DNA of 64,000 nt. Source: Candidatus Aminicenantes bacterium (lineage in GTDB: Bacteria; Acidobacteriota; Aminicenantia; Aminicenantales; JAFGBC01). Every line of letters begins with the position of its first letter. The stretch's first letter is position 1. Under the pieces are notes generated by a model. It saw only the letters and a list, made by a program, of their open reading frames with translations, searched no databases and was not told the origin of the DNA. Shown here in pieces: positions 1 through 64,000 of the stretch. The stretch covers positions 640,001 through 704,000 of the forward strand of contig OY969696.1 in assembly GCA_963702005.1 (NCBI GenBank), given 5' to 3'. The position numbers and the translations under genes were made by a program.

Positions 1-210
1 GTCGTGCCGGCGGCCAACATGTTGCCCGAAGTCGCCTACGTCAAGCTGGCCTGGGCGCTGGGCCAGACGACCGACCTGGACGAAGTCAAGCGGATCATGC
101 TGACGCCGATCGCCGGCGAGACGACCGAGCGCGAGCCCTCGAACGGGTATTTGATTTTTCAGGGCGGCATCCCCGAAGTCGAAGAATTCATCTCAAAATA
201 TAGAAAATAA
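1..210 (+). CDS. gatD: C-terminal fragment of Glu-tRNA(Gln) amidotransferase subunit D / type I asparaginase-like protein
   Basis: [16 protein letters not shown]...MLTPIAGE matches the C-terminus of the GatD/AnsA family; gene runs off the window start. Confidence 0.7.
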
Positions 211-315
211 AATCGGGGATAAAATCGGGGTCGGACCAAGCTATCTGATTGATAATTCAGTATATAGAACTGTTTCTCGGGTAAAAATATGCCTTAGATT
301 GTGTTTTTAGACCCC
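207..315. repeat. Degenerate REP-like palindromic element (GGGGTC...GACCCC) with tandem end duplication
   Basis: ataaaatcgggg x2 at 207-230; ggggtc (227-232) and gacccc (310-315) flank an AT-rich spacer between convergent genes. Confidence 0.45.
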
Positions 316-409
316 ATAAATCAATTATTCGACGATTTGGCGGGATCCGGATCGATTTTCCATTTTAAGATCGGGGGCGCGAATGAAACAACGGCAGAGC
401 AAACCGTAT

Positions 410-2800
410 TCATTCCGCGAGATTGAACAACAGTCGGGCGGCGAATTTTCCATCCTCGTATTCTTTTGAATAAAATGCGGCGTGGAGGGCGCCCAGGGGC
501 CGCACGGCGATCCCCAGCGTCCGGCCGTCAATCAAACGCTGGAGGACCGGTCTCGAAATCGTCAAGTAGGTTTTCGCGCCGTCGCCCTCGCTGACCGGCC
601 AGTCGATGATCATCTGGGGGCAGACGGCGAGGTCGGGAAGCGCTCCCCGCAGTAAGTTATTCCAGGTAACGGCCTGCCGCCTCCAGCCGGGCTCCCCGCC
701 CAGGATTTCTACGACGCGGATCAGCCCGAAATCCGGAATATCTTTCGAAGTTCGCTCGACCGAACGCGTCGTCAGCTCGAGCAGCCCGGAACCAGCCGCT
801 TTCTTTCCGGCGAACGCGCTGAAGTCCCAGCGCAGGATGGCGGACAGGGTCCCGCCCACACTCACGAGAGCGATCTCCTTATCCCCCTCGAGGACTCGCC
901 ACCGGCCGAGGCAGACGTCCGGATTGCCGATGTCGACAATTCCGTCCTGGGCGACCGCGACTCCATGGGCGAACGTCTTCGGGTCCGCAACCGGAGGATG
1001 GTAGGGAATCGGCTCTCCCAGGTCGGGCCCGGCGACGGCGGGATCGACGACGTCGACCTTGAAATAATCCAAATCCACCCGATACTTACCCAGTCCCCAA
1101 TCCATGAGGGCGAGCTGGCCGTTGACGGTGTCCCCCGGCTCAGCCGGGAAATTATGCGTCGTCATGCTTATAACCCGCCACTCGTTCGGCTCCGGGATAT
1201 CGAATTCCATGAGATGAGTATGGAAATCGACGGTCCTCTGGGTGTTGAGATGAAGGTTGACCCGTCGCGGGGCGTGGCTCACTCTGATCCGGGCTTCAAT
1301 GCGAAGCTCGTGGCCGAAATCCCTGAGCCGCGCCAGATCCATCCCATCCGAGACCTTGTGCTTGATCAGCGCCCACCAGACGCCGCGCCGGTCCTTGGTC
1401 GCGTCGACATAAATCGAGGCGAAGCCGTCCCCCTGCCGGAAGTCCATGACCGCATTTCCCTCTCCCGAGAAATAGGCCCAGCCCTTGATCCCGTCCGGAT
1501 CCTTGGGAAGCTCCGGCCCGTTAAAATCGTCAAAGAAACCTGAGCCGGCGGGGCGAGACGGCCGGCGCATCCAATCCAGCAGTTCCCTGTGGTTGATGAC
1601 CCTGACCTCGGGCTTCGACAGCGCATAGTCGAGGAAATCCCGCACGGCCGCGCGGCGTTCGAGGATGAGCGCGGCTTGGGCTGCCGTCATCCCCGCCCGC
1701 ACCGTGTACAATTCGCTGTGGAGACCCACGGTCATCGGACAGCGGTTTCCCGAAAGATGCCGGTCCAGGGAGTATTTGAAGACGGACAGGAATTCGGTCG
1801 GCGTCAAATAGAACTCGTTCCAGAGATTCCAGTCCATGCCGGTGATCTCGCCGTTCTCCGGGATGAAGTAATCCTTGACCTTCTTGAGCCTGCCTCGCAA
1901 CCCCGCCGTCACACCGTAGCGCGGGCAATCTCGGTCGGGCGGCACGATATAATCGTAGATGGGAATTTCCCACAGCCCGGGATGGGGTCCGATCGGAGGA
2001 TTGTAGTCCGGAAGACCCTGGGACAGAAGGTAAGGCCAGCGGAAAATATCCCCATCCGCCCCCGCTCCCCGTCCCGGCCTAACAATCTCCTCGATGCTGG
2101 AGTCGTAAAGCAGCCCCTTCCGTTGGACGGCCGTCATTCCGTTGTCGGCGGGCTCGATGAAGGGCGCGCGGAAGCCGAGAAGGTCGGCCCGGGCGACGCC
2201 CAGCCCGGAGGCCGGATTGGGGAGATCGGGCGTTTCGGCGGCGTCCCAGGGCCGGGTCAAGATCTCGATGGATCGCTCGATCTCCGCTTCCCACTCGGCG
2301 ACCCCGAAGTCCCGGCCGTGCGGATGGGAATGGGTATGGACGCCGATCTCATGTCCGCGTTCGATCGCCTCATGCCAAGCGCGTTTGATGTAGACTGGAT
2401 TTTCCTTGGGGGCGGGGTCCCGGCCGGTCCCGGCCGAGCCGGATGTCTCGACGTTAAAAGTATTGACAAAGAAGGTGTAGTGAAGAGGCGTGCCATCGAA
2501 AGTTTGGGCGTCGCCGTTCCCCGCCGGATTTCGCCGGGCCGCGAACAACTCGGTCAGGAAATGGAGTCCGCCTTCGCTTCCCGACCCGGAGAGGCCAGAG
2601 AACCCGTTGTCGTCCGAGCTGAAGCAGACGAATTGAGGCATTGGCCTCGACGCCGGCCACTCCTCCACTCGCCCGCCGGGAGCGGAAAGGGCGGCTTCAT
2701 GACGAGTTCGCGCGCAGGAGACTATAACAAAGATCAAACCAAGAAAAAGCGCGGCCCGTCCCGGCCCTCGAAGCGCAAGGCCGACCGGTTTCTTTTTCAT
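410..2800 (-). CDS. Lipoprotein: polysaccharide deacetylase (CE4/NodB-like) domain fused to an uncharacterised C-terminal region
   Basis: Lipobox IVSC; motifs FSSDD, GHEIGVHTHSH, GFRAPF, YDSS; second ~370-aa region starts at FFDDF. Confidence 0.75.
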   Translation of the reverse strand: MKKKPVGLALRGPGRAALFLGLIFVIVSCARTRHEAALSAPGGRVEEWPASRPMPQFVCFSSDDNGFSGLSGSGSEGGLHFLTELFAARRNPAGNGDAQTFDGTPLHYTFFVNTFNVETSGSAGTGRDPAPKENPVYIKRAWHEAIERGHEIGVHTHSHPHGRDFGVAEWEAEIERSIEILTRPWDAAETPDLPNPASGLGVARADLLGFRAPFIEPADNGMTAVQRKGLLYDSSIEEIVRPGRGAGADGDIFRWPYLLSQGLPDYNPPIGPHPGLWEIPIYDYIVPPDRDCPRYGVTAGLRGRLKKVKDYFIPENGEITGMDWNLWNEFYLTPTEFLSVFKYSLDRHLSGNRCPMTVGLHSELYTVRAGMTAAQAALILERRAAVRDFLDYALSKPEVRVINHRELLDWMRRPSRPAGSGFFDDFNGPELPKDPDGIKGWAYFSGEGNAVMDFRQGDGFASIYVDATKDRRGVWWALIKHKVSDGMDLARLRDFGHELRIEARIRVSHAPRRVNLHLNTQRTVDFHTHLMEFDIPEPNEWRVISMTTHNFPAEPGDTVNGQLALMDWGLGKYRVDLDYFKVDVVDPAVAGPDLGEPIPYHPPVADPKTFAHGVAVAQDGIVDIGNPDVCLGRWRVLEGDKEIALVSVGGTLSAILRWDFSAFAGKKAAGSGLLELTTRSVERTSKDIPDFGLIRVVEILGGEPGWRRQAVTWNNLLRGALPDLAVCPQMIIDWPVSEGDGAKTYLTISRPVLQRLIDGRTLGIAVRPLGALHAAFYSKEYEDGKFAARLLFNLAE

Positions 2801-2817
2801 TGAGCCCTCGTTTTCAG

Positions 2818-4086
2818 TCAGAGCTTGAGGATGACTTTATTGCGGGTCGCCAGCCAGGTCAGGAATAGGACAAAGGCTGTCATGAGCGCGGCGTTCGCCA
2901 TGCCGGCGAGACCGCCCCGCTCGGCCAGCGGCCAGAAGACACGGCGGACATCCGTTTTTAGAAAGGACGAAGCGATATTCGTCAGGGCGTCGAGGATGCC
3001 AGGCAGGATGTAAGCCAGAAGCGGATTGCGGCCGATCGGCTGAAGGAATCCCGCCCAGCGCCGCAGCTTCAGGACGTCCATGACGACATAGAACCCGGCA
3101 AGGAGCAGGGCGCAGATGCCGGCCGTCGCCAAAGCCCAGGATTCGGTCGCCAGGATTTTACTGAACCCGTGGAGCGGGCGCAAAAGATACGCGGCCAGGA
3201 CGAGACCCGCTCCGAATAAGACCATAGCCCGGATTCTTCGCGGATGCTCCCCTTCCGTATTTCCGGGATTCCCTGGCAGGAAGAGCGTCCCGATGAAAGC
3301 GCCGGCAAGGATGATGGCCGTGTGAGAACCGAAATTGGCACCGGCGTCTATGAAACCATTCCTTAGCCCGAGGACGATTAAAGCGCCATGGCGGGTGGCG
3401 ATGAAGAAACCAACGGCGAGGCTCGTCATGCCCAGGAGCGCGGTCCTGTCCCCGCGGCTGAGGAGATAGAGAAGGCTGGCGGCCAGGTAGGTCCAGCCGA
3501 TGATTCCCAGGATCCCCCACCAGGAATGCTGGAGCCAAACGACCGCGCCGGCCTCGGTCTGACCGCGGAAAACGACGAGGAGGATGGCGAGAACGACGGC
3601 CGAAGCCGCCTTGATCCCCAATTGCGCCGTCCGCCGCCGCTCGGAGGCGTCCTTGGGCGTCATCATCCACAGGCCGATGACGGCCATGTAGGCTAACAGG
3701 AACCAGGCGTCGCGGCTCAGTCCCGAGGCGGCGGCTGAAAAAGACTCCTCATTGACCTGGATGACGCCCAGGAAGATGAGGGCGGCCGCCCGGACGGCGA
3801 TATGCTTGAGGAGGCGCCAGGTCGAGTCGCCCTCGGCCTTCCTCTTGGCGAGGGCGAGCGGGATCGAAACCCCGACGATGAACAGGAAGCCGGGGAAGAC
3901 AACGTCGGTCAGAGTGAAGGCGTCCATCTCGGCTTTGGCGTGCCGGAAGATGAACGGGATCGCCGCCATGCCGGCGATGTAATTTACGAAGATCATGGTC
4001 AGGATGTCGAACCCGCGGAAGGCGTCCAGGCAAGCCAGACGCGAAGAGGCTTTCCCTTTCGAAGCGGCGGTCCCCGCGGCGTCCAT
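2818..4086 (-). CDS. Heparan-alpha-glucosaminide N-acetyltransferase-like (NagX/DUF5009) membrane protein
   Basis: RLACLDAFRGFDILTMIFVN, DVVFPGFLFIVGVS, GILGIIG motifs; multi-TM. Confidence 0.8.
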   Translation of the reverse strand: MDAAGTAASKGKASSRLACLDAFRGFDILTMIFVNYIAGMAAIPFIFRHAKAEMDAFTLTDVVFPGFLFIVGVSIPLALAKRKAEGDSTWRLLKHIAVRAAALIFLGVIQVNEESFSAAASGLSRDAWFLLAYMAVIGLWMMTPKDASERRRTAQLGIKAASAVVLAILLVVFRGQTEAGAVVWLQHSWWGILGIIGWTYLAASLLYLLSRGDRTALLGMTSLAVGFFIATRHGALIVLGLRNGFIDAGANFGSHTAIILAGAFIGTLFLPGNPGNTEGEHPRRIRAMVLFGAGLVLAAYLLRPLHGFSKILATESWALATAGICALLLAGFYVVMDVLKLRRWAGFLQPIGRNPLLAYILPGILDALTNIASSFLKTDVRRVFWPLAERGGLAGMANAALMTAFVLFLTWLATRNKVILKL

Positions 4087-4174
4087 AACGTGCTCCTGTC
4101 TTTACCCCGCAAATTATCAGCCGGGGTTCAATTTGTCAATCGGATTCCCACTTCTGGGTGAATGGCGACATAAA

Positions 4175-4296
4175 GGCGGCGAGGAGGCCGTCCTCTGCCC
4201 CCGACCCCCGGGAACCAGTCCCGTCGGTTCCCCCATCGGCTTGCGCCGCTGGGTCCCCCTCCGCTACGGGGGCTAAAGGACGGCCTCCTCTCCGCC
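4175..4296 (+). repeat. Structured intergenic repeat, copy A
   Basis: Core gcccccgacccccgggaaccagtcccgtcggttccccc...gggtccccctccgctacgggggct also occurs (reverse complement) at 52085-52209; closed by terminal stem gaggaggccgtcct/aggacggcctcctc. Confidence 0.85.
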
Positions 4297-4351
4297 CAAC
4301 GGAGATTTGGCGGGATTCCCTCCCGGCCGGCAAATGCTGTACAATCCCGGC

Positions 4352-4942
4352 ATGAACAGAATCTGCGTCTTCTGCGGGTCGAGTCCGGGAGCTAAGCCTG
4401 CGTACGCGGCGGCGGCCCGCGCCCTGGCCGAGGCGTTTCTCGCCCGCAAGCTTGGCCTCGTCTACGGCGGCGGCCGGGTCGGCCTCATGTACGAGGTCGC
4501 CCGGACCGTGTTCGAAGCGGGCGGTGAGGTCGTCGGCGTTATCCCGGCCGGCATGGTCGAGCGCGAGCTCGCCTACCGGGAGCTCCGCGACCTCAGGGTC
4601 GTCGCCTCCATGCACGAGCGGAAAGCCCTCATGGCCGACCTGGCCGACGGCTTCATCGCGCTTCCGGGCGGGCTGGGGACGATCGAGGAATTCTTCGAGG
4701 TCCTGACCTGGGCCCAGCTCGGGATCCACCGGAAGCCCTGCGGCATCCTCAACCCGGGCGGGTATTTCGGCCCGCTCGTCGCGTTCCTGGACAGCGCCGT
4801 CGAGGAGAAATTCGTCCAGCCCGAGCACCGGCGGATGATCATCGTCGAGGAGGATCCCAACCACCTCCTCGACCGGTTCGAGACCTATCGGCCGCCGGAC
4901 GCGGACATGGCCCGCTGGGCCCTGGACATGACCAACCGATAG
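4352..4942 (+). CDS. LOG family nucleotide monophosphate phosphoribohydrolase (TIGR00730)
   Basis: ICVFCGS, LVYGGG, MHERK, PGGLGTIEE motifs; TACAAT 7 nt before the ATG suggests a leaderless mRNA. Confidence 0.93.
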   Translation: MNRICVFCGSSPGAKPAYAAAARALAEAFLARKLGLVYGGGRVGLMYEVARTVFEAGGEVVGVIPAGMVERELAYRELRDLRVVASMHERKALMADLADGFIALPGGLGTIEEFFEVLTWAQLGIHRKPCGILNPGGYFGPLVAFLDSAVEEKFVQPEHRRMIIVEEDPNHLLDRFETYRPPDADMARWALDMTNR

Positions 4943-4969
4943 GCGGGAATTGTCTGCGGAAAAACGTCG

Positions 4970-6118
4970 TTGGCTAAGAAGCGGATCGGACTCATCGTCG
5001 CGGCCGGATGGGCCGCCCTGTGTCTCTCGGCCCAAGAGAAACCCAAACCTTCAGGAATCTTCAGCCTCTACGTCGAGAACGACGTCTTCGCCGGGACCGA
5101 CCGCGGCTACACGAACGGCTTTCGCTTCGTGTGGGTCTCCCTCGACCTCAACGTTGAGCGGGACCAGGTCCGCCCGCCGCGCTGGCTGGACCGGCTCAGC
5201 CGGATGTTCCCCCTGGTCCAGCCGCCGGATGCGCGCCGCTTCATGTCGCTCTCCTTCGGGCAGAACATCTACACTCCGGACGACATCACTCGGAGCGACC
5301 TCATTCCCGATGACCGGCCCTATGCCGGGATCAGCTACGCCGCGCTCGGCTTCCACGCCCAGGACCGCTCCTCCATGGACACGGTCGAGCTCTACGCCGG
5401 GATTGTCGGGCCCAGCTCTTTGGCCGGATGGACCCAGCGCACTCTCCACAAGTTTTTCGGATGGACTTATCCCCAGGGCTGGGCCCGCCAGCTCCACGAC
5501 GAGCCCGTCCTCGGACTCGTCTACGACCACAAGTGGAAGCTCGACATGACCCGTTCGCCGACGCCAAACCCCGCCTTTCAAGGCGGGGATGAGAAGCGAG
5601 GCTCAGGGTTAACCCCGAACAAGCCCCGGCATTCATGCCGGGGTGTCGAGGGGTTGACCCGAGAATCGCGCAGCCTCGGCTGGGACCTGATCGGCCACGG
5701 CGGCGCCGAGCTCTCCAACATGTGGACGGGACTCCGCAGCGGTATTGAGCTCCGAAGCGGCTGGAACCTTCCCAGGGATTTCGGGACATCCTTCATTCAG
5801 CCCGGGAGCGACAGCGCCTCGCTCTTCGAGGAGCGGGATATCCGTCTCAAGGGACGGGAACTCTTCGGCTTTCACCTGTTTCTGGCCTTGGAGGGGCAGT
5901 GGGTCGCCCGCAACCTGTTCCTCGACGGAAACACCTTTCGGTCCAGCCATCACGTCGAGAAGGAGCCGTTCCTGGCCGGCGCCGCGGCCGGGTTCGCCCT
6001 CCGCTATAAGCGCTTGAGGTTCAGCTTTTCCTATGTCGCCAAAACGAAGGAATTTACCACCCAGCGGAAAAAAAGCCTGTTCGGCTCGCTCAATATCTCA
6101 TTCACGCTCAGGCATTGA
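4970..6118 (+). CDS. Lipid A deacylase LpxR family (DUF2219) outer-membrane protein with a 36-aa in-frame MITE insert
   Basis: Signal peptide; ENDVF, DRGYTNG, GQNIYTP, DRPYAG, NLFLDGN motifs; TTG start. Confidence 0.85.
   Translation: MAKKRIGLIVAAGWAALCLSAQEKPKPSGIFSLYVENDVFAGTDRGYTNGFRFVWVSLDLNVERDQVRPPRWLDRLSRMFPLVQPPDARRFMSLSFGQNIYTPDDITRSDLIPDDRPYAGISYAALGFHAQDRSSMDTVELYAGIVGPSSLAGWTQRTLHKFFGWTYPQGWARQLHDEPVLGLVYDHKWKLDMTRSPTPNPAFQGGDEKRGSGLTPNKPRHSCRGVEGLTRESRSLGWDLIGHGGAELSNMWTGLRSGIELRSGWNLPRDFGTSFIQPGSDSASLFEERDIRLKGRELFGFHLFLALEGQWVARNLFLDGNTFRSSHHVEKEPFLAGAAAGFALRYKRLRFSFSYVAKTKEFTTQRKKSLFGSLNISFTLRH
5547..5658 (+). mobile_element. 108-bp palindromic MITE inserted in-frame in the lpxR-like gene
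   Basis: Flanked by tgacccg direct repeats (5547, 5655); IS200/IS605-style hairpins ccccgcctttcaaggcgggg and ccccggcattcatgccgggg; homologous copies at 12646-12958, 37597-37670, 47594-47704. Confidence 0.9.
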
Positions 6119-6124
6119 CGGAAT

Positions 6125-6188
6125 AATTCTGGGGACACACGACTTAATTCCTGATCTTTCTTGAATTAAGTCGTGTGTCCCCAGAATT
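6125..6188. repeat. REP-like 26-bp inverted repeat (GGGGACAC family)
   Basis: aattctggggacacacgacttaattc / gaattaagtcgtgtgtccccagaatt between convergent genes; the same arms occur at 32326-32545. Confidence 0.9.
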
Positions 6189-6944
6189 CTAACAGGACTT
6201 GAGATCGCGGACGACCTGGGCGGCCGCGCGCGAAAAGAGCGTGATGTCGGTCGCGACGCAGACCAAGTTGAATCCGGCGCGCAAGGCGCTCTCGGCGGAG
6301 GCCGTGTCCCCGGCGAAGATTCCGGCCGGGACTCCCTGCTCGCCGCAGGCTTTTCTGACCTTGGCGATCGCTTCCTGGACTTCGGGGTCGGCGACTTGGC
6401 CCGGCTTCTTGAGGCTGGCCGAGAGGTCGTAGGGCCCGACGAGGACGGCGTCGATGCCGGCGACGGCGATAATGTCCCCGATATTGCGGACGGCATCGAT
6501 GTGCTCGACCTGGGCGATGAAGGAGGTATTTCTGTTCGCCTCGACCAGGTACTCTTCGATCTTCATCCCGAACCGCGAGGCCCGGGCGATGCTGATGCTG
6601 CGTTCGCCCTCGGGCGGGAACAGGCTCAGCCGGACGGCCCTCTCCGCCTCGGCGCGGGTATTGATGTGGGGAAAGATGAGTCCGGCGACGCCGGCGTCGA
6701 GGGCCTTCTTGATCCAGGTTTCTTCGTTGGCCGGAACCCGGACGACGCAGGGGCAGCGGTCGCCCACGGCCTGGGCGATTCGCTGGACGGCCAGCGAGTC
6801 GAGGAGGCCGTGCTCCATGTCCAGGAACAGCCAGTCGAACCCCGCGTCCGCGGCGATCTCGGCCAGCTCGGGTGCCGCCAGCGTCAGGAGCGTTCCGACG
6901 AGCCTTTCGCGGTCCAGGAGCTGCTGCTTGAAAAGAATGTGCAT
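6189..6944 (-). CDS. HpcH/HpaI aldolase family protein
   Basis: GFDWLFLDMEHG, VVRVP, QVEH, GPYDLS motifs; GAGG SD before MHILFK start. Confidence 0.92.
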   Translation of the reverse strand: MHILFKQQLLDRERLVGTLLTLAAPELAEIAADAGFDWLFLDMEHGLLDSLAVQRIAQAVGDRCPCVVRVPANEETWIKKALDAGVAGLIFPHINTRAEAERAVRLSLFPPEGERSISIARASRFGMKIEEYLVEANRNTSFIAQVEHIDAVRNIGDIIAVAGIDAVLVGPYDLSASLKKPGQVADPEVQEAIAKVRKACGEQGVPAGIFAGDTASAESALRAGFNLVCVATDITLFSRAAAQVVRDLKSC

Positions 6945-7043
6945 GCCGCCACCTCGCCGCTTCTTTATACCAAGACCCGCCGTAAAAGTAAAACGCTTAA
7001 GGGCTCGGGGCAGGCTTAGCCGATGGGGTTCGAAGGACGCGAC

Positions 7044-7194
7044 GGCTCGGACCAGGCCATTCGAGGGCACGCGGCGATTTCCCCAGCGAGGAAATCTTGC
7101 TCGCTTCGAGCCTCCGCTCCCGCCTTCGCTTCGTTTGGCGGACCATGCCCGCTCCGGCTCTCAGACGACCCTCTTCATGGCCTGGTTCCGAGCC
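7044..7194. repeat. Possible 150-bp hairpin element / MITE in divergent intergenic region
   Basis: Terminal inverted arms ggctcggaccaggccat / atggcctggttccgagcc; single copy in the window. Confidence 0.45.
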
Positions 7195-7273
7195 CTCCTC
7201 TGGAAATCATATAATTGGAAATGGCAAGTCCGGCTGTGGTATATAGGAATTCATGCCTAACGGAGGTGATGCC

Positions 7274-8599
7274 ATGAGAAGAAAATTCGCGCTTGTGCTC
7301 TTGCTGACGGCCGCCTTAGCCCTCTCGCTGTCGGCGGCCTTCAAAAAAGAAGACGTCCAGGTCCACAATCTCGGCAACGGCCTCAAGATCCTCTTGGTCG
7401 AGGACCACAACGTCCCCAATATCGCGCTCTACACCTTCTTTCGGGTCGGCTCCCGGAACGAGCGTCCCGGGCTGACCGGCGTCTCCCATTTCATCGAGCA
7501 CATGATGTTTAACGGCACCCCCAAGGTCGGGCCGGGCGAGTTCGACCGCCGCATGGAGTTCCGGGGCGGCTCGAACAACGCCTATACTGCCGACGATATG
7601 ACGGCGTATACGGACTGGTTCCCGGCCGCCGCCCTGGAAGCGATGATCGAGATGGAGGCGGACCGGATCCAGGGCCTGGCCTTCGCGCCCGACGTCCTCG
7701 AATCCGAGCGCGGCGTCGTCGCCTCCGAGCGCCGGATGGGCGTCGAGAACAACAACGACGCGATCCTGGGCGAGAACGTCCGGGCCACGGCCATCATGGC
7801 CCATCCCTACCATTGGGACGTCATCGGCTGGATGAGCGACATCCTGAGCTGGCGGCGCGACGAGATCATGGCCTACTACCGGACCTTCTACGCGCCGAAC
7901 AACGCCATCTTGATCGCCGTGGGCGATTTCGATCCGGTCCGTGCCCTCGCCCTCATCAAGAAATACTACGAGCCGATCCCGGCTTCGCCGCCGCCCCCTC
8001 CCGTCAGCACGGTCGAGCCGCCGCAGCAGGGTCTCAAGACCGTCGTCATCCGCAAGGAAGCCCAGACCCCTTCGTTCCAGGCCGTCTGGCACGCGCCGAG
8101 CGCCAAGGACCCCGATTTTCTCCCGCTGGCGATCCTGGCCAAGCCTCTCCTGGAGGGAAAGAGCAGCCGGCTCTATCGGCGTCTCGTCCGCGAAGAGCAG
8201 CTCGCCATCAACGTTAACGGAGGCATCGGGGAGACGATCGATCCCCTTCTGTTCATGATCGACGTCAAGCCCCGCCCCGGCGCCGACCTCGATAGAATCA
8301 ACGGTGTCATCGAGGAGGAGCTGGCCAAGGTCAAGACGGAGGGGATCACCAAGGCGGAATACGACAAGGCCCTGAACATCATCCGGAACGACTTCTACAT
8401 GGGGCTTCAAACGATCGCCGGCAAGGCCAACCAGCTCGGCACGGCCGAGGTCTTCTACGGCGATTTCGGCAAGCTCTTCACCGTCATGGATGACTACGCG
8501 GCCGTCAAGATCGAGAGGATCAAGGAGGTGGCCCTGAAGTATTTCAGCGAGAACAACAAAACGATCGGGAAGCTCATTCCCGAGGGAGGTGCCAAGTGA
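7274..8599 (+). CDS. M16 (pitrilysin) zinc peptidase, catalytic subunit
   Basis: HFIEH (HxxEH), NAYT, ERGVVASERR; signal peptide; GGAGG SD. Confidence 0.93.
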   Translation: MRRKFALVLLLTAALALSLSAAFKKEDVQVHNLGNGLKILLVEDHNVPNIALYTFFRVGSRNERPGLTGVSHFIEHMMFNGTPKVGPGEFDRRMEFRGGSNNAYTADDMTAYTDWFPAAALEAMIEMEADRIQGLAFAPDVLESERGVVASERRMGVENNNDAILGENVRATAIMAHPYHWDVIGWMSDILSWRRDEIMAYYRTFYAPNNAILIAVGDFDPVRALALIKKYYEPIPASPPPPPVSTVEPPQQGLKTVVIRKEAQTPSFQAVWHAPSAKDPDFLPLAILAKPLLEGKSSRLYRRLVREEQLAINVNGGIGETIDPLLFMIDVKPRPGADLDRINGVIEEELAKVKTEGITKAEYDKALNIIRNDFYMGLQTIAGKANQLGTAEVFYGDFGKLFTVMDDYAAVKIERIKEVALKYFSENNKTIGKLIPEGGAK

Positions 8600-9996
8600 G
8601 AACGCTCCGGCCGAGAACGCTCGCGGCTGTCCTGATCGTCGCGCTGGTCGTTCCTTCCCTCCTGGCCGCGGCCGAGAAGCTGCCGTCGCCGGAAAAAATC
8701 GTCCTCAAAAACGGGCTTACGGTCTACTATCTCAAGAATGCCGACCTCCCCGTCGTCAGCTTCCGGATGTTTATCGTGGGCGCCGGGTCGGCCTATGAAC
8801 CGGCCGCGCTCGAGGGCGGCGCCGGCCTCACGGCCGCCATGATGATGAAGGGCGCGGCGGACATGGACGCCGACGCGGTCGCCGAGGCCGTCGAATTCAT
8901 GGGCGCGAGCCTCGATATCAGCGCGGCCGAGGAATACGCGCAGGTCAGCGGCGACAGCCTGGCCGAGCATTTCCCGCGGCTCATCGGGATCGCCGCCGAC
9001 TGCCTGACGCGGCCGGCCTTCAAGGAGGGCGAATTCGCCAAGGAGCGGTCCAACCGGATCGACCGTCTCAAAGCGGCCAAGGACAATCCCGGGCAGGCCG
9101 TCCGCCTCTATTTCCAGAAGGCCTACTTCGGGTCCCACCCGATGGGCCGGCTCGCCTTGGGGACCGAAACGTCCCTCAAGGCGATGTCCGTCCAGGCCGT
9201 GAAGGACTTCTACGCCGCGCATATCCGTCCCGATCGCGCGGTCGCGGCGGTTGTCGGCGACATCGAAAAAGCCAAGCTCGCGGAGCTTCTGGAATCGACG
9301 CTCGGCCGCTGGACGAACCCGGCCGGGGCGGCTTCGTCCCTCGCCGTTCCCGCCCTCCCCAAGCCGAAGGGCGTCAAGCTCCTGCTCGTCGACAAGCCCG
9401 ACGCCACCCAAGCCTATTTCGCGCTCGGCGCGCCGGGCTATCCGATGGGCGACGCCATAACGCCCCGGGCCGCGGTCATGAACACCCTGTGGGGAGGCCG
9501 GTTCACGTCCTGGCTCAACACCGAGCTGCGGATCAAGCGCGGCCTGACCTACGGCGCCTCGAGTTCTTTCCGGACCTGGCGGGCGGGAGGACTGTTCACG
9601 GCGACGTCCTACACGAAGAACGATAAGATCGGCGAAATGCTCGATATCACCTTCGACCTGCTCAAAAAGGGAGCGGCACAGGGGTTCGGCCCCGAGGAAA
9701 TCGAGAGCAGCCGGAACTACATCCAAGGGCAGTTTCCGCCGACCCTGGAGACCAACGCCAGCAAGGCGACCGCCTACGTCCGTCTTGCTTTTTACGGACT
9801 CGGTTTCGATTACTACGATAAATATATCGAAGAGATCGGCAAGGTCTCGGCCGATGGGGCGAAGGCCGCGGCGGCCCGCCTCCTGCCGCGGTCGGATTAC
9901 GTGCTCGTGGTGGTGGGCAAGGCGGACGACATCAGGCCCCTTTTGAAGAAATTCGGAACCTGGCAGGAGAAGAAGATCACCGATCTGGACTTTTAA
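8596..9996 (+). CDS. M16 peptidase, non-catalytic partner subunit
   Basis: No HxxEH; GGRFTSWLNTELRIKRGLTY (R/Y pair); GTGA overlap with the upstream gene. Confidence 0.9.
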   Translation: MRTLRPRTLAAVLIVALVVPSLLAAAEKLPSPEKIVLKNGLTVYYLKNADLPVVSFRMFIVGAGSAYEPAALEGGAGLTAAMMMKGAADMDADAVAEAVEFMGASLDISAAEEYAQVSGDSLAEHFPRLIGIAADCLTRPAFKEGEFAKERSNRIDRLKAAKDNPGQAVRLYFQKAYFGSHPMGRLALGTETSLKAMSVQAVKDFYAAHIRPDRAVAAVVGDIEKAKLAELLESTLGRWTNPAGAASSLAVPALPKPKGVKLLLVDKPDATQAYFALGAPGYPMGDAITPRAAVMNTLWGGRFTSWLNTELRIKRGLTYGASSSFRTWRAGGLFTATSYTKNDKIGEMLDITFDLLKKGAAQGFGPEEIESSRNYIQGQFPPTLETNASKATAYVRLAFYGLGFDYYDKYIEEIGKVSADGAKAAAARLLPRSDYVLVVVGKADDIRPLLKKFGTWQEKKITDLDF

Positions 9997-10001
9997 ATAT
10001 T

Positions 10002-10054
10002 CGGGGTCAAACCTACACTTTGTCACAAAGTGCAATAGTGTAGGTTTGACCCCG
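10002..10054. repeat. REP-like inverted repeat (GGGGTCAAACCTACACT family)
   Basis: 18-bp perfect arms cggggtcaaacctacact / agtgtaggtttgaccccg; second copy at 54439-54519. Confidence 0.9.
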
Positions 10055-10116
10055 TTTTGCGCTGTGATAGAATCAGGCCTGAATCGCGTCTGCGCGTTGA
10101 ATTGGGGAGGTCTAGA

Positions 10117-11238
10117 ATGAAAAACTCGATGTTCGGTATCGCAATCCTGGGCTTCGTTTTTATCGCGGCATTCTTCGGCCCGGCCGCGGCCCAGAAAATC
10201 GAGACGGTCAACGGCGTGACGGTCGTCTCGAACGGGATAAATCCGACGCCGCCCAAAGGACAATCGGCGGCGCTCAAGCTCGTCGAAGAGCAAACCTTCG
10301 GCCTCGGCCAGAATCCGGATGAATCCTTCTCCGAGGCGGACAATTTCGCGGTGGACGCCGCCGGGACGGTTTTCGGCCTGGACGGCAAGGACCACGGGAT
10401 CAAAGTCTTCGACCGCTCGGGAAAATTCCTGCGCCGGATCAGCCGGCTCGGGCAGGGGCCCGGCGAGCTTCAATGGCCGGGCAATATCCTGCTCACGGAC
10501 GACGACAAGTTGTTGATCAACGACCCCATCTACGGAAGGCTTTCGATCTTCAAGACCACGGGCGAGCACGTCGAGGATGTCCCGACCATCGGAAAACTGC
10601 GCTTCAACATCAGGTCGCTGGACGCCCGGGGGAACGTTTTGGGGACGGAAAATCGTGTCCTTCCCGACGATAAAACCATCCGTTACGAAATTAAAAAGTA
10701 CGACTCCCGCCTCAAGCCCTTGTTCGCGATCGACGAGATCGAGTTCGACACGCCCAAAATCAACCTCTTGGCGCTTGGGGTCAGCTGCCGGTTCGGCCGG
10801 TCCGGCAATATCTTCTACGGCCGCAACAGCGCTTATGAAATCAAGGTCCTCACTCCCGAGGGCAGGCATTTCAAGACGATCCGCAAGGATTATCGCCCGG
10901 AAAAACTCACCCCGCAGGATATCAACGAGATGCTGGAGAAGATGTCGGGCGGCCCCGGCGGGAAACCGGACAAAGACCAGTTCAGTTTCCCCGAGACCTA
11001 TCCTCCCCTTCAAGATTTCATCCTCGACGACCAGGACCGGCTCTACGTCCGCACCTACGCCAAGGGGGAGGCCAAGGGCGAGTGGGTGGTGGATGTCTTC
11101 GATCCCGAGGGTCGGTTCGTCGCGCAATTCGTTACTAAGGCGGAGCTCAAGTTCGTCAGGGACGGAAAAGCCTACGGGATCGAGGAAACGGACGACGGCT
11201 TCACCGTCATCAAGAGATACGCCCTCGTCTCAAAATAG
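10117..11238 (+). CDS. Secreted 6-bladed beta-propeller (NHL-like) protein
   Basis: Signal peptide; IKVFDRSGKFL, GQGPGEL, DVFDPEGRF repeats. Confidence 0.8.
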   Translation: MKNSMFGIAILGFVFIAAFFGPAAAQKIETVNGVTVVSNGINPTPPKGQSAALKLVEEQTFGLGQNPDESFSEADNFAVDAAGTVFGLDGKDHGIKVFDRSGKFLRRISRLGQGPGELQWPGNILLTDDDKLLINDPIYGRLSIFKTTGEHVEDVPTIGKLRFNIRSLDARGNVLGTENRVLPDDKTIRYEIKKYDSRLKPLFAIDEIEFDTPKINLLALGVSCRFGRSGNIFYGRNSAYEIKVLTPEGRHFKTIRKDYRPEKLTPQDINEMLEKMSGGPGGKPDKDQFSFPETYPPLQDFILDDQDRLYVRTYAKGEAKGEWVVDVFDPEGRFVAQFVTKAELKFVRDGKAYGIEETDDGFTVIKRYALVSK

Positions 11239-11262
11239 ACGACATCGGCCCCGAGTCTCCGG

Positions 11263-12576
11263 TCAAGTCCGCGGCAGTTTAAGGTTCAGCCACCGCTCTA
11301 ACGTCGCGTAGCACAACTCCCGCTGCTCGGGCGTGAAGTCGCGGATGCCCGCTCCGTGGTGGCCGCCCTTGACGACGATCTTGACCGCGTTCGTCCGCCC
11401 TATCAAAGGCACCGAGGTCGCGGCCCAGGTGTCGAGCTCGCCGTAGATATAGAGGACGTTCGCCGCCTCGTACTGCAGGAAGCGATAGACGAAATCCATC
11501 GTGGCGGGATTGAAAACGATTTCGACGCCCTTGGGGCAGAGGACGCGGTTGGTCGGGTTTTTCAGGGTTTTCATGACGTCCTTGAAATCGGCGATGTCGT
11601 AGTTGTAATAGCCGATTTCCGTGAACGCCTGGTACATAAAAGGCTCGAAAGCCTGTTGTCCCAGATCCGTGTAGTAGAAAAACGTATTGGCCTTTTTATA
11701 GTGCTCGAACAGCGTCGCGGCCGGCGCGTCGGGCGGAGGGATCTCGGAAGATTTAAGGGAACCTGTCTGCCAGAAGCCGAAGGAGTATTCGAGGATTCCG
11801 TATTCGTAGGCCTCCGATAATCCCAGGCCGATCGTCCACTTCATTTTTTCTGCCCATTCCTTGACCAGGGGCAGCAACTCGTCTTCCCGCTTGAACAGGG
11901 CCCTCTGGTAATCCCTGATGCGCGCCCGGGTCGCCTCGTCGCCCGCCGTCTCGAGAAACCGATAAAGCCGCGGGTCCTCCTGGGCGATATTGATGGGGGC
12001 GGAGTTAGGGACGGTCGCGTCGACGTCGTCGGGGTAGAAACACTTATAGAACAGGGCCGTCTGCCCGCCTTTGCTGACGCCCGTGCTGACCCATTTTCCG
12101 GAATACAGAGTCTTCAAGGCCGAGACGATCGCGTGGAGATCGTCGGCGGACTGCTTGACGGTCAGGAAGGCCCACTTTTTTTCGGGAGGGACGGACTTCC
12201 CGAAAAACCGGTGCTCGACGTTGATCTGGTTGGCGCCGAGGAGGCGGGTTAGCTCCCCGGCCCTGTTTCCGTAGGCCGCGTAGCCCTCCGTCACGAGGAC
12301 GACGGGCTTGTCGTAGCCGGCGTGGGAGACGAACAAGCGCTGACGGAATTTATCGGCCCCCGGATTTTGATGATCAAGCGGCTGCTCGACCATGACTTCA
12401 TAGGCTTCCTTGAACTGCTTGCCGTCGAAACGCGCCTCCTGGGCCTCGACGACTCCGGGGAGAGATCGGATTTTTCGCAGGAGCTCCGAATCCGGCTTGA
12501 CGTCCTGGGAGCGAGCCGGGACGAGGAGCAGAAGAATGCCGACGAGGACGGGAACGATGGATCTGATAACGCGCAT
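11263..12576 (-). CDS. S28/S37 family serine aminopeptidase (PS-10-like)
   Basis: QPLDH, EHRFFGKS, GVSKGG nucleophile elbow; signal peptide. Confidence 0.85.
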   Translation of the reverse strand: MRVIRSIVPVLVGILLLLVPARSQDVKPDSELLRKIRSLPGVVEAQEARFDGKQFKEAYEVMVEQPLDHQNPGADKFRQRLFVSHAGYDKPVVLVTEGYAAYGNRAGELTRLLGANQINVEHRFFGKSVPPEKKWAFLTVKQSADDLHAIVSALKTLYSGKWVSTGVSKGGQTALFYKCFYPDDVDATVPNSAPINIAQEDPRLYRFLETAGDEATRARIRDYQRALFKREDELLPLVKEWAEKMKWTIGLGLSEAYEYGILEYSFGFWQTGSLKSSEIPPPDAPAATLFEHYKKANTFFYYTDLGQQAFEPFMYQAFTEIGYYNYDIADFKDVMKTLKNPTNRVLCPKGVEIVFNPATMDFVYRFLQYEAANVLYIYGELDTWAATSVPLIGRTNAVKIVVKGGHHGAGIRDFTPEQRELCYATLERWLNLKLPRT

Positions 12577-12645
12577 AATGCACCTCTCATGCCTGGAGCG
12601 AATCGAGCCGACAATGAAAGAAAATAGCGCCTTCTCGGGAGCCGT

Positions 12646-12958
12646 GTCAACCCTTCGACACCCATACTAAGCCGTTTTCGGCTTAGTATGAGTGCTGCAA
12701 GACTGCTCCCCGGCCGAAGCTCCAGGGACTACTGCTCATTGGAGCGCCAGTACTCATGAACCGTTTCCGGTTCGTGAGTACATGAATGCCGGCACTCATA
12801 CTAAGCCTGAAACGTCTTAGTGTGAGTACTGCAAGGCTGGGCTTGTTCGGGATTAACCCTGAGCCGCGCTTCTCGTCCCCGCCTTTCAGGGCGGCACACA
12901 CGAACCGTTCCCGGTTCGTGAGTACTGCAAGGCTGGGTAGCGTCGGCGAACGGGTCAA
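12646..12958 (-). mobile_element. Copy of the 108-bp MITE expanded by four nested hairpin inserts
   Basis: Colinear with the reverse complement of 5547-5658 after removing inserts at ~12661-12707, ~12715-12781, 12793-12838 and 12895-12934. Confidence 0.85.
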
Positions 12959-13044
12959 ATTCCTTTCCCCCGATATTGGCATCTTCGTCATAATGAGTCA
13001 ATATATGAATAATAATGATGTATTGAGTGAATCAAGAGAGCGAC

Positions 13045-13305
13045 ATGAAATCGATCAGCGTTCACGGCATCGACCGAGAAACGGAAAAAGCGATCAGGGA
13101 GCGAGCTAAAGCCCGGGGCACGAGCGTCAATAAAGCCGTGAAGGAATTGATCGCGGCGTCCCTCGGCATCGGCGACCGGAGAAAGGACAAGGACAACCGG
13201 GACGAGTTCGCCGACCTTTGCGGCGTATGGACGGTCGAGGAGGCGGAACTCTTCCTCGGGGGCATCGCCGACCTCGAAACCGCCGATCCGAAGGACTGGC
13301 GGTGA
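13045..13305 (+). CDS. Antitoxin, FitA/VapB-like ribbon-helix-helix protein
   Basis: MKSISVHGID...ARGTSVNKAVKELI; GTGA overlap with a downstream PIN gene. Confidence 0.85.
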   Translation: MKSISVHGIDRETEKAIRERAKARGTSVNKAVKELIAASLGIGDRRKDKDNRDEFADLCGVWTVEEAELFLGGIADLETADPKDWR

Positions 13306-13712
13306 AGAAAGTCCTTCTCGACACGAGCGCCTATGCCCGTTTTCTCGCGGGCGACCAGAAGGTCCTGGACCGGCTCGCCAAGGCCGATCGCGTCTATATG
13401 TCGGTCTTTGTCCTGGGCGAGCTATTGGCCGGATTCCGCGCCGGCGCCAAGGAGCGGCATAACCGGCGGATCCTCGAGCGTTTCCTTTCGAAGCCCAGCG
13501 TCTCCGTGCTCGAGGCGACGACGGAAACAGCCGAATATTTCGGGATGATCAAGGCCGTCCTCCGCCATGCCGGCCGGCCGCTTCCCATCAACGCTGTTTG
13601 GATCGCGGCCCACGCGCTTGATGCCGGAGCCGTCCTCGTGACCTACGATTCCCACTTCCGCGCCGTCCCGGGTCTCCGGATTTGGGAAGAGTTCGGCGAG
13701 CCCGCGCCCTAG
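13302..13712 (+). CDS. vapC: VapC PIN-domain toxin (one conserved Asp replaced by Ala)
   Basis: LLDTSAY, VLGEL, PINAVWIAA, LVTYDSHF; GTG start. Confidence 0.9.
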   Translation: MKKVLLDTSAYARFLAGDQKVLDRLAKADRVYMSVFVLGELLAGFRAGAKERHNRRILERFLSKPSVSVLEATTETAEYFGMIKAVLRHAGRPLPINAVWIAAHALDAGAVLVTYDSHFRAVPGLRIWEEFGEPAP

Positions 13713-14155
13713 CGCCGAGCGGAAGAAGCCCGGCGGCCGGGTCGCGGCTTGGATGATTTGGACGCCCTGCGCGCCTCGTTCTCCGTGATCCGCGCTTTGA
13801 CGATCTTCGTCACGAGCGCCGCGGGAAGGGGCCGGTCGGCCGGGAATCGGATCGTGCCCTTCGACGTGTCATAGGGCTTGAGCTCTTTCCTGTGCGCGTT
13901 CATGACGGACACGCTCATGGGGAAGAAACTGCAATGGTTCTTGAAGGCGGCGAAACCCACGAGCAACCCCCCCAGCTTGAAGGACGGCATCCCCCAGCTG
14001 ATACCCTCGGTGGCTTTGGGCGCGGCGGCCCGGATCTGTTTTCGGAGCCGCTCGAGCGCGGCCCGCATGTCCGCCGGCAGCGCCGCGAGGTATCCGTCCA
14101 TGTCCTTGGCGGGACCGCTTCTCGTCGCGCTTTGTTTCGACGTCGTTTGCTTCAT
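13709..14155 (-). CDS. YdhG/DUF1801 family protein
   Basis: EGISWGMPSF, FAAFKNHCSFFP, SKGTIRFP motifs. Confidence 0.85.
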   Translation of the reverse strand: MKQTTSKQSATRSGPAKDMDGYLAALPADMRAALERLRKQIRAAAPKATEGISWGMPSFKLGGLLVGFAAFKNHCSFFPMSVSVMNAHRKELKPYDTSKGTIRFPADRPLPAALVTKIVKARITENEARRASKSSKPRPGRRASSARR

Positions 14156-14212
14156 CGTTTCCTCATTCCGAAACGAGGATAATCGCGTGCGCACGCCGCG
14201 TCAAGAGTGCTT

Positions 14213-17200
14213 TCAGTTGAGCGCTTCGATCGCCTTGAGTTTGCCGGCCAGGCGCTTGGCGCTGACCGGGACGGCCGTCTTGAGCTCCGGCGCGAAAAGC
14301 GCCACTTTGAATTCTTCGACCAGCCAGCGGAATTCCTCGACGGCCGTTTTCTTCTCCGGCGGATCGCCGGGCTTGAGTTCTTTGAGGAGTTTGTCCAGCG
14401 CCGCCAGGAAGGGAGCGGCCTGGTCGGCTTTGCTCCGGTCCTTCTCGGGGCCGTGGACGGCCCTCTCGGCCCGGACGGCAAGGGCTTCGAGGTAGCGCGG
14501 CAGGTGCTCGAGGCGGTCGAGATCGTATAGGTCGAGGAAGTGCGGCGGCAGGAGGGCATCCGCTTCGGCTCGGATCCCGGCCAGGATGGATTTAAGGACG
14601 GGGCCGGGGCGGCCCGAAGCTTCGGCCTTGGTCAGGGCGCGGCGGACTTTCTGGCGCGCCTCGAGTATCTCGAGCGTACGCTCACGGAGAATATGGCCTT
14701 TTTCGAATAATCCTTTGACCACGGTCCCGGCGTAGGCCTTGAGCTCGTCCCCGCTCCGGATGTTCTTCCGGAAAACCTCGGCGCTCAATCTCTCGGCCAT
14801 CCTCCTCTCGATGGCCGCCTTGCCCTCGAAGGGAAGATAGGCGGTCTTGGGCTCTTCGGGAAGGACGAGCGTGCGCTTGACGAACTCTAGGTCCTTTACG
14901 AACTTGGGCAGAAGCAGGGCTTCGATTCCCTTGAGGTGCGAATCGAGCGCCTCCTGCCGCGATCGGAACAGGCGGACGTTGACACCGGCGCTAACAATCT
15001 CGAGCCCCGGATAGGCGGTCGTGAAATGACCGGCCATGACGGTCTCGGGAAGCTCGCCGATGTCCAAAGTTGTGATCCCCCTCTTCTCCCACGTCGCCTT
15101 CGCACGCTTCCAATCCTCCGAGTCCTCGGGAAGCACGACGCCCCGTCCCGCTTTACGCAGCGCCTCGATGTCGCGCGAGGCCGCGATCTCCTTTCCCTCA
15201 TGATCGGTCACGGCGACCCGGACCCTGAGATGGTCGGGAACTTCGGCCTTGGCCCATTCGGCGGCCGGGATATCGACTCTGAATTTCTCCTTGACGAACT
15301 TGGCGAGAGTATCATAAAGCGAGGGGCCCGTGACCGTCATCTCCCGGACGATGACCTCGGCCTTCTCGGGCGCGGGTACGAGGAGCTTCCTGTAGCGCTT
15401 GGGAAGCCCCTTGATGAGGGCCGTGACCCTCTCCTTGTACTGGCCGGGGACTCCCCAGCTGAGTTGTTCGGCCGGGAGGCCGGCGATGAGTCCGGCCGGG
15501 ATCTTGAGCGTGACGCCGTCGTCCTTCTCGCCGGGCGCGAACCGGTAGCTCGCCTTGAGCCGCTTCCCCTCGAGCGTCAGCTCGTCCGGGAACTGCCGCA
15601 GCTCCCCTTCGTCGGGGCGGGCGCGGATGAGGTCCTTCTCGCTCATCCTGAGAAATGCGTCGCCGCCCGACTTCCTGACGCGCTGGATCAATCCGCACAG
15701 ATCGAAGACGCCGGCCAGCCGGTTCTCGTAGAACGCGGCCTGATCCTCCTCGTCGGCCAGGATGTCCCGGCGCCGCATCTTCTCCTCCATGTCGGCGACC
15801 TTGCGGACAAGCTCCAGGTTGTGGCGGAGGAAGGCGGGCGGCTCCTTGACCCGTCCCGCGACGAGCGCCTCCCGGACGAAAATAGTCTGGGCCTCGTCGG
15901 GATTGACGGGTCCGTAAGCGACGTCGCGGCCCGAAACGATTTCCAGCCCGAAGAGCGAGACCTTCTCGGTCGCCCGGACCTCGCCCCGCTCCTCGTCCCA
16001 GCGCGGGTCGAGGTGCGCATAGCGGCAGAGGTCTCCACCCAGCCTCTCGAGCCAATCCGGGTCGATCTTGGCGCACATCCGGGCGAACAGGCGTGAGGTC
16101 CGGACGATCTCCGCGGCCACGATCCAGGGCTTGGCCTTGCCGAAGAGCGCCGACCCGGGAAAGACCATGATCTCCCGGTTCTTGGCCGCCGTGTAAAAGC
16201 TCTTTTCCTTGTGGACGCCGAATTGGGAGAGAAATCCGCTCAGGATGGAGCGGTGGATCCGTCCGTAGAGGTCGGGCGTCAGCTCGGCCCGCCGGCGCCG
16301 TCCGGCCGGGATGCGCAGCTCCTCGACGATGGCCAGGATCTGGTCGTGGACGAAGATCCACTCCCGCATCCGGGTGAAGGACAGAAAATGCTCATGACAG
16401 AATTTTTTGAGCTTGGCCCAAGACGGCCGCTTCTCGGAGCCTTCGTGGAAGCGGTCCCAGATCGCAAGGAGCGTCAGGAAATCGGAATCGGGATGGCGGA
16501 AGACGAGCTGGGCGGCATCGGCGGCATCAACCTGGTCGGGCGGACGCTCGCGCGGGTCGCGAATGCTGAGGGCGGCGGCGATGACGGCCGTCTCGGCGAG
16601 GCACCCTTCCTCGGACGCCTCGAGGAGCATCCGGCTGATCCGGGGGTCGAGGGGCATCCGGGCCATGCGGCGTCCGAGGTCGGTCAGGCGGACTTCGCGC
16701 GCCTCCCCGGTCGTGGCGCCCAGCTCGGCCAGCTCCTCGTAGCCGTCCTTGACGGCCTTGGCCTGGGGCCGGTCCACGAAGGGAAAGTCCAGGGGGTGGC
16801 CGAGCCGGAGGTCGATCATGCGCAGGATGACCTCGGCCAGGTTGGAGCGGAGGATTTCGGGCGGCGTGAAGCGGGGCCGCGCCTCGTAGTCGTCCAGGGA
16901 ATAGAGCCGGATGCAGTGCCCGGCCGCGACCCGGCCGCAGCGGCCCTTGCGCTGGTCGGCGCTCGAGCGCGAGACGGGGCTGATCGGGAGGCTGTTGATC
17001 CGGGTCCCTGGTTGGTATTGGGCGATCCGGGCCAGGCCGGTGTCGATGACGAAGCGGATGCCCGGGATGGTCAGCGATGTCTCGGCGACGTTAGTGGCGA
17101 CGACGATCTTGGGCCCGGTCACGGAATAGACGCGTCCCTGTTGGGCGGCCGGGAGTCGCGCATAGAGGGGGAGGACGGTCATGCCCGGGGTGCGCTTTCC

Positions 17201-17950
17201 CTCCAGCCGTTCGCATGTCTCGAGAATGTCCTGCTCGGTCGGCATGAAGATGAGGATATCGCCTGCAAGGCGTCGCGACTTGAGCCGCTCGACGGCTTTG
17301 ACGGCTAGGTCAACGTAATCGCTCTCGTCGATGCCGGGCAAGGCCTCGGCCGGCAGATACTCGACCTCGACCGGGTAGAGGCGGCCGCCGATCTCGATGA
17401 CCGGCGCCCCGGGGAAAGCGCGGCTGAAGGTCTCGACGTCGAGGGTGGCCGAGGTGATGATGAGACGGAGGTCGCGACGGCGCGGGAGGAGCGTTCGGGC
17501 GATGCCGAGCAGGAAGTCGATGTTGAGGCTCCGCTCGTGGGCCTCGTCGATGATGAGCGTTCCGTAGGCCGCGAGGCTCGGGTCGGACTGCGTTTCGGCC
17601 AGGAGCATCCCGTCCGTCATGATCTTGATCAGGGTTCGGGGCGAGGTCTTGTCCTGGAAGCGGATCTTGTAGCCGACCGTTGAGCCTAAGGACTCGCCCA
17701 TCTCCTCTGCTATCCGGTAAGCGATCGTGACGGCCGCGATACGGCGCGGCTGGGTGCAGCCGACGAGCCCGACCTCTGCGCGCCCGGCCTCGATACACAT
17801 TTTCGGGATCTGCGTGCTCTTCCCGCAACCCGTCTCCCCGCAGATAATGACGACGCGGTTGTGTTTGATGGCCCGGACGATCTCCCCCCGATGAGCCGTG
17901 ATCGGCAGCTCCTTCGGGTAGCGGAGGACTGGCGTCCGCGTCGTTTCCAT
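14213..17950 (-). CDS. hrpA: ATP-dependent RNA helicase HrpA
   Basis: GETGCGKST, DEAHERS, SAT, QRKGRCGR, HA2 region, C-terminal EEFKVALFAPEL; 1245 aa. Confidence 0.96.
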   Translation of the reverse strand: METTRTPVLRYPKELPITAHRGEIVRAIKHNRVVIICGETGCGKSTQIPKMCIEAGRAEVGLVGCTQPRRIAAVTIAYRIAEEMGESLGSTVGYKIRFQDKTSPRTLIKIMTDGMLLAETQSDPSLAAYGTLIIDEAHERSLNIDFLLGIARTLLPRRRDLRLIITSATLDVETFSRAFPGAPVIEIGGRLYPVEVEYLPAEALPGIDESDYVDLAVKAVERLKSRRLAGDILIFMPTEQDILETCERLEGKRTPGMTVLPLYARLPAAQQGRVYSVTGPKIVVATNVAETSLTIPGIRFVIDTGLARIAQYQPGTRINSLPISPVSRSSADQRKGRCGRVAAGHCIRLYSLDDYEARPRFTPPEILRSNLAEVILRMIDLRLGHPLDFPFVDRPQAKAVKDGYEELAELGATTGEAREVRLTDLGRRMARMPLDPRISRMLLEASEEGCLAETAVIAAALSIRDPRERPPDQVDAADAAQLVFRHPDSDFLTLLAIWDRFHEGSEKRPSWAKLKKFCHEHFLSFTRMREWIFVHDQILAIVEELRIPAGRRRRAELTPDLYGRIHRSILSGFLSQFGVHKEKSFYTAAKNREIMVFPGSALFGKAKPWIVAAEIVRTSRLFARMCAKIDPDWLERLGGDLCRYAHLDPRWDEERGEVRATEKVSLFGLEIVSGRDVAYGPVNPDEAQTIFVREALVAGRVKEPPAFLRHNLELVRKVADMEEKMRRRDILADEEDQAAFYENRLAGVFDLCGLIQRVRKSGGDAFLRMSEKDLIRARPDEGELRQFPDELTLEGKRLKASYRFAPGEKDDGVTLKIPAGLIAGLPAEQLSWGVPGQYKERVTALIKGLPKRYRKLLVPAPEKAEVIVREMTVTGPSLYDTLAKFVKEKFRVDIPAAEWAKAEVPDHLRVRVAVTDHEGKEIAASRDIEALRKAGRGVVLPEDSEDWKRAKATWEKRGITTLDIGELPETVMAGHFTTAYPGLEIVSAGVNVRLFRSRQEALDSHLKGIEALLLPKFVKDLEFVKRTLVLPEEPKTAYLPFEGKAAIERRMAERLSAEVFRKNIRSGDELKAYAGTVVKGLFEKGHILRERTLEILEARQKVRRALTKAEASGRPGPVLKSILAGIRAEADALLPPHFLDLYDLDRLEHLPRYLEALAVRAERAVHGPEKDRSKADQAAPFLAALDKLLKELKPGDPPEKKTAVEEFRWLVEEFKVALFAPELKTAVPVSAKRLAGKLKAIEALN

Positions 17951-17977
17951 GCTCTATATTTTATCAAATTACTTGAG
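17936..17977. repeat. Imperfect ~40-bp direct repeat (hrpA -10 box plus first codons), copy 1
   Basis: ccgcgtcgtttccatgctctatattttatcaaattacttgag versus ccgcgtcgattccatacgctccattttatcaaattaatgag at 24883-24923. Confidence 0.7.
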
Positions 17978-18033
17978 CATTTTATTTATAAACTCCGTCT
18001 CCGCCTCAATTCAGGTTCTTGACAATCGCTGCT

Positions 18034-18128
18034 GCCTAACGAGCGCTTGCCGTAGATCTGCCTTTGCTTCGCTTTGGTGGGCCGCGAAAGCGCGACGCTG
18101 GGCGCTAACCTGCAAGTGCTTGTAAGGA
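18034..18128 (+). other. Degenerate integron attC-like hairpin
   Basis: GCCTAAC (R'' consensus) followed by gagcgcttgc, which pairs with gcaagtgctt followed by GTAAGGA (eroded GTTAGGC). Confidence 0.4.
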
Positions 18129-18209
18129 AGCCAAGTTAGACAATTCCTTGGACATGACTCTCCCGCTGCCTCCGGGATATAATAACAAGACGATTTCCAG
18201 AGAGGTCGA

Positions 18210-20819
18210 ATGAAAGTCTTCGCCAACCTCTTTTCCCGCGCATCGCCACAAGCGGGACAAAATAACACCCAGGCCACTCCGGATGCTTATTGGAGCCTTG
18301 CAACAGAGCAACTCCTTTCCGCGCTGAAGACTACCGATAACGGCCTCCAGCCAACGGATATTGAGCAGCGTCTGAAGCAATACGGGCTGAATTTAATTAA
18401 AGCAAAGCCGAAGACGGCCGCGTTGTGGCTTTTCCTGAACCAGTTTAGAAGCCCGCTCGTTCTCATCCTCATCTTCGCCGCGGCTATCTCTATCATTCTA
18501 GGCGAATGGGTGGATGCTAGCATCGTGCTGGCCGTGGTGTTCGGCAGCACCGTGCTCGGCTTCGTACAGGAATACCATGCCAGCAACGCCGTCGAGAAAC
18601 TGAGGTCACAGGTCACGATCAAATCCAGTGTCCTCCGTGGAGGTCAGCCGCAGCTGCTGCCCTCCGAACAAGTCGTGCCGGGCGATGTCGTGCTGCTCTC
18701 CGCGGGCAGCCTGATCCCCGCCGACGGCGTCGTACTGGCGGCCAATGACTTCTTTGTCAACCAGGCCGTGCTGACCGGCGAAACCTTCCCGACGGAAAAG
18801 CTTCCGGGGACCGTCGCTGCCAAGGCCGGCCTGGCGGAACGTACCAACTGCGTCTTCATGGGCACCAGCGCCAGCAGCGGAACCGCCCGGGTGTTGATTG
18901 TGCACACCGGCAAGGCCACGGTGTTCGGCCAGATCGCGCAGCGGCTGAACCTGCGGCCGTCCGAGACCGAGTTCGAACGCGGCATTCGTCGCTTCGGCAA
19001 CCTGCTCACGCAAGTCATGCTGGTGATGGTGATCATCGTCCTGACGGCCAACCTCTTCCTCGCCAAGCCGCTAATGGACTCGCTCCTCTTCGCCCTCGCG
19101 CTGGCGGTGGGCCTGACGCCCGAACTCTTGCCCGCCATCATCAGCATCACGCTCTCCCACGGCGCCCAGCGAATGGCCAAACGCGGCGTGATCGTGCGCC
19201 GCCTGAACTCCATCGAGAACTTCGGCAGCATGGACGTGCTGTGCACCGATAAGACCGGCACGCTCACCGAAGGCGTCGTCCGGCTCGACGGCGCGCTCGA
19301 TCCGCAGGGGCAGCCCTCCCAGCCCGTTCTGCGCTACGCCTATCTCAACGCGCACTTCCAGACCGGATTGAATAATCCCCTGGATGAGGCGATTCAAGCT
19401 AGCGCGCAGCAGGCGAAGCTGGATATCAGCGCCGAACACAAGGTGGACGAGATACCCTATGATTTTGTACGGAAATGCTTGAGTGTCGTCACCGCCGATC
19501 CCCGGGGCGAGAGGACCCTCATCACCAAGGGCGCTTTGGACAACGTTCTGAGCATCTGTAACAGCGTACAATCCGGGGAGGGCGCGCATCCGCTGGACGC
19601 GGCCAGACGGGCGGAAATTGAGCGGCGGTACAGCGAATGGAGCGCCCAAGGCTTCCGCGTGCTCGGGCTGGCGACGAAGGCGGTAGGCGAGCGGCCTGGA
19701 GCTTATACGCGCGCCGATGAAAACGCACTCGCCTTCGCCGGCTTTCTGCTCTTTTTCGATCCGCCCAAGGCCGATGTACGGCAAGTCATCGTCGACCTGG
19801 CGAAGCGCGGCGTGCAACTGAAGATCATCACCGGCGACAACCGGAAGGTGGCGCGCCACATCGCGGAGGCGGTGAACTTGCCGGTCCTGGGTGTGCTGAC
19901 CGGCGGCGAGCTGGCCGACCTGCGCGACGAGGCTCTGTGGCATCTGGCCGAACGCACCACGTTCTTCGCGGAAGTGGATCCCAACCAGAAGGAGCGCATC
20001 ATCCTTGCGCTGCGCAAGACCGGGCACGTGGTTGGCTATATGGGCGACGGCATCAACGATGCGCCGGCCTTGCACGCCGCGGACGTAGGCCTTTCGGTGG
20101 ACAGCGCGGTGGATGTCGCCAAGGATGCCGCCGACTTTGTCCTGCTTAAAACGGATTTGGGCATCCTGCGCGAGGGCATCGATGAAGGCCGCCGGACGTT
20201 CGCCAACACGCTCAAGTACATCCTCACGACCATCAGCGCCAACTTCGGCAACATGTTCAGCATGGGCGGGGCTTCGCTGCTCCTGCCATTTCTGCCCCTG
20301 CTCGCCCCGCAAATCCTGCTCAACAACTTCCTTTCCGATATTCCGGCCACAACCATCGCCCGCGATAATGTGGACCCGGAATGGGTCGAGAAGCCGCGCC
20401 GCTGGAATACCAGGTTCATCCGCGACTATATGGTGATCTTCGGCCTGGTCAGTTCGATCTTCGACTTCCTGGCTTTCGGGACGCTGTTGTTTCTATTCCG
20501 CGCCGCGCCTGCGGAGTTCCGCACGGGCTGGTTCATCGAGTCGCTGTTGACGGAGCTGGTCATCGCGCTCGTCGTGCGAACGCGCCATCCCTTCTTCCGC
20601 AGTCGGCCGGCGACACTCTTGCTGGCGAGTACGTTGGTCATCATCGGCATTACACTCGTGCTCCCGTATCTGCCGTACATTTCGGTGTTCGGATTCATCC
20701 CCTTGCCCGCACCGGTCATGGCGACGATGATCGGATTAACGGCGCTCTATGTCCTGGCCGCTGAGTTGACCAAGAAGGTTTTCTACTCTCGGGCGCGGAA
20801 AGCTAGTTGGCAGCCGTAA
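18210..20819 (+). CDS. mgtA: Magnesium-translocating P-type ATPase; last codon(s) replaced by an IS end
   Basis: TGET, PELLP, DKTGTLT, TGDN, GDGINDAP, SANFGN motifs; stop TAA lies inside the IS. Confidence 0.93.
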   Translation: MKVFANLFSRASPQAGQNNTQATPDAYWSLATEQLLSALKTTDNGLQPTDIEQRLKQYGLNLIKAKPKTAALWLFLNQFRSPLVLILIFAAAISIILGEWVDASIVLAVVFGSTVLGFVQEYHASNAVEKLRSQVTIKSSVLRGGQPQLLPSEQVVPGDVVLLSAGSLIPADGVVLAANDFFVNQAVLTGETFPTEKLPGTVAAKAGLAERTNCVFMGTSASSGTARVLIVHTGKATVFGQIAQRLNLRPSETEFERGIRRFGNLLTQVMLVMVIIVLTANLFLAKPLMDSLLFALALAVGLTPELLPAIISITLSHGAQRMAKRGVIVRRLNSIENFGSMDVLCTDKTGTLTEGVVRLDGALDPQGQPSQPVLRYAYLNAHFQTGLNNPLDEAIQASAQQAKLDISAEHKVDEIPYDFVRKCLSVVTADPRGERTLITKGALDNVLSICNSVQSGEGAHPLDAARRAEIERRYSEWSAQGFRVLGLATKAVGERPGAYTRADENALAFAGFLLFFDPPKADVRQVIVDLAKRGVQLKIITGDNRKVARHIAEAVNLPVLGVLTGGELADLRDEALWHLAERTTFFAEVDPNQKERIILALRKTGHVVGYMGDGINDAPALHAADVGLSVDSAVDVAKDAADFVLLKTDLGILREGIDEGRRTFANTLKYILTTISANFGNMFSMGGASLLLPFLPLLAPQILLNNFLSDIPATTIARDNVDPEWVEKPRRWNTRFIRDYMVIFGLVSSIFDFLAFGTLLFLFRAAPAEFRTGWFIESLLTELVIALVVRTRHPFFRSRPATLLLASTLVIIGITLVLPYLPYISVFGFIPLPAPVMATMIGLTALYVLAAELTKKVFYSRARKASWQP

Positions 20820-22244
20820 GGACATCGATAAGCGTTTCTTAATGAGTGAAACCGTAAGGACATCGATAACTGATCGGCCTTCAAGCGATCGGATCGACGA
20901 CTTTACCGACGAACGGAAAAGGAAACGTCTTGATAACCTTCCCCTCGTACTTGACGAAGACTCTGCGATGGTACGTCGAGAGTGTGGCCACGACGTACTG
21001 TCGTTCCAGTCTACGGAGGATGAAATACGCGGCGCCGTTGAATTCGATGCAACCGTGGGCATCCACCTTGCGGACGAACGAGACGCAGCCCTTGGCGATC
21101 GGCAGATCGAGGTGTCCCCGGGAATCGAGATGCTGATCGAGATTGAAGGCGGATGGGAGATGACGAAGTGCGGACCAGAGCCGGTCGCGGAGTTGGCCGG
21201 GAAAGCGGGTGCCGTGATCGGTTGCCCGGAGGCTTCGATTCGGCTTCTCGAAGTGGTAGTAGCGGAGGAATCGTTCGCTCGTGCGGCGCAAGGACCGAAG
21301 ATCCGGACAGGGATGACGGAGCACCCGCGCCTGCCAGACCGCATTGAAGCTTTCGATAGCGGCGTTGCGGCCGGGTTCTTTCGGGGGAATGAAGCGAAGC
21401 TGGATGCCCAACAAAAGATGGAGCCGGATGAGCTGAGAGAGACTGTAGCGATACCGTCCCCCTCCCGTCGCGGCCATCTCGTTGTCCATCTGGGAGATTC
21501 GGGGAAGCCCCATAACTTGCCAGGAATCAACCAGATGACGGCAGAGCGAGATCGTTCTCTTGTCGCGGACCTGGCTGGCCGCAGTGGTCTGTCCGGCGGC
21601 GTCGATGGTGTGGATGGAGTAGAAGCGGGTGACTCCCGCAGGACCGCGGAGATGACGGGGCCCGACCAGGTCGGTTTGCTGAAGGTCGCCCATCTTACGG
21701 GCCGGGACGTAGGGATAGGGAGGCCCGTTGGAGGAGCGTTTGGCCTTGGCCTTTTTCGTTCGTCCGGCGCGGGCCAGGATCTTCTCGATGGTCGAGATGG
21801 CGGGAAGCTGGCGGACGCCCCGTCGCTGAAGCTCGAAATGGATCGTTTCGGCGCCGATGCCGGCAAAAGCGGCGCGACGGGTCTTGTGGGCCGCCAGTTC
21901 GTCGCGCAGGACCAGGATTTTCCGGACCAAGGGCTCCCGCGTTTGATGGGGGATATGTCTCGGTACCCGACTTTGGTCGCGAAGCCCATCAAGCCCGAAT
22001 TTTCGATGGCGATTGAGCCATTTGGAGAGCCAAAAGCCGCTCCGATGGACGGTGCGGAGGATTTCGTTAAACCCAATCCCATCATAGTAATTTTCAATGG
22101 CTTTCTTCCGAGTCTCATATTCGCTCTTGATGCTCACCGCAAAGATCTCCTTCCCACTGGAATGGGAAAGAGTTTAAGCGATGAGCAAATCGCTTATCGA
22201 TGTCCTTACGGTTATTCACTTAGCGATGTCCTTACGGGAACCCC
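20808..22244 (-). mobile_element. IS481-like insertion sequence, copy 1 (1437 bp)
   Basis: Ends TGGCAGCCGTAAGGACATCG / CGATGTCCTTACGGGAACCC; repeated subterminal ccgtaaggacatcg motifs; CTAGT target duplication (20803-07, 22245-49). Confidence 0.9.
20881..22137 (-). CDS. DDE transposase (HTH + rve integrase core), IS481-like
   Basis: KWLNRHRKFGLDGLRDQSRVP HTH region; QTD, MDNE, NAAIESFN DDE core. Confidence 0.9.
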   Translation of the reverse strand: MSIKSEYETRKKAIENYYDGIGFNEILRTVHRSGFWLSKWLNRHRKFGLDGLRDQSRVPRHIPHQTREPLVRKILVLRDELAAHKTRRAAFAGIGAETIHFELQRRGVRQLPAISTIEKILARAGRTKKAKAKRSSNGPPYPYVPARKMGDLQQTDLVGPRHLRGPAGVTRFYSIHTIDAAGQTTAASQVRDKRTISLCRHLVDSWQVMGLPRISQMDNEMAATGGGRYRYSLSQLIRLHLLLGIQLRFIPPKEPGRNAAIESFNAVWQARVLRHPCPDLRSLRRTSERFLRYYHFEKPNRSLRATDHGTRFPGQLRDRLWSALRHLPSAFNLDQHLDSRGHLDLPIAKGCVSFVRKVDAHGCIEFNGAAYFILRRLERQYVVATLSTYHRRVFVKYEGKVIKTFPFPFVGKVVDPIA

Positions 22245-22371
22245 CTAGTGCTTAGGTCAGGTCCAGGCAGAGCGCGATCAAGCGCTGTTGGTAAGGTCCA
22301 AGCGGCGTGGGAGATCAGCCCCACGACCATGGCTCTGAGGTTAGCAAGCGCGGGGGCCACGGCACCGATGG

Positions 22372-22644
22372 CTATCGGATCCTGGATAGCCGAAAAGTCA
22401 CGGCTCCGTGGGGACAGGTGATATCGAGGCCTTCTTGATTCTCTCCCCCAAGTTTTTCGGTGACCATCATGGCCGTCTTCGTCGCGCTCAGGGCGGTAAA
22501 GGCCTGGCAGCAGATCCCTTTTGGTCCGGGCGTCCTGGCGTCGAGAACATAGACTTCTCCTTGCTCGGTTTTAGCCAGTCCCGGGCATACCTTGGTTTCT
22601 GTATTGACGGCGACGGCCCGGCAGCGGATTTGATGCGGAATCAT
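22372..22644 (-). CDS. Small Cys-containing protein, TIGR04076-like
   Basis: VCPG...GICCQAF...TCPHGAVTFRL pattern; AGGAG SD; follows the ArsR gene. Confidence 0.6.
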   Translation of the reverse strand: MIPHQIRCRAVAVNTETKVCPGLAKTEQGEVYVLDARTPGPKGICCQAFTALSATKTAMMVTEKLGGENQEGLDITCPHGAVTFRLSRIR

Positions 22645-22657
22645 GAGGCAGCTCCTT

Positions 22658-23029
22658 TTATCTTGTTTTTCTCTTGGGCGCAGGCTTCTTTTGGCACTCT
22701 TTCAGCAACTTGGTGGGACAATTGAGAGTCCCATCCGCGGCCCTGGGAGACTTGCCCTCTCCCTCGAAAATACCGGCTAGGGTTATTCCCTGGCGCTTCA
22801 TGGCTTCGGCGGAAAACCCGTAGTGCATCCAGACGCCGCGCTTCTCGGCCTTGACCAAGCCTGCCTCCTTGAGCAGGCGGAGGTGCTGGGAAACCGTCGG
22901 CTGCGTCATCTTGAGCCTGGCGGCGATGGTGTTGACGCATTGGGGGTGTTCCTTGAGAAGGCGCAGGACTTTGAGTCGGGACTCAGAGGCGAGGGCCTTG
23001 AAGATTTTGACTTGCTCTCGTTCTTCCAC
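22658..23029 (-). CDS. ArsR/SmtB family transcriptional regulator
   Basis: FKALASESRLKVL, CVNTIA, QPTVSQHLRLLKEAGLV; GTG start with GGAGG SD. Confidence 0.93.
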   Translation of the reverse strand: MEEREQVKIFKALASESRLKVLRLLKEHPQCVNTIAARLKMTQPTVSQHLRLLKEAGLVKAEKRGVWMHYGFSAEAMKRQGITLAGIFEGEGKSPRAADGTLNCPTKLLKECQKKPAPKRKTR

Positions 23030-23080
23030 TTGTCCTCCTTTGGAAAAGGCGTTTCCTTGGATTGGTAATTAAGCGTATTA

Positions 23081-23110
23081 ATATATAGCAATATTCTTAT
23101 ATATTGTCAA
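23081..23110 (-). promoter_or_regulatory. Sigma70 promoter with overlapping palindromic (ArsR-type) operator
   Basis: TTGACA at 23110-23105, 17-bp spacer, TATATA; imperfect palindrome atatatagcaatattcttatatat. Confidence 0.65.
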
Positions 23111-23157
23111 GCCTATTCTGAATTTTAGGATTGATGGAAACAGAACGGTCCGTCGCC

Positions 23158-24720
23158 TCAGAGGACGACGGCCCCGGACAAGACGTCCTTGGCGCCGCTG
23201 AGAATGTCAACGGCCTCGATGATGACGAAGTGATCGCCGGCTTGCAGCTTCTGGAGGTTGAGCGAGATGTGGATCTTCTCCTGGACAAGCTCTAAGGTCT
23301 TCATCTCTTCGAAAACCTTAGTCGATTTATCGTCGAAAATCGTGATCTTAACCGCGGCTCGGCCCAGGTCCTTCCCGTTCTTGGAGATCCGGATATAGTT
23401 CCCGATAGTAAAGGCGATGGTCTTGGGCCGGTATTCGAGGCCGGAGATCGCGATGGCCGGAGGCTTAACGCCGACGAATTTCTTCAGGGAGACGACGTCG
23501 ACCCCCTCCCGGCGGACCCGGACCTCGATCGTCCGTTCTTTCTCTCCCCCTTTATCTTGGGGCTGGTAGACAAGCAGATAGTACTTGTCTTCCTTGACGG
23601 CCGCCTCCTTCAGCGTCTCCAGGACCATGTTGGAAAACGCGGTCAGGCCGCCCGTCGACCGGCTGATCCGGCGCAGGACATCTTCATAGTCCCCGTTGAC
23701 GTCCCGGAGTTCCAAATCCTGAGACCAGTTGGACGCCGGTCGAGACAGAGACTTCATGAGGAGGAGGTGGAAGGTGATGTTGGCCTCGGCGAAGAGCGCG
23801 CGGATTTGATCAGCGGGAAGGAGGGTCGTTATGTCGAACGAGCGTTGAAGTTCATCCAGCTGGGTCTGGGCAATTCTGGCCCGGGTTTGAGGAAGGGGCT
23901 CGACCTGGAGGCCGAGAAAGTTCCTGATTTCCGTGTCCAGCCGGCCCTGAGACCTGAGCCTTGGGAAAAGGTCGCGCTGCTGGAAACAGATGGCCCATTT
24001 CTCGCCGTCCCAGCGTTCAAGCTTTCGAATGACGGCCCGGTACAGATCCAGGTTGACGTCCAGGAGTCGCCTCCTGTAATCTCCCCAGGTTCTTTTATAC
24101 TCTTCGCAGAATTGACTGATGGCTTGGAATAAGTCTTGCGTCGGGTAATCGGTCACTTCGTTTCCCGACAGGGCGGCCACCAGATTTTCCGCTCTCCCCT
24201 CCAGAGAATGGAACGACCTCGAGATTTCAAACCCCGAAATCTTCTTATACTTGATTAGGGAGTCCTTGATCCTGGAAACGAGGGCGTCGATGTTCTGACC
24301 CGGTTGGGTGTCGAAAACTTTGTCTTCGACCAAGACGATCATCCGGTCGTTGGGCGTAAAAATGGTTTTAAAAAAGTAATCGATCGCCTCCCCGACTTGA
24401 TCCGTGTAATCGAAGACGTTGAAGATGAGGACAAAGTTTCTGGGCCGGGGCGTCCCGGGGAGCAGTCCGGGGAACGCGACCGCGGCCGGAGCAATCGTCC
24501 TCGAGACGGCCTCGAATCCCGTGATTTCCTGTTTGAGGCCGTTTTCATAGACTTCAAAATCCTCCTTGGTCAGGCCGGCGATAAAGCCTTTGCTGTCAAA
24601 CACCCGGACCGGGACTTCGACCGCGGTGACCACGACCGATTCCCTGGGTTTGTTTTGAGGACTGAGGACACCGACGGAAACAAGGAGGACGATCAATGCC
24701 GACAGGCGAATCTTTTTCAT
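23158..24720 (-). CDS. Secreted VWFA-related (acidobacterial-type) protein
   Basis: Signal peptide; VEVPVRVFD, GLTKEDFEVYENG, STGG, YYLLVY, IEVRV motifs. Confidence 0.7.
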   Translation of the reverse strand: MKKIRLSALIVLLVSVGVLSPQNKPRESVVVTAVEVPVRVFDSKGFIAGLTKEDFEVYENGLKQEITGFEAVSRTIAPAAVAFPGLLPGTPRPRNFVLIFNVFDYTDQVGEAIDYFFKTIFTPNDRMIVLVEDKVFDTQPGQNIDALVSRIKDSLIKYKKISGFEISRSFHSLEGRAENLVAALSGNEVTDYPTQDLFQAISQFCEEYKRTWGDYRRRLLDVNLDLYRAVIRKLERWDGEKWAICFQQRDLFPRLRSQGRLDTEIRNFLGLQVEPLPQTRARIAQTQLDELQRSFDITTLLPADQIRALFAEANITFHLLLMKSLSRPASNWSQDLELRDVNGDYEDVLRRISRSTGGLTAFSNMVLETLKEAAVKEDKYYLLVYQPQDKGGEKERTIEVRVRREGVDVVSLKKFVGVKPPAIAISGLEYRPKTIAFTIGNYIRISKNGKDLGRAAVKITIFDDKSTKVFEEMKTLELVQEKIHISLNLQKLQAGDHFVIIEAVDILSGAKDVLSGAVVL

Positions 24721-24882
24721 GCGACCCCCTGGGCGTTGCCATCCCTTTCTTCCATCTGCATATTTTATGCCAGATATGCGCCCTGATGATAATCTTACAA
24801 GGGCGGAACTCTGTCACTGAGTATAGACACCCGTCCACTTTTCATCCTCTCGTGCCGTCTGGCGATTTCTTCCGATGGGCTC

Positions 24883-24923
24883 CCGCGTCGATTCCATACG
24901 CTCCATTTTATCAAATTAATGAG
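24883..24923. repeat. Imperfect direct repeat, copy 2 (relic of the hrpA 5' end)
   Basis: Minus strand TGATAAAAT-7 nt-ATG GAA TCG ACG CGG (MESTR versus HrpA METTR); sits at the GC-to-AT transition. Confidence 0.7.
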
Positions 24924-24984
24924 TCCTTTTATTCTTAAACTACATTGACGCTGCTTATTTGCGAAACTGGCTATCTTTAAGATG

Positions 24985-25013
24985 TTGACTTTTCTATGTT
25001 ACGGCCTTAATCT
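24985..25013 (+). promoter_or_regulatory. Candidate promoter for the RT locus
   Basis: TTGACT-17 bp-TAATCT; an alternative TATAAT lies at 25129-25134. Confidence 0.45.
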
Positions 25014-25050
25014 TCAATGGAAAGGGTTGGTTTTGTTTAGTTACTTTGTT

Positions 25051-25118
25051 TTTCAATCGGATCGTGATGCTTTTGGAGTCTCTAAAAACTCCCATTCAAG
25101 ATCTCCCGATGATTGAAA
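25051..25118 (+). ncRNA. Candidate structured RNA/leader hairpin upstream of the RT
   Basis: Nested arms tttcaatc/gattgaaa, gatc/gatc, ggagt/actcc. Confidence 0.35.
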
Positions 25119-25196
25119 GGTCATGATTTATAATAAAAATGTCGTTTGCGTGGAAATGAAAGGCATTGACGATAATAGAAACCTAAAAGGAAATAA

Positions 25197-26711
25197 ATGG
25201 GTAGGATACCATTAGATCATTTTAGAGATACTGAAAAGCTAGCTAAAGCGCTAAATAAGCCAGATATCTATGAGTGGCTTGTTACAACTGGCTACTTCCC
25301 AGAGTCATATGTATTGCCTCCATGCTTTCAAGTGATAGACCATCCTGCATATGGGAAGAGATATTTCTCTCATTCAATGAGAAATTTTAAGCCTAAATTA
25401 GCTGAGTATCATCAAGTTAGTTTCCCGAAAACAGAGTTAATTGATAGAACTTTTGCATTGATTGATCCAGAGCTTCATTTGGATATCGCATATGCGATAA
25501 CGAAAAACTGGAATAAAATTATCGATTGTATTTTCCACAAAAACAACAAAGTGTGTTCATACAGTTTTCCTATTCCGCTTAATTCGGCGACTCCAGGGAA
25601 GATCGGAGGCTTACGGAGTGGCCGGATGATCTATGAATATATTGAAATGGCTGAAAACGATATTGCTAAAATAGCATATAATTATAAATACCTAATAAAG
25701 ACAGACATTACCAACTTTTACCCCTCAATTTACACTCACAGTATTTCTTGGGCTATACATGGGAAGGCTACTATACGTAAACTCTCCAACCGATATAATT
25801 ACTCATATATTGGAAACCGCCTGGATAAATTGTTCCAAAACTCTAATGATGGGTGCACCATTGGAATCCCGATTGGTCCCGCAGTTTCAGATCTAATAGC
25901 AGAAGTAATATTAGCCGGAGTAGATAGACAATTATCAAAATTAATTGATGATGATGCAGTCGTTGTTAGATTCAAAGACGACTATCGTATTCTCGTAAAA
26001 AGTGAATCTAAAGGCAAGGATTTAATTAAATCCCTCCAGGCTAATCTAAAAGAGTTTAAGCTTGATCTTAACAACGAAAAAACAAAGTACTATGAGTTGC
26101 CAGATGGGTTGTTTCGTAATTGGGTATCTCAGTATCATGCTGCGAATCCGAGACCGAAAGCCTATTATAGTTTCAGAAGATTTAAAGAAGTCTATTTATC
26201 AGTAATAAACATAGACAGACAGAATCCATCTACTGGTGTGATAGACAGGTTTCTAGCGGACATAGTGACAAAAGAATACCTGCTTCGTTTTAATTTGAAC
26301 TCGAGGACTTTGCCTAAAATTATTAGTCTCCTTCTGATGTTGGCTGACTTAAGAATCAAAGCATTTCCAAAAGTGTTAGCAATTATTGAATCTATACTAA
26401 AGTCACCTTTTGGTAAAGCGCATTCTGATAATATCGTTAGATACCTCGATAATTTACTGCAAACACTTTCCGAGCATGAATTGAATAATAGATACCTTAT
26501 CAGTTGGATATGTTATTTCTTTAAGGCCAATAAATTAGATAAGAAAATGGCCCACAAGTATAAGTTCAAAGATCCTATCATCCGTTCTATTTACACCAGT
26601 CGCTCAGCAATTTTCAAAGATAGTATTGATTTTAAGCTCTTTTTGGGGGCTAAATCAGTGGCGAAAAAAGTAAATTTATTGGCACATCTCGATGCATTTA
26701 AGCCGCAATAG
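25197..26711 (+). CDS. Abi/UG (DRT)-type reverse transcriptase with helical C-terminal region
   Basis: GYFPESYVLPPCF N-terminus, FPKT..R, DITNFYPSIYTHSISWA, GIPIGPAVSDLIAE, RFKDDY (YxDD variant), LNNEKT; strongly AT-rich. Confidence 0.9.
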   Translation: MGRIPLDHFRDTEKLAKALNKPDIYEWLVTTGYFPESYVLPPCFQVIDHPAYGKRYFSHSMRNFKPKLAEYHQVSFPKTELIDRTFALIDPELHLDIAYAITKNWNKIIDCIFHKNNKVCSYSFPIPLNSATPGKIGGLRSGRMIYEYIEMAENDIAKIAYNYKYLIKTDITNFYPSIYTHSISWAIHGKATIRKLSNRYNYSYIGNRLDKLFQNSNDGCTIGIPIGPAVSDLIAEVILAGVDRQLSKLIDDDAVVVRFKDDYRILVKSESKGKDLIKSLQANLKEFKLDLNNEKTKYYELPDGLFRNWVSQYHAANPRPKAYYSFRRFKEVYLSVINIDRQNPSTGVIDRFLADIVTKEYLLRFNLNSRTLPKIISLLLMLADLRIKAFPKVLAIIESILKSPFGKAHSDNIVRYLDNLLQTLSEHELNNRYLISWICYFFKANKLDKKMAHKYKFKDPIIRSIYTSRSAIFKDSIDFKLFLGAKSVAKKVNLLAHLDAFKPQ

Positions 26712-26765
26712 GGTGTTTATCAAATTCATAGGCTCGGGAAACAGAAGGCGTCGCTATTTATTAGC

Positions 26766-28202
26766 TGGCAGCCGTAAGGACATCGATAAGCGTTTCTTAA
26801 TGAGTGAAACCGTAAGGACATCGATAACTGATCGGCCTTCAAGCGATCGGATCGACGACTTTACCGACGAACGGAAAAGGAAACGTCTTGATAACCTTCC
26901 CCTCGTACTTGACGAAGACTCTGCGATGGTACGTCGAGAGTGTGGCCACGACGTACTGTCGTTCCAGTCTACGGAGGATGAAATACGCGGCGCCGTTGAA
27001 TTCGATGCAACCGTGGGCATCCACCTTGCGGACGAACGAGACGCAGCCCTTGGCGATCGGCAGATCGAGGTGTCCCCGGGAATCGAGATGCTGATCGAGA
27101 TTGAAGGCGGATGGGAGATGACGAAGTGCGGACCAGAGCCGGTCGCGGAGTTGGCCGGGAAAGCGGGTGCCGTGATCGGTTGCCCGGAGGCTTCGATTCG
27201 GCTTCTCGAAGTGGTAGTAGCGGAGGAATCGTTCGCTCGTGCGGCGCAAGGACCGAAGATCCGGACAGGGATGACGGAGCACCCGCGCCTGCCAGACCGC
27301 ATTGAAGCTTTCGATAGCGGCGTTGCGGCCGGGTTCTTTCGGGGGAATGAAGCGAAGCTGGATGCCCAACAAAAGATGGAGCCGGATGAGCTGAGAGAGA
27401 CTGTAGCGATACCGTCCCCCTCCCGTCGCGGCCATCTCGTTGTCCATCTGGGAGATTCGGGGAAGCCCCATAACTTGCCAGGAATCAACCAGATGACGGC
27501 AGAGCGAGATCGTTCTCTTGTCGCGGACCTGGCTGGCCGCAGTGGTCTGTCCGGCGGCGTCGATGGTGTGGATGGAGTAGAAGCGGGTGACTCCCGCAGG
27601 ACCGCGGAGATGACGGGGCCCGACCAGGTCGGTTTGCTGAAGGTCGCCCATCTTACGGGCCGGGACGTAGGGATAGGGAGGCCCGTTGGAGGAGCGTTTG
27701 GCCTTGGCCTTTTTCGTTCGTCCGGCGCGGGCCAGGATCTTCTCGATGGTCGAGATGGCGGGAAGCTGGCGGACGCCCCGTCGCTGAAGCTCGAAATGGA
27801 TCGTTTCGGCGCCGATGCCGGCAAAAGCGGCGCGACGGGTCTTGTGGGCCGCCAGTTCGTCGCGCAGGACCAGGATTTTCCGGACCAAGGGCTCCCGCGT
27901 TTGATGGGGGATATGTCTCGGTACCCGACTTTGGTCGCGAAGCCCATCAAGCCCGAATTTTCGATGGCGATTGAGCCATTTGGAGAGCCAAAAGCCGCTC
28001 CGATGGACGGTGCGGAGGATTTCGTTAAACCCAATCCCATCATAGTAATTTTCAATGGCTTTCTTCCGAGTCTCATATTCGCTCTTGATGCTCACCGCAA
28101 AGATCTCCTTCCCACTGGAATGGGAAAGAGTTTAAGCGATGAGCAAATCGCTTATCGATGTCCTTACGGTTATTCACTTAGCGATGTCCTTACGGGAACC
28201 CA
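26766..28202 (-). mobile_element. IS481-like insertion sequence, copy 2
   Basis: Same ends and identical transposase as copy 1; own target duplication (A)TTAGC at 26761-65 and 28203-07. Confidence 0.92.
26839..28095 (-). CDS. DDE transposase, IS481-like
   Basis: Identical 418-aa protein to 20881-22137. Confidence 0.9.
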   Translation of the reverse strand: MSIKSEYETRKKAIENYYDGIGFNEILRTVHRSGFWLSKWLNRHRKFGLDGLRDQSRVPRHIPHQTREPLVRKILVLRDELAAHKTRRAAFAGIGAETIHFELQRRGVRQLPAISTIEKILARAGRTKKAKAKRSSNGPPYPYVPARKMGDLQQTDLVGPRHLRGPAGVTRFYSIHTIDAAGQTTAASQVRDKRTISLCRHLVDSWQVMGLPRISQMDNEMAATGGGRYRYSLSQLIRLHLLLGIQLRFIPPKEPGRNAAIESFNAVWQARVLRHPCPDLRSLRRTSERFLRYYHFEKPNRSLRATDHGTRFPGQLRDRLWSALRHLPSAFNLDQHLDSRGHLDLPIAKGCVSFVRKVDAHGCIEFNGAAYFILRRLERQYVVATLSTYHRRVFVKYEGKVIKTFPFPFVGKVVDPIA

Positions 28203-28277
28203 TTAGCTCTATTTCTTGAGTACGTTTATGAATTCTGCTTGCGCTACCCTGTTTATGTCCTTACTTAATAAGAGAGG

Positions 28278-29231
28278 ATGAAAATGCAAGAAAGTCATTC
28301 AAAATATTCATCGATCGATCTATGTATTCCTATATACCTCAATTCAAACATAGTACTTGATCTCTTGGCCATATTCGAGGACGGTTTCTCAAATGTCACA
28401 GAAATTAAAACGTCGATAACAGATGTAAAAGAGAAGAGAAGCGGACTTGAGGCTAAGGTCGGGGCTACCAACTTATTTGCTCTACTTGGAATTTCAGGTG
28501 GTGGGAATCTGAGTACCAGAAGCGCAGATAGTGGAGGGCTTACGGCGAGGACTGAGAAGATCCATACGCCAACTTCATTATTCAACAAATTGAGATCATT
28601 GTTAATTCAGGGCGGTTTGCTTAAAACTCTTGCCGAAAATGGTTCGAACCTATCAAGCATTAAAAGTGGAGACTTTTTGGAAACTAATACGATTCTCAAT
28701 AAAAACCCGATAATAGACACGTTCCAAGGATTATTGCAGTTCATGACATTCTCTTTGCCATTTTTAGATGATAACAAGGCCAATAATTCTGATATCGGTG
28801 GGAGGAAATCTTTAAAACAATCCCTCCAACCTAAAATTGATAACCAAAAAATAATCACTCAGATGAAAGGATTAGTAGAAGCTCTTTCAAGCGGAGCCAC
28901 CATTGATCTTATTGGGAAAACCGTTCCATTATCAGATACGACATTGGTACTTTCTTCACAAATTAGATTCTTCTTAAATGAATCCTATGATGAAATTCTT
29001 GATGGAGAATACAGAGTGCTTGCTAAAGTTGTGAGGACAATGCTAAGAGATACGTCGGAATCCATAAACTTACTTCGAAAAACAACCTTTAGTAGAATTC
29101 AAGATAGCCTATTTCATAAGATGATGTCAGGTCTCAATGAAATTGAACAAAAGGGATTGAAACCAGTTCAGCTAGTGACTGAGATAAATGGACCCGCTAT
29201 TCATCTGCTGCCCATTGCTATATATGTATGA
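28278..29231 (+). CDS. AT-rich hypothetical protein, DUF6414-like
   Basis: IPIYLNSNIVLDLLAIFEDGFS N-terminus, HTPTSLFNKLR, C-terminal LLPIAIYV resemble DUF6414 (from recall); GAGG SD. Confidence 0.65.
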   Translation: MKMQESHSKYSSIDLCIPIYLNSNIVLDLLAIFEDGFSNVTEIKTSITDVKEKRSGLEAKVGATNLFALLGISGGGNLSTRSADSGGLTARTEKIHTPTSLFNKLRSLLIQGGLLKTLAENGSNLSSIKSGDFLETNTILNKNPIIDTFQGLLQFMTFSLPFLDDNKANNSDIGGRKSLKQSLQPKIDNQKIITQMKGLVEALSSGATIDLIGKTVPLSDTTLVLSSQIRFFLNESYDEILDGEYRVLAKVVRTMLRDTSESINLLRKTTFSRIQDSLFHKMMSGLNEIEQKGLKPVQLVTEINGPAIHLLPIAIYV

Positions 29232-29287
29232 TCCAAGGTGCAAACATATTTATCTTAGATTATCGGTGCAGCTGGGCGGTGAAGGTT

Positions 29288-30079
29288 CTATCGCTTCCGG
29301 AGGCGGGTTAAAATGACCGGGCGGCCGTTGCCCTCAAGAATTTCGGCATCGACGCCGTAGGTCGTTTTAATGTTGGCAGCGTTAAGGGTATCCCGAACGG
29401 AACCGGCGGCTACGACTTTTCCTTTACGGAGAAGAACGATGGAATCGGCCGAGGCCGAAGCGACATTGGGATCGTGGGTGGTGAAGACGATGGTCTTTCC
29501 TTTGTCCCGAAGGGATTCGATCGTCCAGCATATCCTCTGAGTGTTGGCCAAATCGAGGTGGGACATGGGCTCGTCGAGGAGGAAGATCAGCGGATCCTGT
29601 GCTAGTACCCGGGCCAGCGAGGCGAGTTGTTTCTCTCCAGCACTAAGCGTCGGAAGCGCCCGGCTCCGGAGCTTCCGGATTCCCGCGGCTTCCATGGCCG
29701 CCTCGGCGGCGCGCCTGTCCTCGGCGCCCGGCGTCTCCAGAAATCCGAGATAGGGCGCGCGTCCAAGAAGGACATACTCTAGGACGCTGAGCTCGAACCC
29801 GGCCGGCTCCTCCTGTGGGACGAAGCCGATGACGCGGCTCATCTCGCGCCTGGAGAGGTCTGTTCCGGCCCGGCCGTCGAGCTCGATCCGGCCAACCCTC
29901 GGTCGGAGCCAACCTAGAATCAGATTGAGGAGTGTCGTCTTTCCAGACCCGTTGGGGCCGAGCAGGGCGCAGATGGTCCCGGCGCCGATGTCGAGCGAGA
30001 GGTCGCGGAGGACCTCGGGCCCGGACTCCGAATAGGCGAAGGACAAATCCCGGATCGAGATCATAGCTCCGCCGCTCAT
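29288..30079 (-). CDS. Fe-siderophore/cobalamin ABC transporter ATPase
   Basis: GPNGSGKTT, LSAGE, LLDEP, TTHD; ATGA overlap with the permease gene. Confidence 0.92.
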   Translation of the reverse strand: MSGGAMISIRDLSFAYSESGPEVLRDLSLDIGAGTICALLGPNGSGKTTLLNLILGWLRPRVGRIELDGRAGTDLSRREMSRVIGFVPQEEPAGFELSVLEYVLLGRAPYLGFLETPGAEDRRAAEAAMEAAGIRKLRSRALPTLSAGEKQLASLARVLAQDPLIFLLDEPMSHLDLANTQRICWTIESLRDKGKTIVFTTHDPNVASASADSIVLLRKGKVVAAGSVRDTLNAANIKTTYGVDAEILEGNGRPVILTRLRKR

Positions 30080-31086
30080 GACTTGAGCCTCAGCTTGCGC
30101 GCCGAGAGAAGCGCGATGAAGACGGCCGTCCCGAAGAACGAGGTCAGGATGCCGAGCGGGATCTCGCCGGACAGGGCGGCCCGGGCCAGGTCGTCGCAGA
30201 CGAGGACGAATATCCCCCCGATGAGCATCGAGGCCGGGAGCATCCTTTGGGCGTCCGATCCGACCAGCCGCCGGGCGATGTGGGGGACGATGAGGCCGAC
30301 CCAACTCACTTGGCCGGCTTTGGAGACGAGGACGGCCGTCGCGGCGACGGCTGCCGCCAGCAGGACGAGCCGTTCGCGACCCGGCGCCAGGCCCAGCGAA
30401 AAAGCCGTCTCGTCTCGCATCGAAAGAAGGTTCAAGCGCCAGCGCATAAGAATCATGATCGCGAGCGCCAGCGCCGCGACCGGGAGAACCTGCCAGAGGT
30501 CGGGCCAGGTGACGGACCACAGCCCGCCCAGCATCCAGAAGGTGATGTCGGGGAGTTGTTTGTGGGGATCGGCCAGGTACTTAAGGACGCCGGTGCCCGC
30601 CGAGTAGAGAGCGGCGATCGAGATTCCGGCCAGGACGAGGCGGAAAACCCAGTCCCCCCAACGGATGCGCCGGGCGATGAAATAGCTTGCGGCCAGGCCG
30701 AGGAAGGCGAATGCGGCAGCAGATGCTTGGACACCCAGGGCCGTCCCGCCAAAGTAGACGAATCCCAACGCCGCTCCGAAGGCGGCGCCCTGCGAGACGC
30801 CCAGGAAGCCCGAATCGACCAAGGGATTCCGGAAGATCATCTGAAAGACGGCTCCCGCGGCCGAGAGCACGGCGCCGAGGAGAAAAGCCATCAGGATCCG
30901 GGGCAGCCGGAGATGAACGACCAGGCTCCGGGCCAGCTCGTTATCGGTCAGGGCCGAGAGGGGAGTCAGGAAGGGCTTGGGATAGCGGCCGATGAGAGCA
31001 GAAAGGATGAGACAGACGAGGACGGCCGCGGCGATCGTCCACAGGCGCCGGCCGGTGCGCTTTTCGTTTATGCTCTCTCCGTCCAT
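30076..31086 (-). CDS. FecCD/BtuC family ABC permease
   Basis: RLPRIL, QMIFRNPLVD, WVGLIVPHIARR, EIPLG. Confidence 0.93.
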   Translation of the reverse strand: MDGESINEKRTGRRLWTIAAAVLVCLILSALIGRYPKPFLTPLSALTDNELARSLVVHLRLPRILMAFLLGAVLSAAGAVFQMIFRNPLVDSGFLGVSQGAAFGAALGFVYFGGTALGVQASAAAFAFLGLAASYFIARRIRWGDWVFRLVLAGISIAALYSAGTGVLKYLADPHKQLPDITFWMLGGLWSVTWPDLWQVLPVAALALAIMILMRWRLNLLSMRDETAFSLGLAPGRERLVLLAAAVAATAVLVSKAGQVSWVGLIVPHIARRLVGSDAQRMLPASMLIGGIFVLVCDDLARAALSGEIPLGILTSFFGTAVFIALLSARKLRLKS

Positions 31087-31090
31087 GTCC

Positions 31091-32164
31091 TCAGCGGAAA
31101 TCGGTCTTGACCATCGGAAGGATTTTTGTCTTGATCGTATCGCGGCTAAGGCCGTAGAGCCCTTCGTAGAAACGATAAACCTCATCCTCGATGCTGTAAT
31201 CCTTGAGCCGGTCGGGATGAAGGGTCGCCGCCATCCAGGTCAGGCCCAGGATCCAGCGGACGTCGGGGACGTCCCAGCCGTAGAAGTCTTGGGGGAAGTA
31301 GATGACCTTGCCCTCCTTGACCGCGCGGATGTTCTTCCACTGAGGGTCGGCGGAGAGCCAGTTCATGAAGTCCGTGGCGCTCGTCGAGTACCAAACGATG
31401 ATGATCAGGCGGTCGGGGTCCCAGGCCGCGATCTGCTCGAGGTTGACGACGGCCCAGCCGCCCGCCTGCTCGGCGGCGCTGAGCCAGACCGGGCGGCCGC
31501 CGCCGGCCTCGACCTGGTAGGTCTGCATCCAGGCGCGGGCCGGGACGCGGACGGCGTACTTGCCGCTCCGGATATTTCCCATGACCACGAGGACGGAGGG
31601 TTTCTCCTCGTCGCGGAGGCCGGAGAGGGCCTTTTCGACGCGGGCGACATCCTGCTTGTAGAAGGCGATGATCTGGTCGGCGCGCTTCGGATTTCCCAGG
31701 ATTGCGCCCAGGTTAGCGATGTCCCGGTAATACTCGTCGGGGGTCTCAAGGCTCAGGAAGGCCGCCTGGATTCCGACCTTGAATAGGGCCTCGGCGAGCG
31801 GTTCGGGGTGGGAGCCCTTCATCAGCACGAGGTCCGGGTGGAGGGTCGCGATGGATTCGGGGCCGGGGTTGGGGAGGAGCGGGATCTTCTTGTCGATGTC
31901 GGGCGCGACCGCGGACAGGAAGTCGCTGGAGGTGCGGCCGCGCTGTTCCATGCCGACCAAGCGGCCGGGCCCTTCAGGGAACATGTAAAGGAGGTGAAGG
32001 AGATACTGCGGGCCGTGTCCGACGACGGCCAGGCGTTGGGGGATCTTATCGAGGCTGATTGGCTGGCCGGCCGCGTCCGTGAACTGGATGGAAGATTGGG
32101 CGAATGCGGCAGAAATGGCGATCGCGAGGAGCGCGGGGATGACGAGTTTTAGCGAGGTGCGCAT
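31091..32164 (-). CDS. Fe/B12 periplasmic substrate-binding protein
   Basis: Signal peptide; TDAAG, ESIATLHPDLV, VNLEQIAAWDPD, AVKEGKV. Confidence 0.9.
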   Translation of the reverse strand: MRTSLKLVIPALLAIAISAAFAQSSIQFTDAAGQPISLDKIPQRLAVVGHGPQYLLHLLYMFPEGPGRLVGMEQRGRTSSDFLSAVAPDIDKKIPLLPNPGPESIATLHPDLVLMKGSHPEPLAEALFKVGIQAAFLSLETPDEYYRDIANLGAILGNPKRADQIIAFYKQDVARVEKALSGLRDEEKPSVLVVMGNIRSGKYAVRVPARAWMQTYQVEAGGGRPVWLSAAEQAGGWAVVNLEQIAAWDPDRLIIIVWYSTSATDFMNWLSADPQWKNIRAVKEGKVIYFPQDFYGWDVPDVRWILGLTWMAATLHPDRLKDYSIEDEVYRFYEGLYGLSRDTIKTKILPMVKTDFR

Positions 32165-32325
32165 GGCAGGCTCTCCTTTCCAAGCACGGGCGGCCGGGGC
32201 GTTTCCGCCTCGACCTCGGCCGGTCCGGGTCGGGGCCGGCGCAGCGACGGCTGGCCGTGGAGGGCGTGGGGCCGACTCTTTAGGCCGGGCCGTTCGGAGA
32301 TTCGATCGAGCCGCCATTATAGCAT

Positions 32326-32545
32326 AATTCTGGGGACACACGACTTAATTCAGCTGTGGAATTCTGGGGACATGCTCTAGAATTCTCTTGAATTCTGGTG
32401 CGTGTCCCCAGAATTCTCCTATATTGACATGAGTCCGTACCGATGATAAAAAAATGACGGAATTCGGGGGACACGATACCGAATTAAGAAATTCGGTTCA
32501 TGTCCCCAGAATTCCTGTAGAATTAAGTCGTGTGTCCCCAGAATT
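32326..32545. repeat. Nested REP-like cluster (three GGGGACA palindromes)
   Basis: Outer arms identical to 6125-6188; inner hairpins at 32359-32416 and ~32460-32514. Confidence 0.88.
32424..32452 (+). promoter_or_regulatory. Sigma70 promoter embedded in the REP cluster
   Basis: TTGACA-17 bp-TAAAAA with TG extension. Confidence 0.55.
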
Positions 32546-32562
32546 CCCGGAAAGGAGCTCCG

Positions 32563-32997
32563 ATGGCGCTCAAAGATAAAAAGATACCCGCCGGACGGCC
32601 GGTCGATACCGCCTTGGCCGAGGCGATCCGGGGCCGGCTGATAGACGGAACGGTCGGCTGCGCCGCTGCGTTCACCCTGGCAAAAGAAAAGGGCATCGCG
32701 CCGCTGTCCGTAGGCGAAGCGGCCGATTCGCTCGGCATCCACCTCAGCCATTGCCAATTGGGGCTTTTCGGATTCCCCGGACACGCTAAGGTCTGGGACA
32801 GCCCGGGATGGAAGGAAGCGAACGCGCCGGCGGGCATCGAAGAAGCTGTCCGCTCCGCCCTCGATCCGGACGGGAGCCTCTCCTGCGCCGCCGCCTGGAC
32901 CGTCGCCGACCGCTTCCATGTCGCCCGGGCGCAGGTCGACCGTTTCGCCAGCCGCCTGAAGATCAAGATCAAGCGCTGTCAGCTCGGCGCGTTTTAG
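32563..32997 (+). CDS. Hypothetical protein with two tandem C..A...CQLGxF repeats
   Basis: GCAAAF...HCQLGLF and SCAAAW...RCQLGAF; AAGGAG SD. Confidence 0.75.
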   Translation: MALKDKKIPAGRPVDTALAEAIRGRLIDGTVGCAAAFTLAKEKGIAPLSVGEAADSLGIHLSHCQLGLFGFPGHAKVWDSPGWKEANAPAGIEEAVRSALDPDGSLSCAAAWTVADRFHVARAQVDRFASRLKIKIKRCQLGAF

Positions 32998-33047
32998 TCC
33001 GGCCGCCGTTTTCTCGGCCCAGGGGCGAAAGAACGTCCGGAGGCCGA

Positions 33048-33103
33048 GTCTAAGGAAAGGTCTAAGGAAAGTACTTGCCTTCGGTTTGTTCTCTGTTTAT
33101 AAT
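33048..33103 (+). promoter_or_regulatory. Promoter with upstream 12-bp tandem direct repeat
   Basis: gtctaaggaaag x2 (33048-33071), then TTGCCT-17 bp-TATAAT. Confidence 0.6.
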
Positions 33104-33207
33104 GAGCCCGCCTTGAGAAAGCAGGCGATCCCCCTTGGAGCCTGAAGGGGAATCGCCTAGGAACTTCCATCGGACAAGGGTCGAGGGAGGGAGTCTTGGA
33201 GGTTCCG

Positions 33208-36138
33208 ATGAAGTGGAGCGGGCAGAAGATCGCAAAGCGGTTTTTCCCTGGATCTGTCTTTCTGGCCGCTATATCGGTCTGTGCCCCGCTCTTGGAAGCG
33301 GCCAAACCCATCGCCCAATACATCAACCGCGTCTGGCGTACGGAGAACGGCCTTCCCCAGTCCTCCGTCCAGGCGATCCTTCAGGCCCGGAGCGGCCACA
33401 TCTGGCTGGGGACTCAAGAAGGCCTGGTCCGCTTCAACGGGACCGATTTTACCGTCTTCGATAAAAAGAGCAATTCCGAGTTTCGCAACAACGATATCCG
33501 CGTCCTCCACGAGGGCCGGGATCGAATGTGGATCGGAACGGCCAACGGACTCCTGAGCTATAAGAACGGCCGCTTTCAGACTCATTTTACCAACCGGCCC
33601 GCCGGCGATTTTATCTCCGGACTCTTTGAGGACTCCCAGGGGACTCTTTGGGTCGGCACTTATGGAGGGCTGTGCCGATTGAAGGAGGGCCGGTTCGAAT
33701 TCACTACGACCCTGGAAGGCCTTGCCTCGAACGTCGTGACTGCGGTCTGTACGGACCGGGAAGGCGCCGTCTGGATCGGGACGGCCAACGGCTTGGACCG
33801 GATGAAGGACGGCCGGATTTCGGTCTACACCCGGGAAAACGGTCTGCCCCATGACTTCATCACGAGCGTTCTGGAAACCAGGGACGGAAGCCTATGGGTC
33901 GGAACGCGGGGCGGCCTGGTCCGCTTCCAGGACGGGCGTTTCCGCGTCTACACGACCAAGGACGGCCTGACGAGCGATACGATCATTTCTCTCTATGAGG
34001 ACCGGGAAGGCTGCCTTTGGATCGGGGCCGAGCGGAAAGGGCTCAACCGGTTCGGGGACGGCGTTTTTTCCAGCTTCACGATGAGGGACGGCCTCTCGGA
34101 CGACTATGTCCTGTCCATCTGTCAGGACCGGGAGGGCATCATCTGGGTCGGGACCTATGCCGGCGGCCTGAACCGGCTTTGGGAGGGGAAGTTCACGACC
34201 TATGCCATGCGGGAGGGTCTTCCTTCCAATGAAGTCCGGACCATCTTGGAAGGGTGCGACGGATCCGTTTGGATCGGAACCCGTGAAGGCGGGCTGGCCT
34301 GCCTCCGGGGGGGCGAGATGAAGACCTACTCCATGAAGGACGGGCTTCCCGACAACACGGTCCGGGCGCTGTTTGAAGACAAGGACGGCCGGCTCTGGAT
34401 CGGGACCAATAACGGCCTGTCCTGTTACCGGGACGGCCGGTTCGTCAACTTTTCCCGCAAGGATGGGCTGGCCCACGATTTCGTCCGATGTATCGTGCAG
34501 GACCAGGCCGGCCGGCTTTGGGTCGGCACGACGGGGGGAGGCCTGCACCTGTTCGACCGGAATCGCCTGATCTGTTATTTGGACAAAGGCATCCCGGATA
34601 CCGTTATCCGCTCCTTGACGGTTGCGCGGGACGGAAGCCTGTGGATCGGAACGAACGACGGGCTGTGCCATTGGCAGAACGGGAAGTATGCCCGGTTTTC
34701 CTCCGCGGACGGTCTCTCGGCCGATCCGATCTACGCCATCCACGAAGATTCCGAGGGGACGTTCTGGATCGGGACCTACGGCGGCGGGCTGTTCCGCTTC
34801 AAGAACGGACGTTTCACTCATTATACGATCCGGCAGGGCCTCTTCAACGACGTCGTCTTCCAAATCCTGGAGGACGGCCGGGGGGACCTCTGGATGAGCT
34901 GCAATGTCGGCATCTATCGCGTCAAGAAGCGGGATCTGGATGACTACGCGGCCGGGAAGATCGAGGCCATCAGCTGCGTCTCCTATGGAATGCCGGACGG
35001 GCTGCGGAGCGCCGAGTGCAACGGCAACGCCCAACCTTCGGGATGGAAAACCCGCGACGGACGGCTGTGGTTCCCCACGATCGAAGGCGTTGTCGTTATC
35101 GATCCGGACCGGATCGAACAGAATAAACAGGCTCCTCTCGTTTCCATCGATCAAGTCCTCATCAACGCGGTCGATTGCTGCCCGGCCCTGAAAGCCGATG
35201 CGCCTCCGGGCGGCGGCTCGCTCGAATTCCATTTCGCCGGGCTGAGCTTCATTGCGCCGGAGAGGGTGAGGTTCAAGTATAAGCTGGAGGGGCATGACGA
35301 CGAATGGATTGAGGCCGGGATCCGGCATAACGCCTTCTACACCAATATCCCGCCCGGCCGCTATCGCTTCCGCGTCATCGCCTGCAACAACGACAATATG
35401 TGGAACAGCGAGGGAGCCTCATTTGAATTCCGGCTGAGGCCCCATTTCTACCAGACGAAATGGTTTTACGCCCTGACGGTCCTGGCCCTGATGGCGGTCG
35501 GCCTCGGGCTCTATCAGTTGCGCGTCAGGCAGTTCAAAGCCCGGGAGAGAGAGCTGGCGGGTTTGGTTGCCGAGAAGACCAAGGACCTGGCCGAGGCCAA
35601 TCAAAAACTCGGGGCGGCCAACAAGGAGTTGGAACGATTGGCCAACATAGACGGGCTGACCGGCGTCTTCAACCGGCGGTTCTTCATGGACGTCCTGGAG
35701 GTCGAATGGCGCCGCGCCGAACGCCAGGGGATCTGGCTGTCCCTGCTTATGGCCGACGTGGACCACTTCAAGGCCTACAACGACAATTACGGCCACCAGG
35801 CCGGAGACCAATGTCTGAAGATTATCGCCCGCATGATGAAAAAAACCGTGACCCGGGCGGGAGATCTTATGGGTCGGTACGGCGGGGAAGAGTTCATCGT
35901 CGTGTTGCCCGCGACCGACCTCCAGGGCGCGGGGACGGTGGCCGAACGGCTGCGAAGCCAAGTCAAGACGCTCGGGATTAAACACGAGTTTTCGCAAGTG
36001 TCCGATCGCGTCACCGTGAGTCTCGGCGTGGCCACGATGCGGCCGAAGCGTGGACAGTCCATGAACGCACTGGTCAAAGCATCGGACGAAGCCCTTTATA
36101 AAGCGAAGAGAGCAGGCCGCAACCGCTGGGCGTCCTGA
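33208..36138 (+). CDS. Sensor diguanylate cyclase (Reg_prop propellers + Y_Y_Y + TM + GGDEF)
   Basis: Repeated DxxGxLWIGT blades; YTNIPPGRYRFRV; RAGD I-site and GGEEF. Confidence 0.95.
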   Translation: MKWSGQKIAKRFFPGSVFLAAISVCAPLLEAAKPIAQYINRVWRTENGLPQSSVQAILQARSGHIWLGTQEGLVRFNGTDFTVFDKKSNSEFRNNDIRVLHEGRDRMWIGTANGLLSYKNGRFQTHFTNRPAGDFISGLFEDSQGTLWVGTYGGLCRLKEGRFEFTTTLEGLASNVVTAVCTDREGAVWIGTANGLDRMKDGRISVYTRENGLPHDFITSVLETRDGSLWVGTRGGLVRFQDGRFRVYTTKDGLTSDTIISLYEDREGCLWIGAERKGLNRFGDGVFSSFTMRDGLSDDYVLSICQDREGIIWVGTYAGGLNRLWEGKFTTYAMREGLPSNEVRTILEGCDGSVWIGTREGGLACLRGGEMKTYSMKDGLPDNTVRALFEDKDGRLWIGTNNGLSCYRDGRFVNFSRKDGLAHDFVRCIVQDQAGRLWVGTTGGGLHLFDRNRLICYLDKGIPDTVIRSLTVARDGSLWIGTNDGLCHWQNGKYARFSSADGLSADPIYAIHEDSEGTFWIGTYGGGLFRFKNGRFTHYTIRQGLFNDVVFQILEDGRGDLWMSCNVGIYRVKKRDLDDYAAGKIEAISCVSYGMPDGLRSAECNGNAQPSGWKTRDGRLWFPTIEGVVVIDPDRIEQNKQAPLVSIDQVLINAVDCCPALKADAPPGGGSLEFHFAGLSFIAPERVRFKYKLEGHDDEWIEAGIRHNAFYTNIPPGRYRFRVIACNNDNMWNSEGASFEFRLRPHFYQTKWFYALTVLALMAVGLGLYQLRVRQFKARERELAGLVAEKTKDLAEANQKLGAANKELERLANIDGLTGVFNRRFFMDVLEVEWRRAERQGIWLSLLMADVDHFKAYNDNYGHQAGDQCLKIIARMMKKTVTRAGDLMGRYGGEEFIVVLPATDLQGAGTVAERLRSQVKTLGIKHEFSQVSDRVTVSLGVATMRPKRGQSMNALVKASDEALYKAKRAGRNRWAS

Positions 36139-36234
36139 CCTCAACGGGGCCGAGGCCACCAGAGCCGAACTTTCCGGTCAACCGGGGTGGGCCTTGAGTC
36201 CCGGCTCCATTCCCTCTATACTTCACAGAGAGCC

Positions 36235-36633
36235 ATGGGACGGCTTCGTTTGATGTCGGGACGGGCCGGGGGCGGGAAGCGAAGCCTTTTTTCGAAGCGG
36301 GTGGTCGAGACGATCCGGAGGATTCCCCGCCGGAAGGTCGCGACCTACGGACAGATCGCGGCCCTGGCCGGGAACGCGCGGGCGGCCCGCGGTGTCGCCT
36401 GGATTCTCCATTCCTCCTCGGACGCCGAGAGGATGCCCTGGCACCGGGTCATCGGAGGCCGGGGCAGGATCTCGCTCGGGCGGGGACGGGGATTCGAAGA
36501 GCAGCGGAGGCGGCTCGCCGCCGAGGGCGTCGCCGTCGACCGCGCCGGCCGGATCGACCTCGAAGTTTTTCAATGGGAGCCGCGGGGTAAGCTTCCCGCC
36601 GCGTTCAAGACCTTCGAGCGTTCTTTTCGCTGA
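36235..36633 (+). CDS. Alkyltransferase-like protein (ATL/YbaZ; MGMT family)
   Basis: VATYGQIA, ARGVAW, PWHRV (Trp in place of the catalytic Cys). Confidence 0.9.
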   Translation: MGRLRLMSGRAGGGKRSLFSKRVVETIRRIPRRKVATYGQIAALAGNARAARGVAWILHSSSDAERMPWHRVIGGRGRISLGRGRGFEEQRRRLAAEGVAVDRAGRIDLEVFQWEPRGKLPAAFKTFERSFR

Positions 36634-36642
36634 TTTAAACAT

Positions 36643-36773
36643 GAATTCCAGGGACACTGAATTCCAGGGACACGATCGAATTCTAGGGACATGATCGAAT
36701 TCTAGGGACACGATCGAATTCTAGGGACATGCTCTAGAATTCTCTTGAATTCTGGTGCGTGTCCCTAGAATTC
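36643..36773. repeat. Tandem 19-bp repeats plus terminal REP-like hairpin
   Basis: gaattc(c/t)agggaca(c/t)... units at 36643, 36659, 36678, 36697, 36716; eight GAATTC sites. Confidence 0.9.
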
Positions 36774-37407
36774 ATGTCTTCTCAGCAAACCATCCCTCAA
36801 TTGCACTTCTTCTCCTTCGACGGACCGAGAAAGACGGGCGGCCGCGGAATGGCAGCGCCCCACCCGAGCGGAGCAGGCGCAGGGTCAGGAAATAAGTTTT
36901 ATCCTTGAAGAAAAATCCGACGAAGCCGAAAACGTTCAAATCGATAGTCTCTCTGCAGATGCTCTTGACCGCTGGGTCCGCTTTCGGATCCAGGTCGTAG
37001 ACTTCGGCCTTGAACGTGTAGACGTTCTCCTTGAAGCTGACCTTGTCCGGGAAGAGGACGACGAGAAAGTCCCGTCCGTTGACGCGAAGGGCGTGGGCGA
37101 TCCTCGAGTTCGGGATCTCTTCCCCGGGCCAATGAACGTCCATCTCGGTCTCGCCCGCCATCCTGACCTTGTTCAGGTTGAACAATTGTCCGAGCTTGGC
37201 CTCCGAGAAGGATTCGTCGAGCGTCCCTTTGGCGAAAACGATTCCGACCTCGCCTTCCTTGGGTGTCGGGTAGAAATTCCGGCCCTCATCCGATGCGTAG
37301 AGCGTGAACTTGAGGTCCAGACTCAGGCTTGCGTATTGTCCATAAAGGGGAATCCCCGTTACGATCGCTGCCGCCAGAGCCGCCAGGATCAGGAGTTTCT
37401 TATTCAT
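36772..37407 (-). CDS. Secreted hypothetical protein
   Basis: AGGAGG SD, signal peptide MNKKLLILAALAAA; no recognised family. Confidence 0.7.
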   Translation of the reverse strand: MNKKLLILAALAAAIVTGIPLYGQYASLSLDLKFTLYASDEGRNFYPTPKEGEVGIVFAKGTLDESFSEAKLGQLFNLNKVRMAGETEMDVHWPGEEIPNSRIAHALRVNGRDFLVVLFPDKVSFKENVYTFKAEVYDLDPKADPAVKSICRETIDLNVFGFVGFFFKDKTYFLTLRLLRSGGALPFRGRPSFSVRRRRRSAIEGWFAEKT

Positions 37408-37459
37408 CGCCGGCCTCCTTATACACTTCCTATACAATCGAGGCGGCCGTTTATTCCCT

Positions 37460-37596
37460 AATTGGTGACAGACATCTATTTTCCGAATTAAGAAATAATT
37501 TTGTTATCAAACTGCAACGTGACGGAGGTTACCCTGCTAAATTAATAAAAAAGGGAATTAGATGTCTGTCACCAATTTAATCTCACCAATTTAATC
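37460..37596. repeat. REP-like element (GGTGACAGACATCT arms) with tandem end duplication
   Basis: 19-bp perfect arms at 37460-78 and 37559-77; tcaccaatttaatc x2 at 37569-37596. Confidence 0.85.
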
Positions 37597-37670
37597 TGCA
37601 TGCCGGGGAGCAGCCTTGCAGCACTCATACTAAGCCGGAAACGGCTTAGTATGAGTGTCGAGGGGTTGAC
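37597..37670 (+). mobile_element. Truncated copy of the 108-bp MITE with nested hairpin insert
   Basis: catgccgggg[agcagccttgcagcactcatactaagccggaaacggcttagtatgag]tgtcgaggggttgac. Confidence 0.8.
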
Positions 37671-37721
37671 AGAGCCGCATGTCCTCGTCTACCATCTCCT
37701 CAGACAGGAGGATCCGCCGCC

Positions 37722-38441
37722 ATGGACCCGACAACGAGCTTCAGCTCGCTGGCCAAGATGATCGATCATTCCCTGCTCCATCCCACCCTGACCGATCAGG
37801 CCGTCGCGGCCGGCTGCGAGCTGGCCCGGCGCTATGACGTGGCGACGGCCTGCGTCAAGCCCTGCTCGGTCGGGCTGGCCAAGGACGCTTTGGCCGGATC
37901 CGGGGTCGGCGTCGGGACGGTCGTCGGATTCCCGCACGGAAGTCCAACGAGCGCCGTCAAGCTGCGCGAGGCCGAGCAGGGTTTGGCCGACGGCGCTGTC
38001 GAATTCGACATGGTCGTCAATATCGGAAAAGTCCTGGGCGGAGACTGGGGCTACGTCGCCTCCGAGATCTGGAAGGTCAATGCGGCCGTCGCGGCCGGCG
38101 GGGGGCTCCTTAAGGTCATCTTCGAGACCGACTATCTCGATGATGCGGCCATCATCAAGCTCTGCGAGATCTGCGCGGCCGCGGCCGTCGCCTTCGTCAA
38201 GACCTCGACCGGCTTCGGGTTTGTGCGCCAGCCGAACGGGATGTATTCCTACCGGGGAGCGACCGACCACCACCTGACGCTGATGAGGGCCAACTGCCCG
38301 GAGACGGTCCGGATCAAGGCCGCGGGCGGCCTGCGGACGCTCGACGATCTGCTCCGGGTCCGCGCCCTGGGCGTGGCCCGGATCGGCGCGACGGCCACCG
38401 AGGCGATCCTGGAGGAGGCCCTGCGGCGCGGCTACCGCTGA
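37722..38441 (+). CDS. deoC: Deoxyribose-phosphate aldolase
   Basis: IDHSLL, VVGFPHG, EFDMV, LKVIFET, FVKTSTGF, IKAAGG, RIGAT. Confidence 0.95.
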   Translation: MDPTTSFSSLAKMIDHSLLHPTLTDQAVAAGCELARRYDVATACVKPCSVGLAKDALAGSGVGVGTVVGFPHGSPTSAVKLREAEQGLADGAVEFDMVVNIGKVLGGDWGYVASEIWKVNAAVAAGGGLLKVIFETDYLDDAAIIKLCEICAAAAVAFVKTSTGFGFVRQPNGMYSYRGATDHHLTLMRANCPETVRIKAAGGLRTLDDLLRVRALGVARIGATATEAILEEALRRGYR

Positions 38442-38511
38442 CCGGGAGGGCGGAGGAAAACGGCTTGCAAACGGACGGTAAGTTTTCGATAATGGGAGGG
38501 ACTTAAGGGAC

Positions 38512-39180
38512 ATGCCAGGAACAGCCATTCTCATCGGCTCAGTCATCGGTCTCATCGTTCTCGCCCTGATCCTGGCCGGGATCATCCGCCGCGGCCTGCG
38601 CCTCAGGGCCGCCCTTCTCGAAGAAGCCGCCACGGCTCGGCGCGAGGTCGGGGAGCTGCAGGGAAAAATCGTCGAGGCCGCCAAGAAACTGGAGGATCTG
38701 TCCCGGATTGATCTCCTGACCGGCCTCCCCAACCGCCGCGAAATGCTGGAAAAGCTCGAGGAGGAGAAGGTCCGTTTCGAGCGAAGCCGCCGTCCGTTCG
38801 CCCTGATCATGGCCGACCTGGACCGCTTCAAGATTATCAACGACACCCACGGACACGACAGCGGCGATTATCTCCTCAAGGGGTGCGCCTCGCTTCTCCG
38901 CGCCTCCCTGCGCAAGCAAGACCGGGTCAGCCGCTGGGGCGCCGATGAATTCCTGCTTCTCCTGCCCGGGACGGACATCGGCGGCGGCCGGACCATCGTC
39001 GAGATGATCCGTAAGCGGGTCGGGGAAACATCTTTCAGCTATGGCGGCAAGGCCCTTAAAACCGGACTCTCGATGGGGCTATCCGTCTACCGGGGCGGCC
39101 TGTCGATCGACGACACGATCCGGGAAGCCGGCGACGCCCTCGAGGCGGACAAGAAAAAAGGGCGGCACCCGAAAGCGTGA
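38512..39180 (+). CDS. Membrane-anchored GGDEF protein (GADEF variant)
   Basis: N-terminal TM, coiled coil, DLLTGLPNRR, DLDRFKIINDTHGH, RKQD, WGADEF. Confidence 0.9.
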   Translation: MPGTAILIGSVIGLIVLALILAGIIRRGLRLRAALLEEAATARREVGELQGKIVEAAKKLEDLSRIDLLTGLPNRREMLEKLEEEKVRFERSRRPFALIMADLDRFKIINDTHGHDSGDYLLKGCASLLRASLRKQDRVSRWGADEFLLLLPGTDIGGGRTIVEMIRKRVGETSFSYGGKALKTGLSMGLSVYRGGLSIDDTIREAGDALEADKKKGRHPKA

Positions 39181-39198
39181 CCGCGCCGCCGGGCGCGT

Positions 39199-41202
39199 TC
39201 AGCGGATATAGCCGAGCGCCCGCAGCCTGGCCTTGAGCTCCTCGTCTAGGTCGGCCCGTACCGAACGGCCCTTTTTCGCGGGCGCCAAATACCTCTCCCT
39301 GAGGGCGGCCAGGCGTCGGACGATGTCCGGCCGGCGGTCGGTCAGGCTCGTCTTTTCGCCCGGGTCGTGGGCCAGGTTGTAGAGTTCGACGGGCGGGACC
39401 GCGCGCGGCGGGAAGGTTAAAAAAGCCAGGTCGTCGGCCGTGTAGGGCGCGTTCCAGATAGCCTTCCATTCCCCCTCGACGACGCAGGACTTGGCCGAGT
39501 TGTGCGTCCCGCCCATATTCCCGACGAGGTCGGCCCAGGCGGGACGGTCCGCGGCTTCCCGTTCGCGCAAGATGGGGAGCAGGCTCCGGCCGTCGACGGC
39601 CCCGGTCGCGCGCTTGAGGCCCAGCTCCTCGAGCACGGTCGGGAAGACATCGACGAGGCTGACGACGCCGGGGTATCGCAGCCCGCGCGGGTGGGAGCCG
39701 GGGAGCTTGATGATGAGCGGGACCCGCAGGGATTCCTCATAAAGCTGGTTGGTATGCATCCAGCTGCCGTGCTCGTAGAACTCCTCGCCGTGGTCGCTGA
39801 GAAGGATGAGGAGCGTCCGGTCGTAGAGCCCGAGCGACTTGAGTTTGGCCACGAGCGGCCCGATCAAGGCCTCGTCCGTGTAGCGGATCTCGCCGTCATA
39901 GAGCGCGACCGCGTTCCGCCGTTCCGCGTCGGGCAGCGGCCGGAACACGGCGCAATTCCCGCCCAGATACTCCCTGATGTTGAGATCGGTCCAGCGCGCG
40001 TCCCGGTCCAAGTACTCCCGATTGTACGGGGCGGGGGGCCGGTAGGGCGGATGGATCTGGTAGGTGTGGAGGAAGAGGAAGAAAGGCCGGTTGGCGTGGC
40101 CGTCGAGCCAACCCAGCGCAGCTCGGGCCACGAGCTCGGCCGAGTTCGTATTGTCGATGTCCCCCTCGGACTCGGAGTAGAAATCAAACCCCTTGGCCAG
40201 GCCGAACTTGGCGTTGAGGAAGCCGCCGCCCGTGATGGCCCAGGTCAGGTAGCCGCGGCCGGCCAGGATCTCGGCCAGTGTCGTCAGGTCGGGGCTCATT
40301 TTTTGCTCGCTGGACAGGACGCCGTGGCTCGGAGCGAGGAGCCCGGTCATGATCGAGACGTGGGAGGTCAGGGTCCAGGGCGCCGGCGCATAGGTCCGCA
40401 GGAAGGCGGCGCAGTCGGCGGCCAGCGCGTCGATGGCCGGAGACAGCGGCCGGCCGTAGCCGTAGCAGCCGAGGTGATCGGCCCGAAGCGTGTCCAACGA
40501 GATCAGGATGACGTTGACGGCGTCGGTCCGGGGGCGATAGAGGATCGGGTGGATCCAGAAGGAAAAAGATTTCTCGGGCCCGCGCGTCCTCAGCAAGAGA
40601 CGTGTGCGTTCCCCACGCTCGGGCAGGACGACCCGGCAATAGTCGAAGACGAGACGGGATTCCTCACCCGGCGGGGGGACGGCCAGATTCTTGGCGAAGA
40701 TCTCCTTTTCCCGGCCGTCCCGCTCCAGGCCGATGATGAAGGCGACCTCCTCGCCGCCGACCGCCGCCCCGACCGCGGCCTTTCGCAGACGCTCGGAGTT
40801 GGCGTCGCGCTTGATCGCGACCCCGAATTCCAGGACGTCGCCGGCCGCCCAGGGCCGGTCGAAGACGTAAGCACTCGGCGCGGGGGCGAACAGGATGGCG
40901 AAGGTCGATCCGCCGTAGCGTATCTTCCGGCCGAGCTCGAAGGGGTCGGGTCCGGAGGGAGTCGGGCCGAGAGGCTCGGAGTTGACCGGATAGAGAAGCT
41001 CCGTGGCTTCCGGCGTCGAGGCGGGAACGGATCCCAGAAACGGGCTCTGGACGATTTTCGCGGCGCCGAGTCCGTCGATGAGCCGGAAGAGGCCCGACTC
41101 CGCTGAGGGCGGATGGCCGCAGCGAGCCAGGACAAGGGCGCAGAGAAACAAGGCCGCGGCTCCCGCGCCGATGATAATATTTCTTCGCCGCTCTTTCTTC
41201 AT
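39199..41202 (-). CDS. Sulfatase-like (alkaline phosphatase superfamily) protein
   Basis: ISLDTLRADH, PWTLTSH, HPPY, SDHGEEF, ELYNLAHDPGE. Confidence 0.88.
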   Translation of the reverse strand: MKKERRRNIIIGAGAAALFLCALVLARCGHPPSAESGLFRLIDGLGAAKIVQSPFLGSVPASTPEATELLYPVNSEPLGPTPSGPDPFELGRKIRYGGSTFAILFAPAPSAYVFDRPWAAGDVLEFGVAIKRDANSERLRKAAVGAAVGGEEVAFIIGLERDGREKEIFAKNLAVPPPGEESRLVFDYCRVVLPERGERTRLLLRTRGPEKSFSFWIHPILYRPRTDAVNVILISLDTLRADHLGCYGYGRPLSPAIDALAADCAAFLRTYAPAPWTLTSHVSIMTGLLAPSHGVLSSEQKMSPDLTTLAEILAGRGYLTWAITGGGFLNAKFGLAKGFDFYSESEGDIDNTNSAELVARAALGWLDGHANRPFFLFLHTYQIHPPYRPPAPYNREYLDRDARWTDLNIREYLGGNCAVFRPLPDAERRNAVALYDGEIRYTDEALIGPLVAKLKSLGLYDRTLLILLSDHGEEFYEHGSWMHTNQLYEESLRVPLIIKLPGSHPRGLRYPGVVSLVDVFPTVLEELGLKRATGAVDGRSLLPILREREAADRPAWADLVGNMGGTHNSAKSCVVEGEWKAIWNAPYTADDLAFLTFPPRAVPPVELYNLAHDPGEKTSLTDRRPDIVRRLAALRERYLAPAKKGRSVRADLDEELKARLRALGYIR

Positions 41203-43088
41203 GATGACGACTTGTCCACGGCCGATTCCATTATACCAGCCCCCGGCTCTCCGGCGGATATTTTGCGGAGCCAGATGTCATAGCGGCCGACTCCGCGGCG
41301 GCGGACGTAGCGGTATTGCTTAAGGACCGCGACGACTTCGGCCTTCCATTTGATGGACCGGTCGAAACAGACCGCGGCGTACGAGCCCTTCGCGACCTCC
41401 TCCCGAAAAAGCCGGAAGGCCTCGGGGGGATTGCTCACACCGCTGATGAATCCCACCAGCACATTTCGGCGTTCCATCTCGCCGGGGCCGTAGATCCTGG
41501 CGATCCCGGCCGCGAAATAGCCCCGGACCAGAAGCGGAAAGATCTGAGGCTGAACGGTCCCCGCCCAGAGGTTGACCTCGTTCGGGGCGAGGATGGACGA
41601 GCGGCCGGGGACGGACCTGGCGATTTGGGCGGCCGCCGCGTAGGGCGGCTGGACCTTCAAGGAGGGAACGCCGAGCCGGTTTCCGTCGGCGGGCCGGAGG
41701 ACGTTCTCGGGAAAGACGGCCAGGAAGACAAGCAGAAGTCCGAAGGCCGATCCCCAGCCGGCTTTGCGCGGCAGCGGCGGCGACCATTCGAGGGGCGACG
41801 ACAGGACAAGGGCCATGAAGATCGGGATCGGGAAGGCCCAGAAGACGCGCCAATAAACATCCTCCGCGATGGGAAACCAACGGAGGTTGAAATCGAGGAG
41901 AAGCGGATTCAAGAAGATGCCGAGGAACAAGACCGGGAAGACGACGGCCAGACGGCGGGCCAAGGGCGTCCTGACGACGAGCCACGCCGTCAGAATCATG
42001 ACGGCCGCCGCGGCCAGGCCCGCGCCGCTTCCCAGGACTTCCCGCGCGATCGCCGCCGCGAAGCCGAGCCGGTCGGGGTGGAACGGAAGCGGACGCGCCA
42101 GACCCGGCTCCCGGGCGAGCATGCCGCGGAGGACAAAGGCGGCCGCGGCGATATAGAAGCAGGATAGACAGCCCAAAGCCAGCCGGCGGAGGCCGGCCCG
42201 GTCCTTGGGCGGGCGTCCCGCGAGCAAGGCCGCCCCGACGATAAAAGGCGTCAGAGGTAGAGAAGATGAGGTCAAGCCCAGGCCGCAGACCTGGGCGGAA
42301 GCCAGCAGCAGCCAATCCGCCGCGCGTCCGCTCCGCGCGAAGCGGAGGGCGAAATAGATGATCAAGGGAACGATGACCGTGACGTAGATCGCCTTTCCTT
42401 GGAACAGGCGGACGAAACCGAAATTTCCGTAGGCGCGATGGGTTTGGCCGAGAGAGACAAGGACGACGAACAGCGCCGCCAGCGTCCAGCCGGGATTCTT
42501 GACGCGGAGGAATCGGAGGAGCAGCGTGTTCCCCGCCGCGAACAGAAGCGCCGCCAGGCCGCTGAAGATGAGATGAATGACGGCCATGGCGGGTATCCCC
42601 GTCAAACTGGAAACGGCTCCTGCCAATACCTCAAAAGCCTGAAACTTGTTGAGGCTGGAAAGGGGAATGTCCTTCAGGTCGTAGAGGGTGCACCGGGCGA
42701 GAAGGGGCTGCGTAGGATTTTCAGCGGCGCCCACGGCCATGTTCACGTAGAACGCGTCGTCGATGTCGGGACGATGGGAAGCCAGGGTTACGGCGAGAGC
42801 GGCCAGCGCAATGACCGCAACTCCCCAGGTTGCCGCCTTGGACGGCCGGGCCCGCTCGCCGCTTTCAGGGGACGGATCGGACTCTCGAAATTTGCCATGG
42901 AACGCGGCGTAGAGAATCATGAGCGCGGCCAGCAGCGGGCCGGCGCAGATGAGGAGGGTTCTGAGACTCGCCCCAGTCAGGACCGCGACATTCGCGGAGA
43001 CCGTCCAGAGCGCGAAGCCCAGACAGGCGAGCTGGACGGCGTCCTCGAGCCGCGGCCGAAACAGAAAACGCCGGGCGGCGGACGTCAT
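41199..43088 (-). CDS. Polytopic membrane protein, DUF6077-like (possible GT-C glycosyltransferase)
   Basis: DDAFYV acidic loop after early TMs; RLFQGK; YWRVFW. Confidence 0.6.
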   Translation of the reverse strand: MTSAARRFLFRPRLEDAVQLACLGFALWTVSANVAVLTGASLRTLLICAGPLLAALMILYAAFHGKFRESDPSPESGERARPSKAATWGVAVIALAALAVTLASHRPDIDDAFYVNMAVGAAENPTQPLLARCTLYDLKDIPLSSLNKFQAFEVLAGAVSSLTGIPAMAVIHLIFSGLAALLFAAGNTLLLRFLRVKNPGWTLAALFVVLVSLGQTHRAYGNFGFVRLFQGKAIYVTVIVPLIIYFALRFARSGRAADWLLLASAQVCGLGLTSSSLPLTPFIVGAALLAGRPPKDRAGLRRLALGCLSCFYIAAAAFVLRGMLAREPGLARPLPFHPDRLGFAAAIAREVLGSGAGLAAAAVMILTAWLVVRTPLARRLAVVFPVLFLGIFLNPLLLDFNLRWFPIAEDVYWRVFWAFPIPIFMALVLSSPLEWSPPLPRKAGWGSAFGLLLVFLAVFPENVLRPADGNRLGVPSLKVQPPYAAAAQIARSVPGRSSILAPNEVNLWAGTVQPQIFPLLVRGYFAAGIARIYGPGEMERRNVLVGFISGVSNPPEAFRLFREEVAKGSYAAVCFDRSIKWKAEVVAVLKQYRYVRRRGVGRYDIWLRKISAGEPGAGIMESAVDKSSS

Positions 43089-43462
43089 TCGGGCTTATCA
43101 TCCTCGCCCGTGGGCGTCTTGCCTTCGAGCTCGAGAAGGGCCAGTCGCTGGATGAGCTTTTTATTTTCCTCCTTGAGCCGGGAAATGACGACGGAGTACT
43201 GGATGAGGATCAGGAAGACGGCCATTAAAAGCAGGAGGAGGAAGGCGATGGGCGGAGAGTAGATGCCGAGCAGGCGGGAGATGACGTCAAGGGCGTGGCG
43301 CCAGAGAGAGATGCCGAGGAAGACGAGCCCGAAGAAGATCCACAGGATGGAATATTCCTCGCGGATTCTCTTTTTACGGACGAGCTCGATCACCAAGACG
43401 AGGAAAAAGAAGCTGCCGGCGACGGCGAGGTATTGAATTCGGGAAGGCTGGATATCGGTCAT
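43085..43462 (-). CDS. DUF2304 family membrane protein
   Basis: LVRKKRIREEYSILW, LGIYSPP, KKLIQRLALLE; follows a GT2 gene. Confidence 0.85.
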   Translation of the reverse strand: MTDIQPSRIQYLAVAGSFFFLVLVIELVRKKRIREEYSILWIFFGLVFLGISLWRHALDVISRLLGIYSPPIAFLLLLLMAVFLILIQYSVVISRLKEENKKLIQRLALLELEGKTPTGEDDKPE

Positions 43463-43469
43463 GATGTCC

Positions 43470-44213
43470 TCATTCTTTGATCCTGGGCCGCAGGGCCGCC
43501 ATCAGGACGGCCAGCGCGACCTTGACCATGTAGAAAGCGCTCGTCCAGCCCGCGATCGACGACCGCCCCCCGCTCCGCTCCTTCATGGCGACCGGGACCT
43601 CGACGATCCGGAAGCCGTTCCGGCTCAAGAGGACGACGCTCTCCGGCTCGGGGTAATCCGTCGGATAGTTCTCGGCCAGGAAGGCGAAGGCTCTCCGGCC
43701 GTAGGCGCGGAAGCCCGAGGTGTTGTCGGTGATGCGGCGTCCGGTCAGGATGAAATTGAGCGTTCCGAAAAAACGGATGCCCAGGCGGCGCAGGGCCGAG
43801 GGCCGATAACCGGCGCGGCTTCGGGCGAAGCGGGAGCCGATGACCGCGTCGGCCCGTCCTTCCCGGATCGGGGCGAGGAGCGTCCGGACTTCGGAGGCCA
43901 GGTGCTGACCGTCGGCGTCGAACTGGAGGGCGACTTCGTAGCCGCGGTCGCGGGCGTAGAGGAAGCCGGTCTGGACGGCCCCGCCGATTCCGAGGTTGGA
44001 GGAGAGCCGGGCCACGACCGCGCATCCGGTCGCGCCGGCCCGCCGCGCCGTATCGTCCTGGGAAGCGTCGTCGACGACGAGGATGTCCCAGGCGGGGTCC
44101 TCGCGCTTGAGCGATTCGATGACGGAGACGATGGTCTCGGCTTCGTTCAGGGCGGGGATGATCAGGAGGACTTTGAGCTGCGGCCGCGACTCGGAAGCAG
44201 GCTCCCCTTTCAT
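43470..44213 (-). CDS. GT2 polyprenol-phosphate glycosyltransferase (DPM-like)
   Basis: IPALNE, VVDDAS, NLGIGGAVQTG, FDADGQH, DNTSGFR, YPEPE. Confidence 0.92.
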   Translation of the reverse strand: MKGEPASESRPQLKVLLIIPALNEAETIVSVIESLKREDPAWDILVVDDASQDDTARRAGATGCAVVARLSSNLGIGGAVQTGFLYARDRGYEVALQFDADGQHLASEVRTLLAPIREGRADAVIGSRFARSRAGYRPSALRRLGIRFFGTLNFILTGRRITDNTSGFRAYGRRAFAFLAENYPTDYPEPESVVLLSRNGFRIVEVPVAMKERSGGRSSIAGWTSAFYMVKVALAVLMAALRPRIKE

Positions 44214-44275
44214 GGCGCGTTCAATATAGTCCAGCCCGCGCGGACCTGTCAAGGAATCCGATGCGGGCCGGAATC

Positions 44276-45277
44276 CTACGCTTCCGGTTTTCGTGCCATG
44301 ATCACCGCGGCGGCCGGGAGACGAAGGAAGTCGTTTTCATAAGCCGCCAGCGGAGAATAGAGAAGGGTGATCACTCCGGCCAAAACGCGCGGGATATGGG
44401 CGGCGAGCGTCGATTCGCCGTAGGCATGGGTGGCCGTGGCCTTCGGGATCACGGAAAGCCCGAAGTGGCCGGCGCAGTTGATCGCCGTAGAGGGATGGAT
44501 CGATATCTCGGCAAAACCGCATTCGGCGAAGGCCCGCCTGGCTCCTTCCTGACTCGGAATGCCGATATGGCGGGGCGCCTCACAGTACACGCACCAGCGG
44601 CGGCCGAGCATCCGGCTCTGGAAAGAATCCGAAAACGGGACTTCGGCCGCGATCCAGCCGCCGGGTTTGAGGATCCGCCGAATCTCCTTCAGGACGGGTT
44701 TCACATCCAGCAGGTGCTCGAGCACCCAGCCGATGGTGACGATATGGAAGGAATCCGCCGGATAGGAGACCGAGTCCAGGGTGCCGACGTCCGCGGCGAA
44801 GCCGAGGCGCTCGCGCACGTACCGTACCGGCCCGGGCTGGATATCCAGGCCGCGCACCTGATAGCCGGCCTTGGCGAAACGGACCAGCCGATCCCCGGTC
44901 CCGCAGCCGATGTCGAGCAGGACTCCGGACCTGACCCCGGTCGCCCGGCGCAGGGCGGCCACCTCGTTTCTGTGCTGAAGGGAATAGAAGGTCCGCCCTT
45001 CCAGGGCCGCCAACAGCTTTTTCAGCTTGCTGTTCGTCTCAAAGTCGGGCCGAAAACTGTAGACGGGCGGGTAGAGACCGGCGATCGTTTCCTGCTTCGG
45101 CATCGGCGACAGGATGGCCGAGCCGCAGGTCCGGCAGGTCAGGAACGACCAGGTGCCCGGAACAAACCCCAGCCGATCTTTGATGTCCGCAATCCAGGGG
45201 GAAAGCTTCTCGGAGCCGCAGAAAAGACAGGCGGTCGGGGCGAACCACGGGCCGGCTTCTTCATGTTGAATTCTCAT
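44276..45277 (-). CDS. Class I SAM-dependent methyltransferase with N-terminal Zn ribbon
   Basis: CLFC...CRTC, LDIGCGTG, VLEHL, LKPGG. Confidence 0.88.
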   Translation of the reverse strand: MRIQHEEAGPWFAPTACLFCGSEKLSPWIADIKDRLGFVPGTWSFLTCRTCGSAILSPMPKQETIAGLYPPVYSFRPDFETNSKLKKLLAALEGRTFYSLQHRNEVAALRRATGVRSGVLLDIGCGTGDRLVRFAKAGYQVRGLDIQPGPVRYVRERLGFAADVGTLDSVSYPADSFHIVTIGWVLEHLLDVKPVLKEIRRILKPGGWIAAEVPFSDSFQSRMLGRRWCVYCEAPRHIGIPSQEGARRAFAECGFAEISIHPSTAINCAGHFGLSVIPKATATHAYGESTLAAHIPRVLAGVITLLYSPLAAYENDFLRLPAAAVIMARKPEA

Positions 45278-45289
45278 CGGCTTGATACC

Positions 45290-46450
45290 TCAGCTCGAAC
45301 GCGTTTCGGCGCGGGCCGGGCCCGCCGCTCGTCCCAGCACCTCCCGGTAGGTGCTCCGGAACCGGTCGATGGTCTCCTCCCAGTGAAAGGTCTTGGGGGG
45401 GAGGTAATCCATTTTTCCTTGATAGGCGCGCCAGCAGGCTTCGGCCAGCAACTCGGCGGATCCGGGCTTGACCATGATGTGGCTGCCGAAAATGACCTCG
45501 GGTATGGAGCCGGCCTCGGTGGCCACGACCTTTTTCCCAAGGCTGCAGGCTTCCAGAACGGCGAAGCCGAAACCCTCGGACAACGAGGGGACGACGACGC
45601 AATCGGCCGCCGCCAGCCACTCGACGATCCGGTCATGGGGCAGACTGGGGAGCAGCCGCACGGAATCCGGCGGAAGTCCGCTCAGCGTCCGTTGAATCCG
45701 GCGCCAGATCCGCGTATCGCTTCGGGTCAGAATCAGGACATAGCGGGCCCGGGGGATCTTGCGGATGAGGAGGGGGATGGCCTCGACAAAATACTCCATC
45801 CCCTTCGTCAGGCCGGCCCGGCCGTAGGCCAGGAAAACGAAGTCGGGGCCGGCCAGGCCCAGCTGCTTTCGGGCGCCGTCGCGATCGACCTTCGCCTGAA
45901 GCAGCTCCGGGTCCTGCCCGCCGTAGATGATCTCGAGCTTCGAATCCTCGATCCCGAACGACTTCAGACCGCGCCGGGTGTAGCGGGAGATGGCCACGAA
46001 TTTATCAAACGGGAGAAGGGTCATAACCTTCTCAGTCCACCGATAGAAGGCCGATTTGATCCAGTTCGATTCGAAGCGCTTCCAGAGCGCTCCCATGAAT
46101 TCATAGACGAGGAAGACGCATTTCTTCCTGAGCAGGGCCGCGGCGACGAAGGCCGGGATCGCTCCGCCGTAGGATGCGGCTTGGATGATGTCGCAGTCCT
46201 TCCCCTGGGCGATGACATGGGGAATGGCCAGCAGGGCGTAAAACGACCGCTGGGCCCAAGCGGGCTTGCCGATCCGGAGTATCCGTAAGTTCTCTTTCTC
46301 TTCGATTCGAGGCGCGGCGGGAGCCGTCCTCATGGTCACGACCACGCAGCGGTCGCCACGGCTCGCCAGCCCCTCGGCCAGCTTTTGGACATACAGCTCC
46401 CCTCCGCCGACATGCGGAGGATAATAGTCGACGACAAAGCAGATCCGCAT
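45290..46450 (-). CDS. GT4 glycosyltransferase
   Basis: YYPPHVGGGE, KG, EGFGFAVLEA. Confidence 0.92.
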   Translation of the reverse strand: MRICFVVDYYPPHVGGGELYVQKLAEGLASRGDRCVVVTMRTAPAAPRIEEKENLRILRIGKPAWAQRSFYALLAIPHVIAQGKDCDIIQAASYGGAIPAFVAAALLRKKCVFLVYEFMGALWKRFESNWIKSAFYRWTEKVMTLLPFDKFVAISRYTRRGLKSFGIEDSKLEIIYGGQDPELLQAKVDRDGARKQLGLAGPDFVFLAYGRAGLTKGMEYFVEAIPLLIRKIPRARYVLILTRSDTRIWRRIQRTLSGLPPDSVRLLPSLPHDRIVEWLAAADCVVVPSLSEGFGFAVLEACSLGKKVVATEAGSIPEVIFGSHIMVKPGSAELLAEACWRAYQGKMDYLPPKTFHWEETIDRFRSTYREVLGRAAGPARAETRSS

Positions 46451-46610
46451 CGGCGGGCGAATCACGGAGTCTCGGAATCAGGGATGGGCATTCCCTTTTT
46501 GGGCTCCGCCGGAAATCGCCGCGCCGGGCGCCGAACCTCCCTTTCTGGCCATGACAAAATTATAGGGTCGGCCGCGCGGAGATGTCAACGACCGCCCTGA
46601 ACGGCCCGGC

Positions 46611-47504
46611 TCAGGACGAAGCGAGGGCAATCAGGGCCCGCATCAGCCGAAAGCCCTCGACGAAATCGGAGGCGGTGAAAGAGACGGAACGGCCCCCCGT
46701 CCTCTTGACGTTGGGAACGAACAGGGGAATCTCGGCCTGGCTGCTGGTGTGGAATTCGAGGTCGAAGGTGTACGGGGCGTTCAGCTTGAACGGCGCCGGC
46801 CGCGGCCGTTTCAGGTAGGCCTCCTTGGCCCCTTCCCGAAGACGTCTCAGGGCTTCCGCCCGGGGCAGCATCCGGGCCGCGGTCCGCCCGAGGCCGCTCT
46901 TGACGGCCACCGTGACCGGGCCATCCCCCAGGATGGCCCTCGCCTGCGCGCACGTCTCCTCGTCTCCGCTGATCATAATGACGGGCACGTTGTAAGCGCC
47001 CGCGACGGCCGCGTTGATCCCGAGCTCCGGCATCTCGCGGCCGTTGATCTTGATCGCCCAGACGGCGGAGCTCGAGATGGTGTGGTCGAGAACGGCCGAC
47101 GCCGTCCCGGCCCGGGCATGGTAGCCGATGAACAGGACGGCCTCGCAATCGGCGTCCACGCCCTCCATCATGGACAGGGGCTTGGGCGATCCGCTGATAA
47201 GGGCGGCGTCCGGGTCGAGGTCCGAGGGGAGAATGTTCCGCTGGCTTCCGTGGGAATCGTTGACGACGATTTCGCCCGCCCCGGCCTCGCGCAGGCCGGC
47301 GATTGCGGCGTTGGCGTCCTCGGCCATCCACTTGCGGGCCGCGTCGTAGTCGTGGCCGTCGGCCGAGGTCTGCTCCCCGTGGACGACCCCCCAGATGCCT
47401 TCCATATCGACGGAGATCAAGACTTTGTGTCCGGTCTTCACTTGAGCGCCGAGATAGACGATCAAGGCCACGCCCGCGGCAAGCAGAGCTAAGTATCTTT
47501 TCAT
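46611..47504 (-). CDS. M55 D-aminopeptidase (DppA family) with signal peptide
   Basis: ISVDMEG, VNDSHG, FIGYH, LDHT, SGD. Confidence 0.93.
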   Translation of the reverse strand: MKRYLALLAAGVALIVYLGAQVKTGHKVLISVDMEGIWGVVHGEQTSADGHDYDAARKWMAEDANAAIAGLREAGAGEIVVNDSHGSQRNILPSDLDPDAALISGSPKPLSMMEGVDADCEAVLFIGYHARAGTASAVLDHTISSSAVWAIKINGREMPELGINAAVAGAYNVPVIMISGDEETCAQARAILGDGPVTVAVKSGLGRTAARMLPRAEALRRLREGAKEAYLKRPRPAPFKLNAPYTFDLEFHTSSQAEIPLFVPNVKRTGGRSVSFTASDFVEGFRLMRALIALASS

Positions 47505-47593
47505 GGCTAACCTCGGATCCTTGGAATTCATTCCTATTATAAGCGCTCCCGCCGTAGAGGTCCAATTCTACGACTGAGCCTGTCCTATCTGAT

Positions 47594-47704
47594 TGACCCG
47601 TTCGCCGACGCCAAGCCCCGCCTTTCAAGGCGGGGATGAGAGCGAGGCTCAGGGTTAATCATGAACAAGCCCCGGCCTTCAGGTCGGGGAGTCGATGATT
47701 TGAC
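47594..47704 (+). mobile_element. Intergenic copy of the 108-bp MITE
   Basis: Colinear with 5547-5658; TTGAC at both ends. Confidence 0.9.
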
Positions 47705-47758
47705 AGCGGTTCCGCTCCTTGGATATAAGCAAGGGAGGGACGCCGGCAAGAAACGGCC

Positions 47759-48997
47759 ATGAAGCGCGCGGGTCTTTTTTTATGGTGGAAGGAAGCGGGA
47801 GTCCAATCCAGGCGCAGCCTGGTCGCCGCCGCCCTGGGCTGGATGCTCGACGCCTTCGACGTCATGCTCTACGCGATGATCCTCTCGACCTTGATGCGGG
47901 AGCTGGGGATGGGCAAGGGCGCGGCCGGTCTCCTCGGCTCGTTGACGCTGGTCGCTTCCGCCTTCGGCGGGATGATCTTCGGCGTCGTCGCCGACCGCTT
48001 CGGGCGGCTTCGGGCCCTGATGGGGAGCATCCTCATTTACTCGGTGTTCACCGCGGCCTGCGGTCTTTCGACCGGAATCGTGATGCTGGCCGTTTTCCGC
48101 GTCCTTCTCGGGCTGGGCATGGGCGGGGAGTGGGCCAGCGGGGCGGCCCTGGTCGCCGAGACCTGGCCGGCCGAGCACCGGGGCAAGGCGCTGGGGTTCG
48201 TCCAGAGCTTCTGGGCGGTCGGCTACGCCGCGGCGGCGGCCGTCTCGGCCCTCGTCCTGCCGATCTGGGGATGGCGAGCCGTGTTCTTCATCGGCGTCCT
48301 CCCGGCGTTCTTCACTTTTTGGGTTCGGCGCCGCGTCGAGGAGCCGGACATTTGGCGGAAACGCGGCTCGGGCGCCGCGGACGGACCGTCCGGATTCCGG
48401 GCCCTGTTCGTGCCGGACCGGCTCAAAACGACGCTCCTGGTGACCCTGATGAACGCCTTCAGCCTGTTCGCCTGGTGGGGTTTCAACCTCTGGATCCCGG
48501 CCTTCCTGTCCCTGTCCCGGGAGCAAGGGGGTGTCGGCCTGACCACGCGCGCGATGTCGGGGCTGGTCATCTTCATGCAGGTCGGGATGTGGCTCGGCTA
48601 CGTCAGCTTCGGCTACATCAGCGACGCGCTGGGCCGTAAAAAAACCTACATCGGGTACCTCGTCGCCGCTTCGCTCCTCGTCTCCCTCTATGCGACCACG
48701 CGCGCCCCGCTCCTCCTCCTCGCGTTAGGGCCCGTCGTAGCCTTCTTCGGGTCCGGCTACTTCAGCGGTTTCGGGGCGCTGACGGCTGAACTCTACCCGA
48801 CTTCGATCCGGGCCACCGCCCAGGGCTTTACCTACAACTTCGGGCGGATCGTGAGCGCGGCGGCGCCCTTCACGGTCGGGACGCTCGCCCAGGCCAGGGG
48901 CTTCGGGACGGCCTTCCCCCTGATCTCGGTCGCCTTCCTGGCCGCGGCCCTGACCTGGATCTGGATCCCCGAGACGCGCGGCAAAAAGCTGGACTGA
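47759..48997 (+). CDS. MFS transporter (sialate/aromatic acid-like)
   Basis: GWMLDAFD, ADRFGR, GMGGEW, AELYPTSIRATAQG, PETRG. Confidence 0.92.
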   Translation: MKRAGLFLWWKEAGVQSRRSLVAAALGWMLDAFDVMLYAMILSTLMRELGMGKGAAGLLGSLTLVASAFGGMIFGVVADRFGRLRALMGSILIYSVFTAACGLSTGIVMLAVFRVLLGLGMGGEWASGAALVAETWPAEHRGKALGFVQSFWAVGYAAAAAVSALVLPIWGWRAVFFIGVLPAFFTFWVRRRVEEPDIWRKRGSGAADGPSGFRALFVPDRLKTTLLVTLMNAFSLFAWWGFNLWIPAFLSLSREQGGVGLTTRAMSGLVIFMQVGMWLGYVSFGYISDALGRKKTYIGYLVAASLLVSLYATTRAPLLLLALGPVVAFFGSGYFSGFGALTAELYPTSIRATAQGFTYNFGRIVSAAAPFTVGTLAQARGFGTAFPLISVAFLAAALTWIWIPETRGKKLD

Positions 48998-49002
48998 AAT
49001 CC

Positions 49003-50463
49003 CTACTTGAGCTCGGCCCCGGTCAGGGGATCGCGCAGGTTGAGCCGGTGAACCTTGCCCAGCTTGTCGAGCGGCCCGGGCCACTTGTCGCCGCCCGCGT
49101 TGCAGGGCTCCCAGTCCCCGACGATCATGATCGCCGCCCGATCCGGGTGGATGTACTTTTGGGCGACCGCCTGGACTTGGGCCTTGCTGACCGCTTTGAC
49201 CTTATCCCGGTAGGTCTTGAAATAGTCCCTGGGCTTGCCGGTCATCTCCAGATTGGCGAAGCTGGCCATGGTCGCCTGGGCGGATTGGAAGTTGTCGGCG
49301 AAGCTCTCCAGATAGTAGTTGACGGCCGTCTCCATCTCGGCGTCGCTCACGGGCGCCGTCCGGATGCGGTTGAGCTCGTTGAGGATGAGGGAGATCGCGT
49401 AGCCGACCGTGGATGACTTGGTCTGGACGTAGCCGGAAAACGTCCCCGGGAAACCCCAGCGGTAGGCGAAGCGGCTGCCCTGGTTGTAGGAGAGGCCCTC
49501 ATCGGAACGGACCTTGGTCGTGATCCGGGAGGTGAAGCTCCCGCCGCCCAGGATGAAGTTCATGACCTGGACCGCGAAATAGTCGGGGTTGGTGTCCTCG
49601 ATGCCCAGGTGGCCGAGGCTGATGTAGCCCTGGTTGATCTGCTTCTGGATGAAGTAAACGCCCGGCTCGGTCTGGGGGAAGGATTTGGCGAAGGCCGGGA
49701 TCTGAAGGCCGCGGTTGTTCCAGGCGCCGGCCAGGAGGTTGATCTTGGCCTTGAGATCGGCCTTGGCGAAGTCGCCCGACACGGCCAGGATGATGTTCTT
49801 GGGGAAGAAATATTTGGAATGGAAGGCCTTCAAATCCGCGGGTGTCATCCCGTCGTAGGTCGCTTTGCTCGGCTGCCAGGTCAAGGGGTGATCGCCGTAG
49901 AGGAGCGCCTCGTATTCGCGGCTCAGGATCTGGGCGGGCTGGTCGTTGGCCTGGCGGAGCTGATCGATCAACCGGGCTTTGGCCAGCTTGACCGCGTCCT
50001 CGCGGAACTCGGGGTTGCGCAGGACGTCGAAGAAGATGGCCAGCCCCTCGTCCAGATCCTTGCTCAGGACGGACATGGCCAGCTGGGAGGTCCGCTCCCC
50101 GGTCATGAAGGCGAGCGTCGCGCCCAGGAAATCGACCCGGTCTTCGATCGCCGAGCCGTCGCGGGTCTTGGTCCCGCCCTTGATGAGCGTCTGGCCCATC
50201 AAGCCGGCCAGGCCGGTCTTGTCCTTGGGAGCGTAGATCTCGCCGAAGTTGACGAGGGCCGTAATGCTGACCAGGGGGAGGCCGCGGTCTTCCTGGATGT
50301 AAGCCCGCAGGCCGCCGGCGAGCTCGGTCCGGAAGGCCTTGGGATCGGGCGGATCGTACTTGAGGCCCGGGTACTTGAGGTCGGACGGCTTCGTCGCTTG
50401 CGCCAAACCCAGGGCCGCGAAGAGAACCGCGATGGCCAGAATCGTTGTCAGCGTCTTTTTCAT
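49003..50463 (-). CDS. M16 peptidase, non-catalytic subunit
   Basis: GGGSFTSRITTKVRSDEGLSY; lacks HxxEH. Confidence 0.9.
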   Translation of the reverse strand: MKKTLTTILAIAVLFAALGLAQATKPSDLKYPGLKYDPPDPKAFRTELAGGLRAYIQEDRGLPLVSITALVNFGEIYAPKDKTGLAGLMGQTLIKGGTKTRDGSAIEDRVDFLGATLAFMTGERTSQLAMSVLSKDLDEGLAIFFDVLRNPEFREDAVKLAKARLIDQLRQANDQPAQILSREYEALLYGDHPLTWQPSKATYDGMTPADLKAFHSKYFFPKNIILAVSGDFAKADLKAKINLLAGAWNNRGLQIPAFAKSFPQTEPGVYFIQKQINQGYISLGHLGIEDTNPDYFAVQVMNFILGGGSFTSRITTKVRSDEGLSYNQGSRFAYRWGFPGTFSGYVQTKSSTVGYAISLILNELNRIRTAPVSDAEMETAVNYYLESFADNFQSAQATMASFANLEMTGKPRDYFKTYRDKVKAVSKAQVQAVAQKYIHPDRAAIMIVGDWEPCNAGGDKWPGPLDKLGKVHRLNLRDPLTGAELK

Positions 50464-50474
50464 GGTCGTCCTCC

Positions 50475-51992
50475 TTACCGCCCCATCTTCCTGCGATAGA
50501 CGGCCGTCAGGCTGTTGTCCTTGACGAAATACGCGGCGGCGACGCGCTTGATGTCGTCATTAGTGACCTTCTTGAGGGCGTCGAGGTCGTCCAGGACCGA
50601 TCGCCAGCCCCGGTTGAGCTCGGCCCGCCCGATCCGGGAGGCCAATCCCATCGTGCTCTGGAGGCTGCGCAGGAAGTTGGCTTCGCCCCGGTTCTTGGCC
50701 TTCTGGATCTCCTCGTCGGTCGCGCCCTCCTTTTTGATCTTCTCAATCTCCGCCCAGATCTCGCGCTCCAAGTCCTCGGGCTGGACGTTCTTGTCGATGC
50801 GCGGCATGGCGCTGAACTGGAAAGCGCCGACGTACCATTGGGAGCGGCTCGAGGCGGAAGCGCTGACGGCCAGCTCCTTGTCCCGGACCAGGAGCTTGTA
50901 GAGCCGGCCCGTCCCGCCCCCGAAGCCGCCGCCGAAGCGGAATCCGCCGCCGCCCGTGCCCAGCACGTCGGCCAGGAGCGCCAGCGGCGCCGCGTCGGGC
51001 TGTCCTTCCTGCGGGATGTGGAACATGATCTGGAGGCTGGTCGGAGCCGGGCCTTCGCCGACCATCCGCTTCTCGCTGTACTGGGCCGGTTCATAAGTCC
51101 GGACCGGCTCGACGTCGGGCCCCTTGGGGATGCGGCCGAAGTACTGTTCGGCCAGGGCGATGATGTGGGCCGGGTCGAAGTCGCCCACGTAAATGGCCAC
51201 GGCGTTGTTGGGGATGTAGGAGGCGTTGTGGAATTCGATCAGATCCCGTTTGGTCATCTTGCGCAGGTCGTCCATCCAGCCGACGACGTCCCAGTGGTAG
51301 GGCGAGGCGGCGTAGAAGGCGGCGTTGACCTGCTCGTTGAAGAGATACCCCGGCCGGTTTTCGCTCAACCGGCGCTCCTCCATGACGACGTCCTTTTCAG
51401 AATAGAACTCGCGGAAGTAGGCGTTGGCCATCCGGTCCGACTCGAGCAGCATCTGGAGCTCGACCTTGTTCGAGGGCAGGGTCACGTAATAGCCCGTGTT
51501 CTCGTTCCCGGTCGAGGCGTTGAGGCCGGTCCCGCCGTTCTTCATATAGTAAGTCCACAGATCGTCCTTGATGATGTACGCCTTCTCGGCCTTGACAAGC
51601 TCGTCGACCTCCGCCTGCCAGCGGGCGACCTGGGCCTTGTCGCCGCCGTCGGCATTCCAGTACTTTTCCCGGTAGATCTTGTCCATGAGGTCGTCGATCC
51701 GGCGGTCGATCTCGGAGTCTTTGGCGAAATCGGTGACGCCCATGATCCGCGTCCCTTTGAACATCATGTGCTCGTGGACGTGGGCGATCCCGGTGATGCC
51801 GGGCCGCTCGTTGATCGAGCCGACCTTGTAGTAAACGTGACAGACGACGCGGGGCACGCCCGGCCGGGGGATCATCAGGATCTTCATCCCGTTCCCGAGG
51901 ACGTGCTCCTTGACGTCGAGCGTCAGGGAACCGGCCGCGGCCGCTCCCGCCAGCGCCAAGAGAGCCAAGGCGACCATCCAGGTCCGTCTCAT
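50475..51992 (-). CDS. M16 peptidase, catalytic subunit
   Basis: HVHEH, NAST, EKDVVMEERR; signal peptide. Confidence 0.92.
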   Translation of the reverse strand: MRRTWMVALALLALAGAAAAGSLTLDVKEHVLGNGMKILMIPRPGVPRVVCHVYYKVGSINERPGITGIAHVHEHMMFKGTRIMGVTDFAKDSEIDRRIDDLMDKIYREKYWNADGGDKAQVARWQAEVDELVKAEKAYIIKDDLWTYYMKNGGTGLNASTGNENTGYYVTLPSNKVELQMLLESDRMANAYFREFYSEKDVVMEERRLSENRPGYLFNEQVNAAFYAASPYHWDVVGWMDDLRKMTKRDLIEFHNASYIPNNAVAIYVGDFDPAHIIALAEQYFGRIPKGPDVEPVRTYEPAQYSEKRMVGEGPAPTSLQIMFHIPQEGQPDAAPLALLADVLGTGGGGFRFGGGFGGGTGRLYKLLVRDKELAVSASASSRSQWYVGAFQFSAMPRIDKNVQPEDLEREIWAEIEKIKKEGATDEEIQKAKNRGEANFLRSLQSTMGLASRIGRAELNRGWRSVLDDLDALKKVTNDDIKRVAAAYFVKDNSLTAVYRRKMGR

Positions 51993-52084
51993 GGTTGTGA
52001 GCCTCCTGTCCGAAGATCGAAAGAAACTACGATAGCACTAGGCCCCGGAGAGGTCAAACGGTTGATATAACTTGGTCATGTTTT

Positions 52085-52209
52085 GGGCCGTCGTCGAGGC
52101 CGTCTGAAAGCCCCCGTAGCGGAGGGGGACCCGGCGCTTTTGCCGCCGGGGGAACCGACGGGACTGGTTCCCGGGGGTCGGGGGCTAAGGACGGCTTCGG
52201 CGACGGCCC
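52085..52209 (-). repeat. Structured intergenic repeat, copy B
   Basis: Reverse complement shares its core with 4175-4296; has its own terminal stem gggccgtcgtcgaggccgtc/gacggcttcggcgacggccc. Confidence 0.85.
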
Positions 52210-52224
52210 TTATTGTCGGTTGAT

Positions 52225-54168
52225 TCAGAACGAGACACGGACGCCCGCGGTCAGGGACCGGCCCGGCGCGCCGTAGCCGAAGACGGTCTGATAAGTCTCG
52301 TCGAGGAGATTCTCGACGGCCAGGTGGACTTCGAAGCCGGGACTGAGGTCGAAGGCGACCAGGGCGCCCAGGAGCGTGTAGCCGGAAAGGGACACGGGAA
52401 CCGCGGTCCAGGATGTGGCGTCGATGTCCCGCCTCGGGCCGACATGTTCGAACGCGATCCGGAAAGAGGTGGCCGCGAACAGGCGCCCCTCGGCGGAAGC
52501 CGTGAATTTGTCCTTGGGCCGGCGGAGGAGCGGAATCCCTCCGCTGAGGTCGCGGGCGTTCTGATGGGTCCAGGCGGTCCGGAAGGTCAAGTCCGCCGTG
52601 GGCCGGCCGACGGCGGCGAATTCGACGCCGCGCGAGCGGGCCCGTCCGATATTGATGTAGCCGCTCAGGAAATCGAAGGAGATGAGGTCGGAGAACGAGT
52701 TTGAGAAGTAGGTTGCCTCGACCTCGAACCGGCCGGCCCCGAATATCTGAACGATTCCGCAATCCCAGCCTTGGCTCCTTTCGGGCTTGAGGGCCGTATT
52801 CCCGATCGGCCCCCAGGCCGTGGGCGGGGCGTAAAGCTGGTAAAGGGAAGGCGATTTGAATCCCGTACCGAAAGACGCCTTAAGCCGCGTCCCCCAGCTC
52901 GAGATGAGAATTGATGGGGCGACCCGGACGGTCAGGGCCGATCCCGACCGGCTGTGGCGGTCCCAGCGGAGGCCGGCCGAAGCGAAGAAGCGGCCCGCCA
53001 AGCTGACCTGGTCCAGGGCATAGAGCCCGACGGTCGTCGCCTTCGTCCTGGGGAAATCGCTCCGGTAGGGTCCCCAGATCCCCTCGGATTCGTAGGACGA
53101 TTCGGCCGTTTCCTCCTCGAGCTCGGCGCCGAAAGTCAGGGTGTCGGCGGGATGGAGGTACAGGAGGTTTTGCCAGTCGAGCTTGAGAAGACGGCCCTGG
53201 AAGCGGCCCGCCTCGGAATCCCAGGGATGCTCGGGATCGACCTGATTTGTGTTCCGGCGGTCCGACTCGACCAGGGCGACGCCCCATCTCTGTTCCCAGC
53301 GGTCGAGGACGAGCGTCCGGAAGCGGCCGTGAACGAACAGCGAGCGGTAGTTCTGGACGCTGTTGGGGTCGTCCCCGTAGGGGCCGCCGAAGTTGTCGAG
53401 CTCGCTGCGGGCCGAAACGGTCCGGAAGGAAAAATCGAGGTCGGACCGGCCGGAGAGGGCAAGCCCGGCCCGCCCCGAAACGGAATAATTCCGGTAGCCG
53501 TCCCGCTCGCCGTTTCCGGGGAGGCGCGCGTCGGCGGCTGAAATCCCTCTCGTCCCAAACGAAGACGCGGCAAGGGAGAAGTCCAGGGCACGGGCCGAGC
53601 CCGAGACTCCGAATGTTGAAGCCAGGGTTCGGAATGAGCCGGCCTGGGCGGACAGAAACGCCTTGGGCTTGCCCTGACCCTTCCGGGTCACGATGTTGAC
53701 GATCCCCCCGATCGCGTCCGAGCCGTAGAGAGTGCCCTGGGGGCCGCGCAGGACCTCGATCTGCTCCACGTTCGCCGTCGAGAGATGGGCCAGGTCGAAG
53801 GATCGTGATGGAGTCACCGGGTCGTTGAGCTCGACGCCGTCGAGAAGGACGAGGGTGTGCTCGGAATTCGCTCCGCGCAGGAACAGGGAAGCGGCCCCTC
53901 CCCGGCCGCCGTTCTGGATGGAGGCGGTTCCCAGGACTTCTTCCAGGACTTCGAGCACCGTCGTCTTTTTCATCCGGGCCAGGTCGTCCGCCGTGATGAC
54001 GGTGACGGCGCCGGCCAGCTCCTTGAGCGGCGTCTCGATCCGGCCGGCCTGGACGATGATTTCATGCCGTTGGACGGGGATGACGGTCTTTTCGGCTTGG
54101 CCGCCGGTCCCGGGCGGAAGGGCGGTCTGAAGCAGAACGAGCAGGCAGAATCCGATGGATGGAAACAT
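52225..54168 (-). CDS. btuB: TonB-dependent cobalamin receptor
   Basis: Plug motifs LRGANSEHTLVLLDG, IEVLRGPQGTLYGSDAIGG; C-terminal Phe; preceded by a B12 riboswitch. Confidence 0.88.
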   Translation of the reverse strand: MFPSIGFCLLVLLQTALPPGTGGQAEKTVIPVQRHEIIVQAGRIETPLKELAGAVTVITADDLARMKKTTVLEVLEEVLGTASIQNGGRGGAASLFLRGANSEHTLVLLDGVELNDPVTPSRSFDLAHLSTANVEQIEVLRGPQGTLYGSDAIGGIVNIVTRKGQGKPKAFLSAQAGSFRTLASTFGVSGSARALDFSLAASSFGTRGISAADARLPGNGERDGYRNYSVSGRAGLALSGRSDLDFSFRTVSARSELDNFGGPYGDDPNSVQNYRSLFVHGRFRTLVLDRWEQRWGVALVESDRRNTNQVDPEHPWDSEAGRFQGRLLKLDWQNLLYLHPADTLTFGAELEEETAESSYESEGIWGPYRSDFPRTKATTVGLYALDQVSLAGRFFASAGLRWDRHSRSGSALTVRVAPSILISSWGTRLKASFGTGFKSPSLYQLYAPPTAWGPIGNTALKPERSQGWDCGIVQIFGAGRFEVEATYFSNSFSDLISFDFLSGYINIGRARSRGVEFAAVGRPTADLTFRTAWTHQNARDLSGGIPLLRRPKDKFTASAEGRLFAATSFRIAFEHVGPRRDIDATSWTAVPVSLSGYTLLGALVAFDLSPGFEVHLAVENLLDETYQTVFGYGAPGRSLTAGVRVSF

Positions 54169-54193
54169 CGACTTTTTCTCCTCGGCCCCCGCT

Positions 54194-54235
54194 CAAAAAA
54201 AATACGTCCTGTCTTCCTCCCGAAGACGGGTGCGC
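54194..54235 (-). terminator. Intrinsic terminator (riboswitch expression platform)
   Basis: Hairpin gtcttc/gaagac followed by a T8 tract on the minus strand, between the aptamer and btuB. Confidence 0.7.
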
Positions 54236-54239
54236 GAGG

Positions 54240-54393
54240 CTTAAGGGAGGTCTCCTGACTCCCGGATCATTCTCCTCCCAGGCCTTCCTCGCCCCTTGGC
54301 GAGTGGCATCCTCTGGGATTCGTCCCCGGTTACAGTAGCGGGGGCTGTGTCCGCATCTCACGGACTTCCCTCGCCGTTAAACCCGTCCTTAAG
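54240..54393 (-). ncRNA. Cobalamin riboswitch
   Basis: Minus strand AGGGAAGTCCGTGAGATGCGGAC, CCCCGCTACTGTAA, GCCACT, GGAAGG, AGTCAGGAGACC; closing stem cttaagg/ccttaag. Confidence 0.93.
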
Positions 54394-54419
54394 ATAGCAC
54401 GACCCGGGCCGATGTCAAG

Positions 54420-54519
54420 TAGATTTGGGGTCAATAGATTTGGGGTCAAACCTACACTTTATCACTTAGTGCAAAATTCAAATTTGCCCTTTTTGCCAAA
54501 GTGTAGGTTTGACCCCAAA
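54420..54519. repeat. REP-like inverted repeat (GGGGTCAAACCTACACT family) with end duplication
   Basis: 22-bp perfect arms at 54439-60 and 54498-519; tagatttggggtcaa x2 at 54420-54449. Confidence 0.9.
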
Positions 54520-54755
54520 GAGAAATAGGCCGCCCGTCTTTCGCGAGAAAGACAAAGCAGCCTATTCGAGGGAATGGATGAGTAGATAAGCGGGATGTAT
54601 TGAGAAACTCCCGGCAAAGAGGAGGGGAAAAAAGGAGGTTTGGCCTTTGTTTCTCATTCCATGAATATATACGCCGACCCTGCCGGAAAAGTTGCAGGGG
54701 AATAGAAAATTCGACGCTTGAATCTTTTAGGCTTTCTCTCCCCGCCCTTGCTAAC
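54517..54755 (-). ncRNA. Candidate ~240-nt small RNA
   Basis: TTGCAT-16-TATAAT promoter with TG extension (54789-54762); no ATG-started ORF of note; 3' hairpin aataggctgc...gcggcctatt followed by a U-rich tail. Confidence 0.5.
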
Positions 54756-55000
54756 TTTAATATTATACCACAACTTGATCCTAATGCAAAGGTTTTTTTG
54801 CTAAAATCGAAAAAATATTTCCCCGGGACCTTAGGGAACGGCTTTGGATGGTTTCTTGACGTCTGGAAGCCGGTTTTAGGGCCGAAACTGCCGGAATCGA
54901 GGGGTTTAAGCCCGCGTTTTTGACGAAAGCGGCCTCTATCCCTTAAAATAGGGTGCGGAATGAAGCCAAATGACCCTGAATCTCGGTGGGGGAGGACACC

Positions 55001-56407
55001 ATGAATAAAGCGGAATTCCGGCGCTACGGACATCAGTTTGTGGACTGGGTTGCCGATTATATGGAGGACGCCCGCGGCCGCCGGATCGTTCCGGACCTCA
55101 AGCCGGGGGAGATCCGATCCGCTCTGCCTCCCAATCCGCCCCTTAAACCCGAGTCGATGGATGACCTATTCAAGGACTTCAAAGAAATGATCCTGCCCGG
55201 GATGACCCATTGGCAGCATCCAGGCTGGTACGCCTATTTTCCGGCCAACAACAGTCCCGAGTCCGTCTTGGGCGAGATCCTGACGGCCGGATTGGGCGCC
55301 CAATGCATGAGCTGGCAGACCTCGCCCGCCGCGACCGAGCTCGAGGACCTGGTCATGGACTGGTTGAGACAGATGCTCGGGCTGCCGGCCGGGATGAGCG
55401 GCGTCATCCAGGACACGGCCTCGACGGCGACGCTCTGCGCCCTCCTTTCCGCCCGGGAGCGGGCGACCGATTACGAGTCGAACGACTACGGGCTGCGCCG
55501 GCCCTTGACCGTCTACGTGTCGAGCGAGACCCACTCGAGCATCGAGAAAGGCGTCAAGATCGCCGGCTACGGACGGGAGTATCTCCGGCGCATCGAGACC
55601 GACGGGGCCTACGCCATGATTCCGGAGAAGCTCGAAGCGGCCGTCCGCGGGGACAAGGAGCGGGGATTCCAGCCGGGCTGTGTTGTCGCGACGCTCGGGA
55701 CGACGTCGTCGACGGCCGTCGACCCGCTCCGGCCGATCGGGGAAATCGCCGCCCGCCACGGGATGTGGCTCCACGTCGACGCGGCCTACGCCGGTACGGC
55801 GGCCCTCTGTCCCGAAAACCGCGGGATGTTGGACGGGGCCGAATACATGGACTCTTTCGTCTTCAACCCCCACAAGTGGATGCTGACGAACTTCGACTGC
55901 TCGGCTTACTTCGTCAAAGATCCCGGCGCGCTCATCCGGACTTTCGAGATCCACCCCGAGTACCTCAAGACGGGTGTCGACCCCTTCGTCAAGAACTACC
56001 GAGATTGGGGGATCCAGCTCGGCCGGCGCTTCCGGGCCCTCAAGCTCTGGTTCGTCATCCGCTCCTATGGGGTCGAGGGGCTCCAGGCTTTCGTCCGGGA
56101 GCACCAGCGCTTGGCCCGGCTGTTCAAGGACTGGGTCGAGGCGGACCGACGCTTCGAGCTCATGGCGCCGGTGCCCTTCGGGCTCGTCTGCTTCCGCCTC
56201 AACGACGGGAGGAGCGAGGGCGCGCTCAACGACCTCAACAAGAGGTTCCTGGAATGGATCAACGCGGCGGGAGGGCTTTTCATGACCCACACGACCCTCA
56301 ACGGAAAGTACACGCTGCGGCTGGTCATCGGCGCCCGAGCGACGACCGAGGCCGACGTCAGGGCCGCCTGGGAGGTCATCCGTTCCGCGGCGGCCGAAGT
56401 CCTCTAG
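55001..56407 (+). CDS. PLP-dependent aromatic-L-amino-acid decarboxylase (group II)
   Basis: THWQHP, SPAATELE, LHVDAAYAG, NPHKW, LGRRFRALKLWF. Confidence 0.93.
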   Translation: MNKAEFRRYGHQFVDWVADYMEDARGRRIVPDLKPGEIRSALPPNPPLKPESMDDLFKDFKEMILPGMTHWQHPGWYAYFPANNSPESVLGEILTAGLGAQCMSWQTSPAATELEDLVMDWLRQMLGLPAGMSGVIQDTASTATLCALLSARERATDYESNDYGLRRPLTVYVSSETHSSIEKGVKIAGYGREYLRRIETDGAYAMIPEKLEAAVRGDKERGFQPGCVVATLGTTSSTAVDPLRPIGEIAARHGMWLHVDAAYAGTAALCPENRGMLDGAEYMDSFVFNPHKWMLTNFDCSAYFVKDPGALIRTFEIHPEYLKTGVDPFVKNYRDWGIQLGRRFRALKLWFVIRSYGVEGLQAFVREHQRLARLFKDWVEADRRFELMAPVPFGLVCFRLNDGRSEGALNDLNKRFLEWINAAGGLFMTHTTLNGKYTLRLVIGARATTEADVRAAWEVIRSAAAEVL

Positions 56408-56421
56408 TCGGCCGATTCCGG

Positions 56422-58446
56422 CTATCGCCTCCCAAGCAAGGGCTGAACGGCATAGCCGAGATTTCCGGCCGGGTCGGCGAAACGGACGTAGTAGCCCCAG
56501 CCGCCCGCGCCCTGGAGGACTTTGATCAGGACCTTGTTCCAGCCCTTGCGGAGCCGGACCTTGACCGTGTCCTGGTCGGGGTAGGCGCCGCGGAGAGCCG
56601 GATTGGAATGGACGAGGGCGTCGTTGATCCAGACGCGGACGCCGTCGTCGCTCCCGAGAAGGAGCGCGGCGTCCCGGTCATCCGGCGATTGGACGTAAGC
56701 GAGCCCGTAGGCGACGGCGTATTCGTTGGGAGTGACGAACTCGGTCAGGGGGACATATCCGGATTCATCGGCCTTGATCCGGCGCCAGCCCACCTTGGCT
56801 CCGTCCTTCCCTTGATAGGTCTTGTCGAGAGCCGTCTCGGTCTCGGGAGGATAGGCGACGGTCAGCGAATCCATGTCGGGGGCGTCGAACGGGCCGATCA
56901 AGTTCCACTCCGTGATGAAGCGGCGCGCCGACGGCGTCAGGCCGAACCCGACGAAAGCCATGTCCATGCCGGCGGATTTGTCCGCCTTGCTCATGACCCT
57001 GAGGCTGATCGTGTTCGTCCCTTCGTCCAGAAGGACGGCCTTGAAACTCAAGCGAAGGAGCTTTTTCTCCGCGGCGAATCCGTCTAAGACGGCTTCTCCG
57101 AGGGGGACTTTTTTGGTGAGAGAGACGACCTCTACGGCTTTGATGATTCCCATCGCCGGGCCCGCCAGGAAATAGAGGTCCGCGTCGTAGCGATCGGCAA
57201 CCGCTACCGGGAAGCTGAGATCGGCCGGCGAGCCCGCCGCCGCCCCTTCCGTCATCAGGACCGGGTAGCGGGATCCGTCCGGGCCGTAATAGGAGGAGAG
57301 CGTTTGGACAAGCTTGGCCGCCGCGAAGCGAACCTTGGATTCCTTATCCTCGAACGCCGATCGGCCCGTCTCTTGGACTTCGTTCCACTTGGGCGCGACG
57401 AAATTTTCTGGGGGCTCGAAGGCGAAGGGCAGCCTTTCTCGGACCGGAGGCAAGGCCGGGAAAGGCCGATGGGGCTCCGTCTGGTACCAAAAAGCGACCG
57501 AAGAGTAATTGTCCGAACCGTTATTGGCATGTCCGTGCTCGATCGTGACCCGGATCGATTTTGTGAACGGAATCGGGTCCGGGATATGGAAGCGGTAGAC
57601 CGTGGCCTTGGACCCGACCTGAAAATCGTCTTCCTGCAGGGGGCAGCCGTAGAAGAGATTCCCGCCCTCTCTCATCCCCCAGGCGTCCGAGAAATAATCC
57701 TCGGAGCCCGTGCCGTGGAGAGAAGGCTTCTCCTCGCCGTCGATGAAGATCATATCGTCGCCCTCGCCCCACCAGCCCATGGCCCGCTGGAGGACGCTCA
57801 ATGCGCAGCCGACGTAATGGCCGCGGCCGACAGCGTCGAGGAGAAGATAGTTCCCGCCGCTCCCGCACGGCGTTTCCTGCCGGTATTGAGCGTGGAAGGT
57901 TGGCGTGTCGGCGGGCGGCGCGGGGAGCACCCGGTAGTCGATGTAGTAATAGAAAGCCGGGATAGCCTCGGAGCCTTCGTTGCTGGCCGTGATCCGGGCC
58001 GACCTCTGAAACGGCATGAACCAGTAGCAGTTCCTGGCCCGGCCTTCCGACGAGCAGGCGATCGGGAGCGAGCTCAAGTTGCGGTTGAGGCCGTGGCCGA
58101 CGCCGAAGAAATCGCCGATCGGGGCCTCGACGGACGGGACCGACTCCCCGTCCCAGAACATACGGAGGACGATCTTCCGGCCGTAAAAGGACTCGGCGGC
58201 GATCGTGACCCAGATGTGGTGGACGGCTCCCGGCCCTTTAAGGTCGGCCAGGACGGCGGTCGCGCCGGGCTCGATGGTCAGGGAGTCCTTATTCCCGCCC
58301 GTCCGGTCGTAGGACGAGACTCGCTTCGAGACGTAATCCTGGGGCCGGCCCAGCTTGTCGAGGAGATCCTGGCCGGAGGATACGGCGGCGAATGAAGTCA
58401 GGGCCAAGCCCGCGATCAGAGAGACAACTTTGCTTTTCGGTTTCAT
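56422..58446 (-). CDS. DUF2961/GH172 glycoside hydrolase with C-terminal extension
   Basis: SSYDRTGGN, GPGAVHHIW, WWGEGDD, GTGSEDYF, YRFHIPDPI, IEHGH. Confidence 0.88.
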   Translation of the reverse strand: MKPKSKVVSLIAGLALTSFAAVSSGQDLLDKLGRPQDYVSKRVSSYDRTGGNKDSLTIEPGATAVLADLKGPGAVHHIWVTIAAESFYGRKIVLRMFWDGESVPSVEAPIGDFFGVGHGLNRNLSSLPIACSSEGRARNCYWFMPFQRSARITASNEGSEAIPAFYYYIDYRVLPAPPADTPTFHAQYRQETPCGSGGNYLLLDAVGRGHYVGCALSVLQRAMGWWGEGDDMIFIDGEEKPSLHGTGSEDYFSDAWGMREGGNLFYGCPLQEDDFQVGSKATVYRFHIPDPIPFTKSIRVTIEHGHANNGSDNYSSVAFWYQTEPHRPFPALPPVRERLPFAFEPPENFVAPKWNEVQETGRSAFEDKESKVRFAAAKLVQTLSSYYGPDGSRYPVLMTEGAAAGSPADLSFPVAVADRYDADLYFLAGPAMGIIKAVEVVSLTKKVPLGEAVLDGFAAEKKLLRLSFKAVLLDEGTNTISLRVMSKADKSAGMDMAFVGFGLTPSARRFITEWNLIGPFDAPDMDSLTVAYPPETETALDKTYQGKDGAKVGWRRIKADESGYVPLTEFVTPNEYAVAYGLAYVQSPDDRDAALLLGSDDGVRVWINDALVHSNPALRGAYPDQDTVKVRLRKGWNKVLIKVLQGAGGWGYYVRFADPAGNLGYAVQPLLGRR

Positions 58447-58471
58447 GGCCACCTCCCTCCTGGCCGGGTCC

Positions 58472-59437
58472 CTAAGCACGGATGAGAGTCAGCCACTTCT
58501 CGTAGGCCATGTTCCGGCCGCCCACGATATCTTTGAAGGCCTTGGTCAACTCGAGAGTCAACCGGCCCGGACGGCCGTTGCCGATCGGGGCGTCCTTGAC
58601 GGTCTGGCCCGGGTCCGAGGCATCCCGGAAGCGGACGATCGGGATAACCTCGACGGCCGTGCCCGTGAAGAAGGCTTCGTCGGCCGCGAAGAACTCGTCC
58701 TTGCCGATCGGGCCGACCCGGGTCTTGTGGCCCAAATCGCGGGCGACCTCGAGGATGCTCGTCCGGGTGATCCCCTCCAAGACGGATTCGGTTTTATCGT
58801 TTGTCTTGAGGACGCCGTCCTTGACAATGAAGATGTTCTCGCCGGGGCCCTCGGCGATCCGGCCCTCCAGGTTGAGGAAGACGGCCTCGTCGCAACCCTG
58901 GGCCCTCGCCTCCAGTCCGCAGATCGTGGATTGGACGTAGACGCCGCCCAGCTTGGCCGTCATCTGGAGCTGGCTGTAGTGGATGCGCCGCCAGGGCAGG
59001 ATATAGACGCAGACGCCCTGGTCGGCTTTTTCGCCCAAATAGGTGGCCCATTCCCAGCAGCCGATGGTGAGCTCGACCGGCGAGGCCTTGGGGACGAGGC
59101 CGAGGTTGCCGTACGAAAAGAATAAGAGGGGCCGGATGTAGGCGGCCTCGAGCCCGTTTTCGATCATCGTCAGCTTGATGGCGGCGATGACTTCGTCTTT
59201 CGTATGGGGAACGTCCATCCTGAGCACCGAGGCCGAATGGAAAAGGCGGTCGATATGCTCGGGCAGACGGAAGACGGCCGGACCCCGCGCCGTGTTGTAG
59301 GCCCGGATCCCCTCGAAGACCGAAGTCCCGTAGTGGAGGCCGTGGAGCATGGGGTGGAGGACGGCCCGGGACCAGTCGAAGAGCTGTCCTTTGTACCAAT
59401 AGAGCTTCGCCTTCGGAAAATGCGTGTTAGGAAACAT
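58472..59437 (-). CDS. ilvE: Branched-chain amino acid aminotransferase
   Basis: LHYGTSVFEGIRAY, YIRP, EGPGENIF, LEGITR, FFTGTA; AGGAG SD. Confidence 0.94.
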   Translation of the reverse strand: MFPNTHFPKAKLYWYKGQLFDWSRAVLHPMLHGLHYGTSVFEGIRAYNTARGPAVFRLPEHIDRLFHSASVLRMDVPHTKDEVIAAIKLTMIENGLEAAYIRPLLFFSYGNLGLVPKASPVELTIGCWEWATYLGEKADQGVCVYILPWRRIHYSQLQMTAKLGGVYVQSTICGLEARAQGCDEAVFLNLEGRIAEGPGENIFIVKDGVLKTNDKTESVLEGITRTSILEVARDLGHKTRVGPIGKDEFFAADEAFFTGTAVEVIPIVRFRDASDPGQTVKDAPIGNGRPGRLTLELTKAFKDIVGGRNMAYEKWLTLIRA

Positions 59438-59610
59438 AGCGGACTCCTTGTAGGACATTTGCGACGTGCAGATATCCCCCTTGCCGGCTCTCGAAGAGCC
59501 AAGACCGGATCGCCGTCTTTTTGAAAAAGAAGACCGACCTCTGTATTGAAATTGTCTTATATCATATCTAAAAAATAATGAAAAGAGATCAAGACGCCTT
59601 TAATGACGTC

Positions 59611-60561
59611 TTAGCGGCCTTCGAAGTAATGGCGGCCCTTATGGGCGACCGGCCGGGCGAGGCCTTTCCGGAGAAGGAAGGCGAGCCGCGCCTGGACCTC
59701 CTGGGCCGGTCGGCCCAGGGACAGGGCCAGGTCCTTGAGAGTGACCGGCCTTCGCTTGAGGACGGCCAGGACGTCCTCGGCGCGGAGACGTGAGGCGTTC
59801 GTCCGGCCCTGCTTCCGGAAGTCGGCGATGATTTCAGCATGGGCGCCGAGAATCCGCTTGGCGCGTTCGAGATCGGCGCGACTGAGAGGGCGGGCGCGTC
59901 TTTCGGCGGGAGGGCGAACGACCGTATTGAGCTGGACTCGGTCCGGGCTCAAGGCTTCGATGAGAGGTCTGAGGCGGCGAAGGTGGGCGGGGCTGTCGTT
60001 GACGCCCTTGATGAGCATGACCTCGAGCCAGATCCGGCCCGGGAATTCCTTCCTGAATACATTGAGGCCCCGAATGATCCGGGCAAACCCGACCGAGGGA
60101 TGAGGACGGTTGACCCTGTCCAGCACGGCTTGATCCGCGGCGTCGAGGGTCGGGATGACGATATCGGCTTCGGCCAGGCCGAGGCGGACGGCCTTCCTGT
60201 AGAGCAGGGAGCCGTTGGTCAGGACCGCGACCGGTACGCCGGCCATTTTTTTTATCCTCCGGATGAGCCCCCCCAGGGACCTGTAGAGCGTCGGCTCGCC
60301 CGTTCCGGACAGGGTGATACAATCGATCTTTTTCCCGGAGCGGAGGGCTTCGCGGACCTGGTCGAGGACGTCGACGACGGGGAAGAAATCCCGGCGCCGG
60401 GCGGTCTTGTGGGTCGTACGACCGACCTGACAGTAGACGCAGTCGAAAGTACAATATTTAAGGGGAACGAGGTCGATGCCGAGCGAATAGCCGAGCCGCC
60501 GGGACGGGACGGGACCGTAGACGTATTGGGGGCTGTCGGGCTGGAGGGCGGGGAGCGTCAT
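59611..60561 (-). CDS. Radical SAM protein (COG0731/TYW1-like)
   Basis: [29 protein letters not shown]-terminal HTH. Confidence 0.88.
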
Positions 60562-60758
60562 CGGCCTTGATGGACCCGGATGAACCTTAGGATCGATCTG
60601 TCGTAAGTCTTTTCCACGGCGTCCGGGAAAAAGCAGGCGGGGAGTTCGCCCTGATTTTTATGATAGACGAGGCATTCGCAACACAAGCCTTTTCGGGAGC
60701 AAGGTTCATAACTGCAATTGCAGCGCGAAAGGTTCTTTGGTTTGAGGCATTCCGACAT
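60558..60758 (-). CDS. Small Cys-rich protein (DUF6485-like)
   Basis: [18 protein letters not shown]...ELPACFF; ATGA overlap with the radical SAM gene. Confidence 0.8.
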
Positions 60759-60849
60759 GGCATCCTCGCCGAAGTATTATACAACTTCTCTTCGTTTGTG
60801 TCCGGGCCGGGTTTTCGATAAGATAGCCCTGTTCCAAGGAGTTGACGCC

Positions 60850-61248
60850 ATGTCCCGATACACGGAGAAAGAAGCCAAGGCCGGGCTCGGGGCGAAACTG
60901 CCGGCGCTCGAGACCTTTCCCAACCAGTTCTCCGGCTACGAAATCCTGATCGAGATCCCCGAGTTCACCTCGGTCTGCCCCAAGACGGGCCTCCCCGACT
61001 TCGGGACGATTTCGATCCGCTATATTCCGCGGGCGCGCGTCCTCGAGCTCAAATCCCTCAAGGAGTACATTCTGGCCTATCGGACTCTCGGCATCTTCTA
61101 CGAGAACGTCGTCAATCGCGTCCTCGAGGACGTCGTCAAAGCCAGCCGGCCCGTTCGGGCTCGCGTCACGGGCGCCTTCAGGCCCCGGGGCGGGATCCAA
61201 TCGACCGTGGTCGCGACGTTTCCTCGCTCCAAGGATTTCTCCGACTGA
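60850..61248 (+). CDS. queF: preQ0 reductase (type I)
   Basis: EFTSVCPKTGLPDFG, ELKSLK, PRGGI. Confidence 0.95.
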   Translation: MSRYTEKEAKAGLGAKLPALETFPNQFSGYEILIEIPEFTSVCPKTGLPDFGTISIRYIPRARVLELKSLKEYILAYRTLGIFYENVVNRVLEDVVKASRPVRARVTGAFRPRGGIQSTVVATFPRSKDFSD

Positions 61249-62189
61249 TGCGGACGGGCCTCCCCTCCCACCCCCCCGGTCCGGGCCGAACGGCGAGCGT
61301 CGGATTCGGGACGACGGACCTGTTCATGATCCTGACCGTCCTCGTCTGGGGGATCAACCTCTCCCTCATCAAGATCTCCCTCAAGGAGCTTCGTCCCCAC
61401 GCCTTCAACGGGGTCCGGCTGTCCGTCTCCGCGCTCCTGTTTGGAATCGTTCTGCTGACCGGCCGCGGGAAGGCCCCGGCCTTGGGAAGGGACATTTGGA
61501 AGGTTCTCGGGCTCGCCGTCCTGGGCTGGACTCTCTACCAATGGCTCTTCATCCAGGGGATCGAGCATACGGCGGCTTCGACGACCTCCCTGATCCTGGC
61601 CATGTCCCCGGTTTTCGTGGCCGTTCTCAGCACCCTCCTCGGCTATGAGAAAATCCACTGGGCCGCCTGGCTGGGCATCGCCATCTCGTTCTTCGGCTTC
61701 TACGCGGTCATCACCGGTCCCCTCTTGTCGTTCCGGCTCTCGGCCGGGGCGCTCCGGGGTGATCTGCTCCTCCTGGCCGCGAACATTTGTTGGGCCCTCT
61801 ACACCGTCTTGTCTAAAAGTCTTCTGGAACGGATTCCTCCGCTGCGGCTGGCCGCCCTGACGGCTATCCCGGGGACGATTCTCTATCTTCCTCTGGCAGC
61901 CCGGGACATGGCCGCGCAACGTTATGCCGGCGTATCCTGGGGGGCCTGGGGAGCGCTCATGTTCTCGGCCACGCTCGCCATCTTCGCCGGCTATATTATC
62001 TGGTATGCCTCGATCAGGCGAGTCGGAAACGCCAAAACCGCCATCTATTCGACGCTCAACCCGATTTTCGCCGTGCTGTTCGCGGCGCTGTTCCTGTCCG
62101 AGACGATCACAGCCGTTCAAGTCGGCGGGGCCGCCGTCATCCTGGCCGGCGTCTACCTGACCCGCTCCGGCTACCGGCTGTTCAGGTGA
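61248..62189 (+). CDS. DMT/EamA family transporter
   Basis: Ten-TM EamA duplication; TGATG coupling to queF. Confidence 0.9.
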   Translation: MRTGLPSHPPGPGRTASVGFGTTDLFMILTVLVWGINLSLIKISLKELRPHAFNGVRLSVSALLFGIVLLTGRGKAPALGRDIWKVLGLAVLGWTLYQWLFIQGIEHTAASTTSLILAMSPVFVAVLSTLLGYEKIHWAAWLGIAISFFGFYAVITGPLLSFRLSAGALRGDLLLLAANICWALYTVLSKSLLERIPPLRLAALTAIPGTILYLPLAARDMAAQRYAGVSWGAWGALMFSATLAIFAGYIIWYASIRRVGNAKTAIYSTLNPIFAVLFAALFLSETITAVQVGGAAVILAGVYLTRSGYRLFR

Positions 62190-62198
62190 GGGGCGGCT

Positions 62199-62810
62199 CT
62201 ACCTTAATTTATAGATCTTGTGGAGCTGGAGAGTCAGCCGGACGTTGGGGAGGTTGGCTTTCAGGGAGCGCCTGAGAAGGCGAAGGGCCTTGTCGCGGCT
62301 GTCCTTCCGGTTCGATTCCGGCTGAAGCAGGATGGGGGTTCCGGCCGGGAACTCCCCGCGCAGCCTCTCCACGACGGCGTAGGTCAATTCTCGGCTGACG
62401 ACGAGCTTGATTTCCTGCGCCCGGCGGCGCCAGCGGGGATGATAAGAATAGGATCCCGGCTTGGGCGAGAGCGTGATCCAGTCGAAGGAGACGGGCTGGA
62501 AAAGAGTCCCGTTCGTCTCGACCTGGACCTTAAACCCGCGGGCCCGGAGGCCGGAGACGAGCCCGCTCAAGTTCTGGAGGAGAGGCTCGCCGCCGGTCAG
62601 GCAGACCCAGCTGGCGGGGAAGCCGCACCGGAGAGCCGTCAGGCGGCGGATGAGGTGGGCCGTCGTTGCGTCCCGGCCGCCGCTCCAGGCCCGCTTGGTG
62701 TCGCAGAATGGGCAGCGGAGGTTGCAGCCGGCCAGCCTGATGAAGAGCGTCGGCTCGCCCTGGCGGAGCCCTTCGCCCTGGACCGAGGCGAAAACCTCAG
62801 CGATCTTCAC
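62199..62810 (-). CDS. queE: 7-carboxy-7-deazaguanine synthase
   Basis: EVFASVQGEG, CNLRCPFCDT, TGGEP, ETNG, SPK, QLHK; GTG start. Confidence 0.94.
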   Translation of the reverse strand: MKIAEVFASVQGEGLRQGEPTLFIRLAGCNLRCPFCDTKRAWSGGRDATTAHLIRRLTALRCGFPASWVCLTGGEPLLQNLSGLVSGLRARGFKVQVETNGTLFQPVSFDWITLSPKPGSYSYHPRWRRRAQEIKLVVSRELTYAVVERLRGEFPAGTPILLQPESNRKDSRDKALRLLRRSLKANLPNVRLTLQLHKIYKLR

Positions 62811-63144
62811 GGTACGTGGCCGACGCCTCGTCTGATTCCCAGACCGTGATGGCCGCGACCGGATAGCGTGTCTTGAGCTCGCGGTAGAAATGACGGGCCA
62901 GGTTCTCGGCCGAGGGATTGAAGGGGAGGACGTCGTTGAGGAGCGTATGGTCGGGCAGGATCGCGGCCAGGCTCGCTTTGATCTCAATGAAGTCGATCCC
63001 GATGCCCGTAGCGTCGAGCTCCCGGACCTCGACCTGAACCTCGACCTGAAAGGTGTGGCCGTGGACCTTCTCGCACTTGCCCTTGTAGTCCTTCAAGAAG
63101 TGGGCGGCCTGGAACTTGTCCCGCACGCTGAGAAGCCAGCTCAT
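62797..63144 (-). CDS. queD: 6-carboxytetrahydropterin synthase
   Basis: AAH, CEKVHGH, IDF, DH, PSAENLA, VWES. Confidence 0.94.
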   Translation of the reverse strand: MSWLLSVRDKFQAAHFLKDYKGKCEKVHGHTFQVEVQVEVRELDATGIGIDFIEIKASLAAILPDHTLLNDVLPFNPSAENLARHFYRELKTRYPVAAITVWESDEASATYREDR

Positions 63145-63836
63145 AGGCGGCCCTCCTTTGCGAGTCTTGCGATAAGCGGGTCGGGACGGCCGACCTCCCG
63201 CCAGGCCCGCTGCCGCAGCAGGCAGGATGAGCAGCGGCGGCAGGGGATCTCGCCGCCGGCGTAACAGGAAACGGACCGCGCGTAGTCGGCCCGGAGCGAG
63301 AGACCTCGGCGGATGATCTCGGACTTTTTCATCTCCGCGAACGGCGCCAGGATTCGGATCCGGCCACAGCCCGAGACGGGCTTGGTCCCGGACCGGACGG
63401 CCTTTTCCATGGCCTTGACGAAGGCGGGGCGCGTGTCGGGATAGTGGGGCGAATCGATGACGTTGAACCCGCAGACGATGTCCCGGATGCCGCGGGCTTC
63501 GGCTAGGGCGGCGGCGACGGCCAGGAAGATCCCGTTGCGGAAGGGGACGTAGGTCGCCGGAACCCCGGGTCCGATCTCCTCGACCCGGCGGGGACGGGGG
63601 AGCGGGATGGAAAAGTCGGTCAGGGCCGAATCCCCGATTCGATCCAGCCGGATCGGAAAAATCTCGTGCCCGATCCCGAGCTTGCGGGCCGTCGCGCGGG
63701 CCATCCGGATTTCAACCCGGTGGCGCTGCCCGTAGTCGAACGTCAAGGCCCGGACGGAATCGTAGCGATTCCGGGCCCAGTACAGGGCCGTCGTCGAATC
63801 GATGCCGCCCGAAAAGAGGACTAAGGCTTGTTTCAC
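63141..63836 (-). CDS. queC: 7-cyano-7-deazaguanine synthase
   Basis: SGGIDST, FDYGQRH, TYVPFRN, YPD, SCY...CxxCxxC; GTG start. Confidence 0.95.
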   Translation of the reverse strand: MKQALVLFSGGIDSTTALYWARNRYDSVRALTFDYGQRHRVEIRMARATARKLGIGHEIFPIRLDRIGDSALTDFSIPLPRPRRVEEIGPGVPATYVPFRNGIFLAVAAALAEARGIRDIVCGFNVIDSPHYPDTRPAFVKAMEKAVRSGTKPVSGCGRIRILAPFAEMKKSEIIRRGLSLRADYARSVSCYAGGEIPCRRCSSCLLRQRAWREVGRPDPLIARLAKEGRL

Positions 63837-64000
63837 GCCGTTCGCTCCCGGCCCGATGATAAGGAATCGGCCGCTTTTTTTCAACCCCCTTCCCGGGAAA
63901 ATCCCGTCGCGCGGCTCCATTTTCATTCTTGTTTCATTCTTGACATTATTCCGTGGCCGGATATATGATTATCGCGGAATTGAGAGCCCTGCAAAGAACA

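Follow-up and report, generated by a model that had tools for sequence, protein, structure and literature searches.

An IS481-family insertion in a predicted stem-loop between a UG14 reverse transcriptase gene and a DUF6414 gene

Genes and features of the islet

The window, that is, the whole 64-kb stretch of DNA that was analysed, contains a small A+T-rich islet with two co-directional genes, which code for a reverse transcriptase (RT) and for a DUF6414 protein. An insertion sequence (IS) lies between them; once it is taken out, the spacer of the two genes measures 127 nt. The features are given here by window position and strand, with the basis of each assignment in brackets.

20808..22243, - strand: IS copy 1, the same element as copy 2, 5958 bp upstream of it
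24900..29280, no strand: A+T-rich imported islet with RT gene, spacer and DUF6414 gene (composition, which is the sole basis of the left limit)
25197..26711, + strand: 504-aa RT of the UG14 group and presumably of Class 1 UG/Abi, apparently intact (PADLOC RT_UG14, Pfam RVT_1)
26707..26752, + strand: 5' arm of the long hairpin, RT stop codon TAG at 26709-26711 included (pair list of the minimum free energy (MFE) structure, restored allele)
26753..26765, + strand: apical mini-hairpin, 26753-26756 paired with 26762-26765, entirely left of the IS (pair list)
26760..26765, no strand: left 6-bp target-site duplication ATTAGC (comparison of the flanks of five IS copies)
26766..28201, - strand: IS481-family insertion sequence, copy 2, 1436 bp, with doubled subterminal repeats (NCBIfam, Pfam, repeats, genome copies)
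26839-28095, - strand: transposase ORF of IS copy 2
28202..28207, no strand: right 6-bp target-site duplication ATTAGC (comparison of the flanks of five IS copies)
28208..28253, + strand: 3' arm of the long hairpin, with a G+C-rich base CCC at 28247-28249 and then TGTTTATG (pair list, sequence read)
28270..28277, + strand: purine-rich ribosome-binding stretch AAGAGAGG, outside the hairpin and 6 nt before the second ATG, 28284 (read from the sequence)
28278..29231, + strand: DUF6414 gene, 317 aa from ATG 28278, with ATG 28284 as a possible start (Pfam PF19952)

The islet has a G+C content of 0.35-0.41 (36%), compared to 0.60 for the genome, and the IS inserted into it is itself G+C-rich. In the same-genus genome G001 the right flank is homologous up to window position 29281, with different genes past that point; the left flank matched neither G001 nor a second same-genus genome, G002. 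A 14-nt match between the left edge of the islet (24907-24920) and the 5' arm of the hairpin (26716-26729, 13/14 identical) was set aside as probable chance, since 3 kb of DNA this rich in A+T should, by a rough estimate, yield tens of matches of this kind.

In the case of the RT, the PADLOC profile RT_UG14 matched residues 7-503 over profile positions 6-492 of 493 (E 3.6e-206), and Pfam RVT_1 was found with an E-value of 1.9e-15. The protein can be aligned over its full length with 504-aa homologues, the nearest of which shows 71% identity, and all 30 aligned homologues, with the RT of this locus counted as one of them, have D261 and D262. Both marks of the UG14 group, a full-length profile match and an intact catalytic motif, are thus present. 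We take UG14 to be assigned to Class 1 of the UG/Abi RTs (Mestre et al. 2022). This placement agrees with the PADLOC neighbours Drt4, Drt6, AbiP2 and AbiK. To our knowledge, UG14 RTs are so far uncharacterised. Their neighbours vary from locus to locus within defence islands, and among viral contigs one relative of the RT was found, without DUF6414.

The DUF6414 protein matched Pfam PF19952 over residues 15-316 (E 2.1e-29) and no PADLOC model. For it 53 relatives were found, and a search of viral contigs gave none. The best one (87% identity) is located on a 9.4-kb metagenome contig, which two metagenome scans did not recover, and its N-terminus is apparently missing, so that the upstream spacer may be absent from this contig. 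No DUF6414 gene was found beside the RT homologues (0/80 loci) or, by Pfam scan, among the co-directional ORFs downstream of them (0/39), and no RT was found beside the DUF6414 relatives (0/53 loci). RT and DUF6414, never adjacent in the 133 other loci examined, are consequently no conserved gene pair.

An IS481-family element in the spacer

The element in the spacer shows the features of the IS481 family: a DDE transposase with IS481 as its top family, terminal inverted repeats and a short CTAG-like duplication. With NCBIfam transpos_IS481 the transposase gave an E-value of 9.7e-27 and 94 bits, below the curated cut-off of 224, and therefore we regard it as a distant member of the family; its Pfam domains are rve_3 and HTH_32. 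At the ends, the terminal inverted repeats are accompanied by doubled subterminal repeats, whose 22-nt units are spaced 26 nt apart. The genome carries five full-length copies, each listed at 100% identity, and the flanks of all five carry a 6-bp duplication that fits N(C/T)TAGN, with one mismatch in two of the five. The target duplication of IS481 is NCTAGN.

The duplication ATTAGC on both sides of copy 2 (26760-26765 and 28202-28207) identifies the join of 26765 to 28208 as the correct empty site. The same join had been proposed in the initial annotation as restoring an imperfect stem-loop of about 105 nt, and it matches both the duplication boundaries and the MFE fold described below. The restored spacer contains one single NYTAGN hexamer, which is the site used by the IS, and the presence of the element in this spacer can be explained by this hexamer being its target sequence.

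A search for the empty site itself in reads or relatives, also suggested at the outset, yielded no such allele. One public DNA run contained 7% of the words sampled; its contigs comprised a 140-nt RT fragment and IS-like pieces, and none of them spans the insertion. No RNA run was listed as containing the locus. The 3' region of the RT gene was found in 0/2 same-genus genomes, and among 60 relatives it gave only a single weak match of 34 nt.

Stability of the restored hairpin

The restored allele was obtained in silico by removing the IS and joining 26707-26765 to 28208-28253 (105 nt). It folds into one hairpin of 40 pairs (21 A-U, 12 G-C, 7 G-U), with identical MFE and centroid structures and with all four nested arm pairs that had been read from the sequence initially. 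As RNA of the + strand it reaches -31.4 kcal/mol, compared to -21.35 +/- 3.06 kcal/mol in 1000 dinucleotide shuffles (z -3.28), and only 5/1000 shuffles attain this value. The restored allele thus beats the shuffled controls that had been named as its check, and the IS (26766-28201) does split a hairpin lying between the RT gene and its neighbour, as had been claimed.

Some details of that description have to be adjusted. The IS is indeed in the loop region, but it sits at the 3' shoulder of the apical mini-hairpin and not at the exact apex. The stop codon is part of the 5' arm, but the stem starts two bases before it, at 26707. G-U pairs had been thought to favour folding of the + strand, and with seven such pairs the + strand is more stable than the - strand RNA (-22.6 kcal/mol, z -2.65) by 8.8 kcal/mol; in an unbiased alignment of the arms at DNA level, however, 5 G.T stand against 1 A.C, a strand asymmetry that is not significant. 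With DNA parameters the hairpin is remarkable on neither strand (z -1.65 for +, -1.31 for -). The entire 127-nt spacer gave a z of -1.54, reached by 79/1000 shuffles.

To rank the hairpin within its surroundings, the IS-free islet was scanned at step 1 (2834 windows of 105 nt), since a scan at 12-nt steps overlooked it, z dropping fast out of register. The hairpin window showed the greatest G+C-corrected excess stability, and none of the 2625 non-overlapping islet windows reached it, although the margin is small (-3.40 SD, compared to -3.02 SD for the runner-up). The 3' end of the hairpin lies 24 nt upstream of the start codon, and the ribosome-binding stretch remains outside it. Its stem base GGG/CCC is G+C-rich and the stretch that follows has 5 T in 8, which is loosely terminator-like. 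With a very long stem and no clean U-run it is probably no canonical intrinsic terminator, and a terminator consensus scan of 24700-29400, covering the IS-interrupted sequence and loops of 3-8 nt, returned none.

Comparison with homologous loci

Structure conserved at homologous loci had been named as a further test, and nothing comparable emerged at either set of loci examined, 76 for the RT and 31 for DUF6414. In the 76 RT homologues, the 105 nt that follow the stop codon had a mean z of -0.52 (median -0.16), no similarity to the spacer of the window was detected among 77 RT downstream regions (E up to 1e-3), and upstream of DUF6414 no comparable conserved hairpin was present in 31 loci. Flanks with z below -3 amounted to 5/76 for the RT and 1/31 for DUF6414, about 6%. 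Among the five RT flanks, three are attC sites with covariance-model support and one is attC-like by pattern only, which leaves one. When the hairpin arms were searched against the 4.31-Mb genome, only self matches were obtained, and neither arm matched any of 72,556 plasmid records. Between 24500 and 29500, searched as the IS-interrupted sequence and hence as two halves, no Rfam family matched at E up to 1.

At seven RT homologue loci (L026, L028, L031, L038, L062, L068, L079) a textbook attC site lies at the RT stop codon or at most 19 nt after it, in cassette arrays. A crude pattern detector, which is unspecific (some match in 61/80 loci), was used to nominate sites only, and these were then put to further tests; the collected attC sites are 58-143 nt long. 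Their layout was modelled as a 7-bp R stem, 5-nt unpaired spacers and a 3+3-bp L stem with one bulged base, and it was scored on 19 features (13 pairs and 6 invariant AAC/GTT bases). From 22 true sites this layout was recovered with covariation, with compensatory changes at 10/13 pairs; the true sites scored 14-19 (22 training sites) and 13-18 (7 hold-outs). Measured at its own ends, the hairpin has 7/13 pairs on the + strand and 8/13 on the - strand, with 0/6 invariants on both. When threadings were sought throughout the restored region, the highest score was 16, compared to a null with a mean of 15.4 and a maximum of 17. There is no RYYYAAC/GTTRRRY core-site pair at the hairpin ends in register on either strand, and in the best of the other registers, CCGCAAT / GTTTATG, 4/7 positions pair.

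Run over the 64-kb window with E up to 1, the covariance model built here detected no attC; the two hairpin halves gave no match either, a result to be read with the fact that a true 35-bit attC, likewise halved, was also missed. The sole IntI-like match in the genome is a truncated 170-aa fragment 3.27 Mb away (238.6 bits, cut-off 265).

Possible functions of the stem-loop

Two roles suggested in the initial annotation, an RT-associated ncRNA and an attC-like site, find little room in these data. In the former, the hairpin would be an RNA that is bound or copied by the UG14 RT, like those of DRT2, DRT3, DRT9, DRT10 and the retrons. Its best fold is that of + strand RNA and, being structured, non-coding and located immediately 3' of a Class 1 UG/Abi RT gene, it takes the same place as the DRT3 ncRNA does relative to Drt3b (UG8) (PMC9226505, PMC13174585). 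Yet the DRT3 RNA, as outlined there, is conserved in homologues, contains an ACACAC template and has the Class 2 partner Drt3a, not the Class 1 RT, as the enzyme that it serves (PMC13174585), whereas our locus has no second RT, no conservation and no ACACAC motif. In the summary of a 2026 preprint (PMC13174585), Class 1 UG/Abi RTs (DRTs) are untemplated, and this source and PMC9508834 describe them as untemplated and protein-primed. Together with the lack of conserved structure or sequence downstream of 76 homologous RT genes, the lack of an Rfam match for either half and the changing neighbours of UG14 RTs in defence islands, this renders such an ncRNA highly improbable. The RT, if placed correctly in Class 1, also falls outside the RNA-template-using group. 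In the case of attC, RT and DUF6414 would be former cassettes and the hairpin the recombination site of the RT cassette, in a degenerate or atypical form. The seven homologue loci lend some weight to this, as do the hairpin nature, the similar length, the placement right at the RT stop codon or shortly behind it, the outermost triplets AAT...GTT and the truncated IntI-like ORF elsewhere in the genome. Against it, the hairpin ends show 7-8 of the 19 layout features, compared to 13-19 in true sites, the best threading equals the null, and the single-stranded DNA fold is unremarkable. The RYYYAAC/GTTRRRY boxes and the bulged L-box stem are missing, the helix is continuous where attC has its 5-nt unpaired spacers, and there is no array or integrase near the locus. 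Moreover, the RTs with attC are the more distant ones (36-55% identity) and none of the closest clade (61-67%) has one. We therefore consider an attC origin very unlikely.

This leaves an element of the mRNA and a repeat without function. Stem-loops between cistrons or at the 3' end of mRNAs serve as stabilisers, partial terminators or RNase III sites, and the intergenic palindromes known from enterobacteria and Neisseria belong here. Our hairpin resembles these in being long and imperfect, in filling the spacer of co-directional genes from the upstream stop codon onwards, in leaving the downstream ribosome-binding stretch free and in being more stable as coding-strand RNA; it differs from them in being single-copy, in having no conserved counterpart and in its lack of a clean U-run. 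As our best explanation we tentatively favour a stem-loop of the mRNA, specific to this locus and since split by the IS, that would act in forming the 3' end of the message, in its stability or in its processing. In its support, the top-ranked islet window coincides with the only intergenic spacer of two co-directional genes, and a role as RNA rather than DNA is indicated by the favoured + strand and by the unremarkable DNA values on both strands. The long interrupted helix predicted here, with 40 pairs and small bulges, would also be compatible with an RNase III site, for which double-stranded RNA of some two helical turns or more is required. The absence of a similar hairpin at homologous loci speaks against an mRNA function, which accordingly would rest on one sequence. 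The main rival, somewhat doubtful in our view but a real possibility, is an inverted repeat without function, either a chance A+T-rich palindrome or a palindromic relic (MITE/ERIC-like) of the donor genome, and in this case the IS would have had no consequence via the hairpin itself. The missing conservation at the 76 RT and 31 DUF6414 loci, the modest statistical margin, the G.U asymmetry short of significance and the share of comparable flanks with z below -3 all fit with it. On the other side, the most structured window of the islet lies exactly in the spacer, from the stop codon to the ribosome-binding stretch, and once attC and attC-like sites are set aside, only one RT homologue flank with z below -3 is left, which suggests that strong hairpins at these flanks are rarely mere chance. 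The hairpin is unique in the genome and hence belongs to no resident repeat family, and its arms are absent from the plasmid records searched. Neither the flanking duplication nor the terminal-repeat layout of a MITE was seen; as a single copy it is no MITE/REP-type repeated element of this genome, although a donor genome could carry copies.

Under the mRNA explanation, the following course of events can be proposed. The RT, as a stand-alone UG14 Abi-like gene, and DUF6414 may be independently mobile defence genes that arrived together in the small A+T-rich islet, where the original 127-nt spacer would have consisted almost wholly of the imperfect 105-nt stem-loop. We infer that this stem-loop was transcribed and had a function, presumably as a + strand mRNA element: a 3' structure of the RT message, ending or stabilising it, or a processing site. 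It would thereby set the level of read-through into DUF6414, as a feature peculiar to this cassette with no cofactor role for the RT. Then an active IS481-family element entered the single N(C/T)TAGN hexamer that the spacer offers, on the 3' shoulder of the apical loop, a site probably chosen for its target sequence and not for the hairpin. The insertion moved the arms 1.4 kb apart and would have cut DUF6414 off from the RT transcription unit. If the hairpin set the expression ratio of RT and DUF6414, two defence genes would have lost their coupling through the IS.

A bolder interpretation is a previously undescribed three-part defence cassette of UG14 RT, structured spacer RNA and DUF6414 protein. 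The hairpin would then couple both genes as a cis-acting RNA that either RNase III processes or the RT binds, and the insertion would have inactivated the cassette. As the two genes are never adjacent at the other loci, we regard this as a remote prospect.

In itself, another IS481-type insertion in an intergenic stem-loop of a small imported defence islet carries little weight. The locus illustrates, however, that a striking hairpin beside a defence RT need not be a cofactor of this RT, and in homologues strong hairpins at the stop codons of UG14 RTs are mostly attC sites. With the attC sites after these homologues, the UG14 RT joins the defence genes that move as integron cassettes, a mode of transfer already published for defence genes (10.1101/2024.07.02.601719, PMC12614218).

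Insertion sequence and its target site

The spacer between the UG14 reverse transcriptase (RT) gene and the DUF6414 gene is split by IS copy 2. The features concerned are:

20808-22243: further copy of the same element (IS copy 1)
25197-26711, + strand: reverse transcriptase, UG14 group of UG/Abi RTs, 504 aa, intact
26707-26765 and 28208-28253: the two halves of the hairpin
26760-26765 and 28202-28207: ATTAGC duplication of IS copy 2
26766-28201: IS copy 2, 1436 bp, flanked by the 6-bp duplication
26839-28095, minus strand: transposase ORF of IS copy 2, 418 aa
28278-29231, + strand: DUF6414 gene (Pfam, E 2.1e-29)

The transposase carries integrase-core DDE and HTH domains (Pfam rve_3, HTH_32), and among NCBIfam families the IS481 transposase fits it best (E 9.7e-27; 94 bits, which does not reach the curated cut-off of 224 bits). 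The IS ends in inverted repeats, and its 22-nt subterminal repeats are doubled. In the genome, a single 4.31-Mb contig with 60.4% G+C, the element occurs five times at full length, with every copy listed as 100% identical. All five show a 6-bp duplication of the form N(C/T)TAGN, namely ATTAGC, CTTAGT, GCTAGG and two others with one mismatch.

Because of the borders of the ATTAGC duplication, the join of 26765 to 28208 is the true empty site, precisely the junction placed by the initial annotation. A single N(C/T)TAGN hexamer occurs in the restored spacer, and the IS used it. Preference for this target suffices to account for the position of the element, which would have split the hairpin because the latter contained its target hexamer; nothing points to recognition of the hairpin itself. 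The IS had been placed at the apex, and in the predicted fold it does lie near it, beside the apical mini-hairpin on its 3' shoulder, but not at the tip. A search of public sequencing runs turned up neither an empty-site allele nor RNA data for the locus.

Two of the five copies (20808-22243 and 26766-28201), in the same orientation and 5958 bp apart, enclose the RT gene together with a VWA-like host gene, and could therefore act as a composite unit or promote deletion.

Flanking genes

Both genes lie on an A+T-rich islet of about 4.4 kb (36-41% G+C), with host genes of about 60% G+C on either side. The right-hand ABC-transporter flank is common to a same-genus genome (89% identity) up to window position 29281; past the equivalent of this position that genome carries different genes. 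The RT matches PADLOC RT_UG14 (E 3.6e-206) and keeps its catalytic aspartates in the alignment with homologues. The DUF6414 protein matched no PADLOC model; according to a preprint, a component of the Dodola system belongs to this family (10.1101/2024.10.26.620412).

Upstream of the RT gene is a 476-nt non-coding stretch (24721-25196) with a weak promoter-like site at 25113-25140 (9/12). It matches no Rfam family, and none of the corresponding flanks of 77 RT homologue loci resembles it. The DUF6414 protein of the window has a relative with 87% identity (P0121) on a 9.4-kb metagenome contig, and no RT more than 71% identical is on record. Since the alignment shows P0121 truncated at the N-terminus, its gene may run off the end of the contig, possibly where a repeat begins.

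Fold of the restored hairpin

The restored allele was made in scripts only, by removing the IS and one duplication copy. The rejoined 105 nt form a single hairpin of 40 pairs (21 A-U, 12 G-C, 7 G-U), with the MFE structure equal to the centroid. The + strand reached -31.4 kcal/mol, compared to -21.35 +/- 3.06 for 1000 dinucleotide shuffles (z -3.28; 5/1000 match or beat it), so the imperfect stem-loop of about 105 nt expected on joining was borne out. In a step-1 scan of the IS-free islet (2834 windows of 105 nt) it ranked first for G+C-corrected stability, at -3.40 SD versus -3.02 for the runner-up inside the RT gene, and none of 2625 non-overlapping windows equalled it. The entire 127-nt spacer gave z -1.54, and with DNA parameters the hairpin was unremarkable on both strands (z -1.65 and -1.31).

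G-U pairs had been said to favour the + strand. The folding energies agree, the opposite strand giving -22.6 kcal/mol (z -2.65), but when the two arms were aligned without bias at the DNA level, the 5 G.T versus 1 A.C oppositions were suggestive of RNA-level pairing on the + strand without being significant. The stem adjoins the RT stop codon as described, although it starts two bases upstream of it; it ends 24 nt before the DUF6414 start codon, leaving the AAGAGAGG stretch outside it. On visual inspection TGTTTATG comes directly after the G+C-rich foot of the restored stem, an arrangement only loosely like a terminator, and a terminator scan run on the IS-interrupted sequence gave no match.

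The genome has one copy of the hairpin and the plasmid collection searched has none; its two halves match no Rfam family. Altogether, it is confirmed to exceed what composition alone gives, but as a feature of one locus.

Comparison with RT and DUF6414 homologues

The initial annotation had proposed an RT-associated ncRNA. Eighty RT loci were fetched (36-67% identity, many phyla), 76 with enough downstream sequence. No conserved structure or sequence was seen there: the 105 nt from the RT stop codon showed a mean z of -0.52 (median -0.16), with 10/76 below -2 and 5/76 below -3, and the nearest loci (61-67% identity) lay between -0.98 and +1.70. No homologue flank, up- or downstream, resembled that of the window at E up to 1e-3. 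By these comparisons the hairpin is not an RT-family feature.

Mestre et al. (2022) reportedly grouped UG14 with Class 1 UG/Abi RTs, and the PADLOC runners-up of the RT (Drt6, Drt4, AbiP2, AbiK) are consistent with this. A 2026 preprint summarises Class 1 as untemplated, and has the DRT3 ncRNA serve the Class 2 partner (PMC13174585); AbiK and Abi-P2 are protein-primed and template-independent (PMC9508834). The relevant text of Mestre et al. gives UG14 only as a predicted defence gene (PMC9226505).

DUF6414 was found in 0/80 RT loci (tblastn), in 0/39 co-directional ORFs downstream of the RT (Pfam; at least 100 aa, at most about 430 nt away, drawn from 66 loci having a downstream ORF) and not in the single viral RT locus; conversely, the RT was found in 0/53 metagenome DUF6414 loci. 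Ahead of 31 distinct DUF6414 genes, the 105-nt flanks had a mean z of -0.51, one being below -3 and none like the window's spacer. The hairpin is thus a feature neither of the gene pair nor of DUF6414. Elsewhere the RT is accompanied by other genes of defence (UvrD-like helicases, type I restriction subunits, BrxL, methylases), and it therefore behaves like a free-standing defence-island gene.

Among RTs of about 51% identity, one subclade has its stop codon overlapped or abutted by a gene for a UvrD-like helicase of about 700 aa (gaps -32 to +8 nt), and L032 and L037 have a DNA methylase gene (940-980 aa) 21 nt upstream. Such loci may represent a variant of the system made up of several genes. 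In cyanobacteria, a conserved co-directional gene lies 41-101 nt upstream of the UG14 RT gene; its product, of about 820 aa, is a UvrD-type helicase into which an RNase T-like exonuclease domain is inserted. This gene accounts for the conserved upstream DNA of this clade.

Helicase genes near RT homologues (locus:positions)
L032:4499-6646, L036:2156-4246, L037:4521-6611, L040:3436-5541: UvrD-like, 51% subclade
L024:842-2989: same subclade, placed upstream
L001:497-2959, L014:454-2955, L015:440-2899: helicase-exonuclease of about 820 aa (Pfam)
L003:482-2959: candidate of about 820 aa

attC sites and possible roles of the hairpin

In several of the five strong-hairpin homologue loci, the hairpin starts with RYYTAAC, containing the stop codon, and ends with GTTRRRY. 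Nine loci gave 22 sites of this kind, which fit the textbook attC in consensus sequence and in consensus fold (7-bp R stem, 5-nt unpaired spacers, 3+3-bp L stem, one bulged base), with compensatory changes in 10/13 pairs. A covariance model built from them recovered hold-out sites in L031 and L053, and found 25 sites in 9/80 RT loci, all co-oriented with the RT. In seven loci, six of them represented by training sites, the attC starts at the RT stop or at most 19 nt after it, and in several the R'' box RYYTAAC includes the stop codon:

L026:2837-2895
L028:4513-4608
L031:4516-4593
L038:2526-2625
L062:4513-4584
L068:1917-2016
L079:4516-4587

Further attC sites of the same orientation are found at cassette spacing in these loci. 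Judged by these sites, seven loci carry their UG14 RT homologue as a gene cassette of an integron; defence genes in integron cassettes have been published (10.1101/2024.07.02.601719, PMC12614218).

This raised the prior for the earlier idea that the hairpin is attC-like, but direct tests disfavour it. Of the 13 pairs in the layout, the hairpin makes 7 on the + strand and 8 on the - strand at its own ends, with 0/6 invariant bases, thus 7-8 of 19 layout features compared to 13-19 in true sites. The best threading of the restored region on either strand (16) is at the level of random 185-nt islet pieces (mean 15.4, maximum 17). The covariance model found no attC in the window at E up to 1. It also found none in the two hairpin halves, a result of no weight because a true site cut in half likewise goes unmatched. 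An attC site is very improbable, and an ncRNA associated with the UG14 RT, disfavoured by the homologue flanks, is the least probable reading. We tentatively favour an mRNA-level stem-loop of the RT-DUF6414 transcript, with a predicted role in 3' end formation, stabilisation or processing; a hairpin without function is also quite conceivable and ranks nearly as likely. If the mRNA-level role applies, the spacer stem-loop would have acted as part of this transcript until an active IS481-family element split it.

The sole IntI-like match in the genome is a 170-aa fragment 3.27 Mb from the site (C1:3940761-3941219, minus strand; L142:1498-2010). It covers only the C-terminal half of TIGR02249 (profile positions 163-315; 238.6 bits, cut-off 265) and probably represents a truncated intI. 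Two weak attC-like hairpins, but no attC array, came out of a crude scan of the surrounding 35 kb.

Unrelated to the hairpin, an element of about 130 nt (L152:4712-4845 in the same-genus genome) occurs at more than 60 places in the genome holding the window. Both genomes have many tens of copies, about 70-100% identical over stretches of 30-145 nt, and the element resembles a REP/MITE-like family that is resident there.
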